Source of the DNA: Candidatus Kapaibacterium sp.
Lineage (GTDB): Bacteria > Bacteroidota > Ignavibacteria > Kapaibacteriales > UBA2268
DNA length: 64,000 nt
Assembly (NCBI GenBank): GCA_963664875.1
Contig: OY761611.1
Coordinates: 2,304,001 to 2,368,000, forward strand
Reading direction: 5' to 3'
Shown here: positions 1 to 64,000 of the stretch, one piece after another
Layout of the letters: each line of letters begins with the position of its first letter
Position numbering within the stretch: position 1 is the stretch's first letter
Program-made: the position numbers and the translations under genes
The notes under the pieces: generated by a model
Told to the model about the DNA's origin: nothing
What the model saw: the letters and a program-made list of their open reading frames with translations, nothing else
Database searches by the model: none

Positions 1-328
1 TCACTATAATATTTTAAAATCTTATCAACAATAACAGTTTATTTGGCACTTAGTTACAGCGTTTCACCTGTTTATGTTTAATATTAGATTTATTTAAGAC
101 AAATAAATTATTATGCCACTGTTTTAATTGTTATACACTGTCGCATTTTTGTAGGAGTTTGTCAGAATTGTTTTAGATAAAGATAAGCTACAAACTAAAC
201 TTACTAAAAATAATACTTTGAAATATAGCTTCATTGTACAGTTTTTGCTTGAAATGCATAATTAGAGACTAGTAAATTGTTTATGAGGTCATAGCGTATT
301 TGCTTTTGCTGAAATACTTTAATAACCT

Positions 329-1063
329 CTATAAATCTTTAATTATTTGAAATGTACCGGCAGGAATCTGTTCAACTATTGCAAATTTATTTTCCTTGTT
401 TTGTATCAGATTCCATCCAATTTTGCATTCTGTATGATATTGAATCGAATCCAAACCATTGTTTTTAAATATTATCCCCTGAAGTGTTGCAGTGTCATTG
501 AAGAATTTGTATTCAAATTTATCGAAGAGCAACTTGTTTGCTTCAAGCTCATTATAAAATAGCACTTCTCGATACAAGAGCTTTTGATATGATATTTTGG
601 AAGGATTCTCGAACTCTACTATCAGAAGTAGTTTGTTTTTGTTAGTGAGCAAATACTTTGAGTTAGTCCGTAGCAAAGTATCAGCTTCTGTAGCATATTC
701 GGTAAATTCGCCGGGTAGTGATGACGGCAAAATAAGCTCGTAAAAACCGAGATTGTCAATATCTGCTTCAGCTATGATATAATTGTGATGGGGATTTTCA
801 TTTATAGAAGTATCAGTTTTGGGGAGTATAGCATATAACTTAGCACTCTTATGATACCATCTAATTTTTTTAGAATATTTATCGGAGAATGAATATAGCC
901 TGCCTTGCAGTATTTTTTCTCTTGCTTTTACAGTGTCCGGTATGGTAGGCATTCTCTCGGGATCCCATTCGTAAAGAATACTGTTGCCACTATCTGAGCA
1001 AGAGATAGCAGAAATAATAATGCACATAATGGCTGAAATCCTGAATAGTAAGTGTCTCATCAT
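329..1063 (-). CDS. Hypothetical lipoprotein
   Basis: ORF 329..1099. Likely start MMRHLL at 1063, followed by a hydrophobic stretch and lipobox-like ISAISC. Confidence 0.6.
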   Translation of the reverse strand: MMRHLLFRISAIMCIIISAISCSDSGNSILYEWDPERMPTIPDTVKAREKILQGRLYSFSDKYSKKIRWYHKSAKLYAILPKTDTSINENPHHNYIIAEADIDNLGFYELILPSSLPGEFTEYATEADTLLRTNSKYLLTNKNKLLLIVEFENPSKISYQKLLYREVLFYNELEANKLLFDKFEYKFFNDTATLQGIIFKNNGLDSIQYHTECKIGWNLIQNKENKFAIVEQIPAGTFQIIKDL

Positions 1064-1209
1064 TATCAAAGTATCCCTTGATAGAAAACTCAGTTGCACC
1101 TATACAAAAATAGAGAATAATTTATAAAGTACTTTTGTCAAGAATCTGTTTTTTTGCTAAGAGAGTTTGTATATTTACAATCCTTTGGTGTTACACATTT
1201 GGAACTGCT

Positions 1210-2448
1210 TTGATAACAAAGAATATAATAATAGTTGGTGGCGGTGCTGCAGGGCTCTTTGCAGGTTTACATCTAAAATCGTACAATGCTCTCGTATTGG
1301 AAAAAATGGACTCTCCCGGCAAAAAATTGCTTATGGCGGGTTCGGGACGGTGCAATATTTCGCACGAAGGAAATATTAAGGACTTCCTAATCCATTACGC
1401 AGACAAATCAAAATTTATCAAACCCGCATTGATGGAATATCCTAATACAAAACTACTCGAATTGCTCTATAGAAACGGGATGGAAACCGTGAGCTATGAA
1501 AACGGTAAAATATTTCCAAAATCTGAAAGTTCGAAAGATGTCCTCAATCTGTTTTTACAGCTTATTCGGAAAGCCGGTACTGAGGTATTATACAGGCAAA
1601 ACGTGATAGATATTCAACAAAATGATGACAAATTTATTGTAAGTACCAATCATGAGAAGTATGCAGCTCGGTACCTTATTCTTGCAGCTGGCGGCAGTTC
1701 ATATCCAAGCAGTGGCTCAGACGGACAAGCATATAATCTGGCAAAAAAGTTGGGACATAGTATAGTGCCAACGACTCCGGCTCTGACTGCGGTTATTACA
1801 GAAAACTATAAGTTCTCCGATATTTCAGGCGTGTCTTTGCGAGATATTGAAATAAGCCTCTTCCGTGACGGCAAAAAAATTAACAAACATCGAGGCGACC
1901 TTGCATTTACTCATAAAAGCCTTTCCGGACCGGGCATAATTGATTTTTCTCGATATATTAAATCAGGCGATACACTTACTATCAATTTTATCAATGTTAA
2001 TGAAGATAGATTTCGAGAAATTTTGATAGCTGACAGCAAGGTGCATGGAAAAAAAAACATCAGGAATTATCTGAAGCAGTACCCAATTCCTGAAAGTTTA
2101 CTAAATATGTTGCTGGCTTTAGAAAGAATTGATGCGAATAAGAATTTTTCTGAATTAAGCAAAGAACACAGAAATAAAATAGTCGAAATGCTTACTGCAT
2201 ATAAATTTACAGTTGCACGAAAAGTAGGTTTTAACCAGGCAATGGTAACTGCCGGTGGGGTCAGCACCACAGAGATAAACAGCAGGACTATGGAATCAAA
2301 AATAGTCCCCAATTTATATGTTGTAGGAGAGTTTTTGGATATAGACGGAGATACCGGAGGCTACAATCTGCAAGCAGCTTTTTCTACAGCTTATCTCGCA
2401 TGTAAATCTATAAAGCAAAAACTCAATATTGAGGATACTGTAAAATAA
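1210..2448 (+). CDS. HI0933/YhiN (BaiN-like) NAD(P)/FAD-dependent oxidoreductase
   Basis: Motifs IIVGGGAAGL, GKKLLMAGSGRCN, AMVTAGGV and GEFLDIDGDTGGYNLQAA. Likely TTG start at 1210. Confidence 0.9.
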   Translation: MITKNIIIVGGGAAGLFAGLHLKSYNALVLEKMDSPGKKLLMAGSGRCNISHEGNIKDFLIHYADKSKFIKPALMEYPNTKLLELLYRNGMETVSYENGKIFPKSESSKDVLNLFLQLIRKAGTEVLYRQNVIDIQQNDDKFIVSTNHEKYAARYLILAAGGSSYPSSGSDGQAYNLAKKLGHSIVPTTPALTAVITENYKFSDISGVSLRDIEISLFRDGKKINKHRGDLAFTHKSLSGPGIIDFSRYIKSGDTLTINFINVNEDRFREILIADSKVHGKKNIRNYLKQYPIPESLLNMLLALERIDANKNFSELSKEHRNKIVEMLTAYKFTVARKVGFNQAMVTAGGVSTTEINSRTMESKIVPNLYVVGEFLDIDGDTGGYNLQAAFSTAYLACKSIKQKLNIEDTVK

Positions 2449-2506
2449 ATTTACCTGTTTGTTGTTATTTTAATTGAATTGCATAATTGAGGAGGGCGGA
2501 AGCAAT

Positions 2507-3559
2507 ATGTCAAAGATTGAAAGCATTTACGGATACGACGACCTAAACGAAAGAGAAAGACAGATACTAAACAGGATAATTCAGCTTTATATACTAAATG
2601 CCACACCGGTAGGTTCTCGTGTGCTATCCAAATACCTTAGCGATAACATTAAATTAAGTCCTGCAACTTTACGTAATGTAATGGCTGACTTGGAAGAATT
2701 GGAATACATTAGCCATCCACATACTTCTGCAGGGCGCATACCCACTGACAAAGGATATAGATTTTATGTAGATTCTTTGAAAAAGCTCGAAGATCTATCG
2801 GAACACGAAATAAATACAGTTGCCTCGCATTTGGGTAGCACATCTTCAGAAGAAGTACTCAAGCAAGCTACCGGCCTGCTTGGTCAGCTTTCACGTTATT
2901 TGGGAATTGTACGTTTGCCTCAGGTTCCTGACCTAATTGTTCAAAAAATTGAATTGATTTCTATATCAAGCAAAAGAGTGCTGGTAGTTATAGCACTTAA
3001 TTCCAATATAGTACGAACAGTAACTTTGGAGGCAGATCTTGATATCGAAGCGAGATACCTAAGCGACGTTTCAACGTATATCAATGAAAAGATTGCCGGC
3101 AATCCTCTCAAGTATCTCAGAGACAATTTCCACGACATGATTAGTGACTTAGAGAATAAAGACACTCCTCTTATTAGGCTTTTTTCTGACTCATTGGACA
3201 AAATATTCAGTCCAAACTCTCAAGAAGATTTGATAATAGCAGGCACTCAAAATCTATTAGCATATCCTGAATTTGATCAGCCGGATAAAGTTCGTGGTGT
3301 AATCGAATTGGTCGAAAACAGAGAAATGATAATTCACCTACTCGAAAAAAATGAGGATAGAGAGGGTATTAGAGTACTTATCGGCGGTGAACTGGATTCA
3401 GGCTTGCTAAAAGATTACAGCCTTATTTCGACTTCTTACCGTATTGGCACTGCAGTAGGCACAATCGGTCTGATAGGCCCCAAAAGAATGAACTATCCGA
3501 AAATGATTACTATAGTGGAAGCAGTTTCTAAACAGCTTGAACGCATGAGCGATGTTTGA
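2507..3559 (+). CDS. hrcA: Heat-inducible transcription repressor HrcA
   Basis: PVGSRVL...SPATLRNVMADLEELEYISHPHTSAGRIPTDKGYRFYVD and C-terminal GTIGLIGPKRMNY. GGAGG lies upstream of the ATG at 2507. Confidence 0.95.
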   Translation: MSKIESIYGYDDLNERERQILNRIIQLYILNATPVGSRVLSKYLSDNIKLSPATLRNVMADLEELEYISHPHTSAGRIPTDKGYRFYVDSLKKLEDLSEHEINTVASHLGSTSSEEVLKQATGLLGQLSRYLGIVRLPQVPDLIVQKIELISISSKRVLVVIALNSNIVRTVTLEADLDIEARYLSDVSTYINEKIAGNPLKYLRDNFHDMISDLENKDTPLIRLFSDSLDKIFSPNSQEDLIIAGTQNLLAYPEFDQPDKVRGVIELVENREMIIHLLEKNEDREGIRVLIGGELDSGLLKDYSLISTSYRIGTAVGTIGLIGPKRMNYPKMITIVEAVSKQLERMSDV

Positions 3560-3741
3560 TATTAAAGGAAATGATTACGACGTAAAATAAGTATATGTAC
3601 TTAAGTATTTTTTGGCTTGATTATTGTTTTGTAAATTGCAATTCACTATAAGAAGCTGTATATCTTTTTGATTAAGGCGCATTGCCTCAGACAGCAGCAA
3701 AACAACAGTAATTGCATTAACAAAATCGGGCAAGATAAATA

Positions 3742-5448
3742 ATGGCTGAGCTATACGAAAAGATTTATGTTTTTTGCTTTTCTTCCGAGCTGAAACATCA
3801 AATAGAGAGAGTACTTTCGAAGTACTACATTATTGATTTTATTCAAAATAAAGATGAGCTCTTTTCGCTAATTGAAACCTCAGGAAAACCGGTAGCTGTT
3901 TTTGCTGAAGTCAGCAATCACTACACTACAGGCTTCGAAATACTCGCGGAATTGAAGGAAGAATGCCCCGATGCTTCAAGAATACTACTTACTGATATTA
4001 GAGAACCCAAAGAGTTAATTCCAATACTAAAAGACACTGCGGCACTGATGTACGTCAAGTATCCATGTACAAATTTTGATTTATTCCAAACTGCTGTTTT
4101 AGGAGCTAAGTTTGCAGATCTCAAAAGAAAGTTTAATGCTAATCAATTAGTTAGTTCAGGTGACTCAAAGCAACTACTTGTTCAAATGGAGCAGATAGAC
4201 AAGGAAAATAAAGAACTACGTTACTCAGCTGAAAACCTTGGCAAAGCAAATACTATTCTTCAGAATGAGATCGCCGATTTGTCTAATCTTGTTGCGGGCA
4301 AAGCTAATATCATTGATAATCTCGGAAAAGAAAATAAAGATCTCAATCTTCAAATCGAAGCAATAACAAAAGAACAGGCATCTGAAAGAAATTTATATTC
4401 TGACGCTGATACCAAAATTGAATCTTTAGGAATTACAATATCTCAATTAGAATCCGAAATAGAAGAAACGAGAAGAAGGGTTTTTGATTATGATTCTTTG
4501 CTCGCTCTTTCGACTTATGTTCGAGAGTTCAATAAATTCAGCTTTATAGACCATACTTACTATGTGTCGTCGCTTGCAAAAGATGTAGGTGCGAAGATGA
4601 ATCTGGATAACGACCGGTTGCATAATCTTTTGACTGCTGCCTTGTTACATAATATTTCAATTTTAAATATGCCAAACTATTTCCAGGTTGCTAATCCTAA
4701 TGACATGGCTCCGGAACGCAGAAAACACTATTTCTACTATTTTGGAAGAGCTCTGCGAATTTTAAAAAAAGCCAAACCTTTGGCAAACGCAGTTGAAATA
4801 ATCGAACAAATTTGGGAGCATGCAGATGGAACAGGATTTCCACACGGCACTCCCGGAATGCGTATAAGCGACGAAGCTCAAATACTTGCAATTGCAAATC
4901 TATACGTTAAAAATGTATATAGTCTCAACGAAAAAGAATTTACAAATTTGATGAAGGAAAAGAAAGTACAGCAGTCTCCCGAAACTACAGTAAAAAAACA
5001 TAAAGCTGCTATTGATCTAATCCGACGTAACTCTTACTGGTTTAGAAAATCTGTTTCTGATGTGTTTCTTTCATTAGCCGATAAAATGGAAAGCAATGCT
5101 TTTACAGCACCATCAAGAGCTTTGATTATTGATATACAAGAGCTCATATCAGCAGACAATCAAAAAACCAAAAACGAATTTATTGAAATTGATTTCTACG
5201 ATAAGGATCTTATGCTTGATTGGGAAACAGCAGAGGGTCATAAAGTCTATGTCAAATCAAAGGAAATCAATATACCTGATTTGAAACACGGCATGATTTT
5301 GTCTAAAGATCTTACTTCTGACGGAGGCGCTATAGTTGTCAAAGCAAATACAGAGATAAAGGAAGCAGAATTTAAAAATATATGGCAAATGATTAGTAAA
5401 GATATGCTGCACGGTACTACTGAAATCTACATTCCTTTTGAACACTAA
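3742..5448 (+). CDS. Receiver-like domain + coiled coil + degenerate HD-GYP domain protein
   Basis: N-terminal REC-like fold (GFEILAELKEECPDASRILLT...YVKYP), central coiled coil, then AALLHNI and WEHADGTGFPHG...ISDEAQILAIAN. Confidence 0.75.
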   Translation: MAELYEKIYVFCFSSELKHQIERVLSKYYIIDFIQNKDELFSLIETSGKPVAVFAEVSNHYTTGFEILAELKEECPDASRILLTDIREPKELIPILKDTAALMYVKYPCTNFDLFQTAVLGAKFADLKRKFNANQLVSSGDSKQLLVQMEQIDKENKELRYSAENLGKANTILQNEIADLSNLVAGKANIIDNLGKENKDLNLQIEAITKEQASERNLYSDADTKIESLGITISQLESEIEETRRRVFDYDSLLALSTYVREFNKFSFIDHTYYVSSLAKDVGAKMNLDNDRLHNLLTAALLHNISILNMPNYFQVANPNDMAPERRKHYFYYFGRALRILKKAKPLANAVEIIEQIWEHADGTGFPHGTPGMRISDEAQILAIANLYVKNVYSLNEKEFTNLMKEKKVQQSPETTVKKHKAAIDLIRRNSYWFRKSVSDVFLSLADKMESNAFTAPSRALIIDIQELISADNQKTKNEFIEIDFYDKDLMLDWETAEGHKVYVKSKEINIPDLKHGMILSKDLTSDGGAIVVKANTEIKEAEFKNIWQMISKDMLHGTTEIYIPFEH

Positions 5449-5495
5449 TACAAGACTTTGCTTTTTAGTAAGCATAGATTATAAGGAATTGAAAC

Positions 5496-5529
5496 AAAAA
5501 ACCGGATATAAGATTGCATATATCCGGCT
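5496..5529. terminator. Hairpin between convergent genes (probable bidirectional terminator)
   Basis: CCGGATATA...TATATCCGG inverted repeat with an adjacent A-run. Confidence 0.65.
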
Positions 5530-5553
5530 CATGTCTAAAATAAGAGTACAAAT

Positions 5554-6225
5554 TTATTTAAGTACAGATTCAATAGATTTTACAATTACTGCAAGATTGC
5601 TATTGCTTTTTTTGCAGCTACTTTCTGATTTAACTTCGATTCTGCCGGCATCTCTTCCGACTTTACTTACTTTTTCCTGCAATTTAGATTTTCTTTCCTC
5701 GAGCAAAGCTGCTTTTGAAGATCTTTCTTTTTCGGCGATATCGTTAAGAGAAACTACAAAATAGAAATTGACGTTTCTATTAAACTTCATAATTGAAATG
5801 ATTTCTTCCAATTGTGCATCAAAGCCTGAATTGATATTTGAAGTTCCTTTATCAAAAATATCTGCTTCTAAGAAGAGCAAATCTTTTGTTAGCTTTTGTA
5901 CAGTAAAGTTTTTCTCAAACTCTTTATACCCAGTAGCAGATTCTGTTTTGAAAGTTTCTACTTTACGAATAATTTCTTTATGCAAGAATGTAACTTCGTA
6001 TTCGGTATCAGATTCGAAAAGCTGTGTAAAAGCACCTGTAACAGGATCTGATTTGATTTTTATAGTCTGACCTGCTTTAGTTTCAAATTTCATGGTAACT
6101 CCAACCGGAGAACCTGTATAAGAATCAGTAACTTTGCCTTTTATTAATATCTGTGCTGCAAACGATGTAGCAGCAAAAGCCATACAGAGAGTCATCATAA
6201 AGATAAGAGATGCAATTTTTTTCAT
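5554..6225 (-). CDS. Secreted protein, carboxypeptidase-regulatory-like domain + degenerate OmpA-like C-terminus
   Basis: Signal peptide; IKGKVTDSYTG motif; IFDKGTSNI...LEEIISIMKFN resembles the start of an OmpA C domain. Confidence 0.55.
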   Translation of the reverse strand: MKKIASLIFMMTLCMAFAATSFAAQILIKGKVTDSYTGSPVGVTMKFETKAGQTIKIKSDPVTGAFTQLFESDTEYEVTFLHKEIIRKVETFKTESATGYKEFEKNFTVQKLTKDLLFLEADIFDKGTSNINSGFDAQLEEIISIMKFNRNVNFYFVVSLNDIAEKERSSKAALLEERKSKLQEKVSKVGRDAGRIEVKSESSCKKSNSNLAVIVKSIESVLK

Positions 6226-6330
6226 AAGTAATCTCATATTTGATAAAATAATAGAAAATACCGGCAAAATTTGCGGCTAATTGATTTTGAACAATAGACA
6301 ATAAAAGATTTTATTTACACTTTACCAAAA

Positions 6331-7098
6331 TTAAATCTGAAAGCCTTCCAAAAGCTGTTTTATCAATGCAGGATTGTTAGACGCTATTGCTTTGACTTTG
6401 AACTCCGAGACTTGCTTAAAATCCTCTTTGCTATCTACATCATATACGCCTAAAATGATATTATGTTTGATTGCATCTGCTTCTATTTCGCGAGTAAGCT
6501 CTTCGAGTGAACAAATAAATATCTCAGCTCCGATTTGACTACAAATTTGCGACGGGAGAAAATTTTCCCATGGGATTTTTATAGCAGCAGTATAAATGCT
6601 CGGATTATATTTCTTAATTTCTGCAAGGACTTTATAATCAAACGAACCAAAAGTAGAGAAATCTAAATAATTGCAATCAGCTACAGTGTCGATAATTTTG
6701 TGAATTTTTTCACTTGACAGAGACTGCTCGCCGGCTTTGATTTCAATATTCAGATAAGCTTTCCCGTGGATAAGATCAATTACTTCACTAAGTAATGGCA
6801 CTTTTTCGCCACTAAATTCACCGCCAAACCACTTACCGGCATCGAGCTTCAATATATCTTTGTAGCTCATGTCCTTTACGGCAGAGTCGCCATCTGTAGT
6901 CCTTCCCTGATTTAGGTCATGCATGGCTATCGGCATATTGTCTGCAGTTACCTGCACATCTACCTCAATCATGTCAACTCCTGCATCTAATGCATGCTGA
7001 AATGAAGAAAGAGTATTTTCAGGAGCCAAATCGCTTGCACCTCTGTGCCCTATAACTATAACGTCCTTATTAAGCGCAAATTCGTTTATTGGCAGCAT
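6331..7098 (-). CDS. Glycerophosphodiester phosphodiesterase
   Basis: IGHRGASDLAPENTLSSF, MIEVDVQVTAD, HD and LNIEIK motifs. Confidence 0.93.
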   Translation of the reverse strand: MLPINEFALNKDVIVIGHRGASDLAPENTLSSFQHALDAGVDMIEVDVQVTADNMPIAMHDLNQGRTTDGDSAVKDMSYKDILKLDAGKWFGGEFSGEKVPLLSEVIDLIHGKAYLNIEIKAGEQSLSSEKIHKIIDTVADCNYLDFSTFGSFDYKVLAEIKKYNPSIYTAAIKIPWENFLPSQICSQIGAEIFICSLEELTREIEADAIKHNIILGVYDVDSKEDFKQVSEFKVKAIASNNPALIKQLLEGFQI

Positions 7099-7237
7099 AT
7101 CTTAACCGTCACTTTATAATATTTGATATAAATTAAGAACAAAATAGATTAAATCCTATTGTATTTACGTCAAAAATATAAAGGGGTTTAGTTTAAAGTT
7201 TGCTACTATTTATCATATTATTATCGAAGGAGCTAAT

Positions 7238-7675
7238 ATGCCGGCACTAACACAAATCAGTGAAATTATGAGTCGCTCCTTTTTCTCTGTACAGCTTGAT
7301 GATACTCTGAAAAAAGCTGACGACATAATCAAAGAAGAAAAAGTAAGATTTCTGCCAGTTCTCGATGGCAAAAAGTTTTTAGGATTGATAACAGAACGAA
7401 AGCTCTTGGAGTATGCCTGCAGAAAGATATACGACCCTGAGTCTGACGCAGGCTTTAACTCAATCGGAGACTATGAGCATATTATGGAAGAGGTTAGCCA
7501 TGTCATTTACAAAGAAGATACTATCTTTAAGGCAGTAGAACTTTTCAGCAAATACAAAATAGATTCATTGCCCGTGGTAGATTGGGACTACAATCTCGAA
7601 GGAATGCTGACAACTCACGACATACTTCTCTATTTTCGCAAAAAGCTCGAAGAAGAGCGTTATATCAAAATATAG
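7238..7675 (+). CDS. CBS-domain pair protein
   Basis: Two CBS motifs (LPVLDGKKFLGLITERKL; LPVVDWDYNLEGMLTTHDIL). GGAG RBS. Confidence 0.9.
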   Translation: MPALTQISEIMSRSFFSVQLDDTLKKADDIIKEEKVRFLPVLDGKKFLGLITERKLLEYACRKIYDPESDAGFNSIGDYEHIMEEVSHVIYKEDTIFKAVELFSKYKIDSLPVVDWDYNLEGMLTTHDILLYFRKKLEEERYIKI

Positions 7676-7690
7676 AAAATAATAAACCTC

Positions 7691-7736
7691 AAACCCGGCA
7701 TCTTATATTTTACAAAAAAGTGTCGGGTCTTTTTTT
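7691..7736 (+). terminator. Rho-independent terminator
   Basis: ACCCGGCA...TGTCGGGT stem followed by a T-run. Confidence 0.65.
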
Positions 7737-8057
7737 GGAGGCAAATATTTCCATCTAAAGGACACTTCAAGTCTTTATCCACCTTATATTTGAATCAGTT
7801 TCGAAACAACTAAACACTTTCGCAGCTTGCACGTTTTAGTAGGTAGAAGACTTTACTTTCGATTCATTCAGCTCTATAAATTTTTGTACCTCGACCTGCC
7901 TCGGCTTAGAAGCAGTCACAGACTACCGCTTCTACGTTTTCTTAGAGAATTACTTAAATCCTAACCTACTTAGCATTGTTGATGAAGGGAAATGGAAAAT
8001 TGTTGGAAATGAACTACATGCCGGTGTAAGGTATAGGTTGTAGGAGAGTTTGCTTTA

Positions 8058-8699
8058 CTAAAACAAAACTTTTATTTGCATACCATATTTTTGGTAGATA
8101 TTTTCTTTGGTATTGATAACTGCGGCAAAAGTTTCGAATACAAGATTCTTCTTTCCGACTCCAAATATAATATCCGCGCCTACTCCCATTTTTGACGCAT
8201 TTACATCACTTCCCTCGCCATCTGTTACTTCAGTATAAGAAGGAGCACTGATGTATGCTATACGGCTTATGAAGGACATAGAACAATGTAAGTAATTAGG
8301 ATTACTGAATCTGATGGAAAATTCTGCCCCACCGCTGTAAATGTATGTATGCTTGTCCTTGGAATTTAGAAAATCAACTCCGGCGACATAGTTTAGATTT
8401 ATACCATCAACTATGTACCAAGGATATAAGCTCATACTAATGTTCATTCCTCCGCCAATTTTATCTGGCTCAATGGATGATTCCGCAAAACACATACCCA
8501 AAGATAAACTATATTTACTTGTAAGAGGGCGCGTCACCAGCCATGAACAATCGAATCCGTGATATAAAACATAGGCATCGTTATCATAGTAAATATAGGT
8601 ATCTTTGTCAAAGTCATAATAATAATCTTGATTATCATCTATTTGAGCAGATAATATCATTGGTAAAAAGCATAAAAACATGGTGATATATCTTATCAT
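8058..8699 (-). CDS. Hypothetical outer-membrane beta-barrel-like protein
   Basis: Signal peptide, alternating beta-strand pattern, C-terminal Phe. Confidence 0.55.
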   Translation of the reverse strand: MIRYITMFLCFLPMILSAQIDDNQDYYYDFDKDTYIYYDNDAYVLYHGFDCSWLVTRPLTSKYSLSLGMCFAESSIEPDKIGGGMNISMSLYPWYIVDGINLNYVAGVDFLNSKDKHTYIYSGGAEFSIRFSNPNYLHCSMSFISRIAYISAPSYTEVTDGEGSDVNASKMGVGADIIFGVGKKNLVFETFAAVINTKENIYQKYGMQIKVLF

Positions 8700-8709
8700 A
8701 TTGAAATCT

Positions 8710-9279
8710 CTATATTAAAAAGCTAAACAGAATGAAATGGCGCATCCCTGAAAATTTTTGATTCCTACGAAAGATATTCCCATAATATTCAGCTCTGTAG
8801 GAAATGGAATATTGAGAGTAAAATAGGCTTAAAGAGAAGGGCATAGATGGATAAATATAACTCATGTTTGTTATTTCAACTCCCGGTATTTTCCCATAAT
8901 GTGCATACTTAGAAAAGCTTAGTCCTAATGAAGGTTCTATCCCTATTTTCTTTGCTATCCAAAAGATTATACTTGCTGATTGAGAGATTGAAAATCTATG
9001 CTGAAAAATAAAATTGTAAGAATCATGTTCAATTCTTAGTTGTGATGCTGTATAATTGATTCCCATATATCCCCAAACATTCTGTCTCCCTCTATCGCGG
9101 AAATTTAATTGATGGGAAACAGTTGGATGGGTTTCTGTAAGCTCAATAAATATGCCTCGAGAATTGTAATTAGAATTTTGGGAATTTACCCCTATAGACA
9201 GATATCCAGCCGCTGATTCACTTTTATTTGCAAAACATAGTATGGATAAAATTAGTTATATGATAAATCTATACTTCAC
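8710..9279 (-). pseudogene. Outer-membrane-like protein with an in-frame TAA in its signal peptide
   Basis: GTG at 9279 after AAGGA reads MKYRFII*LILSILCFANKSES... and continues in frame into ORF 8710..9066. The stop is at 9256-9258. Confidence 0.6.
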
Positions 9280-9621
9280 ATCAATTCCTTTATCTCTTAA
9301 AAAGAATGTCTCAATCATGTCAGAATGATTTCAATAAATTATGCAAATATTCTATATATACCAAATCTATAAAATCACCCAAAAAAAATCCTCCTCCAAA
9401 ATAAAATAATTTGTATTAACAGAAGTTTGTTTATATTAGTAGTATTATGCTATTTATACAATTAGGGGTAGTTGTATAAGTGGCTTACTTAAAACAGGCG
9501 GTGGAGAATTTCTTTCCTCCTGATTTGCCTATTCGAGTTTAGGGCAAATCTCTTGGGCTGTGCATCCTGCCGCAATTTTTTCGCAAGAGAAAAACATACT
9601 TTTTATTACGGAGGCGACCTT

Positions 9622-10779
9622 ATGTATAAGTTGCTTTTTGTTCTGTTTGCATTTGCTCTGCCGGTAGCGGCGTATGCTGCCGAACCGGTGATTCAGGTTG
9701 CTCAGCTGCCGAGCGACGAAAGGCTTGAGATTTGGGAAGAATCCGAAGAGATTTTTACCGAAAAGGTAATGGAATACTATCATCAGGCTACTTTGCTCTA
9801 TATGCAGGCGAAACTTTCCGGCTTTGAAACTAATGAGCTGATTATTCCGCCGAGCTTCGAGCAGCTCTCCGATATGGATATCGAAACTATAAAAGAATAT
9901 CATGCTTTGGCGATGAAATATTTCGCTATTGTGGAATCTTTGCCTGAAATAGGTAATCGCGAAGAAATCGACAGACTTCGCAAAGAGCTTTTCGCTGCTA
10001 TGAATAAGAACAACGAGTTAGAAAAGCGTCAGTACGAGCTGGCTTTGAAGCACAATGATCTTACTTTCTATCGCGACAACTGGAAAGCTGCCCGAGAAGA
10101 AGCTGCAAAGCTAAACCGCAAACTTGACTCTGCTACTGCCGCTATGGATAAATATCTTATCCAAAGAGAAGGCGAAATCAGAGCTACTTACGAAAGAAAC
10201 GTTCGCAGATTTACTCCCGTGTTTTCTATCGGTGGTACTGCAAACAAATACTACATCCGCGATAACGGCATCGAAGATAAAATTGCCTTTGGTGGACAGC
10301 TTACATTTAACCCTGAGCCGGTTTTTGGATTTGGAAGATATTTCGAGCTTTTCGGAGAGTACATTGTGCCGAGATTTGTAACCGAGCTAAAAAATGAAGG
10401 CATCAGAGATAGCGATAAATGGAACTCTCAACTTTATACCATAGGCTTGAATTTCAAATTTGATAATGTAATTGATGTCAAAGACTTTACAGGTGGCATC
10501 AAAATAGGTGGTGGTCAGTTTTGGGGCAACGGCAAATTAGATAATGTAAATTACGGAGCAGCTACATTCGAAGGGCAAATGATTCGCTTCGAGATGTTTG
10601 TACGCAATGCGGATATTTCTCTGCCACTGGAGCTGTTTTTTGCATATAGTAGCTATTTTGCCTCTGACTTTGTGTTCGACTCACAGCTCCAATATATGGA
10701 CTTAGGCGAACCCCAATTTAACGTACTTACTTTAGGTGTCAGACTTGCTTTATGGAAAACTCCTGTCTATGAAAACTAA
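9622..10779 (+). CDS. Secreted protein, coiled coil + probable beta-barrel C-terminus
   Basis: GGAGG RBS, signal peptide MYKLLFVLFAFALPVAAYA, helical middle, amphipathic strands at the C-terminus. Confidence 0.65.
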   Translation: MYKLLFVLFAFALPVAAYAAEPVIQVAQLPSDERLEIWEESEEIFTEKVMEYYHQATLLYMQAKLSGFETNELIIPPSFEQLSDMDIETIKEYHALAMKYFAIVESLPEIGNREEIDRLRKELFAAMNKNNELEKRQYELALKHNDLTFYRDNWKAAREEAAKLNRKLDSATAAMDKYLIQREGEIRATYERNVRRFTPVFSIGGTANKYYIRDNGIEDKIAFGGQLTFNPEPVFGFGRYFELFGEYIVPRFVTELKNEGIRDSDKWNSQLYTIGLNFKFDNVIDVKDFTGGIKIGGGQFWGNGKLDNVNYGAATFEGQMIRFEMFVRNADISLPLELFFAYSSYFASDFVFDSQLQYMDLGEPQFNVLTLGVRLALWKTPVYEN

Positions 10780-10791
10780 TCCGGAGGGAGT

Positions 10792-11721
10792 ATGAGATAT
10801 CTAATATTATTGGCAATGCTTTCTGTCAGTCTTTCCGCGCAGGATATGGAGCAGGCTATGCGTTGGATTAAGCTTGGAAATACTTACAGAATAAGCGAGA
10901 ATTACCCTAAAGCAGGTGAATATCTGAAAAAAGGTATGGTAGAGATTCAAAAATGCGACGACTACACGGCAAAGTACTGGGAAGCTGTCGCAAACGAATA
11001 CTACGCATATCTTTACGAAGATATAAAGATGTATAATGAAGCTATGCAGCACTATGACAATGCATTAGCTATTTACGAGACTGTTATCACTCAAAAAGAC
11101 GGTAGCCCTTTCGCTCTTAAGCAGGTAATCAAAGACAGAAAATTGCGTTTAGACTCTTTGATTAAATCTGAGCAAATATTCCTGCAGGTAGTGAAAGCGG
11201 AACCTGAAGAAAAAGCAGTAGCAGGTGAAGAAGTTGTTCGGCAAGATACACTTTTTATTGAGGTAAAAAGCAAGTCACTAACTTTTGATAATCAAAAGCT
11301 GAAAGATATAAATTTTGTTATTCCTGAGAATATAGAAACAATCTCTGCAAGGAGTAACAGACTGAAAAATATCTCGCCGACAATTACCCGGCTTTCTAAT
11401 CTAAAATCTTTGGATTTGGAGGATAATAGGTTGAAAGAAGTATCTGCTACGGTTGGAGATATGAAGAAGTTAGAATATCTGAATCTATCTGATAATATGA
11501 TAAAAGAGCTGCCCGATGCAATAGGCGAGCTTCAAAATCTGAAATATTTAGATTTATCGGACAATCGGTTGAAAGCTTTGCCTGCCACTCTCGGGAAATT
11601 AAAGAATTTGAAAGTGCTTGATATAAGTAAAAACAAGCTACCATTTACGGCAGTAGAAAATCTAATAAAACAGCTGCCGAACACAAATATTATACACGAC
11701 GTTTATTCGCTCGCTAAATAG
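10792..11721 (+). CDS. Secreted TPR + leucine-rich repeat protein
   Basis: Signal peptide, TPR-like helices, about five LxxLxLxxNxLxxLP repeats. Confidence 0.85.
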   Translation: MRYLILLAMLSVSLSAQDMEQAMRWIKLGNTYRISENYPKAGEYLKKGMVEIQKCDDYTAKYWEAVANEYYAYLYEDIKMYNEAMQHYDNALAIYETVITQKDGSPFALKQVIKDRKLRLDSLIKSEQIFLQVVKAEPEEKAVAGEEVVRQDTLFIEVKSKSLTFDNQKLKDINFVIPENIETISARSNRLKNISPTITRLSNLKSLDLEDNRLKEVSATVGDMKKLEYLNLSDNMIKELPDAIGELQNLKYLDLSDNRLKALPATLGKLKNLKVLDISKNKLPFTAVENLIKQLPNTNIIHDVYSLAK

Positions 11722-11844
11722 AACAAGAAGCTCGCCATGATTCCAAATTATCGGCGAGTTTTCTTGATTACAACCGATCATAAAATACTTCGTTTGTAAT
11801 TAGAAAATGCCTTAGACTTTTAAAAACTAATAACAATTTTAATC

Positions 11845-11884
11845 AAAAACCCTTCTGTATTGATGAGATACAGAAGGATTTTTG
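11845..11884 (-). terminator. Terminator hairpin downstream of the ABC permease
   Basis: CCTTCTGTAT...ATACAGAAGG with A- and T-runs on both sides. Confidence 0.65.
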
Positions 11885-11916
11885 ATAAATACCATAGTTG
11901 CTCCAGGAATAGCCGC

Positions 11917-12723
11917 TTATTTTCTTCTTTGAAAGATATTTTTTTCTAAATCATAATACGCTAAACCCAACAAGCCTACGATATATGCAAAATATGTTGT
12001 GAGGGAAAGTGCAAAGCTGCGCTGGATATTTTTATAAGAGTTAATCACTTCCATTGGTAGTGAGTGGGGAATATAAATGTATGTTCCCTTGGCATTGAAT
12101 CCTATTGCTACCAATCCAATAAACATTATTCCAAACATATTGAGTAACTTGATATTAAATCTTTCACCCAACCATGTATGCAAAATTATTATAGGAAGAA
12201 ACAAAAAACTCCCCACTTGACTATAAAAAAGTCTTTCGAGAAAAAATGACAGCTCATACTCCTTCGGGAACCATTCTAAATAATGATTTGCTATCACAGA
12301 AAATACCATAACTGAAGATATACCAATGAATACTCCAATAATAGTATTAAGTAAGTTTTTGGCTATTTTCGAAAGGAATACAAGAAAAGGGCTTGTAGGT
12401 AGTACGCCAAGAGTAAATTCAGTTTTTGCCTCTCGCTCAATAGAACTAATAGAGGCAGTGTAGATTGCAATCATGACCGGGAACATAATAGTCATAAAGA
12501 ATGCAAAATAAAGATCGAGTGCATCATTTATAGTTAGCGCTCCATCTGCCATCTGGATTATAGCCTTGTAGTCATCTACAAATATGACGATAAAGCTAAG
12601 TAACACCAGTCCCGATAGTGGAATCAGATAGCTGAGTTTTATCATCTTTCTTCGTTTTAGTTTCAAGCCTTCTGCTTGGAAAGCAAGTAAAAATTTATCA
12701 AGGGTACTTATTGTTGTACTCAT
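11917..12723 (-). CDS. ABC-2 type permease (lantibiotic/bacitracin immunity-like)
   Basis: About six TM segments; AEGLKLKR and SIEREAKT...VLPTS...FLSK motifs. Lies downstream of the ABC ATPase. Confidence 0.8.
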   Translation of the reverse strand: MSTTISTLDKFLLAFQAEGLKLKRRKMIKLSYLIPLSGLVLLSFIVIFVDDYKAIIQMADGALTINDALDLYFAFFMTIMFPVMIAIYTASISSIEREAKTEFTLGVLPTSPFLVFLSKIAKNLLNTIIGVFIGISSVMVFSVIANHYLEWFPKEYELSFFLERLFYSQVGSFLFLPIIILHTWLGERFNIKLLNMFGIMFIGLVAIGFNAKGTYIYIPHSLPMEVINSYKNIQRSFALSLTTYFAYIVGLLGLAYYDLEKNIFQRRK

Positions 12724-12933
12724 TTTATTTATTTCCGGATTTTATCTAAAAATCTTTATTGTGTTTTTGGATTATTAAGTAATGTTATCAATCTCAAAAA
12801 GATTTCTTTACTTTGAAGAGACGCAGACTTTAATACTTTACCTCGACAATGATTGGTATCAATTAAGCTCACTTTATTGACGGTTACCCAGCACCCAAAG
12901 AGATGCAGTGACATTTAGTATTTATATCTTAAC

Positions 12934-12991
12934 GCCCTTAAAGGGCTATATACTTCAAGGTTTCACTATACCCAGGCGTTGCCATGGGCTA
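12934..12991. repeat. REP-like palindromes (GCCCTTAAAGGGC ... CCCAGGCGTTGCCATGGGCTA)
   Basis: GC-rich hairpins in an AT-rich intergenic gap, related to GAGCCTGAAAGGCTC / TAGCCCGGGGC at 50564 and 55101. Confidence 0.6.
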
Positions 12992-13044
12992 CGTCTTTGA
13001 GGCATTGAGCCTGACAAATCTTTTTAAAATTGACTCATTCTAAC

Positions 13045-13749
13045 CTACAGAGCATTAAGAACAAGATCTACATATTTTTTCTCTAAATAGTCGTCCTCAC
13101 CTTTTGCTATCTCGCCATACTCAAGGATATTTCCCTTGTCCAAAAAGGCATAGTGAGTACAGAAAGGCGTAACCTCACGCAGCAAATGGCTCGAAATAAT
13201 AAATGAAACTCCCTGTTTATGCAGTTCAATAATTTTATCTCTCAGCATCATCACTCCACCTGGGTCTAAACCTGAGAATGGTTCGTCGAGGATTATCAAT
13301 TTTGGATTGAAAAGCAGAGCCGCAGCAAGTGAAAGCCTTTGCTTCATACCTGTCGAAAATTCTTTGAATAACTTTTTACCGCTATCAAGATTTGCTAAAG
13401 TCAAAGCATTATTTACTCTCGCTTCGATATCATCTAATCCTCTGTAGAGGCAAATAATTTTCAGATTCTCTTTCGCTGTAAGTTTTGGGTAGTATTTTGG
13501 ATCTTCAATGCTTACATAAATGGTGGAGAGGATTTCGTCTCTTGCGGATTCGTAAGTTTTCCCAAAAATTTCCACCTTGCCTTTTTGAGGAAAGACCACA
13601 CCGGAAATAATTTTAATAAGAGTAGATTTTCCGGCACCATTCGGCCCAACAAGACAAGTAATTGTGCCATCCGGAATTTCAAGATTCAGGTTTTCGTATA
13701 GCTTTGTCTTCCTGTTATAAGCAAAGCTAAGGTCTGATAAGTTAATCAC
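13045..13749 (-). CDS. ABC transporter ATP-binding protein (BcrA-like)
   Basis: Walker A GPNGAGKST, signature FSTGMKQR, Walker B IILDEP, H-loop ISSH. Likely GTG start at 13749. Confidence 0.93.
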   Translation of the reverse strand: MINLSDLSFAYNRKTKLYENLNLEIPDGTITCLVGPNGAGKSTLIKIISGVVFPQKGKVEIFGKTYESARDEILSTIYVSIEDPKYYPKLTAKENLKIICLYRGLDDIEARVNNALTLANLDSGKKLFKEFSTGMKQRLSLAAALLFNPKLIILDEPFSGLDPGGVMMLRDKIIELHKQGVSFIISSHLLREVTPFCTHYAFLDKGNILEYGEIAKGEDDYLEKKYVDLVLNAL

Positions 13750-13905
13750 GTTACATCCATCATGGTAAGAAAAATTATATTTTATGTGATTTGGAACTAC
13801 AAAATTCCACATTTTATACGATTAAACAAAAGGAAAGTTGCAGTATTGTTATAGATTGATAATCATATCTTTAGATATTTGCGTTAGGTCAAAGTGGGTC
13901 TGCAC

Positions 13906-13954
13906 AAAGGCAAAGCCCACTACTTCAAGTAAATATTAGTGGGCTTTGCCTTTT
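13906..13954 (-). terminator. Terminator hairpin downstream of menH
   Basis: AAAGGCAAAGCCCACTA...TAGTGGGCTTTGCCTTT, a 17-bp perfect stem. Confidence 0.75.
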
Positions 13955-13990
13955 AACATATTTCGAATTGGTAGTTTTTTTTACTGTAAT

Positions 13991-14785
13991 CTATGACCTT
14001 TCGAGAAAATTTCTCATCACATTCATAAAAGCATGAGAATTTTCTACATGTGGGATATGCCCGGAATTAGTAACAGAATGTATGCAGCTATCAGGAATAA
14101 GTTCCTGCATAGCATGACTAATCTTAGAATATTTTCCGTCGTACTCACCATGAATGATGCAAGTCGGCATATTGATATAGCTGAGCTTATACCACATAGA
14201 TTCCATGGCTCCCGTGCCCATCTTTTTCAATGCTAATGCAAGATGCTTAGGAGAGTTAGTTTTTTTTGATTCAATCATGTCATAATGTCTGTGATTATCG
14301 CGTAATGAATTGAAAAGAGGAAGCTGGTACCATTCAACCAAAAATTTCGAAAATGGTATATTTTCCAATTTTTCAACCATTTGTAAGTCAAATTTTTCTC
14401 TTTCCTTTCTTTCTTTAAGATTTTTCAGACCTGCAGATGTAGATTCCAATAGAAGCCTACTTACTTTTTCGGGATATTTTGTAGCATAATTAAGTGCGAC
14501 TCTGCCACCCATCGAATAACCACATAATATAACGCTGTCTATTCTTAAAAAATCCAAAATTGAATTTATAGATTTATTTACGAAATGGAAAGAATAGAAT
14601 TCTTCTCTGTCAAGCAACGATTTGCCATGCCCCGGCAAATCTATGGCAAGGCATGAATAACTTCCGCCAAATTGTGAAGTAATGTGCTGCCAATCCGCAC
14701 TGCTACCCATAAATCCATGGATAAAAAGAATAGTAGGCTTGCCCGCAGCAAAGTCATATTTATATGATAGGCTTGAATCAGTCAT
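13991..14785 (-). CDS. menH: 2-succinyl-6-hydroxy-2,4-cyclohexadiene-1-carboxylate synthase
   Basis: Alpha/beta hydrolase: HGFMGS, DLPGHG, GYSMGGRVAL, LLESTSAGL...ER, WYQLPLF, GTG, GH.PHVE. Confidence 0.85.
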   Translation of the reverse strand: MTDSSLSYKYDFAAGKPTILFIHGFMGSSADWQHITSQFGGSYSCLAIDLPGHGKSLLDREEFYSFHFVNKSINSILDFLRIDSVILCGYSMGGRVALNYATKYPEKVSRLLLESTSAGLKNLKERKEREKFDLQMVEKLENIPFSKFLVEWYQLPLFNSLRDNHRHYDMIESKKTNSPKHLALALKKMGTGAMESMWYKLSYINMPTCIIHGEYDGKYSKISHAMQELIPDSCIHSVTNSGHIPHVENSHAFMNVMRNFLERS

Positions 14786-15082
14786 AGTTTATCTCAGATA
14801 TATCTAATATTATAAGGGCAAAACGAACTAAATTACGAAGAAAGGTTATCTAAAGTGTAATCTGTGCCATAATTTGCACCACACTAATGTATAGTTATTT
14901 TGCTTCTGCTATATTATACCAAACTTCTCTATTTTACAAGTAATATACTTTAATAATCTAAAGATAGATTTGATAGCAGTAACTCTAAGTATCCCTTTTT
15001 CAAACTTTTATTTTTTGCAAGGTTTGACTATATTCAAGTATTGATTTAACACATTTATAAATTTTAACGGACATAAACAATC

Positions 15083-17137
15083 ATGATAGCAAAAGAGCTT
15101 ATTGCTCCGAAAAGCATTGCTGTTATCGGTGCTTCAAATGATGATAAAAAGCCGGGCGGAAAGATATTAAAGAATATCCTGACTGCCGGTTTCGATGGTA
15201 AAGTTTACCCTGTTAATCCTAAAGAAACAGAGATACAAGGACATACTTGTATTCAAAACCCTGCTGATTTGCCACAAACTGACTTGGCAATTTTGGCAAT
15301 CCCTGCTCAGTTCTGCTTACCAACTATTCAGCTTCTAATCAAAGAAAAAGGCACAAAAGGATTTATTATCCTTTCTGCAGGCTTCAGCGAATTAGGCGAA
15401 GAAGGTAGCAAAATGGAACAGGATATCGCTGATGCAGTAACTGCTGCAGGTGGCACTCTTATCGGTCCGAACTGTATCGGTGTTTTGAATACCAACTATG
15501 CAGGTGTTTTTGCAGGCCCTATTCCAAAATTAGATCCTATGGGTATTGACTTTGCTTCAGGTTCGGGTGCAACTGCTGTATTTATAGTAGAAGCAGCTAT
15601 GACTCGTGGTCTTTCTTTCTCTTCTTTATATTCTGTTGGCAATAGCGCTCAAACAGGTGTAGAAGAAGTATTGAAATACTGGGACGAAACGTTCGATCCG
15701 GCAACAAGCTCTAAAGTTAAATTGCTTTACGTTGAGCAAATCCACAAACCTGAAATGCTTTTGAAACACGCATCTTCTCTAATCAGCAAAGGCTGCAAAA
15801 TTGCTGCTATCAAAGCAGGCACTACTGAAGCTGGTTCAAGAGCTGTGTCTTCTCACACAGGTGCTTTGGCAGGTTCTGACTCTGCAGTTGATGCATTGTT
15901 CAAAAAAGCGGGTATTGTACGTTGCTACAGCAGAATGGAACTTGTTCACGTGGCTCAGGTGTTTACACGTCCTGAACTAAAAGGTAAAAATATTGCTATC
16001 ATTACTCACGCAGGCGGTCCGGGCGTAATGCTTACTGATGCACTTGCGAAAGGCAATATGGACGTTCCTCACATCTCCGGTGAAGCTGCTGATGAGCTTC
16101 TTGGCAAATTGTTCCACGGCTCTTCTGTTGCAAACCCTATCGATTTCCTTGCTACAGGTACTGCAGAACACTTGGGAATGATTTTAGATTATGTAGATCA
16201 AAAATTTGATAATATAGATGGTGCTGCTGTTATATTCGGTACAACAGGACTTTTCGACGTAACAGAAGTATATGACGTATTAGACGAAAAGATGAAAACT
16301 TGCAAAAAGCCAATATATCCTATTCTTCCTTCAATTGTTTTAGCTGCCGATGAAGTAGAACACTTCGTAGCTAAGGGTAGAAACTTCTTCCCTGATGAAG
16401 TTGAGTTAGGCAACGCTCTTGCAAAAGTTTATCACACTGACAAACCTGAAATGGATGTAGTTCTTCCTGAAGTAGATAAAGCTGCTATCAGAAAAATTAT
16501 CGACGAAAACAAAGAAGGTTATATTAGCCCTGAATCAGTTCAAGCGTTGTTAGATGCTGCAGGTATTCCTCGTGCTGCAGAGATTGTTGTTGATAAAAAA
16601 GAAGATGCTGTAAAAGCAATCGAAACTATTAAGTTCCCACTGGTGATGAAAGTGGTAGGCCCTGTGCATAAATCTGACGTTGGCGGTGTAGCTCTTAACA
16701 TTAAATCACAAGAAGAAGTGGAAGCTAACTTCGAAAAAATGATGCGAATCAAAGACGCTACAGGCGTGCTAATGCAACCAATGCTCAGCGGTCAGGAATT
16801 ATTCGTAGGTGCTTCTTACGAAGATACTTTCGGACATTTGATTCTTGCCGGTATGGGTGGCATATTCATCGAAGTATTGAAAGATGTATCGAACGCTCTT
16901 TCTCCTGTGAGCAAAGAGGAAGCTACTAAAATGATTACATCCCTCAAATCATATAAAATGATTGAAGGCGTACGTGGCCAGGAAGGTGTAAACCAGGAAA
17001 TATTTGCAGACATCATCTGCAGACTTTCTGCTTTATTAGAAGCTGCACCTGAAATCAAAGAAATGGATTTGAATCCGCTTCTTGGCAAAGCTGATCAGGT
17101 TATTGCAGTAGATGCAAGAGTAAGGATAGAAAAGTAA
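15083..17137 (+). CDS. Acetate/acyl-CoA ligase (ADP-forming), fused alpha-beta
   Basis: CoA-binding PKSIAVIGAS, GPNCIG, SHTGALAG phospho-His, ATP-grasp HKSDVGGV and EMDLNPL. Confidence 0.93.
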   Translation: MIAKELIAPKSIAVIGASNDDKKPGGKILKNILTAGFDGKVYPVNPKETEIQGHTCIQNPADLPQTDLAILAIPAQFCLPTIQLLIKEKGTKGFIILSAGFSELGEEGSKMEQDIADAVTAAGGTLIGPNCIGVLNTNYAGVFAGPIPKLDPMGIDFASGSGATAVFIVEAAMTRGLSFSSLYSVGNSAQTGVEEVLKYWDETFDPATSSKVKLLYVEQIHKPEMLLKHASSLISKGCKIAAIKAGTTEAGSRAVSSHTGALAGSDSAVDALFKKAGIVRCYSRMELVHVAQVFTRPELKGKNIAIITHAGGPGVMLTDALAKGNMDVPHISGEAADELLGKLFHGSSVANPIDFLATGTAEHLGMILDYVDQKFDNIDGAAVIFGTTGLFDVTEVYDVLDEKMKTCKKPIYPILPSIVLAADEVEHFVAKGRNFFPDEVELGNALAKVYHTDKPEMDVVLPEVDKAAIRKIIDENKEGYISPESVQALLDAAGIPRAAEIVVDKKEDAVKAIETIKFPLVMKVVGPVHKSDVGGVALNIKSQEEVEANFEKMMRIKDATGVLMQPMLSGQELFVGASYEDTFGHLILAGMGGIFIEVLKDVSNALSPVSKEEATKMITSLKSYKMIEGVRGQEGVNQEIFADIICRLSALLEAAPEIKEMDLNPLLGKADQVIAVDARVRIEK

Positions 17138-17201
17138 GAAAAAGCTCTTATACTTAACTTAAAAGCTGCCTGGAGCAAATAATGTTATCAGGCAGTTTTT
17201 C
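17049..17201 (+). repeat. Direct repeat copy 1 (3' end of acyl-CoA ligase gene + its terminator)
   Basis: CTGAAATCAAAGAAATGGATTTGAATCCGCTTCTTGGCAAAGCTGA...GCTGCCTGGAGCAAATAATGTTATCAGG recurs at 19073. Confidence 0.95.
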
Positions 17202-17580
17202 TATTTATCCTTTTTTAATTCAATTCAGGAAACAACTATTACTTCGTAGCATGTGTATGATTTAAATTCATTCCACAATCGCCTCAATATGATATAATTG
17301 ACACTATAACGCCCTGTATTCACACAGAATGAATCCGATATTTATATCCGTTTATATATCTCCAATCGTCATAAATATATATTGCTTAGAGAGAATATAT
17401 CTTTGCAATTTATATTCTTAAAGAGTAATTTAGTGCCTGCTAAGTAGCCTAATAATTTGAATGTATTGATAGCTGTAATTATGAGTTTTCGATTTTATCT
17501 AACCGCTCAATATCAACTAAGAAGATCAAACTAGTAAATAGTATATTGGCGAAGGTATATACATAAATATGGAGTGATAA

Positions 17581-18951
17581 ATGAAAAATTATGATGTTGT
17601 TATTATCGGAGCTGGACCAGCGGGTATCGTTACCGGTGCCACAATCAAAAAACAGTATCCGCACAAATCAGTCATAGTATTTGCTGAAGAAGAAAAGGGG
17701 TTAGTGCCTTGCGGAATTCCTTATATTTTTCATCATCTAAATTCAGTAGAAAAAAATGTAATGATGCCAAAAGCTGTAATTGACGCCGGTGGAGAAGTGG
17801 TTGTTGATTATGTAACGAACGTTGATGCTGATGTCAAAACAGTTACAACTGAAAGTGGTGGAATCTATAAGTTCGAAAAATTGATTTTTGCTACAGGTTC
17901 CCGCGCGGTTGTAGCAAACTTTATTCCCGGGTACGATCTCGAGAATGTTTTTTATGTTCGTAAAAGCTACAATTACATCACAAAAATGTTCGCTGAACTA
18001 AAAGAAAAGAAAAATATAGTGGTTGTTGGCGGTGGATTTATTGGAGCCGAGATTGCAGAACAATTATCTCTTAATCTTGATAAAAAAGTAAAACTTATAG
18101 AATCAGAAGAATATTGCTTTTCGAAAGCTTTTTCTAATAACTTGAGCAAAATTGCGACAGAACAACTCCGCAAAACTGATGTAGATGTATTTACTTCTTC
18201 AATGGTACAAGAAATATTAGGAGAAGACGGAAAAGTAAAAGCTGTTAGATTGAAAGATGGAAATGAATTTGAAGCGGATGCAATCATACTTGCTGTTGGT
18301 TATAAACCAAATACTCAATTAGCGATAGATGCAGGGCTGACAGTAAACAGAAACAATGCAATTGTTGTTGACAACTACAAACAGTCATCCGTTAAAGATA
18401 TTTATGCTGTCGGTGACTGCTCTCAAACTTTAGGTTTTCTTACAGGTAGAGATGATTTTATCATGTTGGCATCAACTGCCACCGCTGAAGCAAGAATATT
18501 AGGATATAACTTGTTTGGCTTAAAAATTAAAAATAGATTTTCAGGCACTATAGGCATTTTCTCTACAGTGATTAAAGACTTATCGATGGCTGCAGCCGGA
18601 TTGAATGAGAAAAATGGATTAATGACAGATGTGGACTATATAGAAGCAGAGTTCTCTGCTGTTGATCGACATCCCGGAACAATTGACGATACTTCATCTT
18701 TATCTGTCAAATTATTTGTTTCTCCTACTGATGGTTCTATCCTTGGAGGAGAAGTATGGGGTGGAAAATCTGCAGGCGAAATCATTAATACAATCGGTCT
18801 TGCTATCCAGAAAAATGTTACTATTTACGAATTGATTTCATATCAAATTGGGTCACACCCATTATTAACCACGGCTCCTACAATGCCTGTATTTATAAAG
18901 GCAGCTGAAGTTGCCCTCAATAAAATAGAAGCTCAAAGAAAAATAGGATAA
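17581..18951 (+). CDS. FAD-dependent pyridine nucleotide-disulfide oxidoreductase (CoA-disulfide reductase/NADH oxidase family)
   Basis: VIIGAGPAG, redox Cys in PCGIPY, ATGS, VVVGGGFIGAE, IYAVGDC, and a C-terminal dimerisation domain. Confidence 0.9.
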   Translation: MKNYDVVIIGAGPAGIVTGATIKKQYPHKSVIVFAEEEKGLVPCGIPYIFHHLNSVEKNVMMPKAVIDAGGEVVVDYVTNVDADVKTVTTESGGIYKFEKLIFATGSRAVVANFIPGYDLENVFYVRKSYNYITKMFAELKEKKNIVVVGGGFIGAEIAEQLSLNLDKKVKLIESEEYCFSKAFSNNLSKIATEQLRKTDVDVFTSSMVQEILGEDGKVKAVRLKDGNEFEADAIILAVGYKPNTQLAIDAGLTVNRNNAIVVDNYKQSSVKDIYAVGDCSQTLGFLTGRDDFIMLASTATAEARILGYNLFGLKIKNRFSGTIGIFSTVIKDLSMAAAGLNEKNGLMTDVDYIEAEFSAVDRHPGTIDDTSSLSVKLFVSPTDGSILGGEVWGGKSAGEIINTIGLAIQKNVTIYELISYQIGSHPLLTTAPTMPVFIKAAEVALNKIEAQRKIG

Positions 18952-19072
18952 GCATAGCAAATTATATCAGAATTTTAACACTAATGCTATTTCAATCTTT
19001 TTTCGATACAGTTAATTCAAGTAGCTATTATATTTTATCAGCACACGGAACACATTATTGTCTCTATTGATT

Positions 19073-19230
19073 CTGAAATCAAAGAAATGGATTTGAATCC
19101 GCTTCTTGGCAAAGCTGACAAGGTTATTGCAGTTGATGCAAGAGGTAAAGGATAGAAAAGCAAGAAAAGGCTCTTATATTTAATTTAAAAGCTGCCTGGA
19201 GCAAATAATGTTATCAGGTAGCTTTTTTTC
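19073..19230 (+). repeat. Direct repeat copy 2 (degenerate 3' fragment of acyl-CoA ligase gene + terminator)
   Basis: Near-identical to 17049-17201, with substitutions and small insertions (AAGAGGTAAAGG vs AAGAGTAAGG). Confidence 0.95.
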
Positions 19231-19383
19231 TAATAAAAAGGAGCTGCTTAGGTAGAATTTCAGTCGATATACAAACTTGAATCTAATTAACCGCTTCAAT
19301 CAGGAATCAATTCTTGGCAGAAATGATTTTATGATTATATTTGTTTACATTCAAATTTGTTTGACCTCTATCTGGTAAGCGAT

Positions 19384-20517
19384 ATGGATTTCGAGGTTAT
19401 AATATGTGGAGCCGGAGTAATAGGTTTGGCTATTGCTCAAAAACTTTCCGAAAACTATAGTTGCCTGATTATCGAAAAGGATACTAATTTCGGGAATGGC
19501 ACAAGTTCTCGAAATAGCGAAGTGATACATGCAGGTTTGTACTATCCGCCAAATTCCCTTAAAGCAAAATTATGTGTAGAAGGCAATAAACTACTTTATG
19601 ACTGGTGCGAAGAACACGATGTACCGTATCAAAAAATAGGAAAATTACTAACTGCAAACGGTATGGCAGAAGAAACCAGACTACTGGAAATTTATAAAAA
19701 TGCCCAACTCTCAGGAGCCTCAGGGCTTAGATTTATATCATCCGATGAGCTAAGTGAGCAAGAACCCTATCTCAAATGTTCAAAAGCACTTCTTTCTGAA
19801 AATACAGGAATTATAGACAGCCACCGATTTATGTACAGCTTGGAAAGTGCTGCTATAAATATGGGATGCACTACTGCATACAATACAAGGATGACAGGAT
19901 TTGATCAAAGAAGCAATTTGCTTATTGTAACAGCAGAAAACCCTGATGGTAGTTCCTTTGAAATTAGCTGTCGGAATTTTGTTAATTCAGCAGGATTGTA
20001 TTCTGACAAAATTGCTTCACTTACCGGTCTGGATGTTGTAAAAGAAGACCTTGAGTTAGAATATTGGAAAGGACACTATTATAAACTTTCGCCATCAAAA
20101 TCAAATTTAGCAAAAAGGTTAATTTATCCTGTACGACCGAAAGATGCAAAAGGCTTGGGGATACACCTAACCAAAGATATGATGGGCTACATTAAATTTG
20201 GCCCGGATGCAGAATTGATAGAAAGTAAAATTGAAACTTATAAGCTCGCTAACGACAAACGAGATTTATTTTATCAAACTATCTCTACTTATTTGTCTGA
20301 TGTAGATGAAACAGATTTGACATTTGATCAAATTGGAATCAGACCTAAGCTAAGCACAAAAAATATCAATTACAGAGACTTTTATATCCAAAACAATTCG
20401 CTAAAGGATGCAACTTCTATCATAAATTTAGTAGGCATGGAATCCCCGGGTTTAACCTCATCTCTTGCTATAGCCGAGTATGTTAATCAGTTAATAGCTA
20501 AATCCCAAAGTTCCTGA
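19384..20517 (+). CDS. L-2-hydroxyglutarate oxidase (LhgO)-like FAD oxidoreductase
   Basis: ICGAGVIGLA, TSSRNSEVIHAGLYY, LGIHLT, GIRPK, GMESPGLTSSLAIAE. Confidence 0.88.
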   Translation: MDFEVIICGAGVIGLAIAQKLSENYSCLIIEKDTNFGNGTSSRNSEVIHAGLYYPPNSLKAKLCVEGNKLLYDWCEEHDVPYQKIGKLLTANGMAEETRLLEIYKNAQLSGASGLRFISSDELSEQEPYLKCSKALLSENTGIIDSHRFMYSLESAAINMGCTTAYNTRMTGFDQRSNLLIVTAENPDGSSFEISCRNFVNSAGLYSDKIASLTGLDVVKEDLELEYWKGHYYKLSPSKSNLAKRLIYPVRPKDAKGLGIHLTKDMMGYIKFGPDAELIESKIETYKLANDKRDLFYQTISTYLSDVDETDLTFDQIGIRPKLSTKNINYRDFYIQNNSLKDATSIINLVGMESPGLTSSLAIAEYVNQLIAKSQSS

Positions 20518-20591
20518 TGTAAATAAGGAAGGAAGAAAGAAAGATTCTTAAGCAATTGTGTTGCAAATCGTTCTATTTGCACAACTCACTC

Positions 20592-20638
20592 AAACAAAAA
20601 CGAAGAAATCAGATTGTTCAATTTCTTCGTTTTTGTTT
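20592..20638. terminator. Bidirectional terminator
   Basis: AAACAAAAACGAAGAAAT...ATTTCTTCGTTTTTGTTT between convergent genes. Confidence 0.7.
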
Positions 20639-20659
20639 CATATTTTTTGAAAACTGCGA

Positions 20660-20977
20660 TTAAACGCAACCGGTAGGCTTTGCAAGCCCAGCTACTTTAC
20701 AGGCACCTTTTGCCGGGCCGGAAGGAAATAGGTTGTATATTTGTTTGAGCGGATACCCGGTATCTCTGCACAATTTCCTAATCATTGGTGCTATACCATT
20801 TTTTTGGTAATAGTCTCTTAAATAATTAATAATTTTCCAATGTTCATCAGAAAGGACAGATATTTCTTCTGTCGAAGCCAAGGCAACAGCAATTTCTTCA
20901 TTCCATTGCTCAGGACGCTCCATAAATCCGGCTTCATCTACTTCGATTTTGATATTGTTGTACTCAAAAACAGGCAT
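20660..20977 (-). CDS. TusE/DsrC/DsvC family sulfur relay protein
   Basis: DEAGFM...WNEEIA...HWKIINYLR...LFPSGPAKGACKVAGLAKPTGCV. GGAGG RBS. Confidence 0.93.
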   Translation of the reverse strand: MPVFEYNNIKIEVDEAGFMERPEQWNEEIAVALASTEEISVLSDEHWKIINYLRDYYQKNGIAPMIRKLCRDTGYPLKQIYNLFPSGPAKGACKVAGLAKPTGCV

Positions 20978-21275
20978 GGCTATCCTCCATGTTTATTATT
21001 CGGATATTTTGAATTTTGAGCTAAATATATAACATATTCTTCAAAAAAGAAAATTAAATTATTCTATATTGATAAAAATATTGATAATATCTAATGTGAT
21101 ACAAATTTATTATGTATTTTTATACATTTTTAGTGATGTTTTATATCTTAATTCCAATGCATAGAATTGTTTATTAGCCCTCAGATAAAAAAAGAGACGC
21201 ATCTTCATGCGCCTCCGATTATATATTCTTTTGTATTTAACTTGTAGCCAAAGTAGATATTATTCAAATAATAAT

Positions 21276-22784
21276 TTACTTCGCATCCGAGGCAATCGGA
21301 ATTGAAAATGCGAAAGTAGAGCCTTTGCCAAGTGCTGACTGCACCCATACTCTACCGTGATGGGCTTCCACAAGTTTTTTAACAATCCATAACCCCAAGC
21401 CGGAAGAATGTTCGCCTCCGGTTGGTTTTGCAGATAACTTCACACCTCTTTGGAAAGCTCTCCTGATATCAGCTTCAGAAAGACCTAAACCATTATCATT
21501 AACTTCTACTACAATATTGTTATCTTTTTTTAGAGTATTGATGCGTACAGTGCCACCATTCTGGGTAAATTTTATAGCGTTTGAAACAAGATTATCTATC
21601 ACTTCATCTATTTTTTGAGGATCAATATCTACAGGTGGTAAATTGTCCTGCTTTGTACAGAAAAATGAAATAGATTTATTGTCTGCAGCAACTTTGTTTC
21701 GTGTATGCACATCTTGAGCTATTTCTTCTAAATGTACTCTATTCAAATCAAGATTTACTATTTGCGATTCCAAGGTCAATATTCTCGATACTTCCTGAGA
21801 CAGCGAAACAATTCTAACAGTAGTTTCGGCTATGTCATCTATTATTTCCTGTTGCTCTATAGCTGTAAGGTCGTAAGAGCGAAGCAATTCGACAAGGCTT
21901 TTGATAAGTGAAACAGGGTTTTTGATATCATGTATTATTACAGCAAATAGTTCATCTTTTTGTTTTTGGAGTTCTTCAATTTCGGACTTGCTGTTAGATA
22001 TTTTATTCAAATTTTCTTCGAGAATCTTGTTTTGTTCCTGTAGCTTTTCGCTACGCGACTGAAGTGCATCAATTTGAGCTCTGAGCGAAGCCATTTCGGC
22101 TTTCAGGTTACTGTTTTCGGTGAGTAACTTGTCGTACTCAGCTTTGCTGATTGAGATAGTAGATTTGCTGCTCATTCCAAACTCATCAATTTCTGAATCA
22201 ATATTTTTCTTTTTTGAGTAAATCACAGCAAATATCACACCTGAAATTATAATCCAAAACACAGAAGCTAAAATCAAAGAAAAATAATCAAAAAGCGGAG
22301 CTTCTGTTTTAGTTGGTTGCTGTGCCTTTATTTTATTAACGGCAGTAAGCAAAGAATCTTTTTGATTTTTTATTTCATTTAATTTTTCAAGTAGCAAAGC
22401 TTCATCTGTATCTACTTTGATAGACGCCACAAGAGAGTCAGTTTCCCATTTGCCAAGCAAGTCCCATGCAACTATTTTAAGGGTATATAGACCGTCTTGC
22501 AGATATCTGAATCTTATAAGCGGATTGCCTGTATTTTTTGTATATGAATTTGCACCATCAGAAAAGGTATATCTATACATAAAGTTTTCTTTTTTTGCAC
22601 CTTCAGGAAATTCAACGTTGTAAGTGAAGGTGATAGAATCTTCTTTGCCTATTAGATAAGTATCTGCATCAACTGAAGCTGTACGCTCATTGATATTTAC
22701 AGATTCGAGAGCTAATTCTCGTTTGTCTTGTGCAAATAGTATTGCCGGCAAAAAAGCTAAAAATAATATGATGGTGTTTTTCAT
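21276..22784 (-). CDS. Membrane sensor histidine kinase
   Basis: Signal peptide, Y_Y_Y-like periplasmic domain, one TM, coiled coil, H-box HDIKNP, N-box [25 protein letters not shown]. Confidence 0.92.
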
Positions 22785-22802
22785 CTTTCGCTCTGTCTTT
22801 TT

Positions 22803-23522
22803 TTATTCTACTTCGAAAGCTTTCTTTCTTTTAAGTACAGCCTGATGTCTTGGTCTGTAACTTTTTTTCTTAAGCACATCTTCTAAAATCTTTTTCACAT
22901 CGAAAAAAGTTTTATAAGGATAATGTGGGATTCTTTCTTTTGTGCAGTATGCAGCAAGTTTCTTTTTCGCAAAAACTATGTCCGCATGCTCAGCAACACA
23001 CATATCAGAATTGCCGTCCCCTATAAATACTATAATCGAATCAGTCTCAGTACTATTGAGTACAGAATTTCTTTTGCATGATGCACAGAAGCAATCGCAT
23101 GATTCGCTGGCGCCGGGGAACACAGGAACAAAAGAACTATCCTCATAATTCAAAATATTGCTTCTTACCGGTAAATACTCCAGATTCATTTTGCGGAGTA
23201 TAGGCTTGATATAAGCATCATACCCATCGCTCACTATTGTAAGCGGCAAATCTTGTTGCCTGCAAAAGTCAGCAAAAGATTTAAAATAGGGATCTACTTC
23301 GCAGTTTTCAGCATATTTTGTCAAATCTTCAGGAGTAAGATTTTTGTCAAGAGTAGAGCAAACTTTGAGCCAATATTCGGATATTTCCATATTCCCTTCT
23401 AAAAGCATACTGTGCCAGGGTTCAAATTCACCAAAATCTTTGAACAGTTGATCTCCGATATCTTTAACAGCTATCGTACCGTCAAAATCTGAGAAAACAG
23501 CGATGTTATGTTTTTTTTGCAT
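22803..23522 (-). CDS. MtnX-like HAD-IB phosphatase
   Basis: DFDGTI, IVSDG, C..CK, IGDGNSD, ADIVFAK motifs. Confidence 0.88.
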   Translation of the reverse strand: MQKKHNIAVFSDFDGTIAVKDIGDQLFKDFGEFEPWHSMLLEGNMEISEYWLKVCSTLDKNLTPEDLTKYAENCEVDPYFKSFADFCRQQDLPLTIVSDGYDAYIKPILRKMNLEYLPVRSNILNYEDSSFVPVFPGASESCDCFCASCKRNSVLNSTETDSIIVFIGDGNSDMCVAEHADIVFAKKKLAAYCTKERIPHYPYKTFFDVKKILEDVLKKKSYRPRHQAVLKRKKAFEVE

Positions 23523-23575
23523 ATATAACTTAAAACCCTTGTTATACAATCTTTGTGCTGATTTTATAGATATGT

Positions 23576-24625
23576 CTATTGTTTGTTGTAATAGCTATTT
23601 AGCCATTCTTCAAATTTTACCAATTCTGCGTTATGTTGTTTCAAATCATCAATAGAGCGTTGAGAAACAGATTGCCTGATATATCTGCAAAACGTACCTG
23701 TATATCCGGCTTTATGTAAATCAGTAAAAAACTTTGTATAAAAATTTATAGCAAAACTTTTTGAGTCAGCATTTTTTTGCATTGTATTTTCAAGCAAAGT
23801 AAAAAATGCAACCGTTTGGGCTATAAATAAGTCATCATTTAGAGATTCGTCAAAGTGGGGGGCATAATCTCCTGCTGCCATAAGAGAGAGATAAATATCA
23901 GCTTCGGCAAAGAGATTTGTAGTGTCGGGAGATATATACACTTTTGCTTTAGAAGAATCATCGCTATTATTTTTTGTAACACCAAGTGCTATTAGATTGT
24001 CTATTAGTTTAAGCGAGATTTTTGATTTAGGAGAATCCGGTTCTAAAAGCAAGAAATAGTAGAAGGACATGATTGCCTGGGATTTTCTTGCATATTTGCT
24101 CATAATTCTTCCCAAAAGGAAATGGCTATTAGCGTGTGAGTGATTAGCCCTGATAGCTTCAATCAGGAAACCGGCAGCCTTATCATCTTTTTCCTGTTTG
24201 TAGTTAATGTGGGCAAGATTATAATAAAACAGGCAGTTATCACCATATTTCGCAACTGCGTCTTTCAGGATTCTTTCAGCTTCGTCATATTTGTAGAGTG
24301 CATCTAATATGGAGCTTTTAAGCAGTATAGCTTCTTTTTCGTATTTGCCATCGGTTTCTTTGACTCGATTGATATGCTCTAATGCTTTTTCGTAAAAGCC
24401 TAGAGAAAAGTAACTTAGAGACATTTCATAGTGGATAAGCGAGCTACCCGGAGAGAGCTGCAAAGCCTCTTCATAAAGTTCGAGAGCTGATCGATAATCT
24501 CCTGTGTTATGCAGCTCAACACCTTTGGAAATAAGACTATCAACTTTAGTAGAGTCGGAATACTGAGCTGTTGCAGAATATAAGCAGGCAACAAAAATAG
24601 CCGCAATTATTATTAGATTTCTCAT
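23576..24625 (-). CDS. Secreted tetratricopeptide repeat protein
   Basis: Signal peptide followed by about five TPR-like helical repeats. Confidence 0.85.
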   Translation of the reverse strand: MRNLIIIAAIFVACLYSATAQYSDSTKVDSLISKGVELHNTGDYRSALELYEEALQLSPGSSLIHYEMSLSYFSLGFYEKALEHINRVKETDGKYEKEAILLKSSILDALYKYDEAERILKDAVAKYGDNCLFYYNLAHINYKQEKDDKAAGFLIEAIRANHSHANSHFLLGRIMSKYARKSQAIMSFYYFLLLEPDSPKSKISLKLIDNLIALGVTKNNSDDSSKAKVYISPDTTNLFAEADIYLSLMAAGDYAPHFDESLNDDLFIAQTVAFFTLLENTMQKNADSKSFAINFYTKFFTDLHKAGYTGTFCRYIRQSVSQRSIDDLKQHNAELVKFEEWLNSYYNKQ

Positions 24626-24714
24626 GTTGTTATCTATATTTGATTTTTGAATACATTACGCTTTGTAAAATAAAAAAAAGGATATCCAAATCAAATTGAA
24701 TATCCTTGTTTGAG

Positions 24715-24788
24715 GGCGAGCGACCGGATTTGAACCGGCGACCACTAGAGCCACAATCTAGTGCTCTACCTACTGAGCTACGCCCGCC
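24715..24788 (-). tRNA. tRNA-His (GTG)
   Basis: GGCGGGCGTAGCTCAGTAGGTAGAGCACTAGATTGTGGCTCTAGTGGTCGCCGGTTCAAATCCGGTCGCTCGCC folds as a cloverleaf with G-1:C73. CCA is not encoded. Confidence 0.97.
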
Positions 24789-24805
24789 GTCATCGAAATA
24801 GAGTA

Positions 24806-24813
24806 CAAAAATA
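24806..24813 (-). promoter_or_regulatory. Bacteroidota-type -7 promoter motif (TAnnTTTG) for tRNA-His
   Basis: TATTTTTG just upstream of the tRNA. The same motif precedes tRNA-Glu (29149-29156, minus) and plus-strand genes at 19336, 28034, 29571, 34764 and 50490. Confidence 0.6.
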
Positions 24814-25058
24814 AAAGAAAGAAATAAGATATGCAAGACATTTTTTGAATGGACAAAGATTTTAGGATTATCTGATAAATATTATTTTTTTTGAGTGTAA
24901 TTTTAGTTTGTAGCTTGTTAATTATCAAGTATTTTCATAAGTTAAGATATTCCCTATTAGTACAGGCATAAAAATAAATACATAAAAAGAAGAAAAGTTT
25001 GAACTCAAAGTTCTATCGAGTATATTTCTTGTTTTTTTATTTTAAGGAGTGTTTTTTT

Positions 25059-27800
25059 ATGAAACGCATAAGTATGCTTTTTTTGGCAGTCTTATTAGCT
25101 GCCGGATACGCATTTGCAGATTCTCCAAGAATGATTCTTATGGAAGAATTTACAAATGCAAGTTGCGGTCCTTGCGCAAGCCAGAATCCAACTTACCAAG
25201 CTTTTATACAAAGTAATGCTGGAAAAGTGATTCCAATTGCATTCCACCCAAATTTCCCGGGTGATGATATTTTCTATGATCACAATCCTGCTATGTCTGA
25301 CACTCGTATCAACTATTATGGTATTGATGGCGTGCCTGCTGTTAGAGTAAACGGAGCATTACCTCTTGATACGGACGGGAATGCCTACGACGGTGCACCT
25401 GCTGATACATCAGATATACGTAAAGAGATGAATAAATACCTTGCTATGTCTCCTGTTGACATGACTTTAACTGAAGTGCGTAACGGCAACAATGTAGAAC
25501 TAAACCTTACAGTAGCTTCTTCTCAAACTTTAGTTGGCAAAAAACTTCGCGTTGCCGCAGTTGAATTTGTATGTATGTACCCTGAAGGCGAAACAGCACC
25601 TAACGGCGAGGAACATTTCTTTTGGGTAGCACGCAAAATGTATGACAATGCTGCCGGTGCTACTATAATTGATGATAATTTTAAAAAAAAAATTACTGCT
25701 ACAATGGATGCAGCTTGGAACCCTAACAATATATACTTCGTTGCATGGATTCAAGATGACAACAGCAAAGAGGTATTACAAGCAGCATCAACAATGAAAC
25801 CTACTGTTGAAATTGATGTAATGCCAAATGCGACACAGATTACAGACATTTTCAATACAGTAAAAAGAAACGGAAGTGTTTCATTGGACTTCACTGTAAC
25901 TAATACCAATAGTACAGCCATTGAGTATGCTTTCACAAATAATTCTAATGTACCTTCTGACTGGAATGTAACCATTACTCCTTCTACTGCAAACATAGCA
26001 GCAGGCGGAACTCAAACTGTAACTGTAACTATAAATGCAGGTCAGCAGGCAGCTTTTGGTTTTGGTGGTTTGGCAGTTGGTATCAATTCTAATTCTTATT
26101 TAGCATACCCTCAATCTATTGGTTTTTATGCTTTAATGCAAGAAACTAAATATGTGTACTACCAATCGCACAGCAGAGATATGGTCTATACTGTTCCTGC
26201 TATGAATACTAAGTATGGTAAAGATTTTGCTTCTCTACCATTGAACCAATACACATACGACGCATATCCTCCGTCAAACTTTGACTGTGTGATTTTCTCT
26301 AAATACTCACTAACAACTGAGTTGGGTCAAGGTTCTTATCCTTTGACTGATGATGAAATTATGATAGCAGAAGAAATGATGTCTCTTGGCAAAGGTGTAC
26401 TTTTATTCTCTGACGTATCCGGTATCTATGCTACACAGTTGGCTGATCAATTGCCTAAATTGAATAATTTCTTATTCAATACTTTAGGTTTGGAATATGC
26501 CGGAACAAATGCACTATTTAATGACCAGGGACAATTATACAATGTACCTATAGAAGGTATTAGCGGCGACCCTGTATCAAGCGGCATCAGTTATGCACTT
26601 AACTCAGGTGCTTCTCAGCAGCTTTACAATTTATGGTTAGAATTTTTTACTTTGAAACCAACTAGTAAAGCTACTGAAATCTTAAAAACTACGCTACAAA
26701 GTGCGGATTACTATACCGGTTTCAGAATGGAAGATGCAAATAAGGGTAGAGTAATTTATGTAACGTCAGGCTTCGAAGGTAATTCAGACATCAACGTAAA
26801 CAAAAACTTTATCGAAAAAGCTATCACTTGGCTAACTGCTAACTCAGGTTCTGCAGGTCCAAGAGCAGAAGTTGCAGGCGTAACTAATAATGCTTTGGCT
26901 TACGGCAACGTAACTATGAATACTACTTCTTCTAAAACTATTACCATTACAAACAAAGGTAGTGAAAATCTTACTTATACTCTTTCCAAAAAAGGTATGA
27001 ACCCATCTACTTTCGTTTTAGAAGGCAAACAAGAAAATAAACAATACACAGTTACTCCTGGCGAATCACAAACTATCACGCTTGTGTTCTCACCGACTGC
27101 TGAAAAAGACTACACTGCAGAATTAGTAATTGCAACCAACGATGCAAACAATGCAAGCATCAAAGTTGCACTTACAGGCAAAGGTATTTCTGATGCAGCT
27201 CCTGCAATTTCGCTTAGCACTACTTCTTTAGTATTCCCAGCTACTGCGGAAGCTACAGAAAAAACTATTACTTTGAATAACACCGGCAATGCAGCTCTTA
27301 ATATTTCTGCTATTACAATCGCCGGTGCAGATGCTTCTGCTTTCGAAGTTATTTCTGCTCAAAATGTTGCAGTTCAAGCAGGTAATTCTTATGACATCAA
27401 CATTCGTTTTACTCCTGACGCAACTAAAACTTACAACGCAACTCTAACTATCAAATCTAATATTGATGATGTTGCTGTAGCTCTTACAGGCGAAGGTACA
27501 ACTTCAGTTATAGACGGATGGGCAGGCTCTGTAGAGTTCGTTTCAGTTAATGTAGGACCAAACCCTGTAGCAGAAACTGCAACTGTTAAATACACAGTTG
27601 GTACAAAAGCTCAGATGCTGGATATGTACATAGCTGACGCTAACGGCAATTTCGTAGCACAGCTTGTAAAAGAAAACACTCCTATGAGCGGCGATGCAAC
27701 AGCTACATTTAGCGTTGCTAACATTGCTTCAGGCAAATACTTTATAATAGCTAACACAGGTAACTTCAGAGCAGAATTGCCATTTGTTGTTGCTAAGTAA
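25059..27800 (+). CDS. Omp28-related surface protein with Ig-like (choice-of-anchor D) domains and T9SS C-terminal domain
   Basis: Signal peptide; EEFTNASCGPC thioredoxin-like Omp28 motif; repeated ITITNKG / ITLNNTGNAALNIS Ig domains; PNPV...GKYFI...VVAK sorting domain. Confidence 0.85.
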   Translation: MKRISMLFLAVLLAAGYAFADSPRMILMEEFTNASCGPCASQNPTYQAFIQSNAGKVIPIAFHPNFPGDDIFYDHNPAMSDTRINYYGIDGVPAVRVNGALPLDTDGNAYDGAPADTSDIRKEMNKYLAMSPVDMTLTEVRNGNNVELNLTVASSQTLVGKKLRVAAVEFVCMYPEGETAPNGEEHFFWVARKMYDNAAGATIIDDNFKKKITATMDAAWNPNNIYFVAWIQDDNSKEVLQAASTMKPTVEIDVMPNATQITDIFNTVKRNGSVSLDFTVTNTNSTAIEYAFTNNSNVPSDWNVTITPSTANIAAGGTQTVTVTINAGQQAAFGFGGLAVGINSNSYLAYPQSIGFYALMQETKYVYYQSHSRDMVYTVPAMNTKYGKDFASLPLNQYTYDAYPPSNFDCVIFSKYSLTTELGQGSYPLTDDEIMIAEEMMSLGKGVLLFSDVSGIYATQLADQLPKLNNFLFNTLGLEYAGTNALFNDQGQLYNVPIEGISGDPVSSGISYALNSGASQQLYNLWLEFFTLKPTSKATEILKTTLQSADYYTGFRMEDANKGRVIYVTSGFEGNSDINVNKNFIEKAITWLTANSGSAGPRAEVAGVTNNALAYGNVTMNTTSSKTITITNKGSENLTYTLSKKGMNPSTFVLEGKQENKQYTVTPGESQTITLVFSPTAEKDYTAELVIATNDANNASIKVALTGKGISDAAPAISLSTTSLVFPATAEATEKTITLNNTGNAALNISAITIAGADASAFEVISAQNVAVQAGNSYDINIRFTPDATKTYNATLTIKSNIDDVAVALTGEGTTSVIDGWAGSVEFVSVNVGPNPVAETATVKYTVGTKAQMLDMYIADANGNFVAQLVKENTPMSGDATATFSVANIASGKYFIIANTGNFRAELPFVVAK

Positions 27801-27832
27801 ATTTCTAAAATCTAAATCTGAGATTTAGAAAG

Positions 27833-27870
27833 AATGCCTTGCGTTTTATAGTAACGCAAGGCATTTTTTT
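27833..27870 (+). terminator. Rho-independent terminator
   Basis: AATGCCTTGCGTT...AACGCAAGGCATT followed by a T-run. Confidence 0.85.
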
Positions 27871-28075
27871 ATGCCTGATATTTTTTTGATTGATTTGGTA
27901 GATTTTACCATTAGCTTTTTGAGATGTAGCAATACATTGAATTTGATTCTAATAAAAATTGTAGCTGTCAATTCCTGCAATATCAGTCCTATTGGGTTTT
28001 ACTATAATACAATCACAAGTTGGTTTTATTCCTTATATTTGCATGTTGAAAATATAAACAATCAAGAATATAGCT

Positions 28076-28918
28076 ATGAGTATCTTAGAGGCAATAATAT
28101 TAGGTCTGATTCAGGGACTTAGCGAATTTATTCCTATTAGCAGCACTGCACATTTGACTATCGCCGGGAAGCTAATGGGACTTGTTGATCCACAGCACCC
28201 CGAGCAGTGGACATCTTTCATTGCTACAATTCAGTTAGGTACATTACTGGCTGTATTTTTATATTTTGCAAAAGATATCAAATCCATTCCAATTGCGTTT
28301 ATAAAAGACAATATCGTAAATCGAAAAAGCTATTCGCAGCAATCAGACGATTCGAAAATGGGCTGGAACATAATAATCGGATCTCTTCCGATAGGTATAT
28401 TTGGAATAATGCTCAAAAAAATTGTAGAAGGCAACTTAACGAAAGACCCTTATGTAATTGCTTCGAGTCTAATCCTTCTGGGTGTTATACTTTTTATAGC
28501 AGAACGATATGCTTCTTTAAAGAAAGAAATGAGCAATATAACTGTCAAAGATGCAATTTTGGTTGGATTAAGTCAGTGTCTCGCTTTGATTCCCGGATCT
28601 TCAAGGTCTGGTACAACTATCACAGCAGGCTTGTTTTTGGGAATGACCCGAGAAGCGGCGGCAAGATTTTCCTTTTTACTTTCAATCCCTGCTATTGCAG
28701 CTAGCGGACTGCTCTCCTTTTATCAGGAAGTACAGTTCCTCCAATCAGACCAACTTATAACTCTGCTCACAGCAACAATAGTTTCTGCAGTTTCAGGATA
28801 CGCAGCTATTGCTTTTCTGATAAACTATCTTAAAAAGAAATCAACCTTGCTTTTTATCATTTACAGAATAGCGTTGGGGATTGCACTAATCATTATGGCA
28901 TTAGCTAAGATAATCTAA
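28076..28918 (+). CDS. uppP: Undecaprenyl-diphosphate phosphatase
   Basis: GLIQGLSEFIPISSTAHL, QLGT, ALIPGSSRSGTT, REAAARFSFLLSIP. Confidence 0.96.
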   Translation: MSILEAIILGLIQGLSEFIPISSTAHLTIAGKLMGLVDPQHPEQWTSFIATIQLGTLLAVFLYFAKDIKSIPIAFIKDNIVNRKSYSQQSDDSKMGWNIIIGSLPIGIFGIMLKKIVEGNLTKDPYVIASSLILLGVILFIAERYASLKKEMSNITVKDAILVGLSQCLALIPGSSRSGTTITAGLFLGMTREAAARFSFLLSIPAIAASGLLSFYQEVQFLQSDQLITLLTATIVSAVSGYAAIAFLINYLKKKSTLLFIIYRIALGIALIIMALAKII

Positions 28919-28935
28919 GCTAAAAGAACATTTAC

Positions 28936-28980
28936 AAAAAAAACCGCAGTACTATAGGGATAAGTTACTGCGGTTTTTTT
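28936..28980 (+). terminator. Rho-independent terminator
   Basis: AAAAAAACCGCAGTA...TACTGCGGTTTTTTT. Confidence 0.8.
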
Positions 28981-29045
28981 GTATTGCATTTGTTTTAATG
29001 TATTTGAAACAAAAAAAGCTAACTCTTTGTGGAATTAGCTTTTTG

Positions 29046-29117
29046 TGATCCTAAGGGGATTCGAACCCCTACTGCCAGCGTGAAAGGCTGGTGACCTAAC
29101 CGTTAGTCGATAGGACC
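29046..29117 (-). tRNA. tRNA-Glu (TTC)
   Basis: GGTCCTATCGACTAACGGTTAGGTCACCAGCCTTTCACGCTGGCAGTAGGGGTTCGAATCCCCTTAGGATCA. CCA is not encoded; a terminator hairpin follows at 29010-29044. Confidence 0.97.
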
Positions 29118-29619
29118 ATTTTCTGTTGTGTGTCTCTTTTAGAGAGTTCAAAAATAAGAAGTTTATTTTAAACTTCCAAATCTTTTTTTGATTTTTTTAT
29201 TTTTTTTAGAACTCTTTTTTTGCCCAAATGGCATTGCCATCAAGAACGATACAAATATAAGAGATTATTTGTGAATATACCAATAATAAGGACTGAATAG
29301 TTGGTAAGCACGTTCATATAGCCTTAACTACTCCTTGACAATACTCTCTATTCCGTTATAATTCCGTTATAATTCAGATATTTATAGGATACGATAAAAA
29401 TTCTTTACATCAAGTTTTATATCTGATTTTGTTAAGATTATAAGGTTTCGAGGTAAAAAATTACCTTCGCTTTTTGCTTGATTCACTTAATGGAAGTATA
29501 ATTGAACTAAAAGAGCTTTATGTCAGAAACTATTTTTCCTATAAATTCTGCTTATGTGGTCGCTTTTTTGTATTTTTGATAGAATGAATTACTATGCACA
29601 AGATTATATAGATTATAAT

Positions 29620-31761
29620 ATGTTACAAGTTATACAGCATCAAAAATCGGGCGATATTTTAGTTGAAGACTTGCCCGCTCCTCAATGCCCTGAAAACGGG
29701 ATTTTGGTTCAAAACTACTTCTCACTTATTAGCGCAGGCACAGAAAAATTCTCTGTCGAAAAGGCGAAATCTTCTCTTATTGAAAGAGCAAGGAAACAGC
29801 CTGAAGATGTGAAAATGGTGATTGACTTCGTTAAAAAGGAAGGCATTGCCAAAACTGCTAAGCGTGTGCTGAATGCACTTGATTCTTATAAACTGCTCGG
29901 CTATAGTAGTGCCGGAGTTGTATTAGAATCTACCTGCGATGAATTCAAGCCGGGCGATAGAGTTGCCTGTGGGGGTGCAGGTTATGCAAACCATGCTGAA
30001 GTAGTAGCTGTTCCGAAAAATCTTGCAGTCCATCTGCCTGATAATGTCAGCTTTGAGGAAGCATCGTTTACTACTCTTGGTGCTATAGCTATGCAGGGCT
30101 TCAGACAAGCTGACCCAAGACTTGGCGAAACAGTCGCCGTAGTTGGGCTTGGTTTGCTCGGGCAAATTACTGTTCAGCTTCTTAAAGCGGCAGGTTGCAG
30201 AGTTGTAGGCTTGGACATAAACGAGGATTTATTTGAAGCTGCTAAAAAATACGGATGCGAAGCTACTTTCCTCAGCACCAAAGCAAACGCTGCAAATGTA
30301 AAAGCTTTTGCGAGAGGGCTTGGCTGTGACTCAGTTATTCTTACTGCCAGCACTTCATCCAATGAGCCAATGGAACTTGCATTAGATATATGCCGCAAAC
30401 GTGGCACTATTGTAGTTGTTGGTGCTGTTGGTATGGATATTCCTCGAGGTCCTTTCTATCTAAAAGAAATAGATTTGAAGATTGCTTGCAGCTACGGCCC
30501 GGGAAGATATGACACCGATTACGAAGTAAAAGGCAACGACTACCCTGCTGCGTATGTTCGTTGGACTGAAAACAGAAATATGGTTTCTTTTGTTGACCTC
30601 ATCAGCTCAAAAAGTATAGATGTGAAATCTATGATTACTCATACTTTCAAAGTTGCAGACTCAGCAAAAGCTTATGATATAATTATGGGTAAAACGCCTG
30701 AAAAGTTTACAGGCATAGTTATAGAATACCCGGAAAGAAAAAATATACTATCAAGGACTGTTGCAAATACTAAATCCAACAGCCCGACAGATTCAATAAA
30801 AGTTGCAATGCTTGGCGCAGGCTCGTTTGCAACGAATAATCTTATACCAGCTTTAAAAACTGCAAAAGTAGAAATGGCTGCTGTTACAACTGCGACTTCG
30901 GTAAATGCTTCAACAGCTGCTAAATTGCACGGATTTAAAGTCGCTTCTACTGACTCTTTGGAAATAATCAAATCCAAAGATAATAATGTAATTTTCTGTG
31001 CAAGCAGACATGACAGCCATGCAGAGTATGTATTGGAATCAATCAAAGCAGGCAAACCGATATTTATCGAAAAGCCATTATGCGTTACTAAAGAAGAGCT
31101 TGAAAGCATAAAAGATGCAAACAATAAGCTTAGTGGGCGGGTAATGGTTGGCTTCAACAGAAGATTTTCTAAGCCATTTAGAGATATTTCCAATTTCTTT
31201 GAAGGAAGAAAGGAACCTCTTTCAATGATTTACAGAGTTAATGCCGGGAATATTCCTAAAACGCATTGGGTGCATGATTCTGCAAACAGAGGAAGAATTA
31301 TCGGTGAAGTATGTCACTTTATAGATACTATGATGTATCTTTGCGGCGAACGTCCGCAGCGTGTATATGCAGAATGTATCTCTGTCAAAAGTGAAGATGT
31401 AACAAATGCAGATAATGTTTCTATAAATATAAAATTCTCGAGTGGTTCTATCGGTACAGTACACTATTTCTCAAACGGGGATAAATCTGTACCAAAAGAG
31501 TACTGTGAAGTTTACTCTCAAAGACAAACTGCCTTTATGGATAATTTCACAAGTGTTGAGTTATTCCAATCGGGCAGACAGAAAACTAAGAAATACGATG
31601 GTAGCAAAGGCATAGACATAGAAGTTAAGGAAACAATTGAATCAATCAGAAATGGAAACAATATGCCTATCAGCTTTGAGGAATTGTATGATGTAACAGC
31701 TGCAACTTTTGCCGTGTTAGACTCTTTAGCTCAGGCAAGTCCTATTGATTTAAGCAAATAA
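29620..31761 (+). CDS. Bi-domain oxidoreductase (MDR/Zn-ADH-like + Gfo/Idh/MocA)
   Basis: SLISAGTE, GYSSAG, GLGLLGQ, SYGPGRYD, YVRWTENRN; second domain GAGSFA, IFIEKP, VGFNRRF, GEVCHFID. Confidence 0.9.
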   Translation: MLQVIQHQKSGDILVEDLPAPQCPENGILVQNYFSLISAGTEKFSVEKAKSSLIERARKQPEDVKMVIDFVKKEGIAKTAKRVLNALDSYKLLGYSSAGVVLESTCDEFKPGDRVACGGAGYANHAEVVAVPKNLAVHLPDNVSFEEASFTTLGAIAMQGFRQADPRLGETVAVVGLGLLGQITVQLLKAAGCRVVGLDINEDLFEAAKKYGCEATFLSTKANAANVKAFARGLGCDSVILTASTSSNEPMELALDICRKRGTIVVVGAVGMDIPRGPFYLKEIDLKIACSYGPGRYDTDYEVKGNDYPAAYVRWTENRNMVSFVDLISSKSIDVKSMITHTFKVADSAKAYDIIMGKTPEKFTGIVIEYPERKNILSRTVANTKSNSPTDSIKVAMLGAGSFATNNLIPALKTAKVEMAAVTTATSVNASTAAKLHGFKVASTDSLEIIKSKDNNVIFCASRHDSHAEYVLESIKAGKPIFIEKPLCVTKEELESIKDANNKLSGRVMVGFNRRFSKPFRDISNFFEGRKEPLSMIYRVNAGNIPKTHWVHDSANRGRIIGEVCHFIDTMMYLCGERPQRVYAECISVKSEDVTNADNVSINIKFSSGSIGTVHYFSNGDKSVPKEYCEVYSQRQTAFMDNFTSVELFQSGRQKTKKYDGSKGIDIEVKETIESIRNGNNMPISFEELYDVTAATFAVLDSLAQASPIDLSK

Positions 31762-31783
31762 TACAACAGAAGGGATAATATAA

Positions 31784-34366
31784 ATGAGAAAATTGATTTT
31801 ATTTTTTTTGATAGCTTTTGTGCTCAACCAATTTGATGCTTACGCTTATAAAGCAATGACTACAGAACAAACAAGAGCGATGATTCAATCGGATTCTCGG
31901 TTCATAGTCTCGCTATCCGGTAGCTGGAAACAAAGCTATGATGGCGAAAATTGGGAGAATGCGGAACTCCCGTCTTCGGCAGATTACAGTGGAACTATAA
32001 TCTACGAAAGACCAATCAAAATAGCTTCTGATTTGCTAAGAGAGAGATCATGGTATCTTTATTTTGCCGGCATAGATCATCAGGTGGAAGTTTATTTTAA
32101 TGATCAGTTTGTGGGCAGATATATAGGAGCTATGACTCCTTTCAAAGTTAGGATACCTGATAGAATGGTAGGGAAAAGTACGAATAGCATCAAACTTAAG
32201 ATTTCCCCTGCAGAGTTCGCAGCGAAACAGGTCAAAGAGCAATTTTTAGATGCCAAGAAAATCTATACAGGTATGATTCGAGAATTGCTACTTGTTGGTA
32301 CTCCAAAAATATGGGCAGATAATATCCATTACAAAATCAAATATGCTAAGAACGAAGCAATAGTAAACGCAAACGTAAATATTTCTGCTTCTAAATTTGA
32401 AAATATCTTGAATGACAGACGATTTGTAGATTCTGCGGCTTCACCGGTCGCCGAAGCATCAAAAACTTCTGTATCCGTTCACCTTGCACTTGTAGATCAA
32501 GCTACTGGCGATACTGTATTGCGATCAGACAAAAAGCAAATTGAGATAGAAAGAGAAAGAACTGTCGAAACAAAGTTCAAATTTTCTTATAATTCTGCAG
32601 TGCTTTGGTCTCCTGAAAATCCATATCTTTACTCTCTTGTTGCCGTCGTCACAAAAAATGGCGGAATGATTGACAACTATGCTGTTGATCTCGGCTTTAG
32701 AAATATCACAGGCTCTAAAGGCAAGTTGCTATTAAACGGCACTCCTATAGAAATAAAGGGTGTAAATTATATAGAAGATATTTATAAATATGCTGCCACG
32801 ATTTCTCCGGAACAGATGGAAGCAGATATTAAAAATATCAAAACACTTGGAGCTAATACTATTAGGTTCAAATTCAACTCACCTCATCCTTATATGCTCA
32901 AACTTTGTAATAAATATGGATTGATGGCTTTGATTGATTTGCCAATGTACGACGTACCGTCTTCTCTTGTAGGTGCCGGTGAAATCAGAGTTGACATGTC
33001 AAATAAAGCCAAACAATACATAAACCTGTATGATCAGAGTCCATCAGTGATTGCCTGGGGACTTTCCGAAGGAATTAGAGAAGGAGTTGCAGAGTCCCGC
33101 GAATACGAAGAAAAGGTAAGTTCAATATTTAGAGCCGGCTCAGATAAATTACTCTATAAAGTGGTGATGCTTGGAGCAGATACTTTAAATACAGATAATA
33201 TAGATTTTGTAGGATTTAAAGATTCAAAACAAAATGTAAGCATTGCAGAATCTGATGCGTTTTTAAAAGATGTGACAAAATATCTAAACAACAAACCGGC
33301 ATTCCTAACTTTTGGGGCTTATATTCAACCAAAAAATCACAACGGATATTCTGATAAACTATCTATTGAGCATCAGGCACATTACATAAGAAATATGTTC
33401 TATCTGAATAAAAATCACAAACTTTCGGGTGCTGTAGTTAACTCATACAATGATTATGCACTTGAGAATCCGTTACTAATTGCAGATAATGACAATCAAT
33501 ATTTAGGTTCTCTTGGATTGGTTGATAAAGGCAGACAAACCAGACTTAGCTATGAACTAATACAATCACTTTATAATAAAGAAAAAGAACCACTACTTGC
33601 AGAAGGAAGCTTTGCTCCTCAAACTCCTGTAAGTTTTCTGATAATTGGGCTAATTCTTGGCGTCTTGCTGATAGTACTTATCAATAGATTTAGACGATTT
33701 AGAGAGTATTTGTTCCGCTCATTACTGCGACCATACAATTTTTATGCTGATTTGCGAGACCAAAGGATAATGTCATCTGTGCAAACCTTCCTGCTCGGTT
33801 TGATAATTTCTATAACTATAGGTATATATTTTGCTTCAATACTTTATTTTTATAGAACAAATGAATTAGCTCAGTACGTATTAATGTTCCTTATACCATC
33901 CGAATCCTTGAAGGAAGTATTTTACAGACTTGCCTGGACTCCAATTCCGCTCATGCTATTTATTTCAGTCATAGCATTTGTGAAGCTATTTATTGTGTCG
34001 ATAATCATAAGAGCTTTTGCATTTTTTATGAGAGCGAGAATCTTTTTCGCCGATGCATTTACAATTGCTATATGGTCAGGAGTTCCGTTATTGGTTCTTC
34101 TTCCGGTTTCGGCTATACTCATTAGGATTTTAGTAGTGTCGCCGGACCTTATCGTGATGCTGTTGCTTGTATTTGCATTGATGATATTGTGGTTCGTAGG
34201 CAGAGTGCTACGTGCATCGTCAGTAATATTTGACAAAGTTGGACTAAAAGTATATACTGCCGGGCTTATTCTAATAGTAATATTAGTTGGCTTCCCTTTA
34301 GGATTCTACGAATACAATATGTCAATATTCGCCTTTGCAGAGTACTTTTTTAACGTATTACTGTAA
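31784..34366 (+). CDS. GH2-like domain fused to a multi-pass membrane C-terminal domain
   Basis: SLSGSW, LWSPENPYLY, GFRNI, LNGTPIEIKGVNY, GANTIR, CNKYGLM; 6-7 TM helices at the C-terminus. Confidence 0.8.
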   Translation: MRKLILFFLIAFVLNQFDAYAYKAMTTEQTRAMIQSDSRFIVSLSGSWKQSYDGENWENAELPSSADYSGTIIYERPIKIASDLLRERSWYLYFAGIDHQVEVYFNDQFVGRYIGAMTPFKVRIPDRMVGKSTNSIKLKISPAEFAAKQVKEQFLDAKKIYTGMIRELLLVGTPKIWADNIHYKIKYAKNEAIVNANVNISASKFENILNDRRFVDSAASPVAEASKTSVSVHLALVDQATGDTVLRSDKKQIEIERERTVETKFKFSYNSAVLWSPENPYLYSLVAVVTKNGGMIDNYAVDLGFRNITGSKGKLLLNGTPIEIKGVNYIEDIYKYAATISPEQMEADIKNIKTLGANTIRFKFNSPHPYMLKLCNKYGLMALIDLPMYDVPSSLVGAGEIRVDMSNKAKQYINLYDQSPSVIAWGLSEGIREGVAESREYEEKVSSIFRAGSDKLLYKVVMLGADTLNTDNIDFVGFKDSKQNVSIAESDAFLKDVTKYLNNKPAFLTFGAYIQPKNHNGYSDKLSIEHQAHYIRNMFYLNKNHKLSGAVVNSYNDYALENPLLIADNDNQYLGSLGLVDKGRQTRLSYELIQSLYNKEKEPLLAEGSFAPQTPVSFLIIGLILGVLLIVLINRFRRFREYLFRSLLRPYNFYADLRDQRIMSSVQTFLLGLIISITIGIYFASILYFYRTNELAQYVLMFLIPSESLKEVFYRLAWTPIPLMLFISVIAFVKLFIVSIIIRAFAFFMRARIFFADAFTIAIWSGVPLLVLLPVSAILIRILVVSPDLIVMLLLVFALMILWFVGRVLRASSVIFDKVGLKVYTAGLILIVILVGFPLGFYEYNMSIFAFAEYFFNVLL

Positions 34367-34396
34367 ATGAGTTCAAAATATTCCTTTGCTTATTTC

Positions 34397-34432
34397 ATGC
34401 CCAAGTCTTAACAGATTTGGGCATTTTTTTTT
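34397..34432 (+). terminator. Rho-independent terminator
   Basis: ATGCCCAAGTC...GATTTGGGCAT followed by a T-run. Confidence 0.8.
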
Positions 34433-34839
34433 GGTTCTTCCAAAAATACTTCACTATGTGCTACAAAATATGTGTTTTGAGCATAAATTTTATGGTGTCA
34501 GATTTTTTGCATATATGAGGTACATAATTTATCGTTTAATTATATAGTAATATAATATAGGTTATTTGAGGTTGTTCATTTATTTTTCCTTTATCCTTGG
34601 TAATAGAATTACTCCCGTAACTTGGGCTCTGTTTTCTATTTACTTATAAATCACAAATTCGATAGCTAATCCTGCATTCATATTTGTTGACAAATATTCA
34701 AATCTCTTAGTGTCAGATTATTTACACAATGAACTTATATCATAAATTTTATAATTATTTTTGTATTTTTGTGAAACTTTTTCCTATTTCAGTTGTCATT
34801 ATAGATAGTAATGTAAATATTTTTAGAATAGAGGTACTC

Positions 34840-37620
34840 ATGAAGTCAATTCGTTTACTAATTTTATTACTTATGCTTAGTCCGATGATTCTAAAATCAG
34901 CACCGCAAATCAAAAAAGCTATTAAAGCCAATTTGATAAAATCAGGACAAGTAGCAAATTACCAAGACGGGAAGCATTATATAATTGCAATCCCACCTAA
35001 TGAAACAGAATCATTTGGCTGGAATGATTCAGCTATAGAAGTTTATATCGCGTCTGCATTTGATACAAACTTAGAAATTGACATCTTTGGAAACAAGAAA
35101 ACGGCATTTTTGAAAGCAAACGAAGTATATGTTTTAAATGAGCAAAATGGTCTCATGAAAGAAAATTGTGAATGTCGCCTACCGAATATTGCTTTACCGA
35201 AGACTATCGAAATCACCGCAGACCAGAATATTACAGTCCATGTTATCAATTCAAAGAGTACCACATCAGACGGATATATGGCAATTCCTGTTGAGTGGTG
35301 GGGCAATGAATATCTTCATTGTTCATATTATGACAACTACGAAAGCAATACAAACACATTTTCAGGTGGATTTTTAGTATTAGGATCCCAAGACAATACA
35401 AATGTGGAAGTAGAATTAAGAGGAATAGCAGATGACCCGGATGCAACTTTAAGAGGAAACACGTCAAAAAAAATCGGAGATGTTCTTACTTTCAAAGTTG
35501 ATAGAGCAGAAGTTTATCAAATAGATTCTGACGGCATGACTCGAGGTCAAATTGATTTATCTGGCTCTAAGATTACATCAGATAAACCAGTAGGAGTTAT
35601 ATCTTACCATCAACGTACAGTAATACCTATTTTTCTAAATAGTTCTCGTGATCACTTATCTTCTATGATGCAACCCACTCCGGCATTAAGTACTAATTAT
35701 GCTTCAATCTCATTAGAGAGAGGAGGAAAAAAGAAAGGTGACTTGTTTAGGATAGTTGCTGTAGAAGCTAATACAAACTATACAGCAACATGGTACGATT
35801 TCGAAACAAAACAAATTATAGATACTAAATCGGGACTAATCAGCAAAGCGGGCGAATTTGTTGATATTTCTGATGACTTATCAGGTAATCCTACGATATA
35901 CTCGATTACAGGAACTTCTGTATTTGAAGCCGATAAACCAATTCTTCTAATGCAGTATTCTTATTCAGGTGGTTGGGATGGCACAGAATATGACCCATTC
36001 ATGTGGAATGTAACCGGAATGGATCAATACACTAACAACGCAATAGTACAGGCTCCATACAATAAGACTTTTGGAGAAAACTATATAAATATTATTGCAA
36101 ATGAAATATCCGGTGACCCTACTTTGCCAGGCATAAAGTCTATTGAAATAGATAACATTAAAGTTGTTGACAGAGTTCCATCATTTACTACTAACAATAT
36201 TCCCGGAACTACTCTTTACTGGGCAAGAATTCGTATAGCCCCGGGCATTCATAGAATCTACAGCAATGGAGATGCTCTTTTTGGTGCTTATGTCTATGGC
36301 TATAAATCTGTAGATTCTTATGGTTGGCCTGCTGTCATGGCAAGCCATGAAACTTCATCTACAGACTCATTAGCCCCAAGTATTAGTTATGTACAGAATT
36401 CTATCCCATATCTATGGCAAGTTCTAATCGAAGATAATCGCCAAATGGATAGAGTCGGTAATGAGAAACAACAACTTGACTCGAAAATTGCGTATGGACC
36501 TATTACTCTTATTAAGAATCAGTATGGTCTTAATACTGAGAACTTCAAAGAGCCTTTGATTGACTTTGAATGGGGCGACGAATTACACGATAAATATATC
36601 GTTGATTTAGAAGTCGAAAACCCCTATGAGTATGCTAAAGCATATTTTTACGTAGCTGACATTGCAGGCAATGTCGCATTTGACTCTTTAGAATATCACC
36701 CTTTCAAATTGAACATGAACAATGTGGAAGAAGTTGATTTTGGTGGTGTATTGATAGAGCAAAGAAAAACAAAAACGTTTACTTTCGAAAACAAATCAAC
36801 TTTTGACTGCGAAATTAGTTCGATTTCTCTTTTCAAAGGAGAATTATTCAATATTATTTCGGATAATATACCAAGTTATCTAAATGTAGGCGAATCTCTT
36901 GAAATTGAGATTGAATATGCTCCAACCGAAATATCAGATAATGATACCGACTCTATAATTGTTACTGCCGCGAACTTAAGCTTTGCCTGGGAAATTAAAG
37001 GTTATGGCATTGACAATAAAGAACGTATAGAACTTAGTTCAAATGAGATCGACTTTGGAACAATTTATGTAAATGATGAAAAATCACAGACCTTATCAAT
37101 CAACAACACAGGTCAAGAGATTCTAAAAATCAATTCAATCGAATTAGCAAACGGCTCAATATTTGAGTTGCTAAACTCTAAACCATTCCCTATGACTTTA
37201 GGTTCCGGAAAGAGTCTTTACTTCGAGTTGGTATATAAGCCTACTGTAGCCTCTGACTTAGATATTGACACAGTTGTAGTTAAAACTGATACCAATACTT
37301 ATAAATGTGTCTTGAGAGCAAGTGCAGAACCAGACCTTGGAGTCTATGATAACGAAAATGTTGACGATATAATTAAACTTTCTCCGAATCCAATTAGTAC
37401 AGATGCAGATATTACTATTACAATGCCGGAGGCAGGTAATGTAAGAGTATCACTTTACACTAGTACCGGAAAATTGGTTAAAGAATTATATAACAGTTTC
37501 GCAGCTATAGGCGATTTCAGTTTTAGATTCAATTCGGAAGGAATTGCAGCAGGTAGCTACTCTTTAATTATTGAACAAGCTGATATGAAATATGTCAAGC
37601 AGATTGTTGTTTCAAAATAG
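34840..37620 (+). CDS. IgGFc-binding-domain surface protein with Ig-like domains and T9SS C-terminal domain
   Basis: TSDGYMAIPVEWWGNEY, DLSGSKITSDKPVGVIS, DPFM, DSYGWP (IgGFc_binding-like); two DFG...NNTG Ig domains; SPNP...AGSYSL...IVVSK. Confidence 0.82.
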   Translation: MKSIRLLILLLMLSPMILKSAPQIKKAIKANLIKSGQVANYQDGKHYIIAIPPNETESFGWNDSAIEVYIASAFDTNLEIDIFGNKKTAFLKANEVYVLNEQNGLMKENCECRLPNIALPKTIEITADQNITVHVINSKSTTSDGYMAIPVEWWGNEYLHCSYYDNYESNTNTFSGGFLVLGSQDNTNVEVELRGIADDPDATLRGNTSKKIGDVLTFKVDRAEVYQIDSDGMTRGQIDLSGSKITSDKPVGVISYHQRTVIPIFLNSSRDHLSSMMQPTPALSTNYASISLERGGKKKGDLFRIVAVEANTNYTATWYDFETKQIIDTKSGLISKAGEFVDISDDLSGNPTIYSITGTSVFEADKPILLMQYSYSGGWDGTEYDPFMWNVTGMDQYTNNAIVQAPYNKTFGENYINIIANEISGDPTLPGIKSIEIDNIKVVDRVPSFTTNNIPGTTLYWARIRIAPGIHRIYSNGDALFGAYVYGYKSVDSYGWPAVMASHETSSTDSLAPSISYVQNSIPYLWQVLIEDNRQMDRVGNEKQQLDSKIAYGPITLIKNQYGLNTENFKEPLIDFEWGDELHDKYIVDLEVENPYEYAKAYFYVADIAGNVAFDSLEYHPFKLNMNNVEEVDFGGVLIEQRKTKTFTFENKSTFDCEISSISLFKGELFNIISDNIPSYLNVGESLEIEIEYAPTEISDNDTDSIIVTAANLSFAWEIKGYGIDNKERIELSSNEIDFGTIYVNDEKSQTLSINNTGQEILKINSIELANGSIFELLNSKPFPMTLGSGKSLYFELVYKPTVASDLDIDTVVVKTDTNTYKCVLRASAEPDLGVYDNENVDDIIKLSPNPISTDADITITMPEAGNVRVSLYTSTGKLVKELYNSFAAIGDFSFRFNSEGIAAGSYSLIIEQADMKYVKQIVVSK

Positions 37621-37647
37621 TTTGAAATAGAAAATCTCATATTCAAG

Positions 37648-37698
37648 AAAATAAGTACTGCTTGGTTAGACTGTTTGACCAAGCAGTACTTTTTATTT
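37648..37698. terminator. Bidirectional terminator
   Basis: AAGTACTGCTTGGT...ACCAAGCAGTACTT between convergent genes. Confidence 0.8.
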
Positions 37699-37728
37699 GT
37701 GTGGATTTTTACACCTATTTATCTGGCT

Positions 37729-39147
37729 TTAAGCTAATTCCTCGGCTTCTTTCAGCAAGACAGCCAATTTTTCTCTGCTAAAAATATTCATTACAGTCGC
37801 TCTGAGATAAACTTTACCGTTTATTTTTGTATGCACTATGTAATAGTCTCCCTTTTCTAAGAGTTTATTGCGGATACGCAAATTGGTTTCATCTTGTTGA
37901 GAGTCTGTAAGATTTGGTGGTACATATCTGAAGCAGATAATATTTGATTCGGGCTCTGCAGCAAGTTCCCAATTGGCAGATGCTTTTACAATATCAGCAA
38001 ATTCTGAAGTCAAAGCTGCTGTTTTCTCGATGTATTCGCGTATTATATCTCCTCCATATAGTTTCAATATGGTATAGATTTTTAGACTAATCATTCTTTT
38101 TGTACATTCCATTGTAAACGCTGCAAGGTCGTAGCCAAGTTTTTCATCTGCATATAATAGATATTCTGCTTTTTGAGCAAAAGTTGCTCTTGCTTCTGCC
38201 CTATCTTTGAACAAAACCGCTGTTGCGAGTGCAGGCACTAACATCATTTTGTGAAAATCAATTACCACAGAATCAGCACGTTCCATTCCTTTGCAAAGGT
38301 GCTTATACTTGTTTGAGAACACAGCCGCTCCACCGTGAGCTGCATCAATATGAAACCATAATTGGTGTTCTTCACAGAAGTCTGCTATTTGATCCAAAGG
38401 ATCATAAGTACCGGTTCCGGTAGAACCTGCAACACCTACTACTATAATAGGTTTGAATCCTCGAGCTATTGCTTCTTCATATCTGTTCTTTAGACTATCT
38501 ATGTCAAGCTTGAATTTATCATCGCAAGCAACTTTGAATATCGCAGTTTCTCCTAATCCCATAATCTTAACTGCCCTATCTATACAATAATGGGCATATT
38601 CAGAAACAAATATTGCAAATTTACTGTCTTTATTGCCGAACTTCCAAATATCATAATCAGCTTTTGCCTGCCTTGCAGCAAGCAATGCAGTTAAGTTACC
38701 AATCGAACCACCTGAAGTAATTACCCCATCGGATGATAGCGGCATTCCAATTTGGTCTGCTAAATATCTGATTACAAACTTTTCCATTGCAGTACCGGAA
38801 GGCCCCATTTCATAAATAGCCATACCATTATTCAATAAATCTGATACTAAGCCGGCAAGTGCTGCTTCCGGTAGAGGTGGAACAACCTGATGCCCAATAT
38901 ATCCGGGATTGTGCAAGTGATTTGAATCTTCTATTACTTGCTCCATCAATCCGTCTAAAGATTGGGGTTGTAGATTAGAATATTTTTCCAAAAGTATCTG
39001 AGGCGGATTTGGCGGTAAAACATAATCCTGTTTTCCTTCGTAAGATTTTTCAAGGTAATCGGCAAGTAAGTCTATAATTTTGTATCCTTGTTTTCTAAAA
39101 TTATCAGAGCTATAAGCATTTTCTAAATTCATGGCAGTCCTATTCAT
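37729..39147 (-). CDS. Group II PLP-dependent decarboxylase (DABA/aromatic amino acid decarboxylase family)
   Basis: TSGGSIGNLTAL, AGSTGTGTYD, HIDAAHGG, DSVVIDFHK (PLP lysine). Start uncertain (39147 or 39132). Confidence 0.9.
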   Translation of the reverse strand: MNRTAMNLENAYSSDNFRKQGYKIIDLLADYLEKSYEGKQDYVLPPNPPQILLEKYSNLQPQSLDGLMEQVIEDSNHLHNPGYIGHQVVPPLPEAALAGLVSDLLNNGMAIYEMGPSGTAMEKFVIRYLADQIGMPLSSDGVITSGGSIGNLTALLAARQAKADYDIWKFGNKDSKFAIFVSEYAHYCIDRAVKIMGLGETAIFKVACDDKFKLDIDSLKNRYEEAIARGFKPIIVVGVAGSTGTGTYDPLDQIADFCEEHQLWFHIDAAHGGAAVFSNKYKHLCKGMERADSVVIDFHKMMLVPALATAVLFKDRAEARATFAQKAEYLLYADEKLGYDLAAFTMECTKRMISLKIYTILKLYGGDIIREYIEKTAALTSEFADIVKASANWELAAEPESNIICFRYVPPNLTDSQQDETNLRIRNKLLEKGDYYIVHTKINGKVYLRATVMNIFSREKLAVLLKEAEELA

Positions 39148-39345
39148 ATTTCCTATATCTATTAGCAATATAGATAATATTATTGTTTCCGAAATAATAT
39201 TTTTATAATATTCACTTTCAGAGGTTGTATATCTTTTCAAAGGAGCTGACAAATCAAGTATATGCAAAATCTTTTGTTATGAAATAAAATATTAGTATAT
39301 TCGGCTATATACTAACATAAGTGTATGTTCTAATTGTGGTTAGCT

Positions 39346-40098
39346 ATGCTTTCTAATGTTTCCCTAAGAGAATCAAATTATCTCAATCGAGGCCAAAGTA
39401 GCTCTCCTTCAGAGATAAACACACCTTCAGAAATGAAGGATGGCATTGCTATAAGCGGAAACAAAGAAAACAATAGGCAGAAAGACCGAAAAGAAATAAG
39501 TGAGGAATCTAAAGTAAAATCCAAAAATAACGCAGCATCTCAAGAGCTTACAGAAGACGAAGAAAAACAGGTAAAAGAACTTAAGCAAATTGATGCAGAG
39601 GTTCGAAGACATGAGCAGGCACATCTCGCTGCCGGAGGTTCACTTGTGAGGGGAGGAGCTTCTTTTGGCTACCAACGCGGACCTGACGGGAAGCAATACG
39701 CCGTTTCCGGTGAAGTTAATATAGAAATGGCACCGGTAGATGGCGACCCTGAAGCTACAATTCAAAAAATGCAACAAGTAAAGAGTGCAGCCCTTGCCCC
39801 TGCAGAACCTTCTGCCCAAGACAGATCAGTTGCCTCAAGAGCTTCTTCGATTGAAGCACAGGCTAGGGCTGAACTGCTCAGCGAACAGAGCAATAGCAGC
39901 TCTGTTGAAGCTGATTTCAATAAGTCCGATAAATCAGAAACAAATGCTATCGAAAAAAGTGAAGTTAGAGAAAATGATGGTGATTCTGATGACTCTGAGC
40001 AAAACAATGTATTTAGTACAGGAAGTACCATAGAAAGTCTCAAACAGGCATATCTTTTCTCCGATACCCCTCTCAATTTAGTAAATGCTTACGCTTGA
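39346..40098 (+). CDS. SprA-related (CJM1_0395-like) putative metalloprotease family protein
   Basis: DAEVRRHEQAHLAAGG...YQRGPDGKQYAVSGEV...AALAPAEPSAQDRSVA. Confidence 0.85.
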   Translation: MLSNVSLRESNYLNRGQSSSPSEINTPSEMKDGIAISGNKENNRQKDRKEISEESKVKSKNNAASQELTEDEEKQVKELKQIDAEVRRHEQAHLAAGGSLVRGGASFGYQRGPDGKQYAVSGEVNIEMAPVDGDPEATIQKMQQVKSAALAPAEPSAQDRSVASRASSIEAQARAELLSEQSNSSSVEADFNKSDKSETNAIEKSEVRENDGDSDDSEQNNVFSTGSTIESLKQAYLFSDTPLNLVNAYA

Positions 40099-40211
40099 GA
40101 GGTTTAATATCACACAATGAATCAAGATTAGTTTATTTTTAAGCAGTATTTATCAGAATATTTTCTTAAATTATACTGTCCCAATACTTTTAGTGCATAT
40201 TTGGTAAATTT

Positions 40212-40610
40212 ATGTTTCTCAAACGCTTTATAGTATTTTTGCTTGTGTTTAGCTATTCAATAGTGATAGCACATGATATAATACCACATCATTGCCATCC
40301 TGATCAAGGGATTGTCCGCCATGATGACTGTCTTGCGTCTGAGGATTGCACACTAAAAGGGACACATTGCGCGAATCCTTTGTGTGAAGTACTTCCCGAC
40401 CACGACTTCTCTGAGTATTATCAAAAAGCAAAAGGCAAAGTAAAACCAACAACGCAGATCATTGCTCTAATTGAAAAAATATTGCAAATAGAGCCCATAT
40501 ATACTATTCCTATAGAAGAGTTTGACCTTTCCAAACTCTCATTTCTTCTGCCTGAACGGCAATTCTATATACAACATCATAGAAGAGGACCACCCTCTTT
40601 CATCGCCTAA
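40212..40610 (+). CDS. Small His/Cys-rich exported protein ending in RGPP (DUF2946/CruR-like leader candidate)
   Basis: Hydrophobic N-terminus, HDIIPHHCH...HDDC...DC...HC...C...DH, C-terminal HHRRGPPSFIA. Lies upstream of a metal efflux operon. Confidence 0.7.
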   Translation: MFLKRFIVFLLVFSYSIVIAHDIIPHHCHPDQGIVRHDDCLASEDCTLKGTHCANPLCEVLPDHDFSEYYQKAKGKVKPTTQIIALIEKILQIEPIYTIPIEEFDLSKLSFLLPERQFYIQHHRRGPPSFIA

Positions 40611-40940
40611 TTTATATCTTATATAGATAATTTAGGGATGCTTTTATTATAGTGCATGTTTATCGAAACTTGGCTTATTGTAGCCTGAGAGAGTGCATTT
40701 TCATCGCTATATGCAGAAGAATTATACTTCAAATCTATAAATTCTTTTGCAACAGTAATATGTCCCTGATGTACACAAATAGTATAACCTATAAAAAACT
40801 TCGGCTTATACTCTTTTTTGATTACAAGAGAAAGTCAAAGTTCAGCAATTTAGAATTTATGCATTATATCATTAAAAATATCTCTATATACAAACAATCT
40901 CGAAAAATTATACAAATTCAAAAATAAAAGGAATCAAACA

Positions 40941-42266
40941 ATGCTTAAAAAGCTATTATTTGTATTGCTGGCAGTTACTTACATCTCTTTTATGACTGCC
41001 TGCAACGAAGCTCAATCTAAGGAAGAGCACAATCATACGGAGCAATCCGAGGAACATTCTCATGAGCATGGAGAGGAAGCTCACAATCACGACCATTCGA
41101 CTGAAGCACATGATCATGACCATGAGCATGGAGAAGAGTGTGACCATTCGCATGAAGAGGATAAACATGCACATAATCACGAAGGTCATAGTCACGCGCA
41201 TAATGACCATGCCGGACATGAATCTGAGAATCCAAATGAAGTAGAGTTTTCTTTAGCAATGGCAAAAAAAGTGGGACTGCAAACCACAAAAATTAGACCT
41301 GTAAAGTTTTACGATGTTATCAAAACTTCCGGTGAAATACTCCCGGCACGAGGAGACGAATCAATTGTAGTGGCTTCTCATAGCGGTAAAATATTTTTTA
41401 GTGGAGATTTGCTTTTCGAAGGTACAAACATTCGGCAAAATCAGCAGCTGTTTTTGATTTCGAGTGAGTCTTTAGTAGATGATAACTACAAAAAGGAATT
41501 TATTGAAGCAAAAGCAGCATTCACAAAACAAAAAAGTGATTACGAACGTGCAAAAAAACTATACGAAGACAAAATAATTCCTGAAAAAGAATACTTGTCA
41601 GTCAAGTTAGACTATGAAAATGCAGAACTTGCTTTCAATCATGTCTCATCAAACTATGCGAGCGACGGATTAAAAATTAAGTCCCCAATTTCAGGCTATG
41701 TCAGTAAAGTCTATGTAGAAGCAGGACAGTACGTTGCAACCGGTCAACCTTTGATGAAAGTTTCAAAAAATATCAAACTTGTTATGAGAGCAGATTTGCC
41801 TCAACGCTATTATGAGCAAATTCCCAATATTACATCTGCTTCTTTTAAAACTACTTACTGCACTACGCCTCATGATATTAAAGACTTGAACGGCAGACTA
41901 ATATCCTACGGTAAATACACTGACGGTAGCTCATACTACACCCCAATATTTTTCGAATTAGATTCGAGAAGCCATATCATTCCGGGTGCTTATGTAGAGA
42001 TTTTTCTTCATTCTACTCCTATCGAAAATGCAATTGTAGTTCCGAAAGAAGCAATAATGGAAGAGCAGGGTTTACATTATGTATTTGTTAAACTTTCAGA
42101 TACCCATTACGAGAGACGATTTGTTGAAGTAGCCGGCGGAGATGGCATTAAAGCAAGGATAGCTTCAGGCTTAGATTTTGGAGATATAGTAGTCGGCAAA
42201 GGTGCCAATAATATAAAACTAGCGTCAAAAGCAAGCGGAGCAGTTCCACATTCGCACTCTCACTAA
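40941..42266 (+). CDS. Heavy-metal RND efflux periplasmic adaptor (CzcB/CusB-like) with His-rich N-terminus
   Basis: Lipobox FMTAC, ~65 aa His/Glu/Asp-rich tract, IKSPISGYV lipoyl-like motif, C-terminal HSHSH. Confidence 0.92.
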   Translation: MLKKLLFVLLAVTYISFMTACNEAQSKEEHNHTEQSEEHSHEHGEEAHNHDHSTEAHDHDHEHGEECDHSHEEDKHAHNHEGHSHAHNDHAGHESENPNEVEFSLAMAKKVGLQTTKIRPVKFYDVIKTSGEILPARGDESIVVASHSGKIFFSGDLLFEGTNIRQNQQLFLISSESLVDDNYKKEFIEAKAAFTKQKSDYERAKKLYEDKIIPEKEYLSVKLDYENAELAFNHVSSNYASDGLKIKSPISGYVSKVYVEAGQYVATGQPLMKVSKNIKLVMRADLPQRYYEQIPNITSASFKTTYCTTPHDIKDLNGRLISYGKYTDGSSYYTPIFFELDSRSHIIPGAYVEIFLHSTPIENAIVVPKEAIMEEQGLHYVFVKLSDTHYERRFVEVAGGDGIKARIASGLDFGDIVVGKGANNIKLASKASGAVPHSHSH

Positions 42267-42295
42267 TTTGTAAAATCTAAAGTTCGGATATAAAA

Positions 42296-45200
42296 ATGTT
42301 AAATCAAATAATAGATTATTCTTTGAAAAACAGACTCCCGGTGTTTATAGCTGTTATACTAATAGTAATTGCCGGTAGTTTTGTTGCTTCAGATATGGAA
42401 GTCGATGTATTTCCTGACCTTAATGCTCCCACAGTTGTTGTCATGACCGAAGCACACGGAATGGCTCCTGAGGAAGTTGAGAAACTCGTAACATTCCCTA
42501 TTGAAACTGCTGTAAACGGAGCAACAGGTATTCGCCGTGTTCGCTCTTCTTCTGCTATGGGTTTTTCTATCGTATGGGTTGAGTTTGAATGGGATATTGA
42601 TGTTTATGATGCAAGACAAACAGTAAGTGAAAAGCTACTAGAAGTCTCAGCAGATTTGCCTGACGGCGTAGGCAATCCTACAATCGCACCTCAGTCTTCA
42701 CTGCTCGGAGAAGTAATGATATTTGCCATGACTGCAAAAGAGACTACACCTATGAATCTGAGGACTTATGCTGAATGGAGCGTCAGACCTCGACTCTTAT
42801 CTGTCGGTGGTGTTGCTCAGGTACATTCTATAGGTGGAGATGTAATGGAATACCAAATACTTGCAGATCCACATAAAATGAAATACTACAATGTAAGCCT
42901 TGCTGATTTAATAGCAGCAGGTTCAGGCTTAAACGAAAACTCCCCCGGCGGTTTTCTAAACGAACACGGGAATGAGTACATTATCAGAGGTATAGCACGC
43001 ACTAAAGATATTGAAGAAATGGGGAACAACGTTATAAAAGTTGTGAACGGTTACCCGGTCAAAATACAAGATGTAGCAAATTTAAAGAAAGGAGCAGCTC
43101 CAAAAATCGGAGACGGTTCATATAGAGGCGAAAAGGCTGTAATTCTTACAGTAACCAAACAGCCGGGTATAAACACATTGAAGCTGCATGACAAAATCAT
43201 AGAATCCTTAGAGGAAATAAAAAAAACTTTACCTGATGATGTTGAATTTCATACTGACATTTTCACTCAAGCAAGTTTTATCGAAACAGCTGTAAGAAAC
43301 GTAAAAACTGCTTTAATCGAGGGCTCGGTACTTGTAATTGTGATACTTTTCGTTTTTCTGATGAATTACAGGACTACTTTAATATCTCTTCTTGCTATAC
43401 CGATTTCATTATTGGTAGCAATACTAACTTTGAAATGGCTTGGTATCACTATCAATACTATGACTCTCGGAGGGATGGCAATTGCCATAGGCTCTCTGGT
43501 AGATGATGCAATCATTGACGTAGAAAATGTTTTCAAAAGACTTAAAGAAAACCATAGAAAACCTATAGAAGAAAGAGAAAACAGCCTAACTGTAATTTTC
43601 AATGCTTCGAAGGAAATCAGAGCTTCTATATTAAATGCAACCTTGATTATTATAGTTGCTTTTATTCCTTTATTCTTCCTTTCCGGCATGGAAGGAAAGA
43701 TGCTTAAGCCATTAGGCATTGCATATATCGTATCTTTATTTGCTTCATTATTGGTAGCAATAACTATAACGCCTGTTTTGTGTAGTGTGCTTCTAACAGG
43801 TAAAAACCTTGAAGAAAGTAGTAAAAGTAATAAAGGCTTGGCTGCATTTCTCGCCGGTAAATACAAAATTGCCCTGACACGAGTTATGGACAACAAAAAA
43901 ACAGTCATGATTATTACAACTGTTATATCTCTTGCTGCAGTTGGTTTGATATTTACATTTGGCAGATCCTTTTTACCACCATTTAACGAAGGCTCTTTGA
44001 CTATAAATGTTTCTACTATGCCGGGTGTTTCTTTGGAAGAGTCAGATAAGCTGGGACTACTTGCAGAAAAAGAACTATTGGCTATCCCGGAAATCAACTC
44101 GGTATCCAGAAGAACAGGTAGAGCTGAGCTTGCAGAGCACTCCTTCGGAGGAAACGTTTCAGAGTTAGACGCACCTTATACAATAAAGGATAGGAGTAGG
44201 TCTGATTTTCTTCACGAAGTCAGAGAAAAACTTAACGAAGTTCCCGGTGTTGTAGTCGAGGTTGGTCAGCCAATAACACATCGCATGGATCACATGCTCT
44301 CAGGCTCAAAGGCAAATATTGCTCTCAAGCTTTTTGGCACAGACCTGAGTACTATGTACACTCTTGCTACTGATATCAAAAACAAAATTGCCGGTGTAGA
44401 AGGCATTGGTGATCTAAATGTCGAGCAGCAAGTTGATATACCTCAGATTTATATCAAACCACGCAGAGAACTCCTCGCAAAATACGGCATAACCATTAAA
44501 CAATTCAATGAGTTTGTTGATTACGCTTTTGCAGGCGAAAAAGTATCAGACGTTTTCGAAGGAGAAAGAAGATTCGACTTAGTACTTAGATATGATGACG
44601 AACACAGAGAAAATATTGAGGCACTTAAAAATGCAATGATAGACTGCTCCGAAGGCAAAAAAGTTCCTTTATTTTATGTTGCTGATATCTTTGTTGCCTC
44701 CGGTCCAAATACCATTAGTCGCGAAAATGTAAAAAGGAAAATAGTTATCTCAGTCAACGTTGCAGATAGAGACGTTGGAAGTGTAGTGTCAGATATTAAA
44801 AACATAGTAGATAGTGACATCAAGTTCCCGGAGAACTACTACCTTGAATACTCAGGTCAGTTCGAAAGTGAGCAAAGGGCATCGCGAATATTGATGTTTG
44901 CCTCACTCGGAGCTATTTTAATAATATTTATGCTTCTCTATCAGGAATTCAAAAGCGGAAAGACGGCAGGAATTATTCTGCTGAATTTGCCATTAGCTTT
45001 GATTGGTGGAGTTGCAGCAATTTATTTCACAAATGCTGTCATTTCTATTCCTGCTATAATTGGATTTATCACTCTATTTGGAATAGCTACAAGGAATGGT
45101 ATTTTGCTTGTTTCGAGATACAATCACATGATAGAAGAAGGCAATTCGCTTTACGACAGTATAATCCACGGTTCAGCCGACAGACTCAATCCTATTCTTA

Positions 45201-45388
45201 TGACTGCTCTGACTGCAGCGCTTGCTCTTGTGCCTCTTGCTATAGGTGGCGATCTGCCGGGTAATGAGATACAGAGCCCAATGGCTGTTGTTATTCTTGG
45301 TGGCTTGTTAACCTCTACCCTATTAAATGTATTTATAATTCCTATAGTTTATTATATAATGAATAAGAAGGAGTTTGGTAATGTATAA
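42296..45388 (+). CDS. Heavy-metal efflux RND permease (CzcA/CusA family)
   Basis: VDVFPDL, GMAPEEVEKLVTFPIE, AIAIGSLVDDAIIDVEN, GFITLFGIATRNG, RLNPILMT. Confidence 0.95.
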   Translation: MLNQIIDYSLKNRLPVFIAVILIVIAGSFVASDMEVDVFPDLNAPTVVVMTEAHGMAPEEVEKLVTFPIETAVNGATGIRRVRSSSAMGFSIVWVEFEWDIDVYDARQTVSEKLLEVSADLPDGVGNPTIAPQSSLLGEVMIFAMTAKETTPMNLRTYAEWSVRPRLLSVGGVAQVHSIGGDVMEYQILADPHKMKYYNVSLADLIAAGSGLNENSPGGFLNEHGNEYIIRGIARTKDIEEMGNNVIKVVNGYPVKIQDVANLKKGAAPKIGDGSYRGEKAVILTVTKQPGINTLKLHDKIIESLEEIKKTLPDDVEFHTDIFTQASFIETAVRNVKTALIEGSVLVIVILFVFLMNYRTTLISLLAIPISLLVAILTLKWLGITINTMTLGGMAIAIGSLVDDAIIDVENVFKRLKENHRKPIEERENSLTVIFNASKEIRASILNATLIIIVAFIPLFFLSGMEGKMLKPLGIAYIVSLFASLLVAITITPVLCSVLLTGKNLEESSKSNKGLAAFLAGKYKIALTRVMDNKKTVMIITTVISLAAVGLIFTFGRSFLPPFNEGSLTINVSTMPGVSLEESDKLGLLAEKELLAIPEINSVSRRTGRAELAEHSFGGNVSELDAPYTIKDRSRSDFLHEVREKLNEVPGVVVEVGQPITHRMDHMLSGSKANIALKLFGTDLSTMYTLATDIKNKIAGVEGIGDLNVEQQVDIPQIYIKPRRELLAKYGITIKQFNEFVDYAFAGEKVSDVFEGERRFDLVLRYDDEHRENIEALKNAMIDCSEGKKVPLFYVADIFVASGPNTISRENVKRKIVISVNVADRDVGSVVSDIKNIVDSDIKFPENYYLEYSGQFESEQRASRILMFASLGAILIIFMLLYQEFKSGKTAGIILLNLPLALIGGVAAIYFTNAVISIPAIIGFITLFGIATRNGILLVSRYNHMIEEGNSLYDSIIHGSADRLNPILMTALTAALALVPLAIGGDLPGNEIQSPMAVVILGGLLTSTLLNVFIIPIVYYIMNKKEFGNV

Positions 45389-46556
45389 ATTATGGATAGT
45401 AATCTTCTTCTCACTTTCGCTTATACCTTCTTATTCTATAGATATAGAAACGGCATTGAGAGATATAGAAACCAATAATAAAGAATTGAAAGCTGCCAGA
45501 CAACAAGCAGAGTCAAAAAAGTCTGCTGCCGGACAGAATTTACTTCTATCAGATCCTTCTGTTGAAGCAGGCTTTATGAATAGCACAGGTGATGAAGCAG
45601 TAAGCAAAAAAGACTTTAGCATTAAGCAGTCTTTTGAATTTCCCACCGTTTATTTCAAAAAGTCTAGTTTAGCTAACTTGCAAGAACAACTGGCTGAAGC
45701 CGAATATAAAGTGATCCGTAGGGAAATCCTTTTAGAAGCCAAGTTGATTTTGATGGATTACATTGTAAATATCAAAAAGTCTGAAGTTTTGAAGATTCGC
45801 TTTGAAAACTCAGGAAACATCTATCAATCATTCAAAAAAAGATTGGAATCAGGGGATATTGGAATTATTGATTATAATAAATCAAAAATGGAACTCCTGA
45901 CTGCTAAAACTCTTTTGCAAAAGACTACTATTGAACTTGATAATGCAACTGAGTCATTAAAAAGACTCAATGGTGGTATCAATTTACCTGCACTGGAGAT
46001 TGATAATTATAAAGCTGAACCTCTACCACAAACGGAATTGCTCAAAGATGATATGCTAAAGAAAGACCCGGATTTGCTGTTTTCACTTATGGAAATTGAT
46101 GCAGAAGAAAAAAATCTAAGTCTAAAAAAATGGTCAGCACTTCCAAAATTTGACATTGCATATAAATATGCCGATGAAGGTATAGAAAGTTTCTCGGGTA
46201 TCTCTTTGGGGATGAGTCTCCCGATCTTCGAAAGCAATAATACTATTAAAACAGCACGTGCCGAACTTGAATATAAAAAAGAACTTAGAGAAAGTATAAT
46301 CAATCGTAAGATACACGAAACGCAAGCAAAAATTGCACAACTTGAAACTATTGAGCTCAATCTAAAAGAATACAACGAACTTTTTGACAATGTTAAAACT
46401 TTAGAATTATTGGAAAAAGCTTTCAACCTTGGTGAGCTTTCAGCGGTGGAGTATTTCTATGAGATAAACTATTTCTATGAAATATACGACACGTACCTCG
46501 AACTTGAAGCAGAGAGCTTGAAGCTAAATACCGAAATTTTAAGCTTTCAATTATAA
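45381..46556 (+). CDS. TolC-family outer membrane efflux protein (CzcC-like)
   Basis: Signal peptide, NNKELKAAR, SIKQSFEFP, GMSLPIF, AFNLGELSAVEY. Overlaps the permease stop codon. Confidence 0.88.
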   Translation: MYKLWIVIFFSLSLIPSYSIDIETALRDIETNNKELKAARQQAESKKSAAGQNLLLSDPSVEAGFMNSTGDEAVSKKDFSIKQSFEFPTVYFKKSSLANLQEQLAEAEYKVIRREILLEAKLILMDYIVNIKKSEVLKIRFENSGNIYQSFKKRLESGDIGIIDYNKSKMELLTAKTLLQKTTIELDNATESLKRLNGGINLPALEIDNYKAEPLPQTELLKDDMLKKDPDLLFSLMEIDAEEKNLSLKKWSALPKFDIAYKYADEGIESFSGISLGMSLPIFESNNTIKTARAELEYKKELRESIINRKIHETQAKIAQLETIELNLKEYNELFDNVKTLELLEKAFNLGELSAVEYFYEINYFYEIYDTYLELEAESLKLNTEILSFQL

Positions 46557-46612
46557 AATATACATAATTTGGGATTGGAAAAGCAATACACGTTGTTAAC
46601 TTTTATATTGAT

Positions 46613-46831
46613 GGGCCTGTTTCGTAAATGTTTATGGCTGTATCGTAAGTCAAAATTAGACTATTTTCTATATAAAACCTGTGATAATAACCGCAAGCTA
46701 AGGCATGCGGTTTCACTTATGTAACTCTTTGCAACCGCATGCTTTAGCTTGCGGCAGAAGAAAATATAACGTTTGTTTTCCTCTACTTTTACTAAAGAGC
46801 ATGACAAAACTCAGACATATGAGACAAGCTC
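46613..46831. mobile_element. Possible ~220 bp MITE containing an inverted REP doublet
   Basis: Imperfect terminal inverted repeats GGGCCTGTTTCGTA / TATGAGACAAGCTC (10 of 14 match). Internal AACCGCAAGCTAAGGCATGCGGTT (46689-46712) and inverted AACCGCATGCTTTAGCTTGCGG (46733-46754). Confidence 0.5.
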
Positions 46832-46907
46832 TTCAATGATTCAATATGTAAGTTACTACCAGTATTTTTTGAGTTCTAATGACAAAATATCTTATTAGAG
46901 ATTCCAA

Positions 46908-46950
46908 TAAAAAACCCGATTATCTTCAATCAAAAGATAGTCGGGTTTTA
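46908..46950 (-). terminator. Terminator of atpD-atpC
   Basis: AAAACCCGATTATCT...AGATAGTCGGGTTTT. Confidence 0.75.
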
Positions 46951-46974
46951 TAATATAGACGGAATTGAATAATC

Positions 46975-47391
46975 CTATTTCATTCTACCTGCTGCATCAA
47001 TGCACATAGAAGCAAATTTAGCATCTTTTTTGGCGTTGTTGCGTTCAGTTTCTCCTAATGCCTTGTTGCCAATGATATCCAAGCACTTATCGATATCTGC
47101 ACGGCATTTTGATGTTTCAATTTCGGTGCCAAGCAGAGCATTTTCTACAAGTATTGAGACTTTATTTTTACTTATCTCTGTAAATCCGGTAGAGCATGCA
47201 AACCACAAATTTTTACCACTGTCATCAAGTATTTTGATAAGTCCTACATCCAAAGAAGAAACTATCGGAGCGTGATTATACAATACCTGAAACGGAGATT
47301 TTGAACCCGGAAGCGATACAGATTCGGCTTTACCGCTGTATATTTTTGCTTGCGGAGTAACAATTTCTATTTCTAATAATTTTTCAGCCAT
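46975..47391 (-). CDS. atpC: F1F0 ATP synthase epsilon subunit
   Basis: LEIEIVTP...VSLPG...FQVLYNHAPIVSSL...GFTEI. Immediately downstream of atpD. Confidence 0.95.
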   Translation of the reverse strand: MAEKLLEIEIVTPQAKIYSGKAESVSLPGSKSPFQVLYNHAPIVSSLDVGLIKILDDSGKNLWFACSTGFTEISKNKVSILVENALLGTEIETSKCRADIDKCLDIIGNKALGETERNNAKKDAKFASMCIDAAGRMK

Positions 47392-47403
47392 TAGAGCAAT
47401 CTC

Positions 47404-48846
<1,443 letters not shown>

Positions 48847-49208
48847 CTAACTTTCAAATTATTCAATTTGCCTTTTTGATTTCTACGTTATCATAATTTG
48901 GCTAATTTTAGATAAAATAAGCAAAATAAGTAAGATAGACAAAACATTTAGTCAAAACAAAACATAGAACTCAAATTTAATAAGCTCTTACAGTGTTTAG
49001 TTTTCAAATTTGCTTATTAATTTAATAGCTGACTATCAAATTCATTTTATAAAAGGCAATTCCTAAGATAGTATAAAACGTATATGATTTATAATATTTT
49101 ACTTTTTTGACTTTATTCTTTACTACTCTGTAGTGCAGCCAACTTTAAACATTGAACTTTTAAGTTTTTAGATAAAATAACCTGATGCCATTGAGTACAA
49201 TATAAAGG

Positions 49209-50303
49209 CTATATTTTTTTTATTCTTTTTTCTAGTTCGTAAATGCTATACAGCACATCATTTGGCTGGATTGATGAAAGTGAGCCACTTTCTGTGGTTA
49301 GTGTAATGTGTTCGGAGTTATATGGAGTCCATGGCTTTCCGGCAAACTCTCTGCCGGATATTTCATACATACATATTGCAGGTATGTTGCGTGCAGCTGC
49401 TATATGAACTGCTGCAGTATCAGGAGTAAGAATCATATCAGCTGTGCTAATCATACATATCCATTCATGTATTGAAGACGCTGCCGGAGCTATCCTTGCG
49501 TATGTCCGTGCTGATATTGTTTCCAAATCTCTATAATATTCTGAAGTGCCAAAACAGACAACATCAAAATCAGGACGGGAAGCAGCCAATCTTTCAATAA
49601 GATAAATATGATTGCTCTGTCCCCAATATTTATTTGGAGTAGAGCCGGCTAAGTTAATACATAGTCTAAATTTTTCTTTTTTGCCAAGTCTTCCCTCTGC
49701 AAATGCGATATCTTCCTCCGACAAAGGATATGAGAGTTTCAAATCAGAACGCAATGGATTGATATTGAATGGCAGAAGAAGGTTAGCCAATCTGTCAGTG
49801 ATGTGATATTCCTGCTTATCAAGCAAAGGCACAAGGTGCGAATAAACATGTGCATTACTTTTCTCAATACCAAGCGAAAAAGTAGATCCGGATAGTTTGA
49901 CTATCAAAGAAGAAGTCGCGGATGCATTATCATACATATCAATTATTAAGTCATACTTATTATGACGTAATTTCCGTATGAGACTGAAATTTTCTTTGAA
50001 ATTTCTACCATAAACATAGAAATTATCAGCAAATCTTTCGAAAGCCCGTTTTGCACCCTGATTGCGGTGGCTTAACAAAATATCAATCTTTGCCTCAGGT
50101 AGTGCTTCTTTAATTTTTTCTACTATAGGTACTGATACAAGCACATCCCCTATTCTGTCTTGCCTTAGAAGCAGAACCTTTTTAATATTTTTGCCTGTAA
50201 ATACCGCAGTAGGTTCGCTAACTTCCTGCTGAAATGAATGGTAAGAAAGCGCTGAAGTAATCCTGCTACGCAGATAAAGTTCTATTTTTTTGAGTAATGC
50301 CAT
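49209..50303 (-). CDS. Glycosyltransferase family 9 (LPS heptosyltransferase-like)
   Basis: RQDRIGDVLVS, YDLIID, KYW, LTPDTAAVHIAAA. Confidence 0.9.
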   Translation of the reverse strand: MALLKKIELYLRSRITSALSYHSFQQEVSEPTAVFTGKNIKKVLLLRQDRIGDVLVSVPIVEKIKEALPEAKIDILLSHRNQGAKRAFERFADNFYVYGRNFKENFSLIRKLRHNKYDLIIDMYDNASATSSLIVKLSGSTFSLGIEKSNAHVYSHLVPLLDKQEYHITDRLANLLLPFNINPLRSDLKLSYPLSEEDIAFAEGRLGKKEKFRLCINLAGSTPNKYWGQSNHIYLIERLAASRPDFDVVCFGTSEYYRDLETISARTYARIAPAASSIHEWICMISTADMILTPDTAAVHIAAARNIPAICMYEISGREFAGKPWTPYNSEHITLTTESGSLSSIQPNDVLYSIYELEKRIKKI

Positions 50304-50610
50304 AGACACAAAAATAAGAAATTGCAATCTCAAATCTTAGTACAAATTAGGCTTTGCTAAAGATTAGTTGTGGCTTAACACAATAGAAGAAATTGAAATC
50401 TTGTCAATATTTCGTATCAAATGATTGTACAAAATTAAAGATTTTCATCCTATATATAATATAATTATATTCAATTTACGATTGTATGGTATATTTGTAA
50501 CTAATATCATACTTAAGTGTTTTACAAATATAATTTCAAATTACGAATTACAAATTTTGGTGAGAGCCTGAAAGGCTCAAAGTAATAGTGTATTGTAGCA
50601 AAGTATAAAA

Positions 50611-50823
50611 ATTTCCCCTCTTGAGGGGTGCGTGAGCGAAGCGAGGGCGGGGTGGAAACAAACGAAGCACAAAGCCAAACAACATAAAAAATATAAATTA
50701 AATAGATAATCTTAGCGATAATATTTTCGGGGTAGTGATAAGATAAGGTTCTTATCCACCCCGTCTCACCTTCGGTGAGCCACCCTACTTCGGCAGGCTC
50801 AGCACATCGCTCAAGAGGGGAAT
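50611..50823. repeat. Inverted REP doublet (CCCCTCTTGAGGGG family), copy 1
   Basis: TTCCCCTCTTGAGGGGTG...CGGGGTGGA, an AT-rich spacer, then the inverted arm TCCACCCCG...CTCAAGAGGGGAA. Identical copy at 52737. Confidence 0.9.
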
Positions 50824-50872
50824 AATTAGGATTTTGAGTGAAAAACAAAATACACATATGGAAATTTACAAC

Positions 50873-52735
50873 ATGAAACAACTTATACTATTACTTTTAA
50901 TCGTGCCTGCGCTGCTTAGTGCCGAACTCTATGAAGGATCTGACTCATTAAAGCCAAAAAAGGAATATACATATAAAGCAAAAGGTGGTTTAGATATAGA
51001 CCCTAATCTGCTTAATGACGAAGTTCCTGATGACCCTCGTATTCGTTTTGCTACTTATTTTGGTGGAAGTGCAGCTGATGCAGTGCAAGATTTCAAGATT
51101 GATTCTAAGGGATATTTGTATGCTATTGGTAATACCTTTAGTAATGACTTTCCAATGGTTGGAAATTCCTTTGATTCTGAAAAAACTGAAGAAGATTATA
51201 TTGATGCTTTTATTGTCAAATTTGACACATTAGGCTTTCCTGTTTGGAGTACATACTTTGGTGGAACAGGAGAAGACAGAGGTACTAGATTAGAAATTGA
51301 TTCAGATGATAACATAATTATTGCAGGAGCTACTAATTCCCCAAATTTCCCATTAAAATGTGAATTTGATCAAGACAGTATAAAAGGCGAGGCAGATATG
51401 TATGTTGCTAAGTTTGATCAGAATGGCAATTTACTATGGTCAAGGTTGTTTGGCGGAACATATTTAGATCAGGCTTTTGGACTTGCCGTAGATGATGATG
51501 ATAATGTTTATTTGGCAGGTAACACTATGAGTACTGACATTGTAAGAAGTGATTGGACTTACCAACCTGAGTTTAGCCTGTTTTTAGATAAATGGCGAGA
51601 ATATTCAGATGGCGTATTTGCCAAATTTAGTCCTGAAGGTAAACATATATGGTCGAGCTACTTGGGTGCACAACGTGTCGAACATTTAGAAGACATTGAT
51701 GTTTATGGGGATGAGATAGCTATAGTTGGACGTTTAAATGCTCCCATTACAAAGACACATGAAAATATGTATCTCATAGGTACTGAAGATGCTATTCAGA
51801 AACTACCATGTGATACTATGCTGTACGAACATTACACACTTTTCGATCCATTTATTGCCAAATTTACAACTGACAGCTGTAAACTTAAATATTTTACTTA
51901 CTACTGTTCTCAAACTATAAAAAAAGAATTATCCGATAATAGATATTATTTCTCTGATTATGATTCCAAAGGAAATTATATTTTAATTATTGACACAGAA
52001 AATAATTCCATGGAGGTAAAAGGTTCTCCATTTCAAGATTATAGTCCTAATACTAACTACCCCGGCATGATGATGTTATCTCTTAGTCCCCAAAATACTG
52101 TCAATTGGGATTGGGATATCACAGCTGGTGAAAATTTCTCAGATAATGCATACACTATAGATAATCAAATATTATGGGGTGAAGTAACTACAGATAAAAA
52201 TTTGTTTCCCGAAGACAGTAATCATATTGCAAACAGAGACAATGGTTCTACCCGTACTTCTTTGTTAATGAGATTTGATTTAGAAAACTATTCTCAATGG
52301 TATTCTTACCATCCTCACTTCGATGCGGAAAATAGAATTGTTTGTAAAAATAATGATTTATACATGGTGTCCAAATCTCATCCATCACACTTACTCAAAA
52401 ATGCTTATTCTGAAGAATTCCATGAGTATGGCTTATATCTAATCAATTTTGATATGAGAGAGGATTTCGGATACTCTGCTATAGATACAGGAAGAAATGA
52501 TTTATCAAACATATATGTTTATCCATCAATAGCAACTCAATCTATAACTATATCTTCTGAAGATTCCATTAGACAACTACAAATCTATGATTTACTCGGC
52601 AAGCAATTATATTATAAAGAAATACAAATACCATTCCCATTAAACGAGTTAGAAATTAACATAGAGAACTATGCAGACGGGATGTATTTCATTCTTGTAA
52701 ACAATAATTACAGTCTTAAATTTATTAAGGAGTAA
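50873..52735 (+). CDS. SBBP-repeat (beta-propeller) T9SS cargo protein, paralog 1
   Basis: Signal peptide MKQLILLLLIVPALLSA; repeats ATYFGGS..D, DAFIVKFD..G..VWSTYFGG, GATNSPNFP; C-terminal YP...IYDLLGK...GMYFI...KFIKE. Confidence 0.9.
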   Translation: MKQLILLLLIVPALLSAELYEGSDSLKPKKEYTYKAKGGLDIDPNLLNDEVPDDPRIRFATYFGGSAADAVQDFKIDSKGYLYAIGNTFSNDFPMVGNSFDSEKTEEDYIDAFIVKFDTLGFPVWSTYFGGTGEDRGTRLEIDSDDNIIIAGATNSPNFPLKCEFDQDSIKGEADMYVAKFDQNGNLLWSRLFGGTYLDQAFGLAVDDDDNVYLAGNTMSTDIVRSDWTYQPEFSLFLDKWREYSDGVFAKFSPEGKHIWSSYLGAQRVEHLEDIDVYGDEIAIVGRLNAPITKTHENMYLIGTEDAIQKLPCDTMLYEHYTLFDPFIAKFTTDSCKLKYFTYYCSQTIKKELSDNRYYFSDYDSKGNYILIIDTENNSMEVKGSPFQDYSPNTNYPGMMMLSLSPQNTVNWDWDITAGENFSDNAYTIDNQILWGEVTTDKNLFPEDSNHIANRDNGSTRTSLLMRFDLENYSQWYSYHPHFDAENRIVCKNNDLYMVSKSHPSHLLKNAYSEEFHEYGLYLINFDMREDFGYSAIDTGRNDLSNIYVYPSIATQSITISSEDSIRQLQIYDLLGKQLYYKEIQIPFPLNELEINIENYADGMYFILVNNNYSLKFIKE

Positions 52736-52736
52736 A

Positions 52737-52949
52737 ATTTCCCCTCTTGAGGGGTGCGTGAGCGAAGCGAGGGCGGGGTGGAAACAAACGAAGCACAAAG
52801 CCAAACAACATAAAAAATATAAATTAAATAGATAATCTTAGCGATAATATTTTCGGGGTAGTGATAAGATAAGGTTCTTATCCACCCCGTCTCACCTTCG
52901 GTGAGCCACCCTACTTCGGCAGGCTCAGCACATCGCTCAAGAGGGGAAT
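52737..52949. repeat. Inverted REP doublet, copy 2 (identical to copy 1)
   Basis: Same sequence as 50611-50823, offset by 2126 bp. Confidence 0.92.
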
Positions 52950-52998
52950 AATTAGGATTTTGAGTGAAAAACAAAATACACATATGGAAATTTACAAC

Positions 52999-54855
52999 AT
53001 GAAACAACTTATACTATTACTTTTAATCGTGCCTGCGCTGCTTAGTGCCGAACTCTATGAAGGATCTGACTCATTAAAGCCAAAAAAGGAATATACATAT
53101 AAAGCAAAAGGTGGTTTAGATATAGACCCTAATCTGCTTAATGACGAAGTTCCTGATGACCCTCGTATTCGTTTTGCTACTTATTTTGGTGGAAGTGCGG
53201 CTGATGCAGTGCAGGATTTCAAGATTGATTCTAAGGGTTATTTGTATGCTATTGGTAATACCTTTAGTAATGACTTTCCAATGGTTGGAAATTCCTTTGA
53301 CTCTGAAAAAACTGAAGAAGATTATATTGATGCTTTTATTGTCAAATTTGACACATTAGGTTTTCCTGTTTGGAGTACATACTTTGGTGGAAGAGGAGAA
53401 GACAGAGGTACTAGATTAGAAATAGATTCAGAAGATAACATAATTATTTCAGGAGCTACTAATTCCCCAAATTTCCCATTAAAAGGGGAATTTGACCAAG
53501 ACAGTATAAAAGGCGAAGCAGATATGTATGTCGCTAAGTTTGATCAGGACGGCAATCTTCTATGGTCAAGGTTATTTGGCGGAACATATTTAGATCAGGC
53601 TTTTGGTCTTGCCATAGATGCTGATGATAATATATATCTTGCCGGTAATACTATGAGTACTGATATAGTCAGAAGTGACTGGACTTATCAGCCTGAGTTC
53701 AGCTTGTTTATTGGTAAATGGCGAGACTTCTCTGATGGAGTATTTGCCAAATTTAGTCCGGAAGGTAAACATATATGGTCGAGCTACTTGGGTGCGCAAC
53801 GTGTCGAACATTTAGAAGACATTGATGTTTATGGGGATGAGATAGCTATAGTTGGACGTTTAAGTGCTCCTATTACAAAGACTCATGAAAATATGTATAT
53901 AATAGGAACTGAAGATGCTATTCAAAAATTCCCATGTGATACTATGCTGTACGAACATTACACACTTTACGATCCATTTATTGCCAAATTTACAACTGAC
54001 AACTGTAAACTTAAGTATTTTACTTACTACTGTTCGGAAGCCAGGCGTGCAAATTTAAGTGATAATTATTATTTTTTCTCAGATTATGATGCAGACGGAA
54101 ATTTTATTTTAATTATTGACACTGACGACAATTCTATGCAAGTCAAAGGTTCTCCGTTTCATAATTATAATGAAATTGGAGGGCATTTTGGCAGGATGAT
54201 TCTGTCTTTAAATTTAGAAAATAAAGTTAATTGGGATTATGATATGATGGGAGGCTTAGGCTTTTTTGATAATTCATATGTTCTGGATAATAAAGTTTTG
54301 TGGGGAGAAGTCAATGCTGAAAAAAACATATTTCCTGAAGATAGCAATCATATCATTAATCGAGATCACGGAACTACTCGAACATCATTATTGATGCGAT
54401 ATGATTTAGAAAATTATAAACAATGGTACTCTTACCACCCTCACTTAATCGCAGACCCAAATCTTCTAGTTAAAAACAATGATGTTTATATTGTTTCTAA
54501 AGCACATTCAGCACACTTACTAAAAAATGCTTATTCTGAAGAATTCCATGAGTATGGTTTATATCTAATTAATTTTGATTTGAGAGAGAACTTTGGGTAT
54601 TCGGCAATAGATACAGGAAGAAATGATTTATCAAACATATCTGTCTATCCATCAATTGCATCTCAATCCATAACTATATCTTCTGAAGATTCCATTAGAC
54701 AACTACAAATCTATGATTTACTCGGTAAACAATTATATTCAAAAGAAATACAAATTCCCTTAAACGAGTTAGAAATTAACATAGAGAACTATGCAGACGG
54801 GATGTATTTCATTCTTGTAAACAATAATTACAGTCTTAAATTTATTAAGGAGTAA
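52999..54855 (+). CDS. SBBP-repeat T9SS cargo protein, paralog 2
   Basis: Tandem duplicate of 50873..52735. Termini are near-identical and the middle has diverged. Confidence 0.9.
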   Translation: MKQLILLLLIVPALLSAELYEGSDSLKPKKEYTYKAKGGLDIDPNLLNDEVPDDPRIRFATYFGGSAADAVQDFKIDSKGYLYAIGNTFSNDFPMVGNSFDSEKTEEDYIDAFIVKFDTLGFPVWSTYFGGRGEDRGTRLEIDSEDNIIISGATNSPNFPLKGEFDQDSIKGEADMYVAKFDQDGNLLWSRLFGGTYLDQAFGLAIDADDNIYLAGNTMSTDIVRSDWTYQPEFSLFIGKWRDFSDGVFAKFSPEGKHIWSSYLGAQRVEHLEDIDVYGDEIAIVGRLSAPITKTHENMYIIGTEDAIQKFPCDTMLYEHYTLYDPFIAKFTTDNCKLKYFTYYCSEARRANLSDNYYFFSDYDADGNFILIIDTDDNSMQVKGSPFHNYNEIGGHFGRMILSLNLENKVNWDYDMMGGLGFFDNSYVLDNKVLWGEVNAEKNIFPEDSNHIINRDHGTTRTSLLMRYDLENYKQWYSYHPHLIADPNLLVKNNDVYIVSKAHSAHLLKNAYSEEFHEYGLYLINFDLRENFGYSAIDTGRNDLSNISVYPSIASQSITISSEDSIRQLQIYDLLGKQLYSKEIQIPLNELEINIENYADGMYFILVNNNYSLKFIKE

Positions 54856-54857
54856 AA

Positions 54858-55068
54858 ATTCCCCTCTTGAGGGGTGGCATGCGTAGCATGACGGGGTGGA
54901 AAAGAATCTTATTTCTATCACTACTCTAAAAAATATATCGCTAAAGTTATTTATTTAGAAAACATACTGCATACTCTGAAAATTTGTGCTTCGTGTGTTT
55001 CCACCCCGTCTCACCTTCGGTGAGCCACCCTACTTCGGCAGGCTCAGCACATCGCTCAAGAGGGGAAT
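54858..55068. repeat. Inverted REP doublet, copy 3 (variant left arm and different spacer)
   Basis: TTCCCCTCTTGAGGGGTGGCATGCGTAGCATGACGGGGTGGA ... TCCACCCCGTCTCACCTTCGGTGAGCCACCC...CTCAAGAGGGGAA. Confidence 0.9.
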
Positions 55069-55100
55069 GGAGAGGGTTTTGGCTCAAAATATTAGAGAAA

Positions 55101-55225
55101 GAGCCTGAAAGGCTCAAAGCAAATAGCCCGGGGCAGCTAAGGTCACTGAGCGAGCGCAGCAAGTCGAAGTGCGGGAAAAGAAACGCCCACACCCTCGTTT
55201 TCCATAACCGAGCGGAGCGAGGTGA
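55101..55225. repeat. Composite REP cluster (GAGCCTGAAAGGCTC family with an embedded A-type repeat)
   Basis: GAGCCTGAAAGGCTCAAA (also at 50564), TAGCCCGGGGCAGC, then AAGGTCACTGAGCGAGCGCAGCAAGTCGAAGTG, the reverse complement of the array A repeat. Confidence 0.75.
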
Positions 55226-55319
55226 AGTATTTTCTTCTTTCTAAGTACAAGAATCAAAAAAATGTTTACATCTCTTAAATATTTTACTCTATCACTTAAA
55301 ATAAGGACTTATAGCGAGG

Positions 55320-55670
55320 GGTGTGGATTACCCGGATTGTATAATTATAGCTTATACATAGACTTATAATGCTTGCCGGAAATTATCAAATAATTGTCCA
55401 CAACTTTGATACAGAGCTGTTTTAAGAGGTGTTAGAAATTTGGAAAATATTGTGGATAACTTAGATTTTTGTCAACATCTCAAATTATTCCACTCCGAGT
55501 GTTGAAAACTATAAGTTATCCACACATTTATCCACAATACTTGATTATTAAAATTCCTTTACAATTTCCGATATTTCAAATACTTAGCTTTCCGAATTTT
55601 GGCTTTTCAACTTTTCTACACTAAGTACATATACATCATATTTATAAAAGAAAAAAAAGAACTCTATGTT
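55320..55670. other. DnaA-box cluster, candidate oriC
   Basis: Perfect TTATCCACA at 55516 and 55528 and on the minus strand at 55451. Near matches at 55322, 55352, 55394, 55469 and 55500. AT-rich non-coding region. Confidence 0.78.
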
Positions 55671-55671
55671 A

Positions 55672-56931
55672 TTATATTGTATCGAAGCCTGTATATCTTT
55701 GCAAGCACTCAGGTACTTTTACTGTTCCGTCTTCCTGTAGGTAAGTTTCGATTAGAGCAGCAAAAATTCTTGAAGTAGCTAATGCAGATCCGTTTAATGT
55801 ATGTACAAATTCCGGTTTAGCGTTAGGTTCTCTTTTGAATCTGATGTTTGCTCTTCTTGCCTGGAAGTCTTCAAAATTGGAACAGCTTGATACTTCTAAC
55901 CATTTTTCTTCGCCCGGAGCCCAAACTTCTAAATCGAATGTAGAAGCTGAAGAGAAACTTGTGTCACCTGAGCAAAGGTGAAGCAATCTATATTGTAATC
56001 CTAAGGCTTGTAAAAGGTCCTCAGCGTCTTTTATTAGGTTTTCCAACTCTGAGTATGACTCTTCCGGTTTAGTGAATTTGACAAGCTCTACTTTGTTGAA
56101 CTGGTGAACTCTAAGGAAACCGTGTACTTCTTTGCCATAGCTGCCTGCTTCTCTTCTGAAACAAGGAGAATAGCCGCATATTTTTATAGGAAGTTCTTCT
56201 CTGATAATTTCGTTGTTGTAGTAATTAGTAAGCGGAACTTCTGCAGTTGGGATAAGGTACATATTATCTTCTGTTGCATGGTACATATCTTCAGCCATTT
56301 TAGGAAGCTGACCTGTGCCACGCATAGAGCTTTCGTTTACAAGGAAAGGAGGCATCATTTCGTAGTATCCGTGTTTTTCCAAGTGAGTATTGAGGAAGAA
56401 ATTGATAAGAGCTCTTTCCAAAGCAGCACCTTTACCGGTATAAAAAGCAAAGCCTGCACCTGAAACTTTTGCACCTCTTTCGAAGTCAATAATTTTGCGG
56501 TCTTTAGCTATTTCGATATGGTCTTTTTTAACAGGCTGAGTAACTCTTTCGCCCCATTCTTTTACTACTTTGTTATCAGCTTCAGATTTTCCTATAGGTA
56601 CATCTTTGTGGCACATATTAGGAACTTTGCTCATAAGCTCAGCAATCTGATTTTCTACATCGCGAAGTTCGTCGTCCATATCTTTGATTTTATCAGAAAC
56701 ATCTTTCATTTCAGCGATTTTGTCGTCAGCATTTTCTTTATTTTTTTTAAGCTCGGCAATTTCTTTAGAAGCAACATTACGTTGATTTTTAAGATTTTCA
56801 ACTTCTGCTATTATAGTTCTTCTCTTTTCATCAAGCTGAGGAAGAGCAGTAACATCAGCAGATTCGTTTTTGTTTTTGATATTTTGTTGTACCAAATCAA
56901 TATTTTCGCGTACAAATTTCAAATCCAACAT
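55672..56931 (-). CDS. serS: Serine--tRNA ligase
   Basis: MLDLKFVREN coiled-coil arm, LIPTAEVP, CFRREAGSYG, RVHQFNKVE, EVSSCSN, HTLNGSALA. Confidence 0.99.
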   Translation of the reverse strand: MLDLKFVRENIDLVQQNIKNKNESADVTALPQLDEKRRTIIAEVENLKNQRNVASKEIAELKKNKENADDKIAEMKDVSDKIKDMDDELRDVENQIAELMSKVPNMCHKDVPIGKSEADNKVVKEWGERVTQPVKKDHIEIAKDRKIIDFERGAKVSGAGFAFYTGKGAALERALINFFLNTHLEKHGYYEMMPPFLVNESSMRGTGQLPKMAEDMYHATEDNMYLIPTAEVPLTNYYNNEIIREELPIKICGYSPCFRREAGSYGKEVHGFLRVHQFNKVELVKFTKPEESYSELENLIKDAEDLLQALGLQYRLLHLCSGDTSFSSASTFDLEVWAPGEEKWLEVSSCSNFEDFQARRANIRFKREPNAKPEFVHTLNGSALATSRIFAALIETYLQEDGTVKVPECLQRYTGFDTI

Positions 56932-57096
56932 ATCGAAATCCTATTGTTTAGTGTATTAAATATAGTCTTTTTGATTCTACACGAAATTAGTTAATAATTG
57001 CTAAACCAAATAATTAAATTGTTGAGTAGATAGGTATATATTTAAAAGGATATATAGTGAGTGAAATGAGGTGGTAGGAAGAATATTCTTTTACAT

Positions 57097-57165
57097 CACT
57101 TCAGTTTACTGAGTTTGCTGAGTGAGATTAACAAGTTCATCGAGCGAGCAAAGGGAGTCGAGATG
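57097..57165. repeat. Isolated degenerate A/B repeat pair of the GIY-YIG array family
   Basis: CACTTCAGTTTACTGAGTTTGCTGAGTGAG ... GTTCATCGAGCGAGCAAAGGGAGTCGAGATG. Confidence 0.7.
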
Positions 57166-57550
57166 TAGAAATTATTCTGATTTCCATATCCACTTGTCGT
57201 ATCTATTTACATAACCCCAGAATGTTTTACAATCACTGGTTGAGGTTATAATACATATCATGAGCTTCATATATTCCGTTTTATATCTCTTTTAGATATA
57301 GAAAATCTTTTTCAACAATTTGGCATCTACCTATATCGTAAATTATCAGAGTTTTTGAATTATTGTTATTATAGTTTTTGAATGGATTAGGTTTTGATTT
57401 ACAATTTTTAGAGATATATTTCTTTTTATACTTCCTATTACCGTTACTGTCAAGTACTACATTTTCACTATTTTGGAGTATCTTGATTCCATCTTTATAG
57501 GCAGATTTCCAGAAGTATGCTCAAAATCTATTATCTATAAAATTTAAATA

Positions 57551-58036
57551 TCATTCTTCAAACCCTCGATTATTTATTTTATATAATTTTTTAATTACAG
57601 ATATGGCTTTGCTACTTCTTTCTTCATCTAAGACATTTCTAAATATTTCAAATATTCTATCAGAATAGTCTTCAAAAGATATTCTAAAGAACAAATCAAT
57701 ATATTGTCCCTTCAAAATAGTTAAAGAAAATAGATTTCTTTTTGCTATATCTCTATTTAACGAATATTTAGTTCCACCTAATTTACTTAAACTATCTAAA
57801 AGTTTTTCTTTTTCGTCAATACTAATATCAATTCGATCATAAACGCTAAACCATTCAGATTGAAATGAAAATCCTATCGGTGATAATAACAAAGCAGGAT
57901 AATACCCACTTGCAGAGTCCCGATCTCTAATAATTATTACCAAATGCTCTCTATACAAATATATTGAAGAATTTTGATTATATAAATTTGTACAAAGTAG
58001 CAATACAAATACAGAATATTTAACTATTTTAAACAT
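57551..58036 (-). CDS. Hypothetical exported protein (possibly truncated or immunity-like)
   Basis: AAGGA RBS and signal-peptide-like N-terminus; very AT-rich; no recognisable motif. Confidence 0.5.
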   Translation of the reverse strand: MFKIVKYSVFVLLLCTNLYNQNSSIYLYREHLVIIIRDRDSASGYYPALLLSPIGFSFQSEWFSVYDRIDISIDEKEKLLDSLSKLGGTKYSLNRDIAKRNLFSLTILKGQYIDLFFRISFEDYSDRIFEIFRNVLDEERSSKAISVIKKLYKINNRGFEE

Positions 58037-58045
58037 AATCTATCC

Positions 58046-58276
58046 TTAAGGTTTTCCGACAACTTGTGGTACATTAGATATCCACCTAATTTGACCTAAA
58101 TGGAATGGTACACTTTCTGGTGTTACTACAGTAGGTCCTATATAATTTATATTACGATTAGTATCAGTTGTATATCCCCATTGTACAGTCTTTAAGACGT
58201 CATGATTTTTAAATCCAATACTGTCCTCGCGAATACCAACAAGACTTGTTGTTGCAATAAAATCTTTATTTGCAAT
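58046..58276 (-). pseudogene. Start-less 76-codon gene fragment
   Basis: Open frame IANKDFIATTSLVGIREDS...LKTVQWGYTTD...VVGKP* overlaps the WG-repeat ORF tail and ends 9 nt before the next ATG. Confidence 0.45.
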
Positions 58277-58875
58277 TTATAGAAACCATACGAATTTTTA
58301 CAATCAAATAATGCAATATCATGGTTTATGTGATCTAATAGAAAAGGGAATTTCATGTCCTTACAAAAATCTTCATATAAAAGATCAAAATATCCATATT
58401 CAATAGGCAATATTGTATTCGTATTTATATCTACTAAACAATTTTTTTTATTTTTAGTATCAGATTCTTTTATTGTCACCACATAAACATCATCTTTCCA
58501 GTATAAATAAGCATCATAGCCAATATTATATATCTTCTTTTCTTTTGGTCTCAATACATACTGATAATCTGCTGAGTAATCGGTGCCATTGAATCTTATA
58601 GTATCAAAGCCTCTATTAAATACTAATCTACCGGTATTATCAATAATAAACTGCTTCCCTTTATAAGTAACAATACCAAATTCTTTATCAAACTGAGTAG
58701 CTTTATCAAATCTATAATCTACAATAAGCTTTCCATACTGATTTATATATCCCCAGCTTCCGTTATTCTCCACAGGCAATAGAATATTTTCAGGGATAGA
58801 ATAATGCAGCGGTTTATCGCAACTAGTAACTAAAAGTACAAAAATTATAATAATTAGAGAGCGCACTAAACGCAT
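58192..58875 (-). CDS. WG-repeat lipoprotein, probably 3'-truncated
   Basis: Lipobox LVTSC; SWGYINQYGKLIVDYRFDKATQF, IIDNTGRLV and LVDINTNTILPIEY are WG_beta_rep-like units. The tail looks out of frame. Confidence 0.7.
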   Translation of the reverse strand: MRLVRSLIIIIFVLLVTSCDKPLHYSIPENILLPVENNGSWGYINQYGKLIVDYRFDKATQFDKEFGIVTYKGKQFIIDNTGRLVFNRGFDTIRFNGTDYSADYQYVLRPKEKKIYNIGYDAYLYWKDDVYVVTIKESDTKNKKNCLVDINTNTILPIEYGYFDLLYEDFCKDMKFPFLLDHINHDIALFDCKNSYGFYKLQIKILLQQQVLLVFARTVLDLKIMTS

Positions 58876-58939
58876 AAAAACCTCACTTTCGAAACACTCC
58901 ATATAAAATAGCAGATATTTTAAAAGAAAACAAAAGCTT

Positions 58940-58955
58940 TGTTTCATGTGAAACA
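58940..58955. other. parS-like site 1
   Basis: TGTTTCATGTGAAACA vs consensus TGTTNCACGTGAAACA. Confidence 0.85.
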
Positions 58956-59265
58956 AAAAAAGTACTTAGTGGTTTGCACTTCGACTCACTGAGATTGGGA
59001 TAATGTGCTACAATAATATTTAAGGTCATCGAGCGAGTACAATGAGTCGAGATGCAATACAGTCACTTTTACACTTCGACTCACTGCGTTCGCTCAGTGA
59101 CCTTAGTAAATAAGTACAATTATAAAATAAAAAGGACATCGAGCGACCAGAGGGAGTCGAGATGCAATACACCTTCTTCTTTCACATCGATTCATTTTAG
59201 TCACTCAGTGACCTTAAAGAATATAAGATATAAAATAAATAGAATTTAGATTTAAAACAGATAAG

Positions 59266-59281
59266 TGTTTCATGTGGAACA
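59266..59281. other. parS-like site 2
   Basis: TGTTTCATGTGGAACA. Confidence 0.85.
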
Positions 59282-59601
59282 ATCTTTGTGAAGAGGTTGT
59301 GGCTTACACTTCGACTCACTATGTTCGCTCAGTGACCTTAAGAATAGACCAGATAATTCAAAAAGGTCATCGAGCGATTGGAGGGAGTCGAGATGTATGA
59401 CTTTTATTTTTACACTTCGACTCACTACCTTCGCTCAGTGAGCTTCGGGTATTTTTCTGTATTATAATATAGGTCATCGAGCGACCAGAGGGAGTCGAGA
59501 TGAAGAACTATCCTTTCTACACTTCGACTCACTGCGTTCGCTCAGTGAGCTTGAACAAATAAGGTATATAATATATGATAATAAGATTCAAAATAGATAA
59601 A

Positions 59602-59617
59602 TGTATCATGTGAAACA
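59602..59617. other. parS-like site 3
   Basis: TGTATCATGTGAAACA (one additional mismatch). Confidence 0.7.
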
Positions 59618-59788
59618 GTCTTTGTATAAGAGCTTTTAGCTTACACTTCGACTCACTGCGTTCGCTCAGTGACCTATGTGTAAATATGTACGAATAATAC
59701 ATAAGGTCATCGAGCGACCAGAGGGAGTCGTGATGCAAAATTCATATCAATATCAAAATCGAACAATATCAGATATCTAAACACGTAC

Positions 59789-59804
59789 TGTTTCATGTGG
59801 AACA
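59789..59804. other. parS-like site 4
   Basis: TGTTTCATGTGGAACA, 6 nt upstream of the first ATG of the GIY-YIG ORF. Confidence 0.85.
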
Positions 59805-59810
59805 AAATAG

Positions 59811-60113
59811 ATGCTTATGGCAAAAGCTTATACATATATCCTACTTTGTTGTGATGGTACTTATTACACAGGCAGTACTAAAGATTTGCATTTAAGAATG
59901 GTAGAACATTATTCCGGCGAAGGAGCAAATTATACATCGAAACGCCTCCCTGTTAAACTTATCTATGTAGAAGAATTCGATAGAATAGATCACGCCTTTG
60001 AAAGAGAAAAGCAAATACAAGGCTGGTCACACCGCAAAAAGAAAGCCCTCATAGAACGCAACTATGATAACTTAAAGAAATACTCCAAATCTTATCAGAT
60101 GTTAGAGAAGTAG
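59811..60113 (+). CDS. Small GIY-YIG nuclease (UPF0213/YhbQ-like)
   Basis: YTYILLCCDGTYYTGST.DL..R...H..GEGANYT.KRLPVKLIYVE...AFEREKQIQGWS..KK.ALI. The catalytic Tyr/Arg/His/Glu pattern is intact. Confidence 0.93.
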   Translation: MLMAKAYTYILLCCDGTYYTGSTKDLHLRMVEHYSGEGANYTSKRLPVKLIYVEEFDRIDHAFEREKQIQGWSHRKKKALIERNYDNLKKYSKSYQMLEK

Positions 60114-60120
60114 GTAGTGA

Positions 60121-60535
60121 CACTTCGACTCGCTGCGTTCGCTCAGTGACCTTAAAAAAGATATGCCGTGCTAATTCAAAAAGGTCATCGAGCGAGTGAA
60201 ACGAGTCGAGATGCAGAACAATTCCAATATGCACTTCGACTCACTGCGTTCGCTCAGTGAGCTTGAGATATTGTGTTGCAATAGTATTGAAGGTCATCGA
60301 GCGACCAGAGGGAGTCGAGATGTTGGACTGTAACATTTACACTTCGACTCACTGCGTTCACTCAGTGACATTGAGATATTTCTCTATTTTAGTATAAAGG
60401 GTCATCGAGCGAGTGAAACGAGTCGAGATGCAGAACAATTCCATTAAACACTTCGACTCACTACGTTCGCTCAGTGAGCTTATCTATAGAAAAATAATTA
60501 GAAAGGTCATCGAGCGAGTGTAACGAGTCGAGATG
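60121..60535. repeat. Alternating inverted palindromic repeat array, right arm (4 A/B pairs)
   Basis: A at 60121, 60232, 60340, 60449. B at about 60181, 60290, 60398, 60503. Period 108-111 bp. Confidence 0.95.
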
Positions 60536-60561
60536 CAAAATACAAATATCAAAACTCGTAT

Positions 60562-60577
60562 TGTTCCATGTGGAACA
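60562..60577. other. parS-like site 5
   Basis: TGTTCCATGTGGAACA. Confidence 0.85.
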
Positions 60578-60583
60578 ATAGTA

Positions 60584-60937
60584 CTAGTAGCTCTCCCCTT
60601 TGTTTTCCAGTTCTATTCTTTTTATTTCGATTGCTTTAAGTTTTTTAGCCACTGCGGTTCCGAGTTGTATATTTCTTGCATTGCAGTAGTTCATAAGGGC
60701 TATAAATACATCGGCAGCTTCATCTTCGAACCTACTGTGTTCTATAGTTTTGCCTTTCCATTGTTTCTTTTCTATGTTAGCAAGTTCTCCTGCTTCTCCG
60801 TTTAGTTCAAGGCAGAAAAATTCGGGGCTTTTTGGTGTGAAATGTTTGTTTTGATACTTATCAAATTCTTCTTGTATTTGATTTATAGGCTCTTCGCAGT
60901 AATGAAGGAGTATAGGCATATCTATGTATTCAGACAT
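60584..60937 (-). CDS. MazG-like nucleotide pyrophosphohydrolase
   Basis: LELNGEAGELANIEKK...FEDEAADVFIALMNYCNARNIQL, an ExxE...ExxD all-alpha NTP-PPase motif. Confidence 0.85.
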   Translation of the reverse strand: MSEYIDMPILLHYCEEPINQIQEEFDKYQNKHFTPKSPEFFCLELNGEAGELANIEKKQWKGKTIEHSRFEDEAADVFIALMNYCNARNIQLGTAVAKKLKAIEIKRIELENKGESY

Positions 60938-60940
60938 TTT

Positions 60941-63130
60941 TTATTCCTCAAAATCTTTAAAATAAGTTCTAATTTTTCCTATTAGTAAATCTACAGCGTT
61001 GTTTTTTGCAGTCTTTTTACTATTCCCGGTCTGGGTAACTGATGCGGTAAAATCTTTGATTATTATTTCTGCTGTGCATTCGAATTCAGGTTCAGGAACT
61101 GATGAGATTTCTTTGAAAGTATAGATAGGCATGCGAGTGTCGAAATATTGGCAGATTAAGGATATTGCATTTGATTGCAAACCTTCTTCAATAAGTTTCC
61201 TGATTGCGTCGAGTCTATTATCTACTTTGGATACTGCGAAGTCTTGTAAATGGAGAAAAGCCATTTTAGCTGCCTTCTGTTTTGCAGTTTTCTTATTTTT
61301 CCCATTACCGTAAAATTCTAATACTTCTTCTTTATACTTTAATTCAAGTTTACATTTAAAACTTGTATTATTTTCCGGAAGAGGTTCTATGTAATAGCCA
61401 AGAAGTTTAATATCATTATTCTGCATGGTTAGTGTATTTATTAGACTTACCGAGTCTTCTATTGTAGATTCTTGAATATTTGAATGCTCAATGGTTTGAT
61501 CCTTATGTTGTGTATTCTCTTCTGTCTCTATATAATTTGTAGTGGGTTTTTCTGCTTCAATACAATTATTCTTAATAAAATCTACAAGTACTGCAGCACG
61601 CGAACTATTTATAGCTTCTTTTTTATTAGTGTTTGAAATTTTCAAAGTTGTAGTGTAGTATTTGTTGTCTGAAGTTTTGATATAAGTTCTGTTGTGAAAT
61701 ATATCTCCTTTTTTCTCAGTTTCCTCTTCTATTTCTGAAATCAAATTTTGTGACTGCATTAGATAAAGTATCTGTGAGCCTATACTTGGAATCTTAAGTA
61801 TATTATCGAGTATTGCATCTCTTATATCCGGTTCTGATTCTAACCAGTCAGATTCAAAAATAATATAATAAATTTCGATTGCAGTTATAGACATTGAATT
61901 TAGTCTATTTAGTATCTCTGTTTTTATTATTGGTTTTATCGCAGCTGAAGATCTCAGGTTTTTCAGGATGTTTTTAAAATCTCGTACTTCCATTTCAGAA
62001 AGCGCGTTGCTATTGATATTGATGAGACTTGCACTAATTTCTTGGTTGAAAATCTTTTTGAAATGTTCAGTCTTTTTTTCTCTTTCCTTTTCAAAAAAGT
62101 CATTTACAAAATTGCAATAATCTTCAATTTGTTCTATTGTAAATGGTATTGGTGAACCTGTTATGTGACTTCTGATAATAGTATGATTCAATAAATCAGG
62201 GAATCGTCTAATTGGCGAAGTAACATGTGCATAAGCCGGTAGGTTCAGAGCATAATGCCCTTTCAGTTTCGTTTCGTAAATAGCTCTGTTTTGCCATATA
62301 GACATTCTACTTATAAAAGTTGATAAGGTTGAAGGGTTGTTTATGGCGGTAAGCAGTTGATTGTGTACTTCTTCCCTGTCCGGAATATTTGATTTTACAG
62401 TATGATTTCTATATACAAACGGAATATCTTTCTCAGCAAAGTATCTTGCTGTTTCGGAATTAGTAAGTACCATCATTTCTTGAATAATCATATAGGCAAT
62501 TGCTACTTTTTTATTAGCAAATATCTTTACATTTCCTTCTTCATCTGTATATAAGCCCTTGTCTGGGTCAAAATATGAGAGTGCTCCCATTTGCTTTCTC
62601 TTATTGCTCAGTTTAATAGCAAGTTCGTAAGCATTTAAAAGCATTTTTTTGATTTCGGAATGATTTGTTTGATCAGTTAGAATATCCACTACATTTTCAT
62701 AAGTAAGTTTTGCGAGGCTCTTAATCTTCCTTTCTGAAATACTAAAGTCAACTACATCCAAAGAATCATCTAATTCGATATGGAAATTTATTGCAGGACG
62801 TTTAAATCCTTCTTTTAGACTCAATAATCGGAATGATAAAAAATTTGGCAGCATAGGAAGCGAAGATTCTTTTAAGTAAATTGTAGTTACAAGTTGAGAA
62901 GCATTTTCAAAGACAGGCGAATCAGCTTCTATATAAGCAGATGTGTCTGCAATTGCGATATCACAGATATACATATTATCTCTTTTTTCTACCCAAATAG
63001 TATCATCCATATCCTTTGTTTCAGCAGAGTCTATACTCAGACCATTAACTGATTCTCTGGATTTGAGATTTATATCTTTATTTTTTAAATTTTCTGCGTA
63101 CTCTATACATCTACCGGTAAATCTTGACAT
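60941..63130 (-). CDS. RNase II/R (RNB) catalytic domain fused to 2-3 C-terminal dsRNA-binding domains
   Basis: SIDSAETKDMDDTI, IAIAD, TIYL...PMLP, IIQEMMVLTN, GHYAL...YAHVTSPIRRFPDLLNH. dsRBD-like ends NTNKKEAINSS, GNGKNKKTAKQKAAKMAF and GNSKKTAKNNAVDLL. Confidence 0.85.
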   Translation of the reverse strand: MSRFTGRCIEYAENLKNKDINLKSRESVNGLSIDSAETKDMDDTIWVEKRDNMYICDIAIADTSAYIEADSPVFENASQLVTTIYLKESSLPMLPNFLSFRLLSLKEGFKRPAINFHIELDDSLDVVDFSISERKIKSLAKLTYENVVDILTDQTNHSEIKKMLLNAYELAIKLSNKRKQMGALSYFDPDKGLYTDEEGNVKIFANKKVAIAYMIIQEMMVLTNSETARYFAEKDIPFVYRNHTVKSNIPDREEVHNQLLTAINNPSTLSTFISRMSIWQNRAIYETKLKGHYALNLPAYAHVTSPIRRFPDLLNHTIIRSHITGSPIPFTIEQIEDYCNFVNDFFEKEREKKTEHFKKIFNQEISASLININSNALSEMEVRDFKNILKNLRSSAAIKPIIKTEILNRLNSMSITAIEIYYIIFESDWLESEPDIRDAILDNILKIPSIGSQILYLMQSQNLISEIEEETEKKGDIFHNRTYIKTSDNKYYTTTLKISNTNKKEAINSSRAAVLVDFIKNNCIEAEKPTTNYIETEENTQHKDQTIEHSNIQESTIEDSVSLINTLTMQNNDIKLLGYYIEPLPENNTSFKCKLELKYKEEVLEFYGNGKNKKTAKQKAAKMAFLHLQDFAVSKVDNRLDAIRKLIEEGLQSNAISLICQYFDTRMPIYTFKEISSVPEPEFECTAEIIIKDFTASVTQTGNSKKTAKNNAVDLLIGKIRTYFKDFEE

Positions 63131-63170
63131 GATATTGCGTTTATTACTTAAACAATTCCTTTAAAATAGT

Positions 63171-63209
63171 AAAAAAGCTGCCTTAGAAATAAATCCTTTT
63201 GGCAGCTTT
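63171..63209 (-). terminator. Terminator of the upstream T9SS protein gene
   Basis: AAAGCTGCC...GGCAGCTTT with a T-run on the minus strand. Confidence 0.7.
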
Positions 63210-63236
63210 AAAATAAATATTAAACATGACTACTTA

Positions 63237-64000
63237 TTATCTTGCTATAGTCATCATGTGTGTAAATCTTTGACCTTTGTATAGCATTTCAATAAAATAT
63301 GTTCCTATAGATAAATTTTCTGTAGAGAAGCTAACAGAATTTTTTCCTAAAGAACCTATGCTATTATAAATTGCTCCGACAAATCTACCGTGTGCATCAA
63401 AAATATTGAGAACGATAGGAGATGATTCAGGCAGAACAAAATCTATTGTAGTCATACCGGAAGCCGGATTCGGATAATTTGAAAGTTCCAATAAGCCGAA
63501 AGGAGAATCAAATACGGAGTTCGGATCATTTCCAATTCCGGTTAGAGTTACCTTTTGAACACCATTATCGGCATCGCTAACTATTGATAGCATTGCAGCT
63601 TTGCTTCCTTCACTCTTAGGACTAAATGAAATCTCTATGCTAGCAGAAGTAGAAGAATTCAAATCAAGTGGTAGATTGCTGTTATTAAAAGAGAAATTAT
63701 CTTTGTCCGAACCTACAAGTGATAAAGAAGTAATCTTCAAAGTAGTATTACCAAGATTTTGAACTGTAAGCTGAGCAGTGCTTGTTTCTCCAATATCAAC
63801 AGTCGGGAAAGCATAATTTGATTCGACTTCAAGTACTTTTGTAGTTGTAATGACTTCGGTACCTACACCGGTTACTGTAGCTTCAATCAAAGGAGTTTCA
63901 GCATCAGAGTATATTGATAATTTAGCCGATTTATTGCCTACTGTTACAGGAGCAAATTGAATTCTTATAGCAAGGTCTTTTCCTGCATCTATATATTGCT
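63237..64000 (-). CDS. T9SS cargo protein with Ig-like (choice-of-anchor D) domains, 5' end outside the window
   Basis: LTVQNLGNTTLKITSL Ig domain; NYPNP...IFDAHGRFV...GTYFI sorting domain. The frame runs to the window edge. Confidence 0.85.
   Translation of the reverse strand, partial: QYIDAGKDLAIRIQFAPVTVGNKSAKLSIYSDAETPLIEATVTGVGTEVITTTKVLEVESNYAFPTVDIGETSTAQLTVQNLGNTTLKITSLSLVGSDKDNFSFNNSNLPLDLNSSTSASIEISFSPKSEGSKAAMLSIVSDADNGVQKVTLTGIGNDPNSVFDSPFGLLELSNYPNPASGMTTIDFVLPESSPIVLNIFDAHGRFVGAIYNSIGSLGKNSVSFSTENLSIGTYFIEMLYKGQRFTHMMTIAR

Follow-up and report, generated by a model that had tools for sequence, protein, structure and literature searches.

REPtrons, which consist of REP/BIME elements with RAYT (TnpA-REP) transposases, are one described system to which the locus discussed here can be compared. 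A second is the super-family of CGTC-tagged REPs, which carry (Di Nocera, De Gregorio and Rocco, 2013, PMC3733652) a CGTC, TGTC or CCTC tag, an 8-9-bp stem, a 4-5-nt loop and a CCA tail. A third is that of the Ssn proteins, GIY-YIG nucleases shown biochemically to bind the hairpin repeats flanking their genes and to cut ssDNA upstream of these, leaving the reverse strand, dsDNA and RNA uncut; the role published for them is to restrict transforming ssDNA (Chenal et al., 2025, Nat Commun 16:2388, PMC11893778). The Discussion of the same paper draws the comparison with REP, RAYT, BIME and IS200 systems, and also raises the hypothesis of a selfish mobile element. The analogy between a hairpin nuclease and a REPtron, which a sequence-only reading of this DNA had put forward, had already been published.

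No site-specific nucleases other than the Ssn enzymes are known to cut ssDNA exclusively, and every pair of enzyme and hairpin might serve as a tool with a specificity of its own. Taken as a whole, the locus described below is probably best explained by an Ssn-like nuclease having the surrounding A/B repeats as its cognate recognition elements, with growth of the repeat array in place.

The nuclease gene and its repeat array

The gene (59811..60113, + strand, in a window of 64,000 nt, the whole stretch of DNA analysed) encodes an Ssn-like single-domain GIY-YIG nuclease of 100 aa, and is the only copy in the genome. Its product matches the Pfam GIY-YIG model (E=1.8e-16, residues 5-77), with no other domain found; no NCBIfam family scored above cut-off for it, or for the convergent 117-aa neighbour. 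The catalytic residues Y9, Y19, G21, R29, and E66 are kept in all 34 clade members. In a tree, the nuclease falls in a clade of its own, apart from the Ssn-type proteins (supports 0.88 and 0.86), with a mean clade identity of 31% to these and 26% to UPF0213-like proteins. Among solved structures, the best sequence matches are both UPF0213 proteins, BH0048 (PDB 1zg2, E=1.6e-13) and EF2693 (PDB 1ywl, E=1.4e-11). The initial filing under UPF0213 and Slx1 relatives is imprecise, given the separate clade and the two mean identities.

To represent SsnA of Neisseria meningitidis (Nm SsnA), an SRM-flanked Ssn-type homolog from Sphingopyxis was used as a stand-in; its motifs QPAVY, NGTLYIGVT, and REKQLKKW match the primers used in cloning and mutagenesis of Nm SsnA. 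In one-genome searches the nuclease matches this stand-in at E=2e-9 (35-36% identity, ~80% cover), which is weaker than the threshold Chenal et al. applied in searches with Nm SsnA (blastp E<1e-10 with 75% cover, together with cd10448 as top CDD hit; PMC11893778).

Around the gene lie 33-nt repeats, 11 of A-type (consensus CACTTCGACTCACTGCGTTCGCTCAGTGACCTT) and 9 of B-type (consensus AAGGTCATCGAGCGACCAGAGGGAGTCGAGATG). The sequence-only reading had given the same two counts, and every copy was located. A and B are the two orientations of a single element: the strand bearing the 5′ tag AAGNT is the + strand for B and the - strand for A. Strands given here for A-type copies are those of the tag, whereas the A consensus of the earlier reading was read on the + strand. 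Upstream of the gene, A-type copies (all -) lie at 58977..58992 (truncated to its 5′ half), 59072..59104 (exact consensus, stem CACT/AGTG), 59183..59215 (degenerate, 8 mismatches), 59307..59339, 59413..59445, 59520..59552, and 59644..59676, and B-type copies (all +) at 59022..59054 (tag AAGGT, stem CATC/GATG), 59132..59164, 59363..59395, 59470..59502, and 59703..59735, the last being the closest repeat 5′ of the gene, with its tag away from it. Downstream, the A-type copies are at 60121..60153, 60232..60264, 60340..60372, and 60449..60481 (all -), and the B-type copies at 60181..60213 (apical variant GTGAAAC), 60290..60322 (exact consensus), 60398..60430, and 60503..60535 (all +). The first of these downstream repeats begins at the 8th base past the stop codon, as had been noticed, again with its tag away from the gene. 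Within sub-arrays, starts of like copies are 105-111 nt apart, in line with the regular A-B period first reported; the AT-rich linkers between A and B copies come in two lengths, 17-20 and 23-28 nt. Unitigs in contigs from three DNA runs break at the repeats and show no usable variation in array structure.

A third repeated motif, absent from the earlier reading, is a locus-specific 16-bp palindrome (TGTTYCATGTGRAACA, here called C) that heads each array unit. On the + strand, copy 1 (TGTTTCATGTGAAACA) is at 58940..58955 and heads unit 1; copies 2 (TGTTTCATGTGGAACA, 59266..59281) and 3 (TGTATCATGTGAAACA, 2 mismatches, 59602..59617) head the gene-less units 2 and 3; copy 4 (59789..59804) ends 6 nt 5′ of the nuclease ATG; and copy 5 (TGTTCCATGTGGAACA, 60562..60577), a compensated variant, ends the locus, with 6 nt separating it from the stop codon of the convergent 117-aa gene. 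The palindrome is found 5-10 nt before the nuclease start codon in 5 of 5 species, and probably serves in control of the nuclease gene, together with which it was duplicated.

Across the 3.83-Mb genome, there are about 40 places that match the repeats with up to 8 mismatches, and 19 of them fall within the 1.6-kb locus; the clustering is far beyond chance. CRISPR-like and tandem-satellite readings were rejected on the inverted copies of a single element, the 17-28 nt AT-rich spacers and the palindrome-headed units.

Structure of the hairpins

Each element forms a two-tier hairpin: a 4-bp outer stem encloses a 20-nt interior, in which a 2-bp apical stem carries a triloop and two invariant, purine-rich internal loops, GAGCGA (6 nt) and GAGTCGA (7 nt), are found. 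The conserved end AAGNT is unpaired (columns 35-39 of alignment A1). In 146 copies from five congeneric genomes, mutual information singles out the pairs 7-34, 8-33, 9-32, and 10-31 of the outer stem and 18-24 and 19-23 of the apical one. Paired cells make up 93.1% of the total, compared with 73.5% after shuffling, and none of 500 shuffles reached the observed value; changes on both sides of a pair occur in 220 cells, against 66 in the shuffles, and slid controls are just 14-33% paired. The compensatory swap of CT..AG for TC..GA, which had been pointed out between A and B, is real, and extends over these copies to four outer-stem alleles (CACT/AGTG, CATC/GATG, CGTT/AACG, and CCCT/AGGG); the apical stem has three main alleles. 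With so few alleles, and copies that are related to each other, these counts represent few independent covariation events. The description of the repeats as palindromic holds for the outer and apical stems, but since support covers just these 4 + 2 base pairs, the elements are not full palindromes. The architecture is unusual in that stem sequence can change freely and the two internal loops are invariant, a combination that provides a direct hypothesis on what the protein reads.

As naked DNA, single elements fold weakly (-2.3 to -5.1 kcal/mol, z -0.06 to -1.6), and adjacent A+B dimers better (-17.2 and -16.8 kcal/mol, z -2.1 and -2.4). This might be taken to mean that the functional structure is a long imperfect A-B hairpin or cruciform, for example a recombination or replication-pausing site, rather than the hairpin within each element; the segment carrying UmuC and the nuclease is in addition inverted between congeners, with its ends at the arrays. 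Such a role seems highly improbable to us. Pairing within the element is what is conserved in the 146 copies, while in every one of the five genomes it is precisely the outer-stem positions that distinguish neighboring types, which leaves A:B pairing mismatched there; solo copies, moreover, have no partner.

It is also possible to regard the repeats as RNA elements (terminators, mRNA stabilizers, or a processed non-coding array for each C-headed unit), with a secondary link to the nuclease. The C palindrome lends itself to this: its variants at positions 5 and 12 (T.G, T-A, and C-G) stay paired only if G-T or G-U is allowed on the + strand, and it would therefore fit a + strand transcript, or equally + strand ssDNA. 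Action of REPs at the level of RNA has been described (Di Nocera et al., 2013, PMC3733652). However, the A/B elements alternate strictly in both orientations, so only half of them could act in any one transcript. Sigma-70-type promoter sites between 58800 and 60700 are at chance level (7, vs. 6.0 +/- 2.7 in shuffled sequence), and the terminator-like sites in the same interval (3, vs. 1.0 +/- 0.9) are simply parts of the repeats; neither scan is informative. Rfam, searched over the whole window at gathering thresholds, gave no match in the locus, its sole matches being two tRNAs, and RNA is left alone by Nm SsnA (PMC11893778). An RNA function as the primary one is, on this evidence, very improbable.

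Nuclease clade, repeat class, and mobility

All four congeners have the nuclease gene inside the same A/B/C arrays, and the locus is largely syntenic within the genus. In a sample of 401 genomes from the phylum, 61 have a homolog at E<=1e-15, many of them 2-3 copies. Of 27 clade loci examined, hairpins of the form stem-TCGA...CTC-stem (one or more) occur within 400 bp of the gene at 21, and on both of its sides at 13. There are 4.75 hairpins per kb close to the gene and 0.42 per kb beyond 800 bp; the genome-wide figure, for genome G000, is 0.20 per kb. At 10 of 14 loci the closest copy upstream is B-oriented, and at 15 of 20 the closest one downstream is A-oriented, so that tags point outward, as they do around the gene at 59811-60113, and at many loci the nuclease stop codon is inside a hairpin.

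Repeat class tracks protein clade, even where two clades and two classes share a genome: in G010, the clade paralog has TCGACAAGCTC-type repeats and the Ssn-type paralogs have GTCATTCTGAGCGAAGCGAAGAATCC-type repeats. The sequence-only reading had treated the GIY-YIG protein and the repeats as one unit, and proposed that homologs generally lacking flanking repeats, or a repeat family associated elsewhere with a RAYT or IS200 transposase, would speak against this. Neither is the case. The flanking repeats are retained as described, and within 1.5 kb of the four Y1/HUH transposase genes (PF01797) of the genome there are no A, B, or C copies. These comparisons of sequence support the link between nuclease and hairpins, and the nuclease most likely recognizes the hairpins around it, by analogy with the Ssn proteins.

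GIY-YIG homing endonucleases are mobile genes, and a free-standing gene of this type might have landed, and been retained, beside repeats that the host already possessed, with no specificity for them. That the repeats are also present away from the gene is in keeping with this. It is nonetheless very unlikely, in view of the joint distribution of protein clades and repeat classes, the recurring rule of B upstream and A downstream, the stop codons within hairpins, and the position of half of the G000 copies at the nuclease gene.

The published SRM definition, HGTCWYN(0-2)YYVSBRHN(0-5)WNVSBRGN(0-2)RNCYNB (PMC11893778), finds repeats beside Ssn-type genes (loci L161, L166, L170, and L015). It has no match in the present locus, 5 in the whole genome, and none within 500 bp of any of the 27 clade loci. 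This locus and its clade, present in 61 of the 401 genomes sampled from the phylum, suggest that an entire class of cognate hairpins escapes the published pattern.

About 20 copies are dispersed in the genome. Two solo sites had been reported in the window, at 55139 and at 57097-57165, and both were found: an A-type copy at 55139..55171, with its tag on the window + strand and its consensus on the minus strand, and a B-type copy at 57133..57165 (+, 3 mismatches), with a degenerate A-like partner ~35 nt upstream, near 57100. Solo hairpin elements were inserted into genes in the past. Two sets of paralogous cassettes include filled sites in which an element of 34-35 nt replaces 5-6 nt (net +29 nt), compared with 4 and 5 empty paralogous sites, respectively, that have the frame kept (IDPLWEKY, RFGFNGME). 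No Pfam matches were found in the 2851-aa protein or in the two orphan cassettes, which we take to be YD/RHS-like from motifs in their translations. The filled sites show no target-site duplication and no conserved target. Nesting of a B-like element within an A element was seen at three places. Direct evidence that mini-hairpins insert into genes, of the kind given by the filled and empty sites in the toxin cassettes, is rare, and bears on how REP-like repeats that have no transposase spread.

Such insertions are what would be expected if the gene and its hairpins were a mobile element, both selfish and active, comparable to a REPtron but with no HUH enzyme, in which the GIY-YIG enzyme excises, copies, or inserts units and the solo copies are non-autonomous derivatives; this differs from the explanation preferred here only in the purpose of cleavage. 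Nesting, the multiple homolog copies in many genomes, and the varied contexts of homologs, some in frame in restriction-enzyme-like ORFs (L012, L176, and L182), all point the same way, and the outward tags resemble terminal inverted repeats; the idea itself is among those raised by Chenal et al. (PMC11893778). We nevertheless consider it rather unlikely. Each filled set may represent a single insertion followed by cassette duplication, leaving about three insertion events in all, and these have neither of the target features mentioned above. In addition, the locus largely stays in place within the genus, the genome has a single copy of the gene and few solo copies, and a scan of viral contigs found no close relative of the nuclease. 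GIY-YIG enzymes are not known to carry out strand transfer. The proposal that the enzyme spreads the repeat family is not supported; the published Ssn role is a different one.

Under the explanation we prefer, an Ssn-like nuclease with cognate repeats, the observations set out above (the anatomy of the locus, stem covariation, the association of gene and repeats across taxa, and the conserved catalytic residues) would be joined to a mechanism that we infer from SsnA. Once the DNA is single-stranded, the tag strand would fold into the two-tier hairpin; the enzyme would bind tag, hairpin, and loops in a strand-specific manner, and nick the single strand close by. The array would have grown in place by unequal crossing-over, both of A-B dimers and of the larger units headed by the C palindrome. 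A plausible biological role would be to limit or shape recombination of ssDNA bearing the elements; a genome-wide role in restricting transformation is weakened by the small number of dispersed copies, compared with hundreds in Neisseria.

A more speculative proposal, which we regard as doubtful, is that nuclease, two-tier hairpins, and unit-heading palindrome together make up a self-propagating element. In the head-to-head spacers, tags face each other 23-28 nt apart, and the enzyme might nick both strands there; the resulting breaks or released single strands could trigger expansion of the array, inversions, and the insertion of 34-nt units into genes, including at recombination junctions of YD/RHS-like toxin cassettes. 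If true, this would be the first non-HUH hairpin-repeat “transposase.”

Comparison with described systems

The closest resemblance is to the Ssn system of N. meningitidis (SsnA), whose hairpin repeats go by the names NTS and SRM. Both have a single-domain GIY-YIG protein of ~100 aa (within a limit of 150 aa or less) with the catalytic Tyr, Tyr, Arg, and Glu conserved, and a gene with short, oriented hairpin repeats on either side; the repeats bear a 5′ tag that is unpaired, are also dispersed and clustered, and co-vary with the protein. The present protein differs in belonging to a separate clade, with the low mean identity given above. Its hairpins have two tiers, of 4 and 2 bp, rather than the published 8-9-bp stem and 4-5-nt loop, and an AAGNT tag rather than CGTC or TGTC; a genome carries ~40 copies, of which half are at the nuclease gene, rather than hundreds of dispersed ones; and a locus-specific palindrome and alternating stem alleles are additional here.

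With REP/BIME-RAYT REPtrons, the locus shares short hairpin repeats in alternating orientation, with two linker lengths, around the gene for an enzyme acting on hairpins. In this case the enzyme within the array is a GIY-YIG protein, not a HUH/Y1 transposase, and the tag is AAGNT, not GTAG. The CGTC-tagged REPs (PMC3733652) are likewise tagged, oriented hairpins lacking a dedicated transposase, which often form head-to-head dimers and are grouped into large clusters in some genomes; the elements described here have none of the tag, stem, loop, and tail features listed for them there. UPF0213 proteins such as BH0048 and EF2693 are of the same size and have the same H-x-SG-x-GA-x-YT segment, but the UPF0213-like genes that were examined (in two Neisseria genomes and one Thiohalobacter) lack flanking hairpin repeats; in the two Neisseria genomes, taken from the NTS pattern scan, the small GIY-YIG genes that were found are all UPF0213-like, with no NTS nearby.

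The layout of a nuclease gene within a hairpin array is known already. The locus is set apart by its separate protein subclade, a hairpin missed by the published pattern, the alternating stem alleles, and the palindrome heading each unit; the hairpin type differs from published ones and is apparently undescribed.

Organization of the nuclease locus

The locus spans 58940-60577 of the window, in a genome assembled as one contig (3.83 Mb, 36% G+C), and contains an ORF of 100 codons on the + strand (59811-60113; Pfam GIY-YIG, E = 1.8e-16), the only copy of this gene in the genome. The sequence-only reading had placed 11 A-type and 9 B-type repeats around it, and the same counts were obtained here: A at 58977 (truncated), 59072, 59183 (degenerate), 59307, 59413, 59520, 59644, 60121, 60232, 60340, and 60449, and B at 59022, 59132, 59363, 59470, 59703, 60181, 60290, 60398, and 60503. 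The period, read as ~106-111 bp, measures 105-111 nt from start to start of like copies inside sub-arrays, and the first downstream repeat does start on the 8th base past the stop codon. A and B are a single element in two orientations. At ≤8 mismatches there are about 40 A/B places in the whole genome; as 19 are inside this one locus, chance is excluded for the array.

A third motif, overlooked in that reading, is a 16-bp palindrome, C (TGTTYCATGTGRAACA), found at 58940, 59266, 59602, 59789, and 60562. All five copies are on the + strand, and at ≤1 mismatch the rest of the genome has none. The order is C-[A'BABA]-C-[ABABA]-C-[AB]-C-gene-[ABABABAB]-C: tandem units each headed by C, with the gene present in only one. 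The five genomes of the genus have 5, 4, 6, 5, and 9 copies of C per 20 kb; a zero-mismatch pattern finds 4-8 copies in each, every one within the nuclease locus, and one copy each in 3 of 36 other relatives. The gap between C and the start codon is 5-10 nt in all five species, and variants of C (T.G, T-A, and C-G at positions 5/12; C-G and T.G at 6/11) preserve pairing on the + strand only. We infer that C may be a control element of the nuclease gene, as a 5′ hairpin or as an operator. The 13-25 nt after C are common to gene-less units and the start of the gene-bearing unit, which weakly suggests that the former derived from the latter via internal deletion.

Adjoining the locus is a gene for an RNB-domain (RNase II/R-like) protein (60941-63130, - strand; Pfam RNB 3.3e-66, dsrm 4.3e-10), an unusual fusion with two double-stranded-RNA-binding motifs at its C-terminus. 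A gene at 52960-54855 encodes a ~625-aa protein with a secretion-sorting-like C-terminal tail, with a near-identical tandem copy just upstream (1858-3735 and 3984-5855, in coordinates offset by 49001 in the window); the same short antisense ORF precedes both.

Covariation in the hairpins

Mutual information over all column pairs, in an alignment of 146 copies drawn from the window's genome and four congeners, points to two helices: an outer stem of 4 bp, and an apical one of 2 bp that closes a triloop. The outer stem has four alleles (CACT/AGTG, CATC/GATG, CGTT/AACG, CCCT/AGGG), bearing out the compensatory CT..AG / TC..GA swap proposed from the window. Paired cells amount to 93.1%, vs. 73.5% in shuffles (reached by 0 of 500), and cells changed on both sides to 220 vs. 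66, figures that reflect few independent events, since the copies share ancestry and there are few alleles. When the partner is slid by 1-3 columns, only 14-33% are paired. The stretches between the stems, TCGACTC and TCGCTC (GAGTCGA and GAGCGA on the other strand), are nearly invariant. After them comes a conserved unpaired end, ACCTT/ANCTT, corresponding to a 5′ AAGNT on the opposite strand. Forward and reverse copies bear different stem alleles in every genome of the genus, and one congener cycles through four; stem pairing is thus conserved, while stem identity is free.

Folded as naked DNA, a single element is only weakly stable (-2.3 to -5.1 kcal/mol; z, -0.06 to -1.6), while dimers of A and B reach about -17 kcal/mol (z, -2.1 and -2.4), as would suit a functional cruciform between elements. 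That is nonetheless a weak alternative: comparative data favour the fold within the element over the A:B dimer, with neighbouring A and B mismatched at exactly the stem positions.

Association with the nuclease, and movement of the repeats

Whether close homologs also have flanking repeats was a question raised by the sequence-only reading, and all four congeners have orthologs, 75-82% identical, that likewise lie within A/B/C arrays. The five genomes of the genus have 24, 28, 31, 53, and 79 A/B repeats per 20 kb. The largest array (L031, in a congener; G001:C5:32000-51999), with 79 repeats and 9 C in 20 kb, includes an IS21-like element (about 6693-8730) whose two ORFs, of 431 and 246 aa, are IS21-like by appearance. 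In the four congeners the locus adjoins a UmuC-like gene, a FAD-oxidoreductase gene, and queD/queF, with the UmuC-nuclease segment inverted between two pairs of species; neighbours in the window's genome differ, yet serS is kept within a few kb. Shared neighbours, inversion, and IS21-like insertion indicate a vertically inherited locus that rearranges at its arrays.

The more distant homologs examined are without A, B, or C, and are accompanied by repeats of their own that share the layout (stem-TCGA...CTC-stem, or the complement of this). Of the 401 genomes in a phylum sample, 61 have a homolog at E ≤ 1e-15. Within the clade that groups with the window's protein, 27 loci from many genera and families were examined; in 21, one or more such hairpins lie no farther than 400 bp from the gene (both sides in 13), as counts of non-independent kin rather than a test, and the six misses include loops too long for the regular expression and hairpins within a read-through ORF tail. 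Near the gene there are 4.75 hairpins per kb, compared with 0.42 at distances over 800 bp and 0.20 across the window's whole genome. Of the copies closest to the gene, the upstream one has the B orientation in 10 of 14 loci and the downstream one the A orientation in 15 of 20, so that the tags point outward, as in the window locus. Chance association of gene and repeats is a weak explanation. One genome (G010) has a clade paralog and three Ssn-type paralogs, each with its own repeat class.

In three loci of other genomes (L012, G010:C42:40383-43661; L176; L182) a homologous nuclease gene and its hairpins are found within, or between, restriction-modification-like genes; L012 has a single open frame of 999 codons that runs through a hairpin tandem (PELVDSV repeats in translation), the GIY-YIG domain, and a helicase/restriction-like protein.

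The repeats might instead have belonged to a RAYT or IS200 transposase elsewhere, but none of the genome's four Y1/HUH genes has A, B, or C within 1.5 kb. About 19 A/B copies lie outside the window. Many are interspersed with other small palindromes, several repeat families together forming a BIME-like patchwork. Intergenic solo A copies (window 55100-55260; genome positions 200355, 2597769, 2663421, and 3223926, among others) are accompanied by GCCCTTACAGGGC, GCCCCGGGC, and GAGCCTTTCAGGCTC.

Two solo groups are inside paralogous YD/RHS-like cassettes (G000:C1 3442609, 3444096, 3445393, 2081656, 2088882, and 3800179, all outside the window, in L200-L202), where flank searches found both filled and empty paralogous sites. 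At the motif IDPLWEKY, 34 nt replace 5 nt in three filled sites, with four empty ones, one of them in a 2851-codon full-length gene (3511273-3519828); at RFGFNGME, 35 nt replace 6 nt in three, with five empty. The net +29 nt at both shifts the frame, with no target duplication. The element sits exactly at these conserved junctions of orphan, toxin-type cassettes; NTS repeats in Neisseria are described as likewise clustered around variable surface and cassette genes (PMC11893778). At three further places (G000:C1 3436976, 3438694, and 3440193, in L200) the insertion is nested: a B-like element (stem TATC/GATG, apical AT-AAA-AT) takes the place of one base of an A element, on the downstream side of three paralogous ORFs arranged in tandem. 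All these insertions probably represent about three events, copied later; they do show de novo entry of the element into DNA. That the nuclease itself has a mobile-element role, a possibility overlapping with its being an Ssn-like endonuclease, we consider rather unlikely; it would be an interesting outcome if true.

Relation to the Ssn nucleases

The best-supported reading, and in our judgment a probable one, makes the protein an ssDNA endonuclease of Ssn-like type and the two-tier hairpins its cognate sites; in binding, cleavage, and biological role it would follow the sister Ssn family. In the published account (PMC11893778), N. meningitidis SsnA is a 94-aa single-domain GIY-YIG protein. 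Its substrate is ssDNA carrying the NTS hairpin repeat, which it binds and upstream of which it cuts; it does not act on the reverse strand, on dsDNA, or on RNA. SRM repeats flank 71% of its homologs (approximately CDD cd10448), and SsnA reduces transformation by NTS-flanked DNA. An RNA-level function of the present repeats is a weak alternative.

The sequence-only reading had proposed a REPtron analogue. Its tie between nuclease and hairpins stands, but the idea is not new: with their results and an explicit REP/RAYT/BIME/IS200 comparison in their Discussion, Chenal et al. (2025; PMC11893778) had essentially published it. Literature searches found no other work linking GIY-YIG nucleases to hairpin or REP repeats. 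CGTC-tagged REPs without a transposase were defined by Di Nocera et al. (2013; PMC3733652).

The present case differs in its repeats and its protein. The published SRM pattern has no match in the window locus and five in the whole genome, and none of the 27 clade loci has a match closer than 500 bp to the gene; it does detect repeats beside Ssn-type genes (Sphingopyxis and one relative). In Supplementary Data 4 of PMC11893778, genomes including those of Melioribacter, Ignavibacterium, and Flavobacterium are listed with a cd10448 homolog but with SRM enrichment near 1. The protein clade is separate in the tree (n = 34, support 0.88) from Ssn-type (n = 13, 0.86) and UPF0213-like proteins (n = 3, 0.98), with mean identities of 31% and 26% to these, and catalytic residues are intact in all 34 members. 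By the supplement's primers (QPAVY..., NGTLYIGVT, REKQLKKW; PMC11893778), the meningococcal SsnA is Ssn-type. In a one-genome search the window protein matches an Ssn-type protein at E = 2e-9, weaker than the E < 1e-10 that the authors give for their own SsnA searches. The best solved-structure matches by sequence are UPF0213 proteins; the UPF0213-like genes examined have no such flanking repeats. The finding holds up and is well structured, but it is a variant of a kind already described in 2025, not a new kind.

Follow-up and report, generated by a model that had tools for sequence, protein, structure and literature searches.

To our knowledge, all characterised RNB exoribonucleases use OB-fold domains (CSD and S1) to thread single-stranded 3' ends, and these domains set the choice of substrate. 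In bacteria, dsRBDs otherwise mark RNase III, an endonuclease with another catalytic domain and a single C-terminal dsRBD. Tandem dsRBD folds with flexible linkers are found in TRBP, Loquacious, Staufen and MLE, which are non-catalytic partners or helicase fusions, and none of them is known to be fused to an RNB domain. RNB proteins with minimal accessory domains also exist, and the Deinococcus radiodurans RNase II family protein (2r7d) and the Haloferax volcanii RNase R are treated in passages of PMC12320835. According to the same passages, the CSDs must move aside before duplex RNA reaches the tri-helix wedge, and in DIS3L2, an exosome-independent RNB enzyme engaging hairpin RNA, they swing away and the duplex is admitted.

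The 64,000-nucleotide stretch of DNA analysed (the window) contains a gene predicted to encode a 729-aa exoribonuclease, referred to here as the nuclease, that shares its catalytic RNB fold and motifs with RNase R and RNase II; the RNase R entries 8cdu and 8cdv were its best sequence and fold matches (Table 1). However, the HTH, CSD1, CSD2, S1 and K/R-rich tail of those enzymes are missing and three dsRBDs are present instead, the nuclease branches in a clade of its own on the tree of RNB cores, and it scores far under the NCBIfam cut-offs (189.4 bits against 597.85 for the RNase R equivalog TIGR02063; 136.7 against 542 and 116 against 641.9 for the RNase II models NF003455 and TIGR02062). With the minimal RNB proteins it shares reduced accessory domains, and the D. 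radiodurans protein matches it by sequence (E 2.7e-11) and by fold (E 7.4e-17), but dsRBDs and the helical region are absent from these proteins, judging from the matches and from those passages of PMC12320835. The dsRBD of RNase III belongs to the same Pfam family as those of the nuclease, whereas the RNase III catalytic domain is absent from the nuclease, and TIGR02191 matches just the dsRBD part (aa 553-625, 19.3 bits, cut-off 166). DIS3L2 was found among the fold matches of the nuclease, but this eukaryotic enzyme retains the CSDs and S1 and contains no dsRBD.

Table 1. Features of the nuclease locus, with positions in the window and the basis of each assignment.
Feature	Position	Strand	Basis
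Predicted RNB-helical-dsRBD exoribonuclease gene, 729 aa	60941..63130	-	Open reading frame with stop codon 60941-60943; Pfam RNB and dsrm
RNB catalytic domain, aa 31-324	62159..63040	-	Pfam RNB; Foldseek match to RNase R 8cdv; motif alignment
Family-specific helical region, aa 325-446	61793..62158	-	AlphaFold2 models; occupies the place of the canonical S1
dsRBD-A, degenerate, aa 447-522	61565..61792	-	VIA-align; conserved KK motif (K503, K504)
Linker, probably flexible, aa 523-559	61454..61564	-	pLDDT <50 at residues 532-556
dsRBD-B, aa 560-629, NKKTAKQKAA motif	61244..61453	-	Best Pfam dsrm stretch (562-628); AlphaFold2 fold
dsRBD-C, aa 652-723, SKKTAKNNA motif	60962..61177	-	Second Pfam dsrm stretch; AlphaFold2 fold
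Predicted gene for a YpjD-type MazG-like all-alpha NTP pyrophosphohydrolase, 117 aa	60584-60937	-	Matches of a 12-sequence profile; acidic motifs
Terminator-like hairpin, 9-bp stem, 18-nt loop, T-run	63171..63209	-	-15.3 kcal/mol, z -3.5; putative function

The full length of the protein is indicated by four congeners, which align with it from residue 1; one gene-caller version (P0001, 627 aa) starts further downstream and would lose motif I, and it was flagged for this truncation of a catalytic motif. Pfam RNB (PF00773) was matched with 224 bits (E 3.3e-66, cut-off 29.3), and RNase R 8cdv was the best Foldseek match of the model (E 2.6e-22). Motif I (residues 33-43, with the four aspartates D34, D40, D42 and D43) and the TSPIRR motif (aa 304-309), with the motif-IV arginine, occupy the same alignment columns as their counterparts in B. 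subtilis and E. coli RNase R, and the aspartates and TSPIRR are at least 90% conserved or invariant among 22 family members. These aspartates are presumably metal ligands. Passages of PMC12320835 back this role in general terms. The Pfam scan of the 729-aa protein revealed no CSD, OB_RNB or S1 match, and beyond the RNB domain the model turns helical. At 3.69 Mb, the same genome also encodes a canonical RNase R (CSD2-RNB-S1), and CSD2 and OB_RNB were detected in this copy by the same kind of domain scan; an RNase III-like frame with dsrm is also present. Because of this separate canonical enzyme and of the architecture described, the nuclease is regarded as an accessory paralogue, plausibly acting on duplex RNA. 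A preliminary description of this DNA had proposed an RNB core near the N-terminus with intact catalytic aspartates in a protein devoid of CSD and S1, which agrees with these results.

Two stretches of the 729-aa protein were matched by Pfam dsrm (40.5 bits, cut-off 23), and three alpha-beta-beta-beta-alpha units (448-519, 560-629 and 652-723) were found in the AlphaFold2 model (mean pLDDT 85.4). The two clear and one degenerate dsRBDs proposed previously were recovered in this way, two by Pfam dsrm and the third by fold search, and the C-terminal domains do model as dsRBDs according to AlphaFold2, VIA-align and Foldseek, with TARBP2, Loqs and TRBP as tandem-dsRBD matches in the latter. The helical region consists, in the AlphaFold2 models, of a long helix (332-370) and a helical bundle, and is homologous across Bacteroidota-type and phage members. 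It had no Pfam match, aa 328-450 gave no usable match against the Protein Atlas, and Foldseek retrieved nothing at E<=1e-3 for the aa 325-530 model, for which the VIA-align rows concentrate on the dsRBD portion and not on the helical region. The top-ranked VIA-align rows for dsRBD-A were mostly dsRBDs, with Loquacious dsRBD3 at Z 8.8 (rmsd 2.2 A over 69 residues), and its Foldseek rows were weak (best E 4.8e-3). The best scores of this domain correspond to dsRBDs of the protein-binding type (Loqs dsRBD3, TRBP dsRBD3 and Staufen dsRBD5), tied with RNA-binding ones.

The RNA-contact motifs of dsRBDs are KKxAK at helix 2 and the GPxH loop. Each of the three dsRBDs contains a conserved KK-type motif: K503 and K504 of dsRBD-A and K613, K614 and A616 of dsRBD-B are at least 90% conserved among the 22 family members, and the KK..K columns of dsRBD-C are invariant in a family alignment. 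The GPxH motif is missing from the beta1-beta2 loops in the genus, including that of dsRBD-A, and is present in some metagenomic members and in the phage members, which retain the dsRBD-A loop. The duplex affinity of the individual dsRBDs may be weak because the loops in the genus lack the canonical GPxH.

The nuclease belongs to a previously undescribed RNB-helical-dsRBD subfamily, in which CSD1-CSD2 and S1 are absent and a C-terminal helical region, one degenerate and two canonical dsRBDs are found instead. On the tree of RNB cores, a branch with 99% SH-aLRT support divides 34 RNB-dsRBD rows from 16 canonical ones. A family profile built on the middle part of the protein retrieved 885, 617 and 177 cluster representatives at E<=1e-3, 1e-10 and 1e-30, respectively. 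RNB was detected in 68 of the 73 family members sampled, RNB together with dsrm in 64, and CSD or S1 in none; in 115/118 representatives (560-950 aa), motif I is found no further than residue 53. Searches of the openly available full-text literature yielded no account of an RNB-dsRBD enzyme, and neither did term look-ups in two jumbo-phage papers (PMC7824862, PMC13282480).

Within the host phylum the nuclease has a patchy distribution and was seen in one family only, with 19 positive genomes out of 130 (13 of 55 genera) in this family, none among 124 genomes from other families of the order and none in a phylum-wide sample of 400. A search of genome contigs with the full-length-alignment profile gave at least 600 matches, dominated by canonical RNase R, with no family-specific loci among the matches listed, and the C-terminal alignment gave 595 pattern matches in metagenome contigs, none of which was confirmed. 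Congeners share 48-49% identity in the nuclease, compared with 86-89% in the canonical RNase R, and the MazG-like protein encoded next to the nuclease reaches 70-73%; within the nuclease the identity was 65% for the RNB core and 33-35% for the C-terminal half. Judging from these identities, the nuclease is fast-evolving, above all in its RNA-binding half, although this could alternatively reflect relaxed constraint.

It is fairly probable that the nuclease is an accessory, stand-alone 3'-5' exoribonuclease, with activity predicted from its conserved core, that is tethered to duplex RNA and does not have the MazG-like gene as partner. By the conserved KKxAK-type helices of its dsRBDs, the enzyme would be anchored on RNA that is duplex or strongly structured, the flexible linker would allow the exposed RNB core to seize a nearby 3' end, and the core would digest this strand processively to nucleoside 5'-monophosphates at the conserved two-metal aspartate site. 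In a channel without CSD cap, duplex RNA may have direct access to the unwinding surface of the core. The geometry of this dsRBD-guided capture of 3' ends is conjectural because the modelled domain arrangement is uncertain (pTM 0.58). Such an enzyme would supplement the canonical RNase R and RNase III of the source genome and would be dispensable in most relatives, and the same enzyme type is found in huge phages, where its gene has nucleotide-metabolism and RNA-repair genes as neighbours. The replacement of CSD/S1 by dsRBDs concerns the nuclease and at least 177 cluster representatives; if active, these proteins would constitute an exonuclease recruited to duplex RNA, and would offer a route to remove dsRNA, antisense duplexes or hairpin-rich transcripts which is absent from current models of bacterial RNA decay.

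The nuclease gene (stop codon TAA, 60941-60943) is separated by 3 nt from the ATG (60935-60937) of the MazG-like gene, as the preliminary description had stated, and both genes are probably co-transcribed at this locus. MazG-type enzymes are defined by the acidic motif EXXE...EXXD. The MazG-like protein alone reached 15.2 bits with Pfam MazG, below the 22-bit cut-off (19.3-20.2 for relatives), and no NCBIfam or PADLOC model was matched; however, a 12-sequence profile matched B. subtilis YpjD (PDB 2gta, E 9e-6), 5ie9 and dCTPP1/RS21-C6, and the acidic motifs GEAGEL and EDEAADV are invariant or nearly so among the 12 relatives, a likeness to the YpjD/dCTPP1 type.

The terminator-like hairpin lies in the gap that separates the nuclease gene from the T9SS subtilase gene upstream of it, where a terminator insulating the gene pair had been proposed; none of 200 shuffles folds as well, and the consensus terminator scan missed the hairpin because its loop is long. 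On the other side of the pair, a repeat array was found at about 58,960-60,560, beside the genes as described earlier. The hairpins of this array were considered as a dedicated substrate of the nuclease and rejected, since in congeners the 18 kb around the gene contain no array or the whole genome holds just 1-2 repeat copies, and another relative (G023) has the gene and no copy at all. No Rfam family was detected at the gathering threshold between positions 50,000 and 64,000. None of the three proteins compared with PADLOC-DB v2 (the nuclease, the MazG-like and the GIY-YIG protein) matched a family, and in the 16 bacterial loci examined the nuclease is flanked by housekeeping genes, with no defence, prophage or mobile-element genes. 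From the interpretation offered in the preliminary description, the architecture and the separate canonical RNase R have been maintained, and the defence module, the link to the array and the functional pairing with MazG have received no support.

That pairing would imply that the RNB-dsRBD nuclease and the MazG-like pyrophosphohydrolase form a two-gene anti-phage or RNA-surveillance system, which is very improbable and already largely refuted by the distribution of both genes. The short gaps (3 nt here and 33-44 nt in three congeners) suggest co-transcription, and the order nuclease to MazG-like is kept in four of the five genomes of the genus (G000-G003) despite differing flanks. However, the MazG-like gene occurs in 52 of 61 related genomes irrespective of the nuclease, which was found in 9 of these genomes; the MazG-like gene is some 25 kb away from the nuclease in the fifth genome of the genus (G004), on other contigs in G011, G020 and G023, and is missing from the flanks of 10 further nuclease loci (roughly 0.5-8 kb, bounded by contig ends). 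Adjacency is not conserved, because it is limited to those four genomes, with 0/13 at the other testable nuclease loci and 0/5 in huge-phage records. Elsewhere, the MazG-like gene is packed just as tightly against whichever unrelated gene is upstream of it, or overlaps that gene. The NMPs released by RNB enzymes are not substrates of MazG, and the PADLOC result also argues against such a system. The MazG-like gene is a widely conserved housekeeping gene that is adjacent by chance in this genus and is no conserved partner, although the 3-nt spacing and the adjacency within the genus leave room for a local functional link. The annotation as an RNase-MazG defence module, tempting but unsupported, is thereby removed. 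A specialised housekeeping maturase, which would trim 3' ends of structured precursors (rRNA, tRNA or RNase III products) in this bacterial family, is improbable as well. A chromosomal, single-copy, monocistronic gene in housekeeping surroundings would fit that role, and so would the DEAD/DbpA rRNA-helicase gene directly upstream of the nuclease in G002 and G003, which count as one observation because they are a close pair (92% identity); passages of PMC12320835 indicate that RNase R relatives act on rRNA and tRNA. However, the nuclease is far less conserved than the canonical RNase R, and a core maturation role is disfavoured because the nuclease was not found in 111 of the 130 genomes of the family. 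Loss of the usual accessory domains and fast evolution could also be expected of an inactive RNA-binding pseudonuclease like yeast Ssd1, but this is hardly credible for a family that has conserved all four aspartates of motif I and the arginines of TSPIRR throughout.

An involvement of the nuclease in phage-host conflict, as a gene exchanged between huge phages and bacteria and acting without the MazG-like gene, is unlikely. On the phage side, host or structured RNA would be degraded for nucleotide supply or takeover, and on the bacterial side phage-derived or antisense duplex RNA would be removed. The family is common to bacteria and to uncultivated viral contigs of 94-536 kb, mostly huge-phage records, and the 11 viral-contig relatives scanned (about 525-634 aa) contain RNB in all cases and dsrm in 10. 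The genes matched by PHROG near the phage members include HNH and homing endonucleases, RNA ligase, nucleotidyltransferase, dNMP kinase (3/5 loci) and thymidylate synthase (2/5). This is consistent with a role in conflict, as are the patchy occurrence in one bacterial family, with no find in the rest of the phylum sample, and the very fast divergence between congeners, mainly in the RNA-binding half. By contrast, the nuclease has no PADLOC match, the 16 bacterial loci carry no flanking defence, prophage or mobile-element genes, and the GenBank phage collection contains no full-length member, with 40 and 39 records matching the RNB part only (<=57% of the query). As to the direction of transfer, the two subgroups of the tree are just 85-86% supported and the metagenomic rows carry no taxonomy.

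The family is a candidate for RNA-level phage-host interaction, because its members evolve fast in bacteria and, in huge phages, are encoded next to genes of nucleotide metabolism and RNA repair. The broader proposal that RNB-helical-dsRBD proteins are an unrecognised class of duplex-RNA-guided exoribonucleases, mobile between huge phages and bacteria and acting in conflict, is rather unlikely to hold. If it did, phage versions would dismantle structured or duplex host RNA, feeding the adjacent nucleotide-salvage genes or blunting RNA-based immunity, and bacterial versions, whose RNA-binding half evolves fast, would clear dsRNA of phage or antisense origin, as a bacterial, exonucleolytic counterpart of the eukaryotic dsRNA surveillance by dsRBD proteins.

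Neither a family common to huge phages nor its fast evolution had been foreseen in the preliminary description. In the five phage records, the terminase Pfams PF03237 and PF17289 gave no match, and an HK97-type capsid was found in three. One phage record has terminal repeats and an estimated CheckV completeness of 100%.

The 729-aa nuclease is a variant architecture of a known kind of enzyme, the RNB exoribonuclease. The preliminary description had read it as an RNB core followed by dsRBDs, without CSD or S1 domains, and Pfam has confirmed this, with matches to RNB and to two dsrm stretches (40.5 bits, cut-off 23) and no CSD, OB_RNB or S1 match anywhere in the protein. The NCBIfam equivalog scores fell below the cut-offs of RNase R (189 versus 598 bits) and RNase II (137 versus 542 bits), and the RNase III match was confined to a dsRBD. 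Motif I (D34, D40, D42, D43) and TSPIRR aligned column by column to the solved RNase R of B. subtilis and E. coli, and the aspartates and TSPIRR are conserved in 22 aligned family members; the catalytic motifs are intact, and the enzyme is probably active. One database version of the protein (P0001, 627 aa) is called from a start downstream of motif I and would be without it; therefore, automatic annotation may under-call the catalytic N-terminus.

Features of the nuclease locus (window nucleotides) and of the nuclease (aa)
Feature	Position	Strand	Source or remark
Repeat array	about 58,960-60,560		units of about 108 nt; outlying copy 57123-57177
MazG-like CDS, 117 aa	60584-60937	-	ORF
Nuclease CDS, 729 aa	60941-63130	-	ORF
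RNB domain	aa 31-324		Pfam, E 3.3e-66
RNB core			AlphaFold2
Long helix	aa 332-370		AlphaFold2
Helical bundle	after long helix to about aa 446		AlphaFold2
Alpha-beta3-alpha unit 1	aa 448-519		AlphaFold2
Low-confidence linker	aa 532-556		AlphaFold2
Alpha-beta3-alpha unit 2	aa 560-629		AlphaFold2
Alpha-beta3-alpha unit 3	aa 652-723		AlphaFold2

The nuclease was modeled with AlphaFold2 on a 22-sequence alignment (mean pLDDT 85.4, pTM 0.58). Foldseek put RNase R 8cdv at the top (E 2.6e-22); RNase II, Rrp44/Dis3 and Dis3L2 came next, ahead of tandem-dsRBD proteins. In a second model of aa 325-530 alone (pLDDT 85.2), residues 123-198, corresponding to aa 447-522 of the nuclease, resembled solved dsRBDs by fold alignment (Z 8.8, rmsd 2.2 A, 69 aa); dsRBDs were the majority among the best-ranked fold-alignment rows, and the Foldseek rows were weak (best E 4.8e-3). 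Together with the two dsrm units, this alignment therefore bears out the earlier count of two clear and one degenerate dsRBD. Searches with the second model gave no identity for the fold of the helical region (aa 325-446).

The 3.83-Mb single-contig genome contains a second RNB locus (369 bits), whose 730-aa product carries CSD2/OB_RNB, RNB and S1, and a separate RNase III-like frame of 270 aa with a strong dsrm match. The window nuclease is a paralogue of this canonical RNase R and not the RNase R of the lineage. In a quick maximum-likelihood phylogeny based on the RNB core, 34 RNB-dsRBD rows split from 16 canonical rows with 99% SH-aLRT support, and two weaker subgroups (85% and 86%) were found inside the former, one with the bacterial-family sequences and the other with all 10 viral-contig sequences.

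A word-indexed search found RNB and dsrm combined in only 22 clusters, the window's own among them. An exhaustive HMM search of 1.84 billion representatives, carried out with a family-specific profile of the helical region and first dsRBD (18 sequences), yielded 885 representatives at E<=1e-3, 617 at 1e-10 and 177 at 1e-30. Every second one of 145 new best matches (73 proteins) was checked for domains: RNB was present in 68, RNB plus dsrm in 64, CSD or S1 in none, and two were SNF2 helicases. P0231 (1545 aa) and P0245 (1391 aa), both SNF2-family helicases with DUF3670, SNF2 and Helicase_C, have an N-terminal stretch that matches the later part of this profile (E about 1e-34 to 1e-35), and therefore the helical/dsRBD module is also fused to a helicase in place of the RNB nuclease. 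Among 118 family representatives of 560-950 aa, 115 have motif I inside their first 53 residues. The nuclease belongs to a sizeable undescribed subfamily that huge phages share; no description of the architecture was found in the searchable open full texts or, by term look-up, in jumbo-phage papers.

The viral members were found by an IMG/VR scan, matched through the helical region, on contigs of 48-536 kb and 52-72% GC, with RNB in 11 of 11 proteins checked and dsrm in 10. Among deposited GenBank phages, matches were limited to the RNB part. An HK97-type capsid family matched three of five viral records, whereas two terminase Pfams matched none of the five. One 437-kb record carries direct terminal repeats, and CheckV puts its completeness at 100%. 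A PHROG scan of 83 ORFs around five viral loci revealed HNH and homing endonucleases, RNA ligase, CCA-type nucleotidyltransferase, phosphohydrolases, ADP-ribosylglycohydrolase, dNMP kinase (3/5 loci) and thymidylate synthase (2/5). In L128-L131 and L135 (IMG/VR contigs of 168-536 kb) the gene is surrounded by nucleotide-metabolism and RNA-repair genes.

In bacteria the nuclease is patchily distributed and diverges fast. The specific profile detected it in 5/5 genomes of the window's genus and in 19/130 genomes (13/55 genera) of its taxonomic family, in none of 124 genomes from the order's other families, and in none of 400 genomes of an even phylum sample, six of them from the same family; with a less sensitive profile, a previous search had picked out nothing but lone dsRBDs, in frames of about 250-290 aa. 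Identity between the window genome and its four congeners was 86-89% for canonical RNase R, 70-73% for the MazG-like protein and only 48-49% for the RNB-dsRBD protein (RNB core 65-66%, rest 33-35%).

The preliminary description had also coupled the nuclease to its MazG-like neighbour, to a possible anti-phage role and to the adjacent array, and none of these couplings was supported. The MazG-like protein alone scored under the Pfam MazG cut-off; a profile of 12 relatives matched B. subtilis YpjD (2gta, E 9e-6), and also the nucleotide pyrophosphohydrolase 5ie9 and dCTPP1/RS21-C6, with the acidic motifs invariant or almost so. Both ORFs are on the minus strand, 3 nt apart. The MazG-like gene occurs in 52/61 related genomes (two matches weak) versus 9/61 for the nuclease. 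The two are adjacent, in the order nuclease to MazG-like, in four genomes of the genus (G000-G003), about 25 kb apart in the fifth (G004), and on different contigs in three relatives outside it (G011, G020, G023), the G020 nuclease locus being too short for an adjacency test; no MazG-like gene was found inside the fetched flanks of 10 further nuclease loci or in five phage records. In nuclease-free genomes the MazG-like gene adjoins or overlaps unrelated upstream genes (CNNM transporter, response regulator, HHH protein, ABC ATPase); therefore, close spacing is its habit and not a mark of partnership. In G004 (locus L103), as in G001, its neighbours are a T9SS-sorted protein upstream and a hybrid histidine kinase downstream, and comparison of L103 with the window suggests that the MazG-like locus is conserved and that the nuclease gene has changed position relative to it.

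Regarding defence, PADLOC gave no match and the neighbours in the window genome are a T9SS subtilase, RF-2, RpiB, HslUV, SerRS and ATP synthase; T9SS sorting domains in neighbouring genes point to Bacteroidota as the phylum. Relatives' nuclease loci also have housekeeping neighbours without a recurrent partner, and the nuclease has no conserved partner. Between the pair and the upstream gene lies a hairpin that resembles a terminator (-15.3 kcal/mol, z -3.5). In the closely related congeners G002 (L093, 5612-7462) and G003 (L094, 10744-12558), a DEAD-box/DbpA-type RNA helicase gene is directly upstream of the nuclease gene, and RecA is downstream of the MazG-like gene.

The array unit is an imperfect inverted repeat forming a long hairpin of about 35 bp, which folds better on the plus strand (-40.3 kcal/mol, z -4.2) than on the minus strand (-30.6), and has no match to an Rfam family. 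The test pattern has 15 copies in the window genome (10 in the array), 30 in G001, 18 in G004, two in G003, one in G002 and none in the nuclease-bearing G023. The congeners' copies form mostly one array apiece; in G001 and G004 some 40 kb separate the main array from the nuclease gene, and no array lies in the congeners' 18-kb nuclease loci; thus, adjacency is peculiar to the window genome.

A dsRNA-directed exonuclease remains plausible, and the evidence from the whole family strengthens this part of the earlier proposal. For RNase R, the RNB domain in isolation has been reported to degrade overhang-free duplex RNA. The dsRBDs would bind duplex RNA and hand 3' ends in the vicinity to the RNB core, which loss of the CSDs would leave uncapped. 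Such delivery agrees with the portions of an RNase R review that cover minimal RNB proteins and CSD displacement ahead of duplex unwinding (PMC12320835).

Inside the array, a 100-aa GIY-YIG nuclease ORF (59811-60113, plus strand; Pfam E 1.8e-16) is on the strand of the best repeat fold and may represent a mobile-element-like association. A 16-nt palindrome-like word of the TGTTTCATGTGGAACA type recurs five times (58940, 59266, 59602, 59789, 60562) through the array and at its borders, once just past the MazG-like stop codon. At 50834-52735 and 52960-54855 (plus strand), two paralogous genes lie in tandem; their products, each about 632 aa long, have SBBP beta-propeller repeats and T9SS sorting domains.
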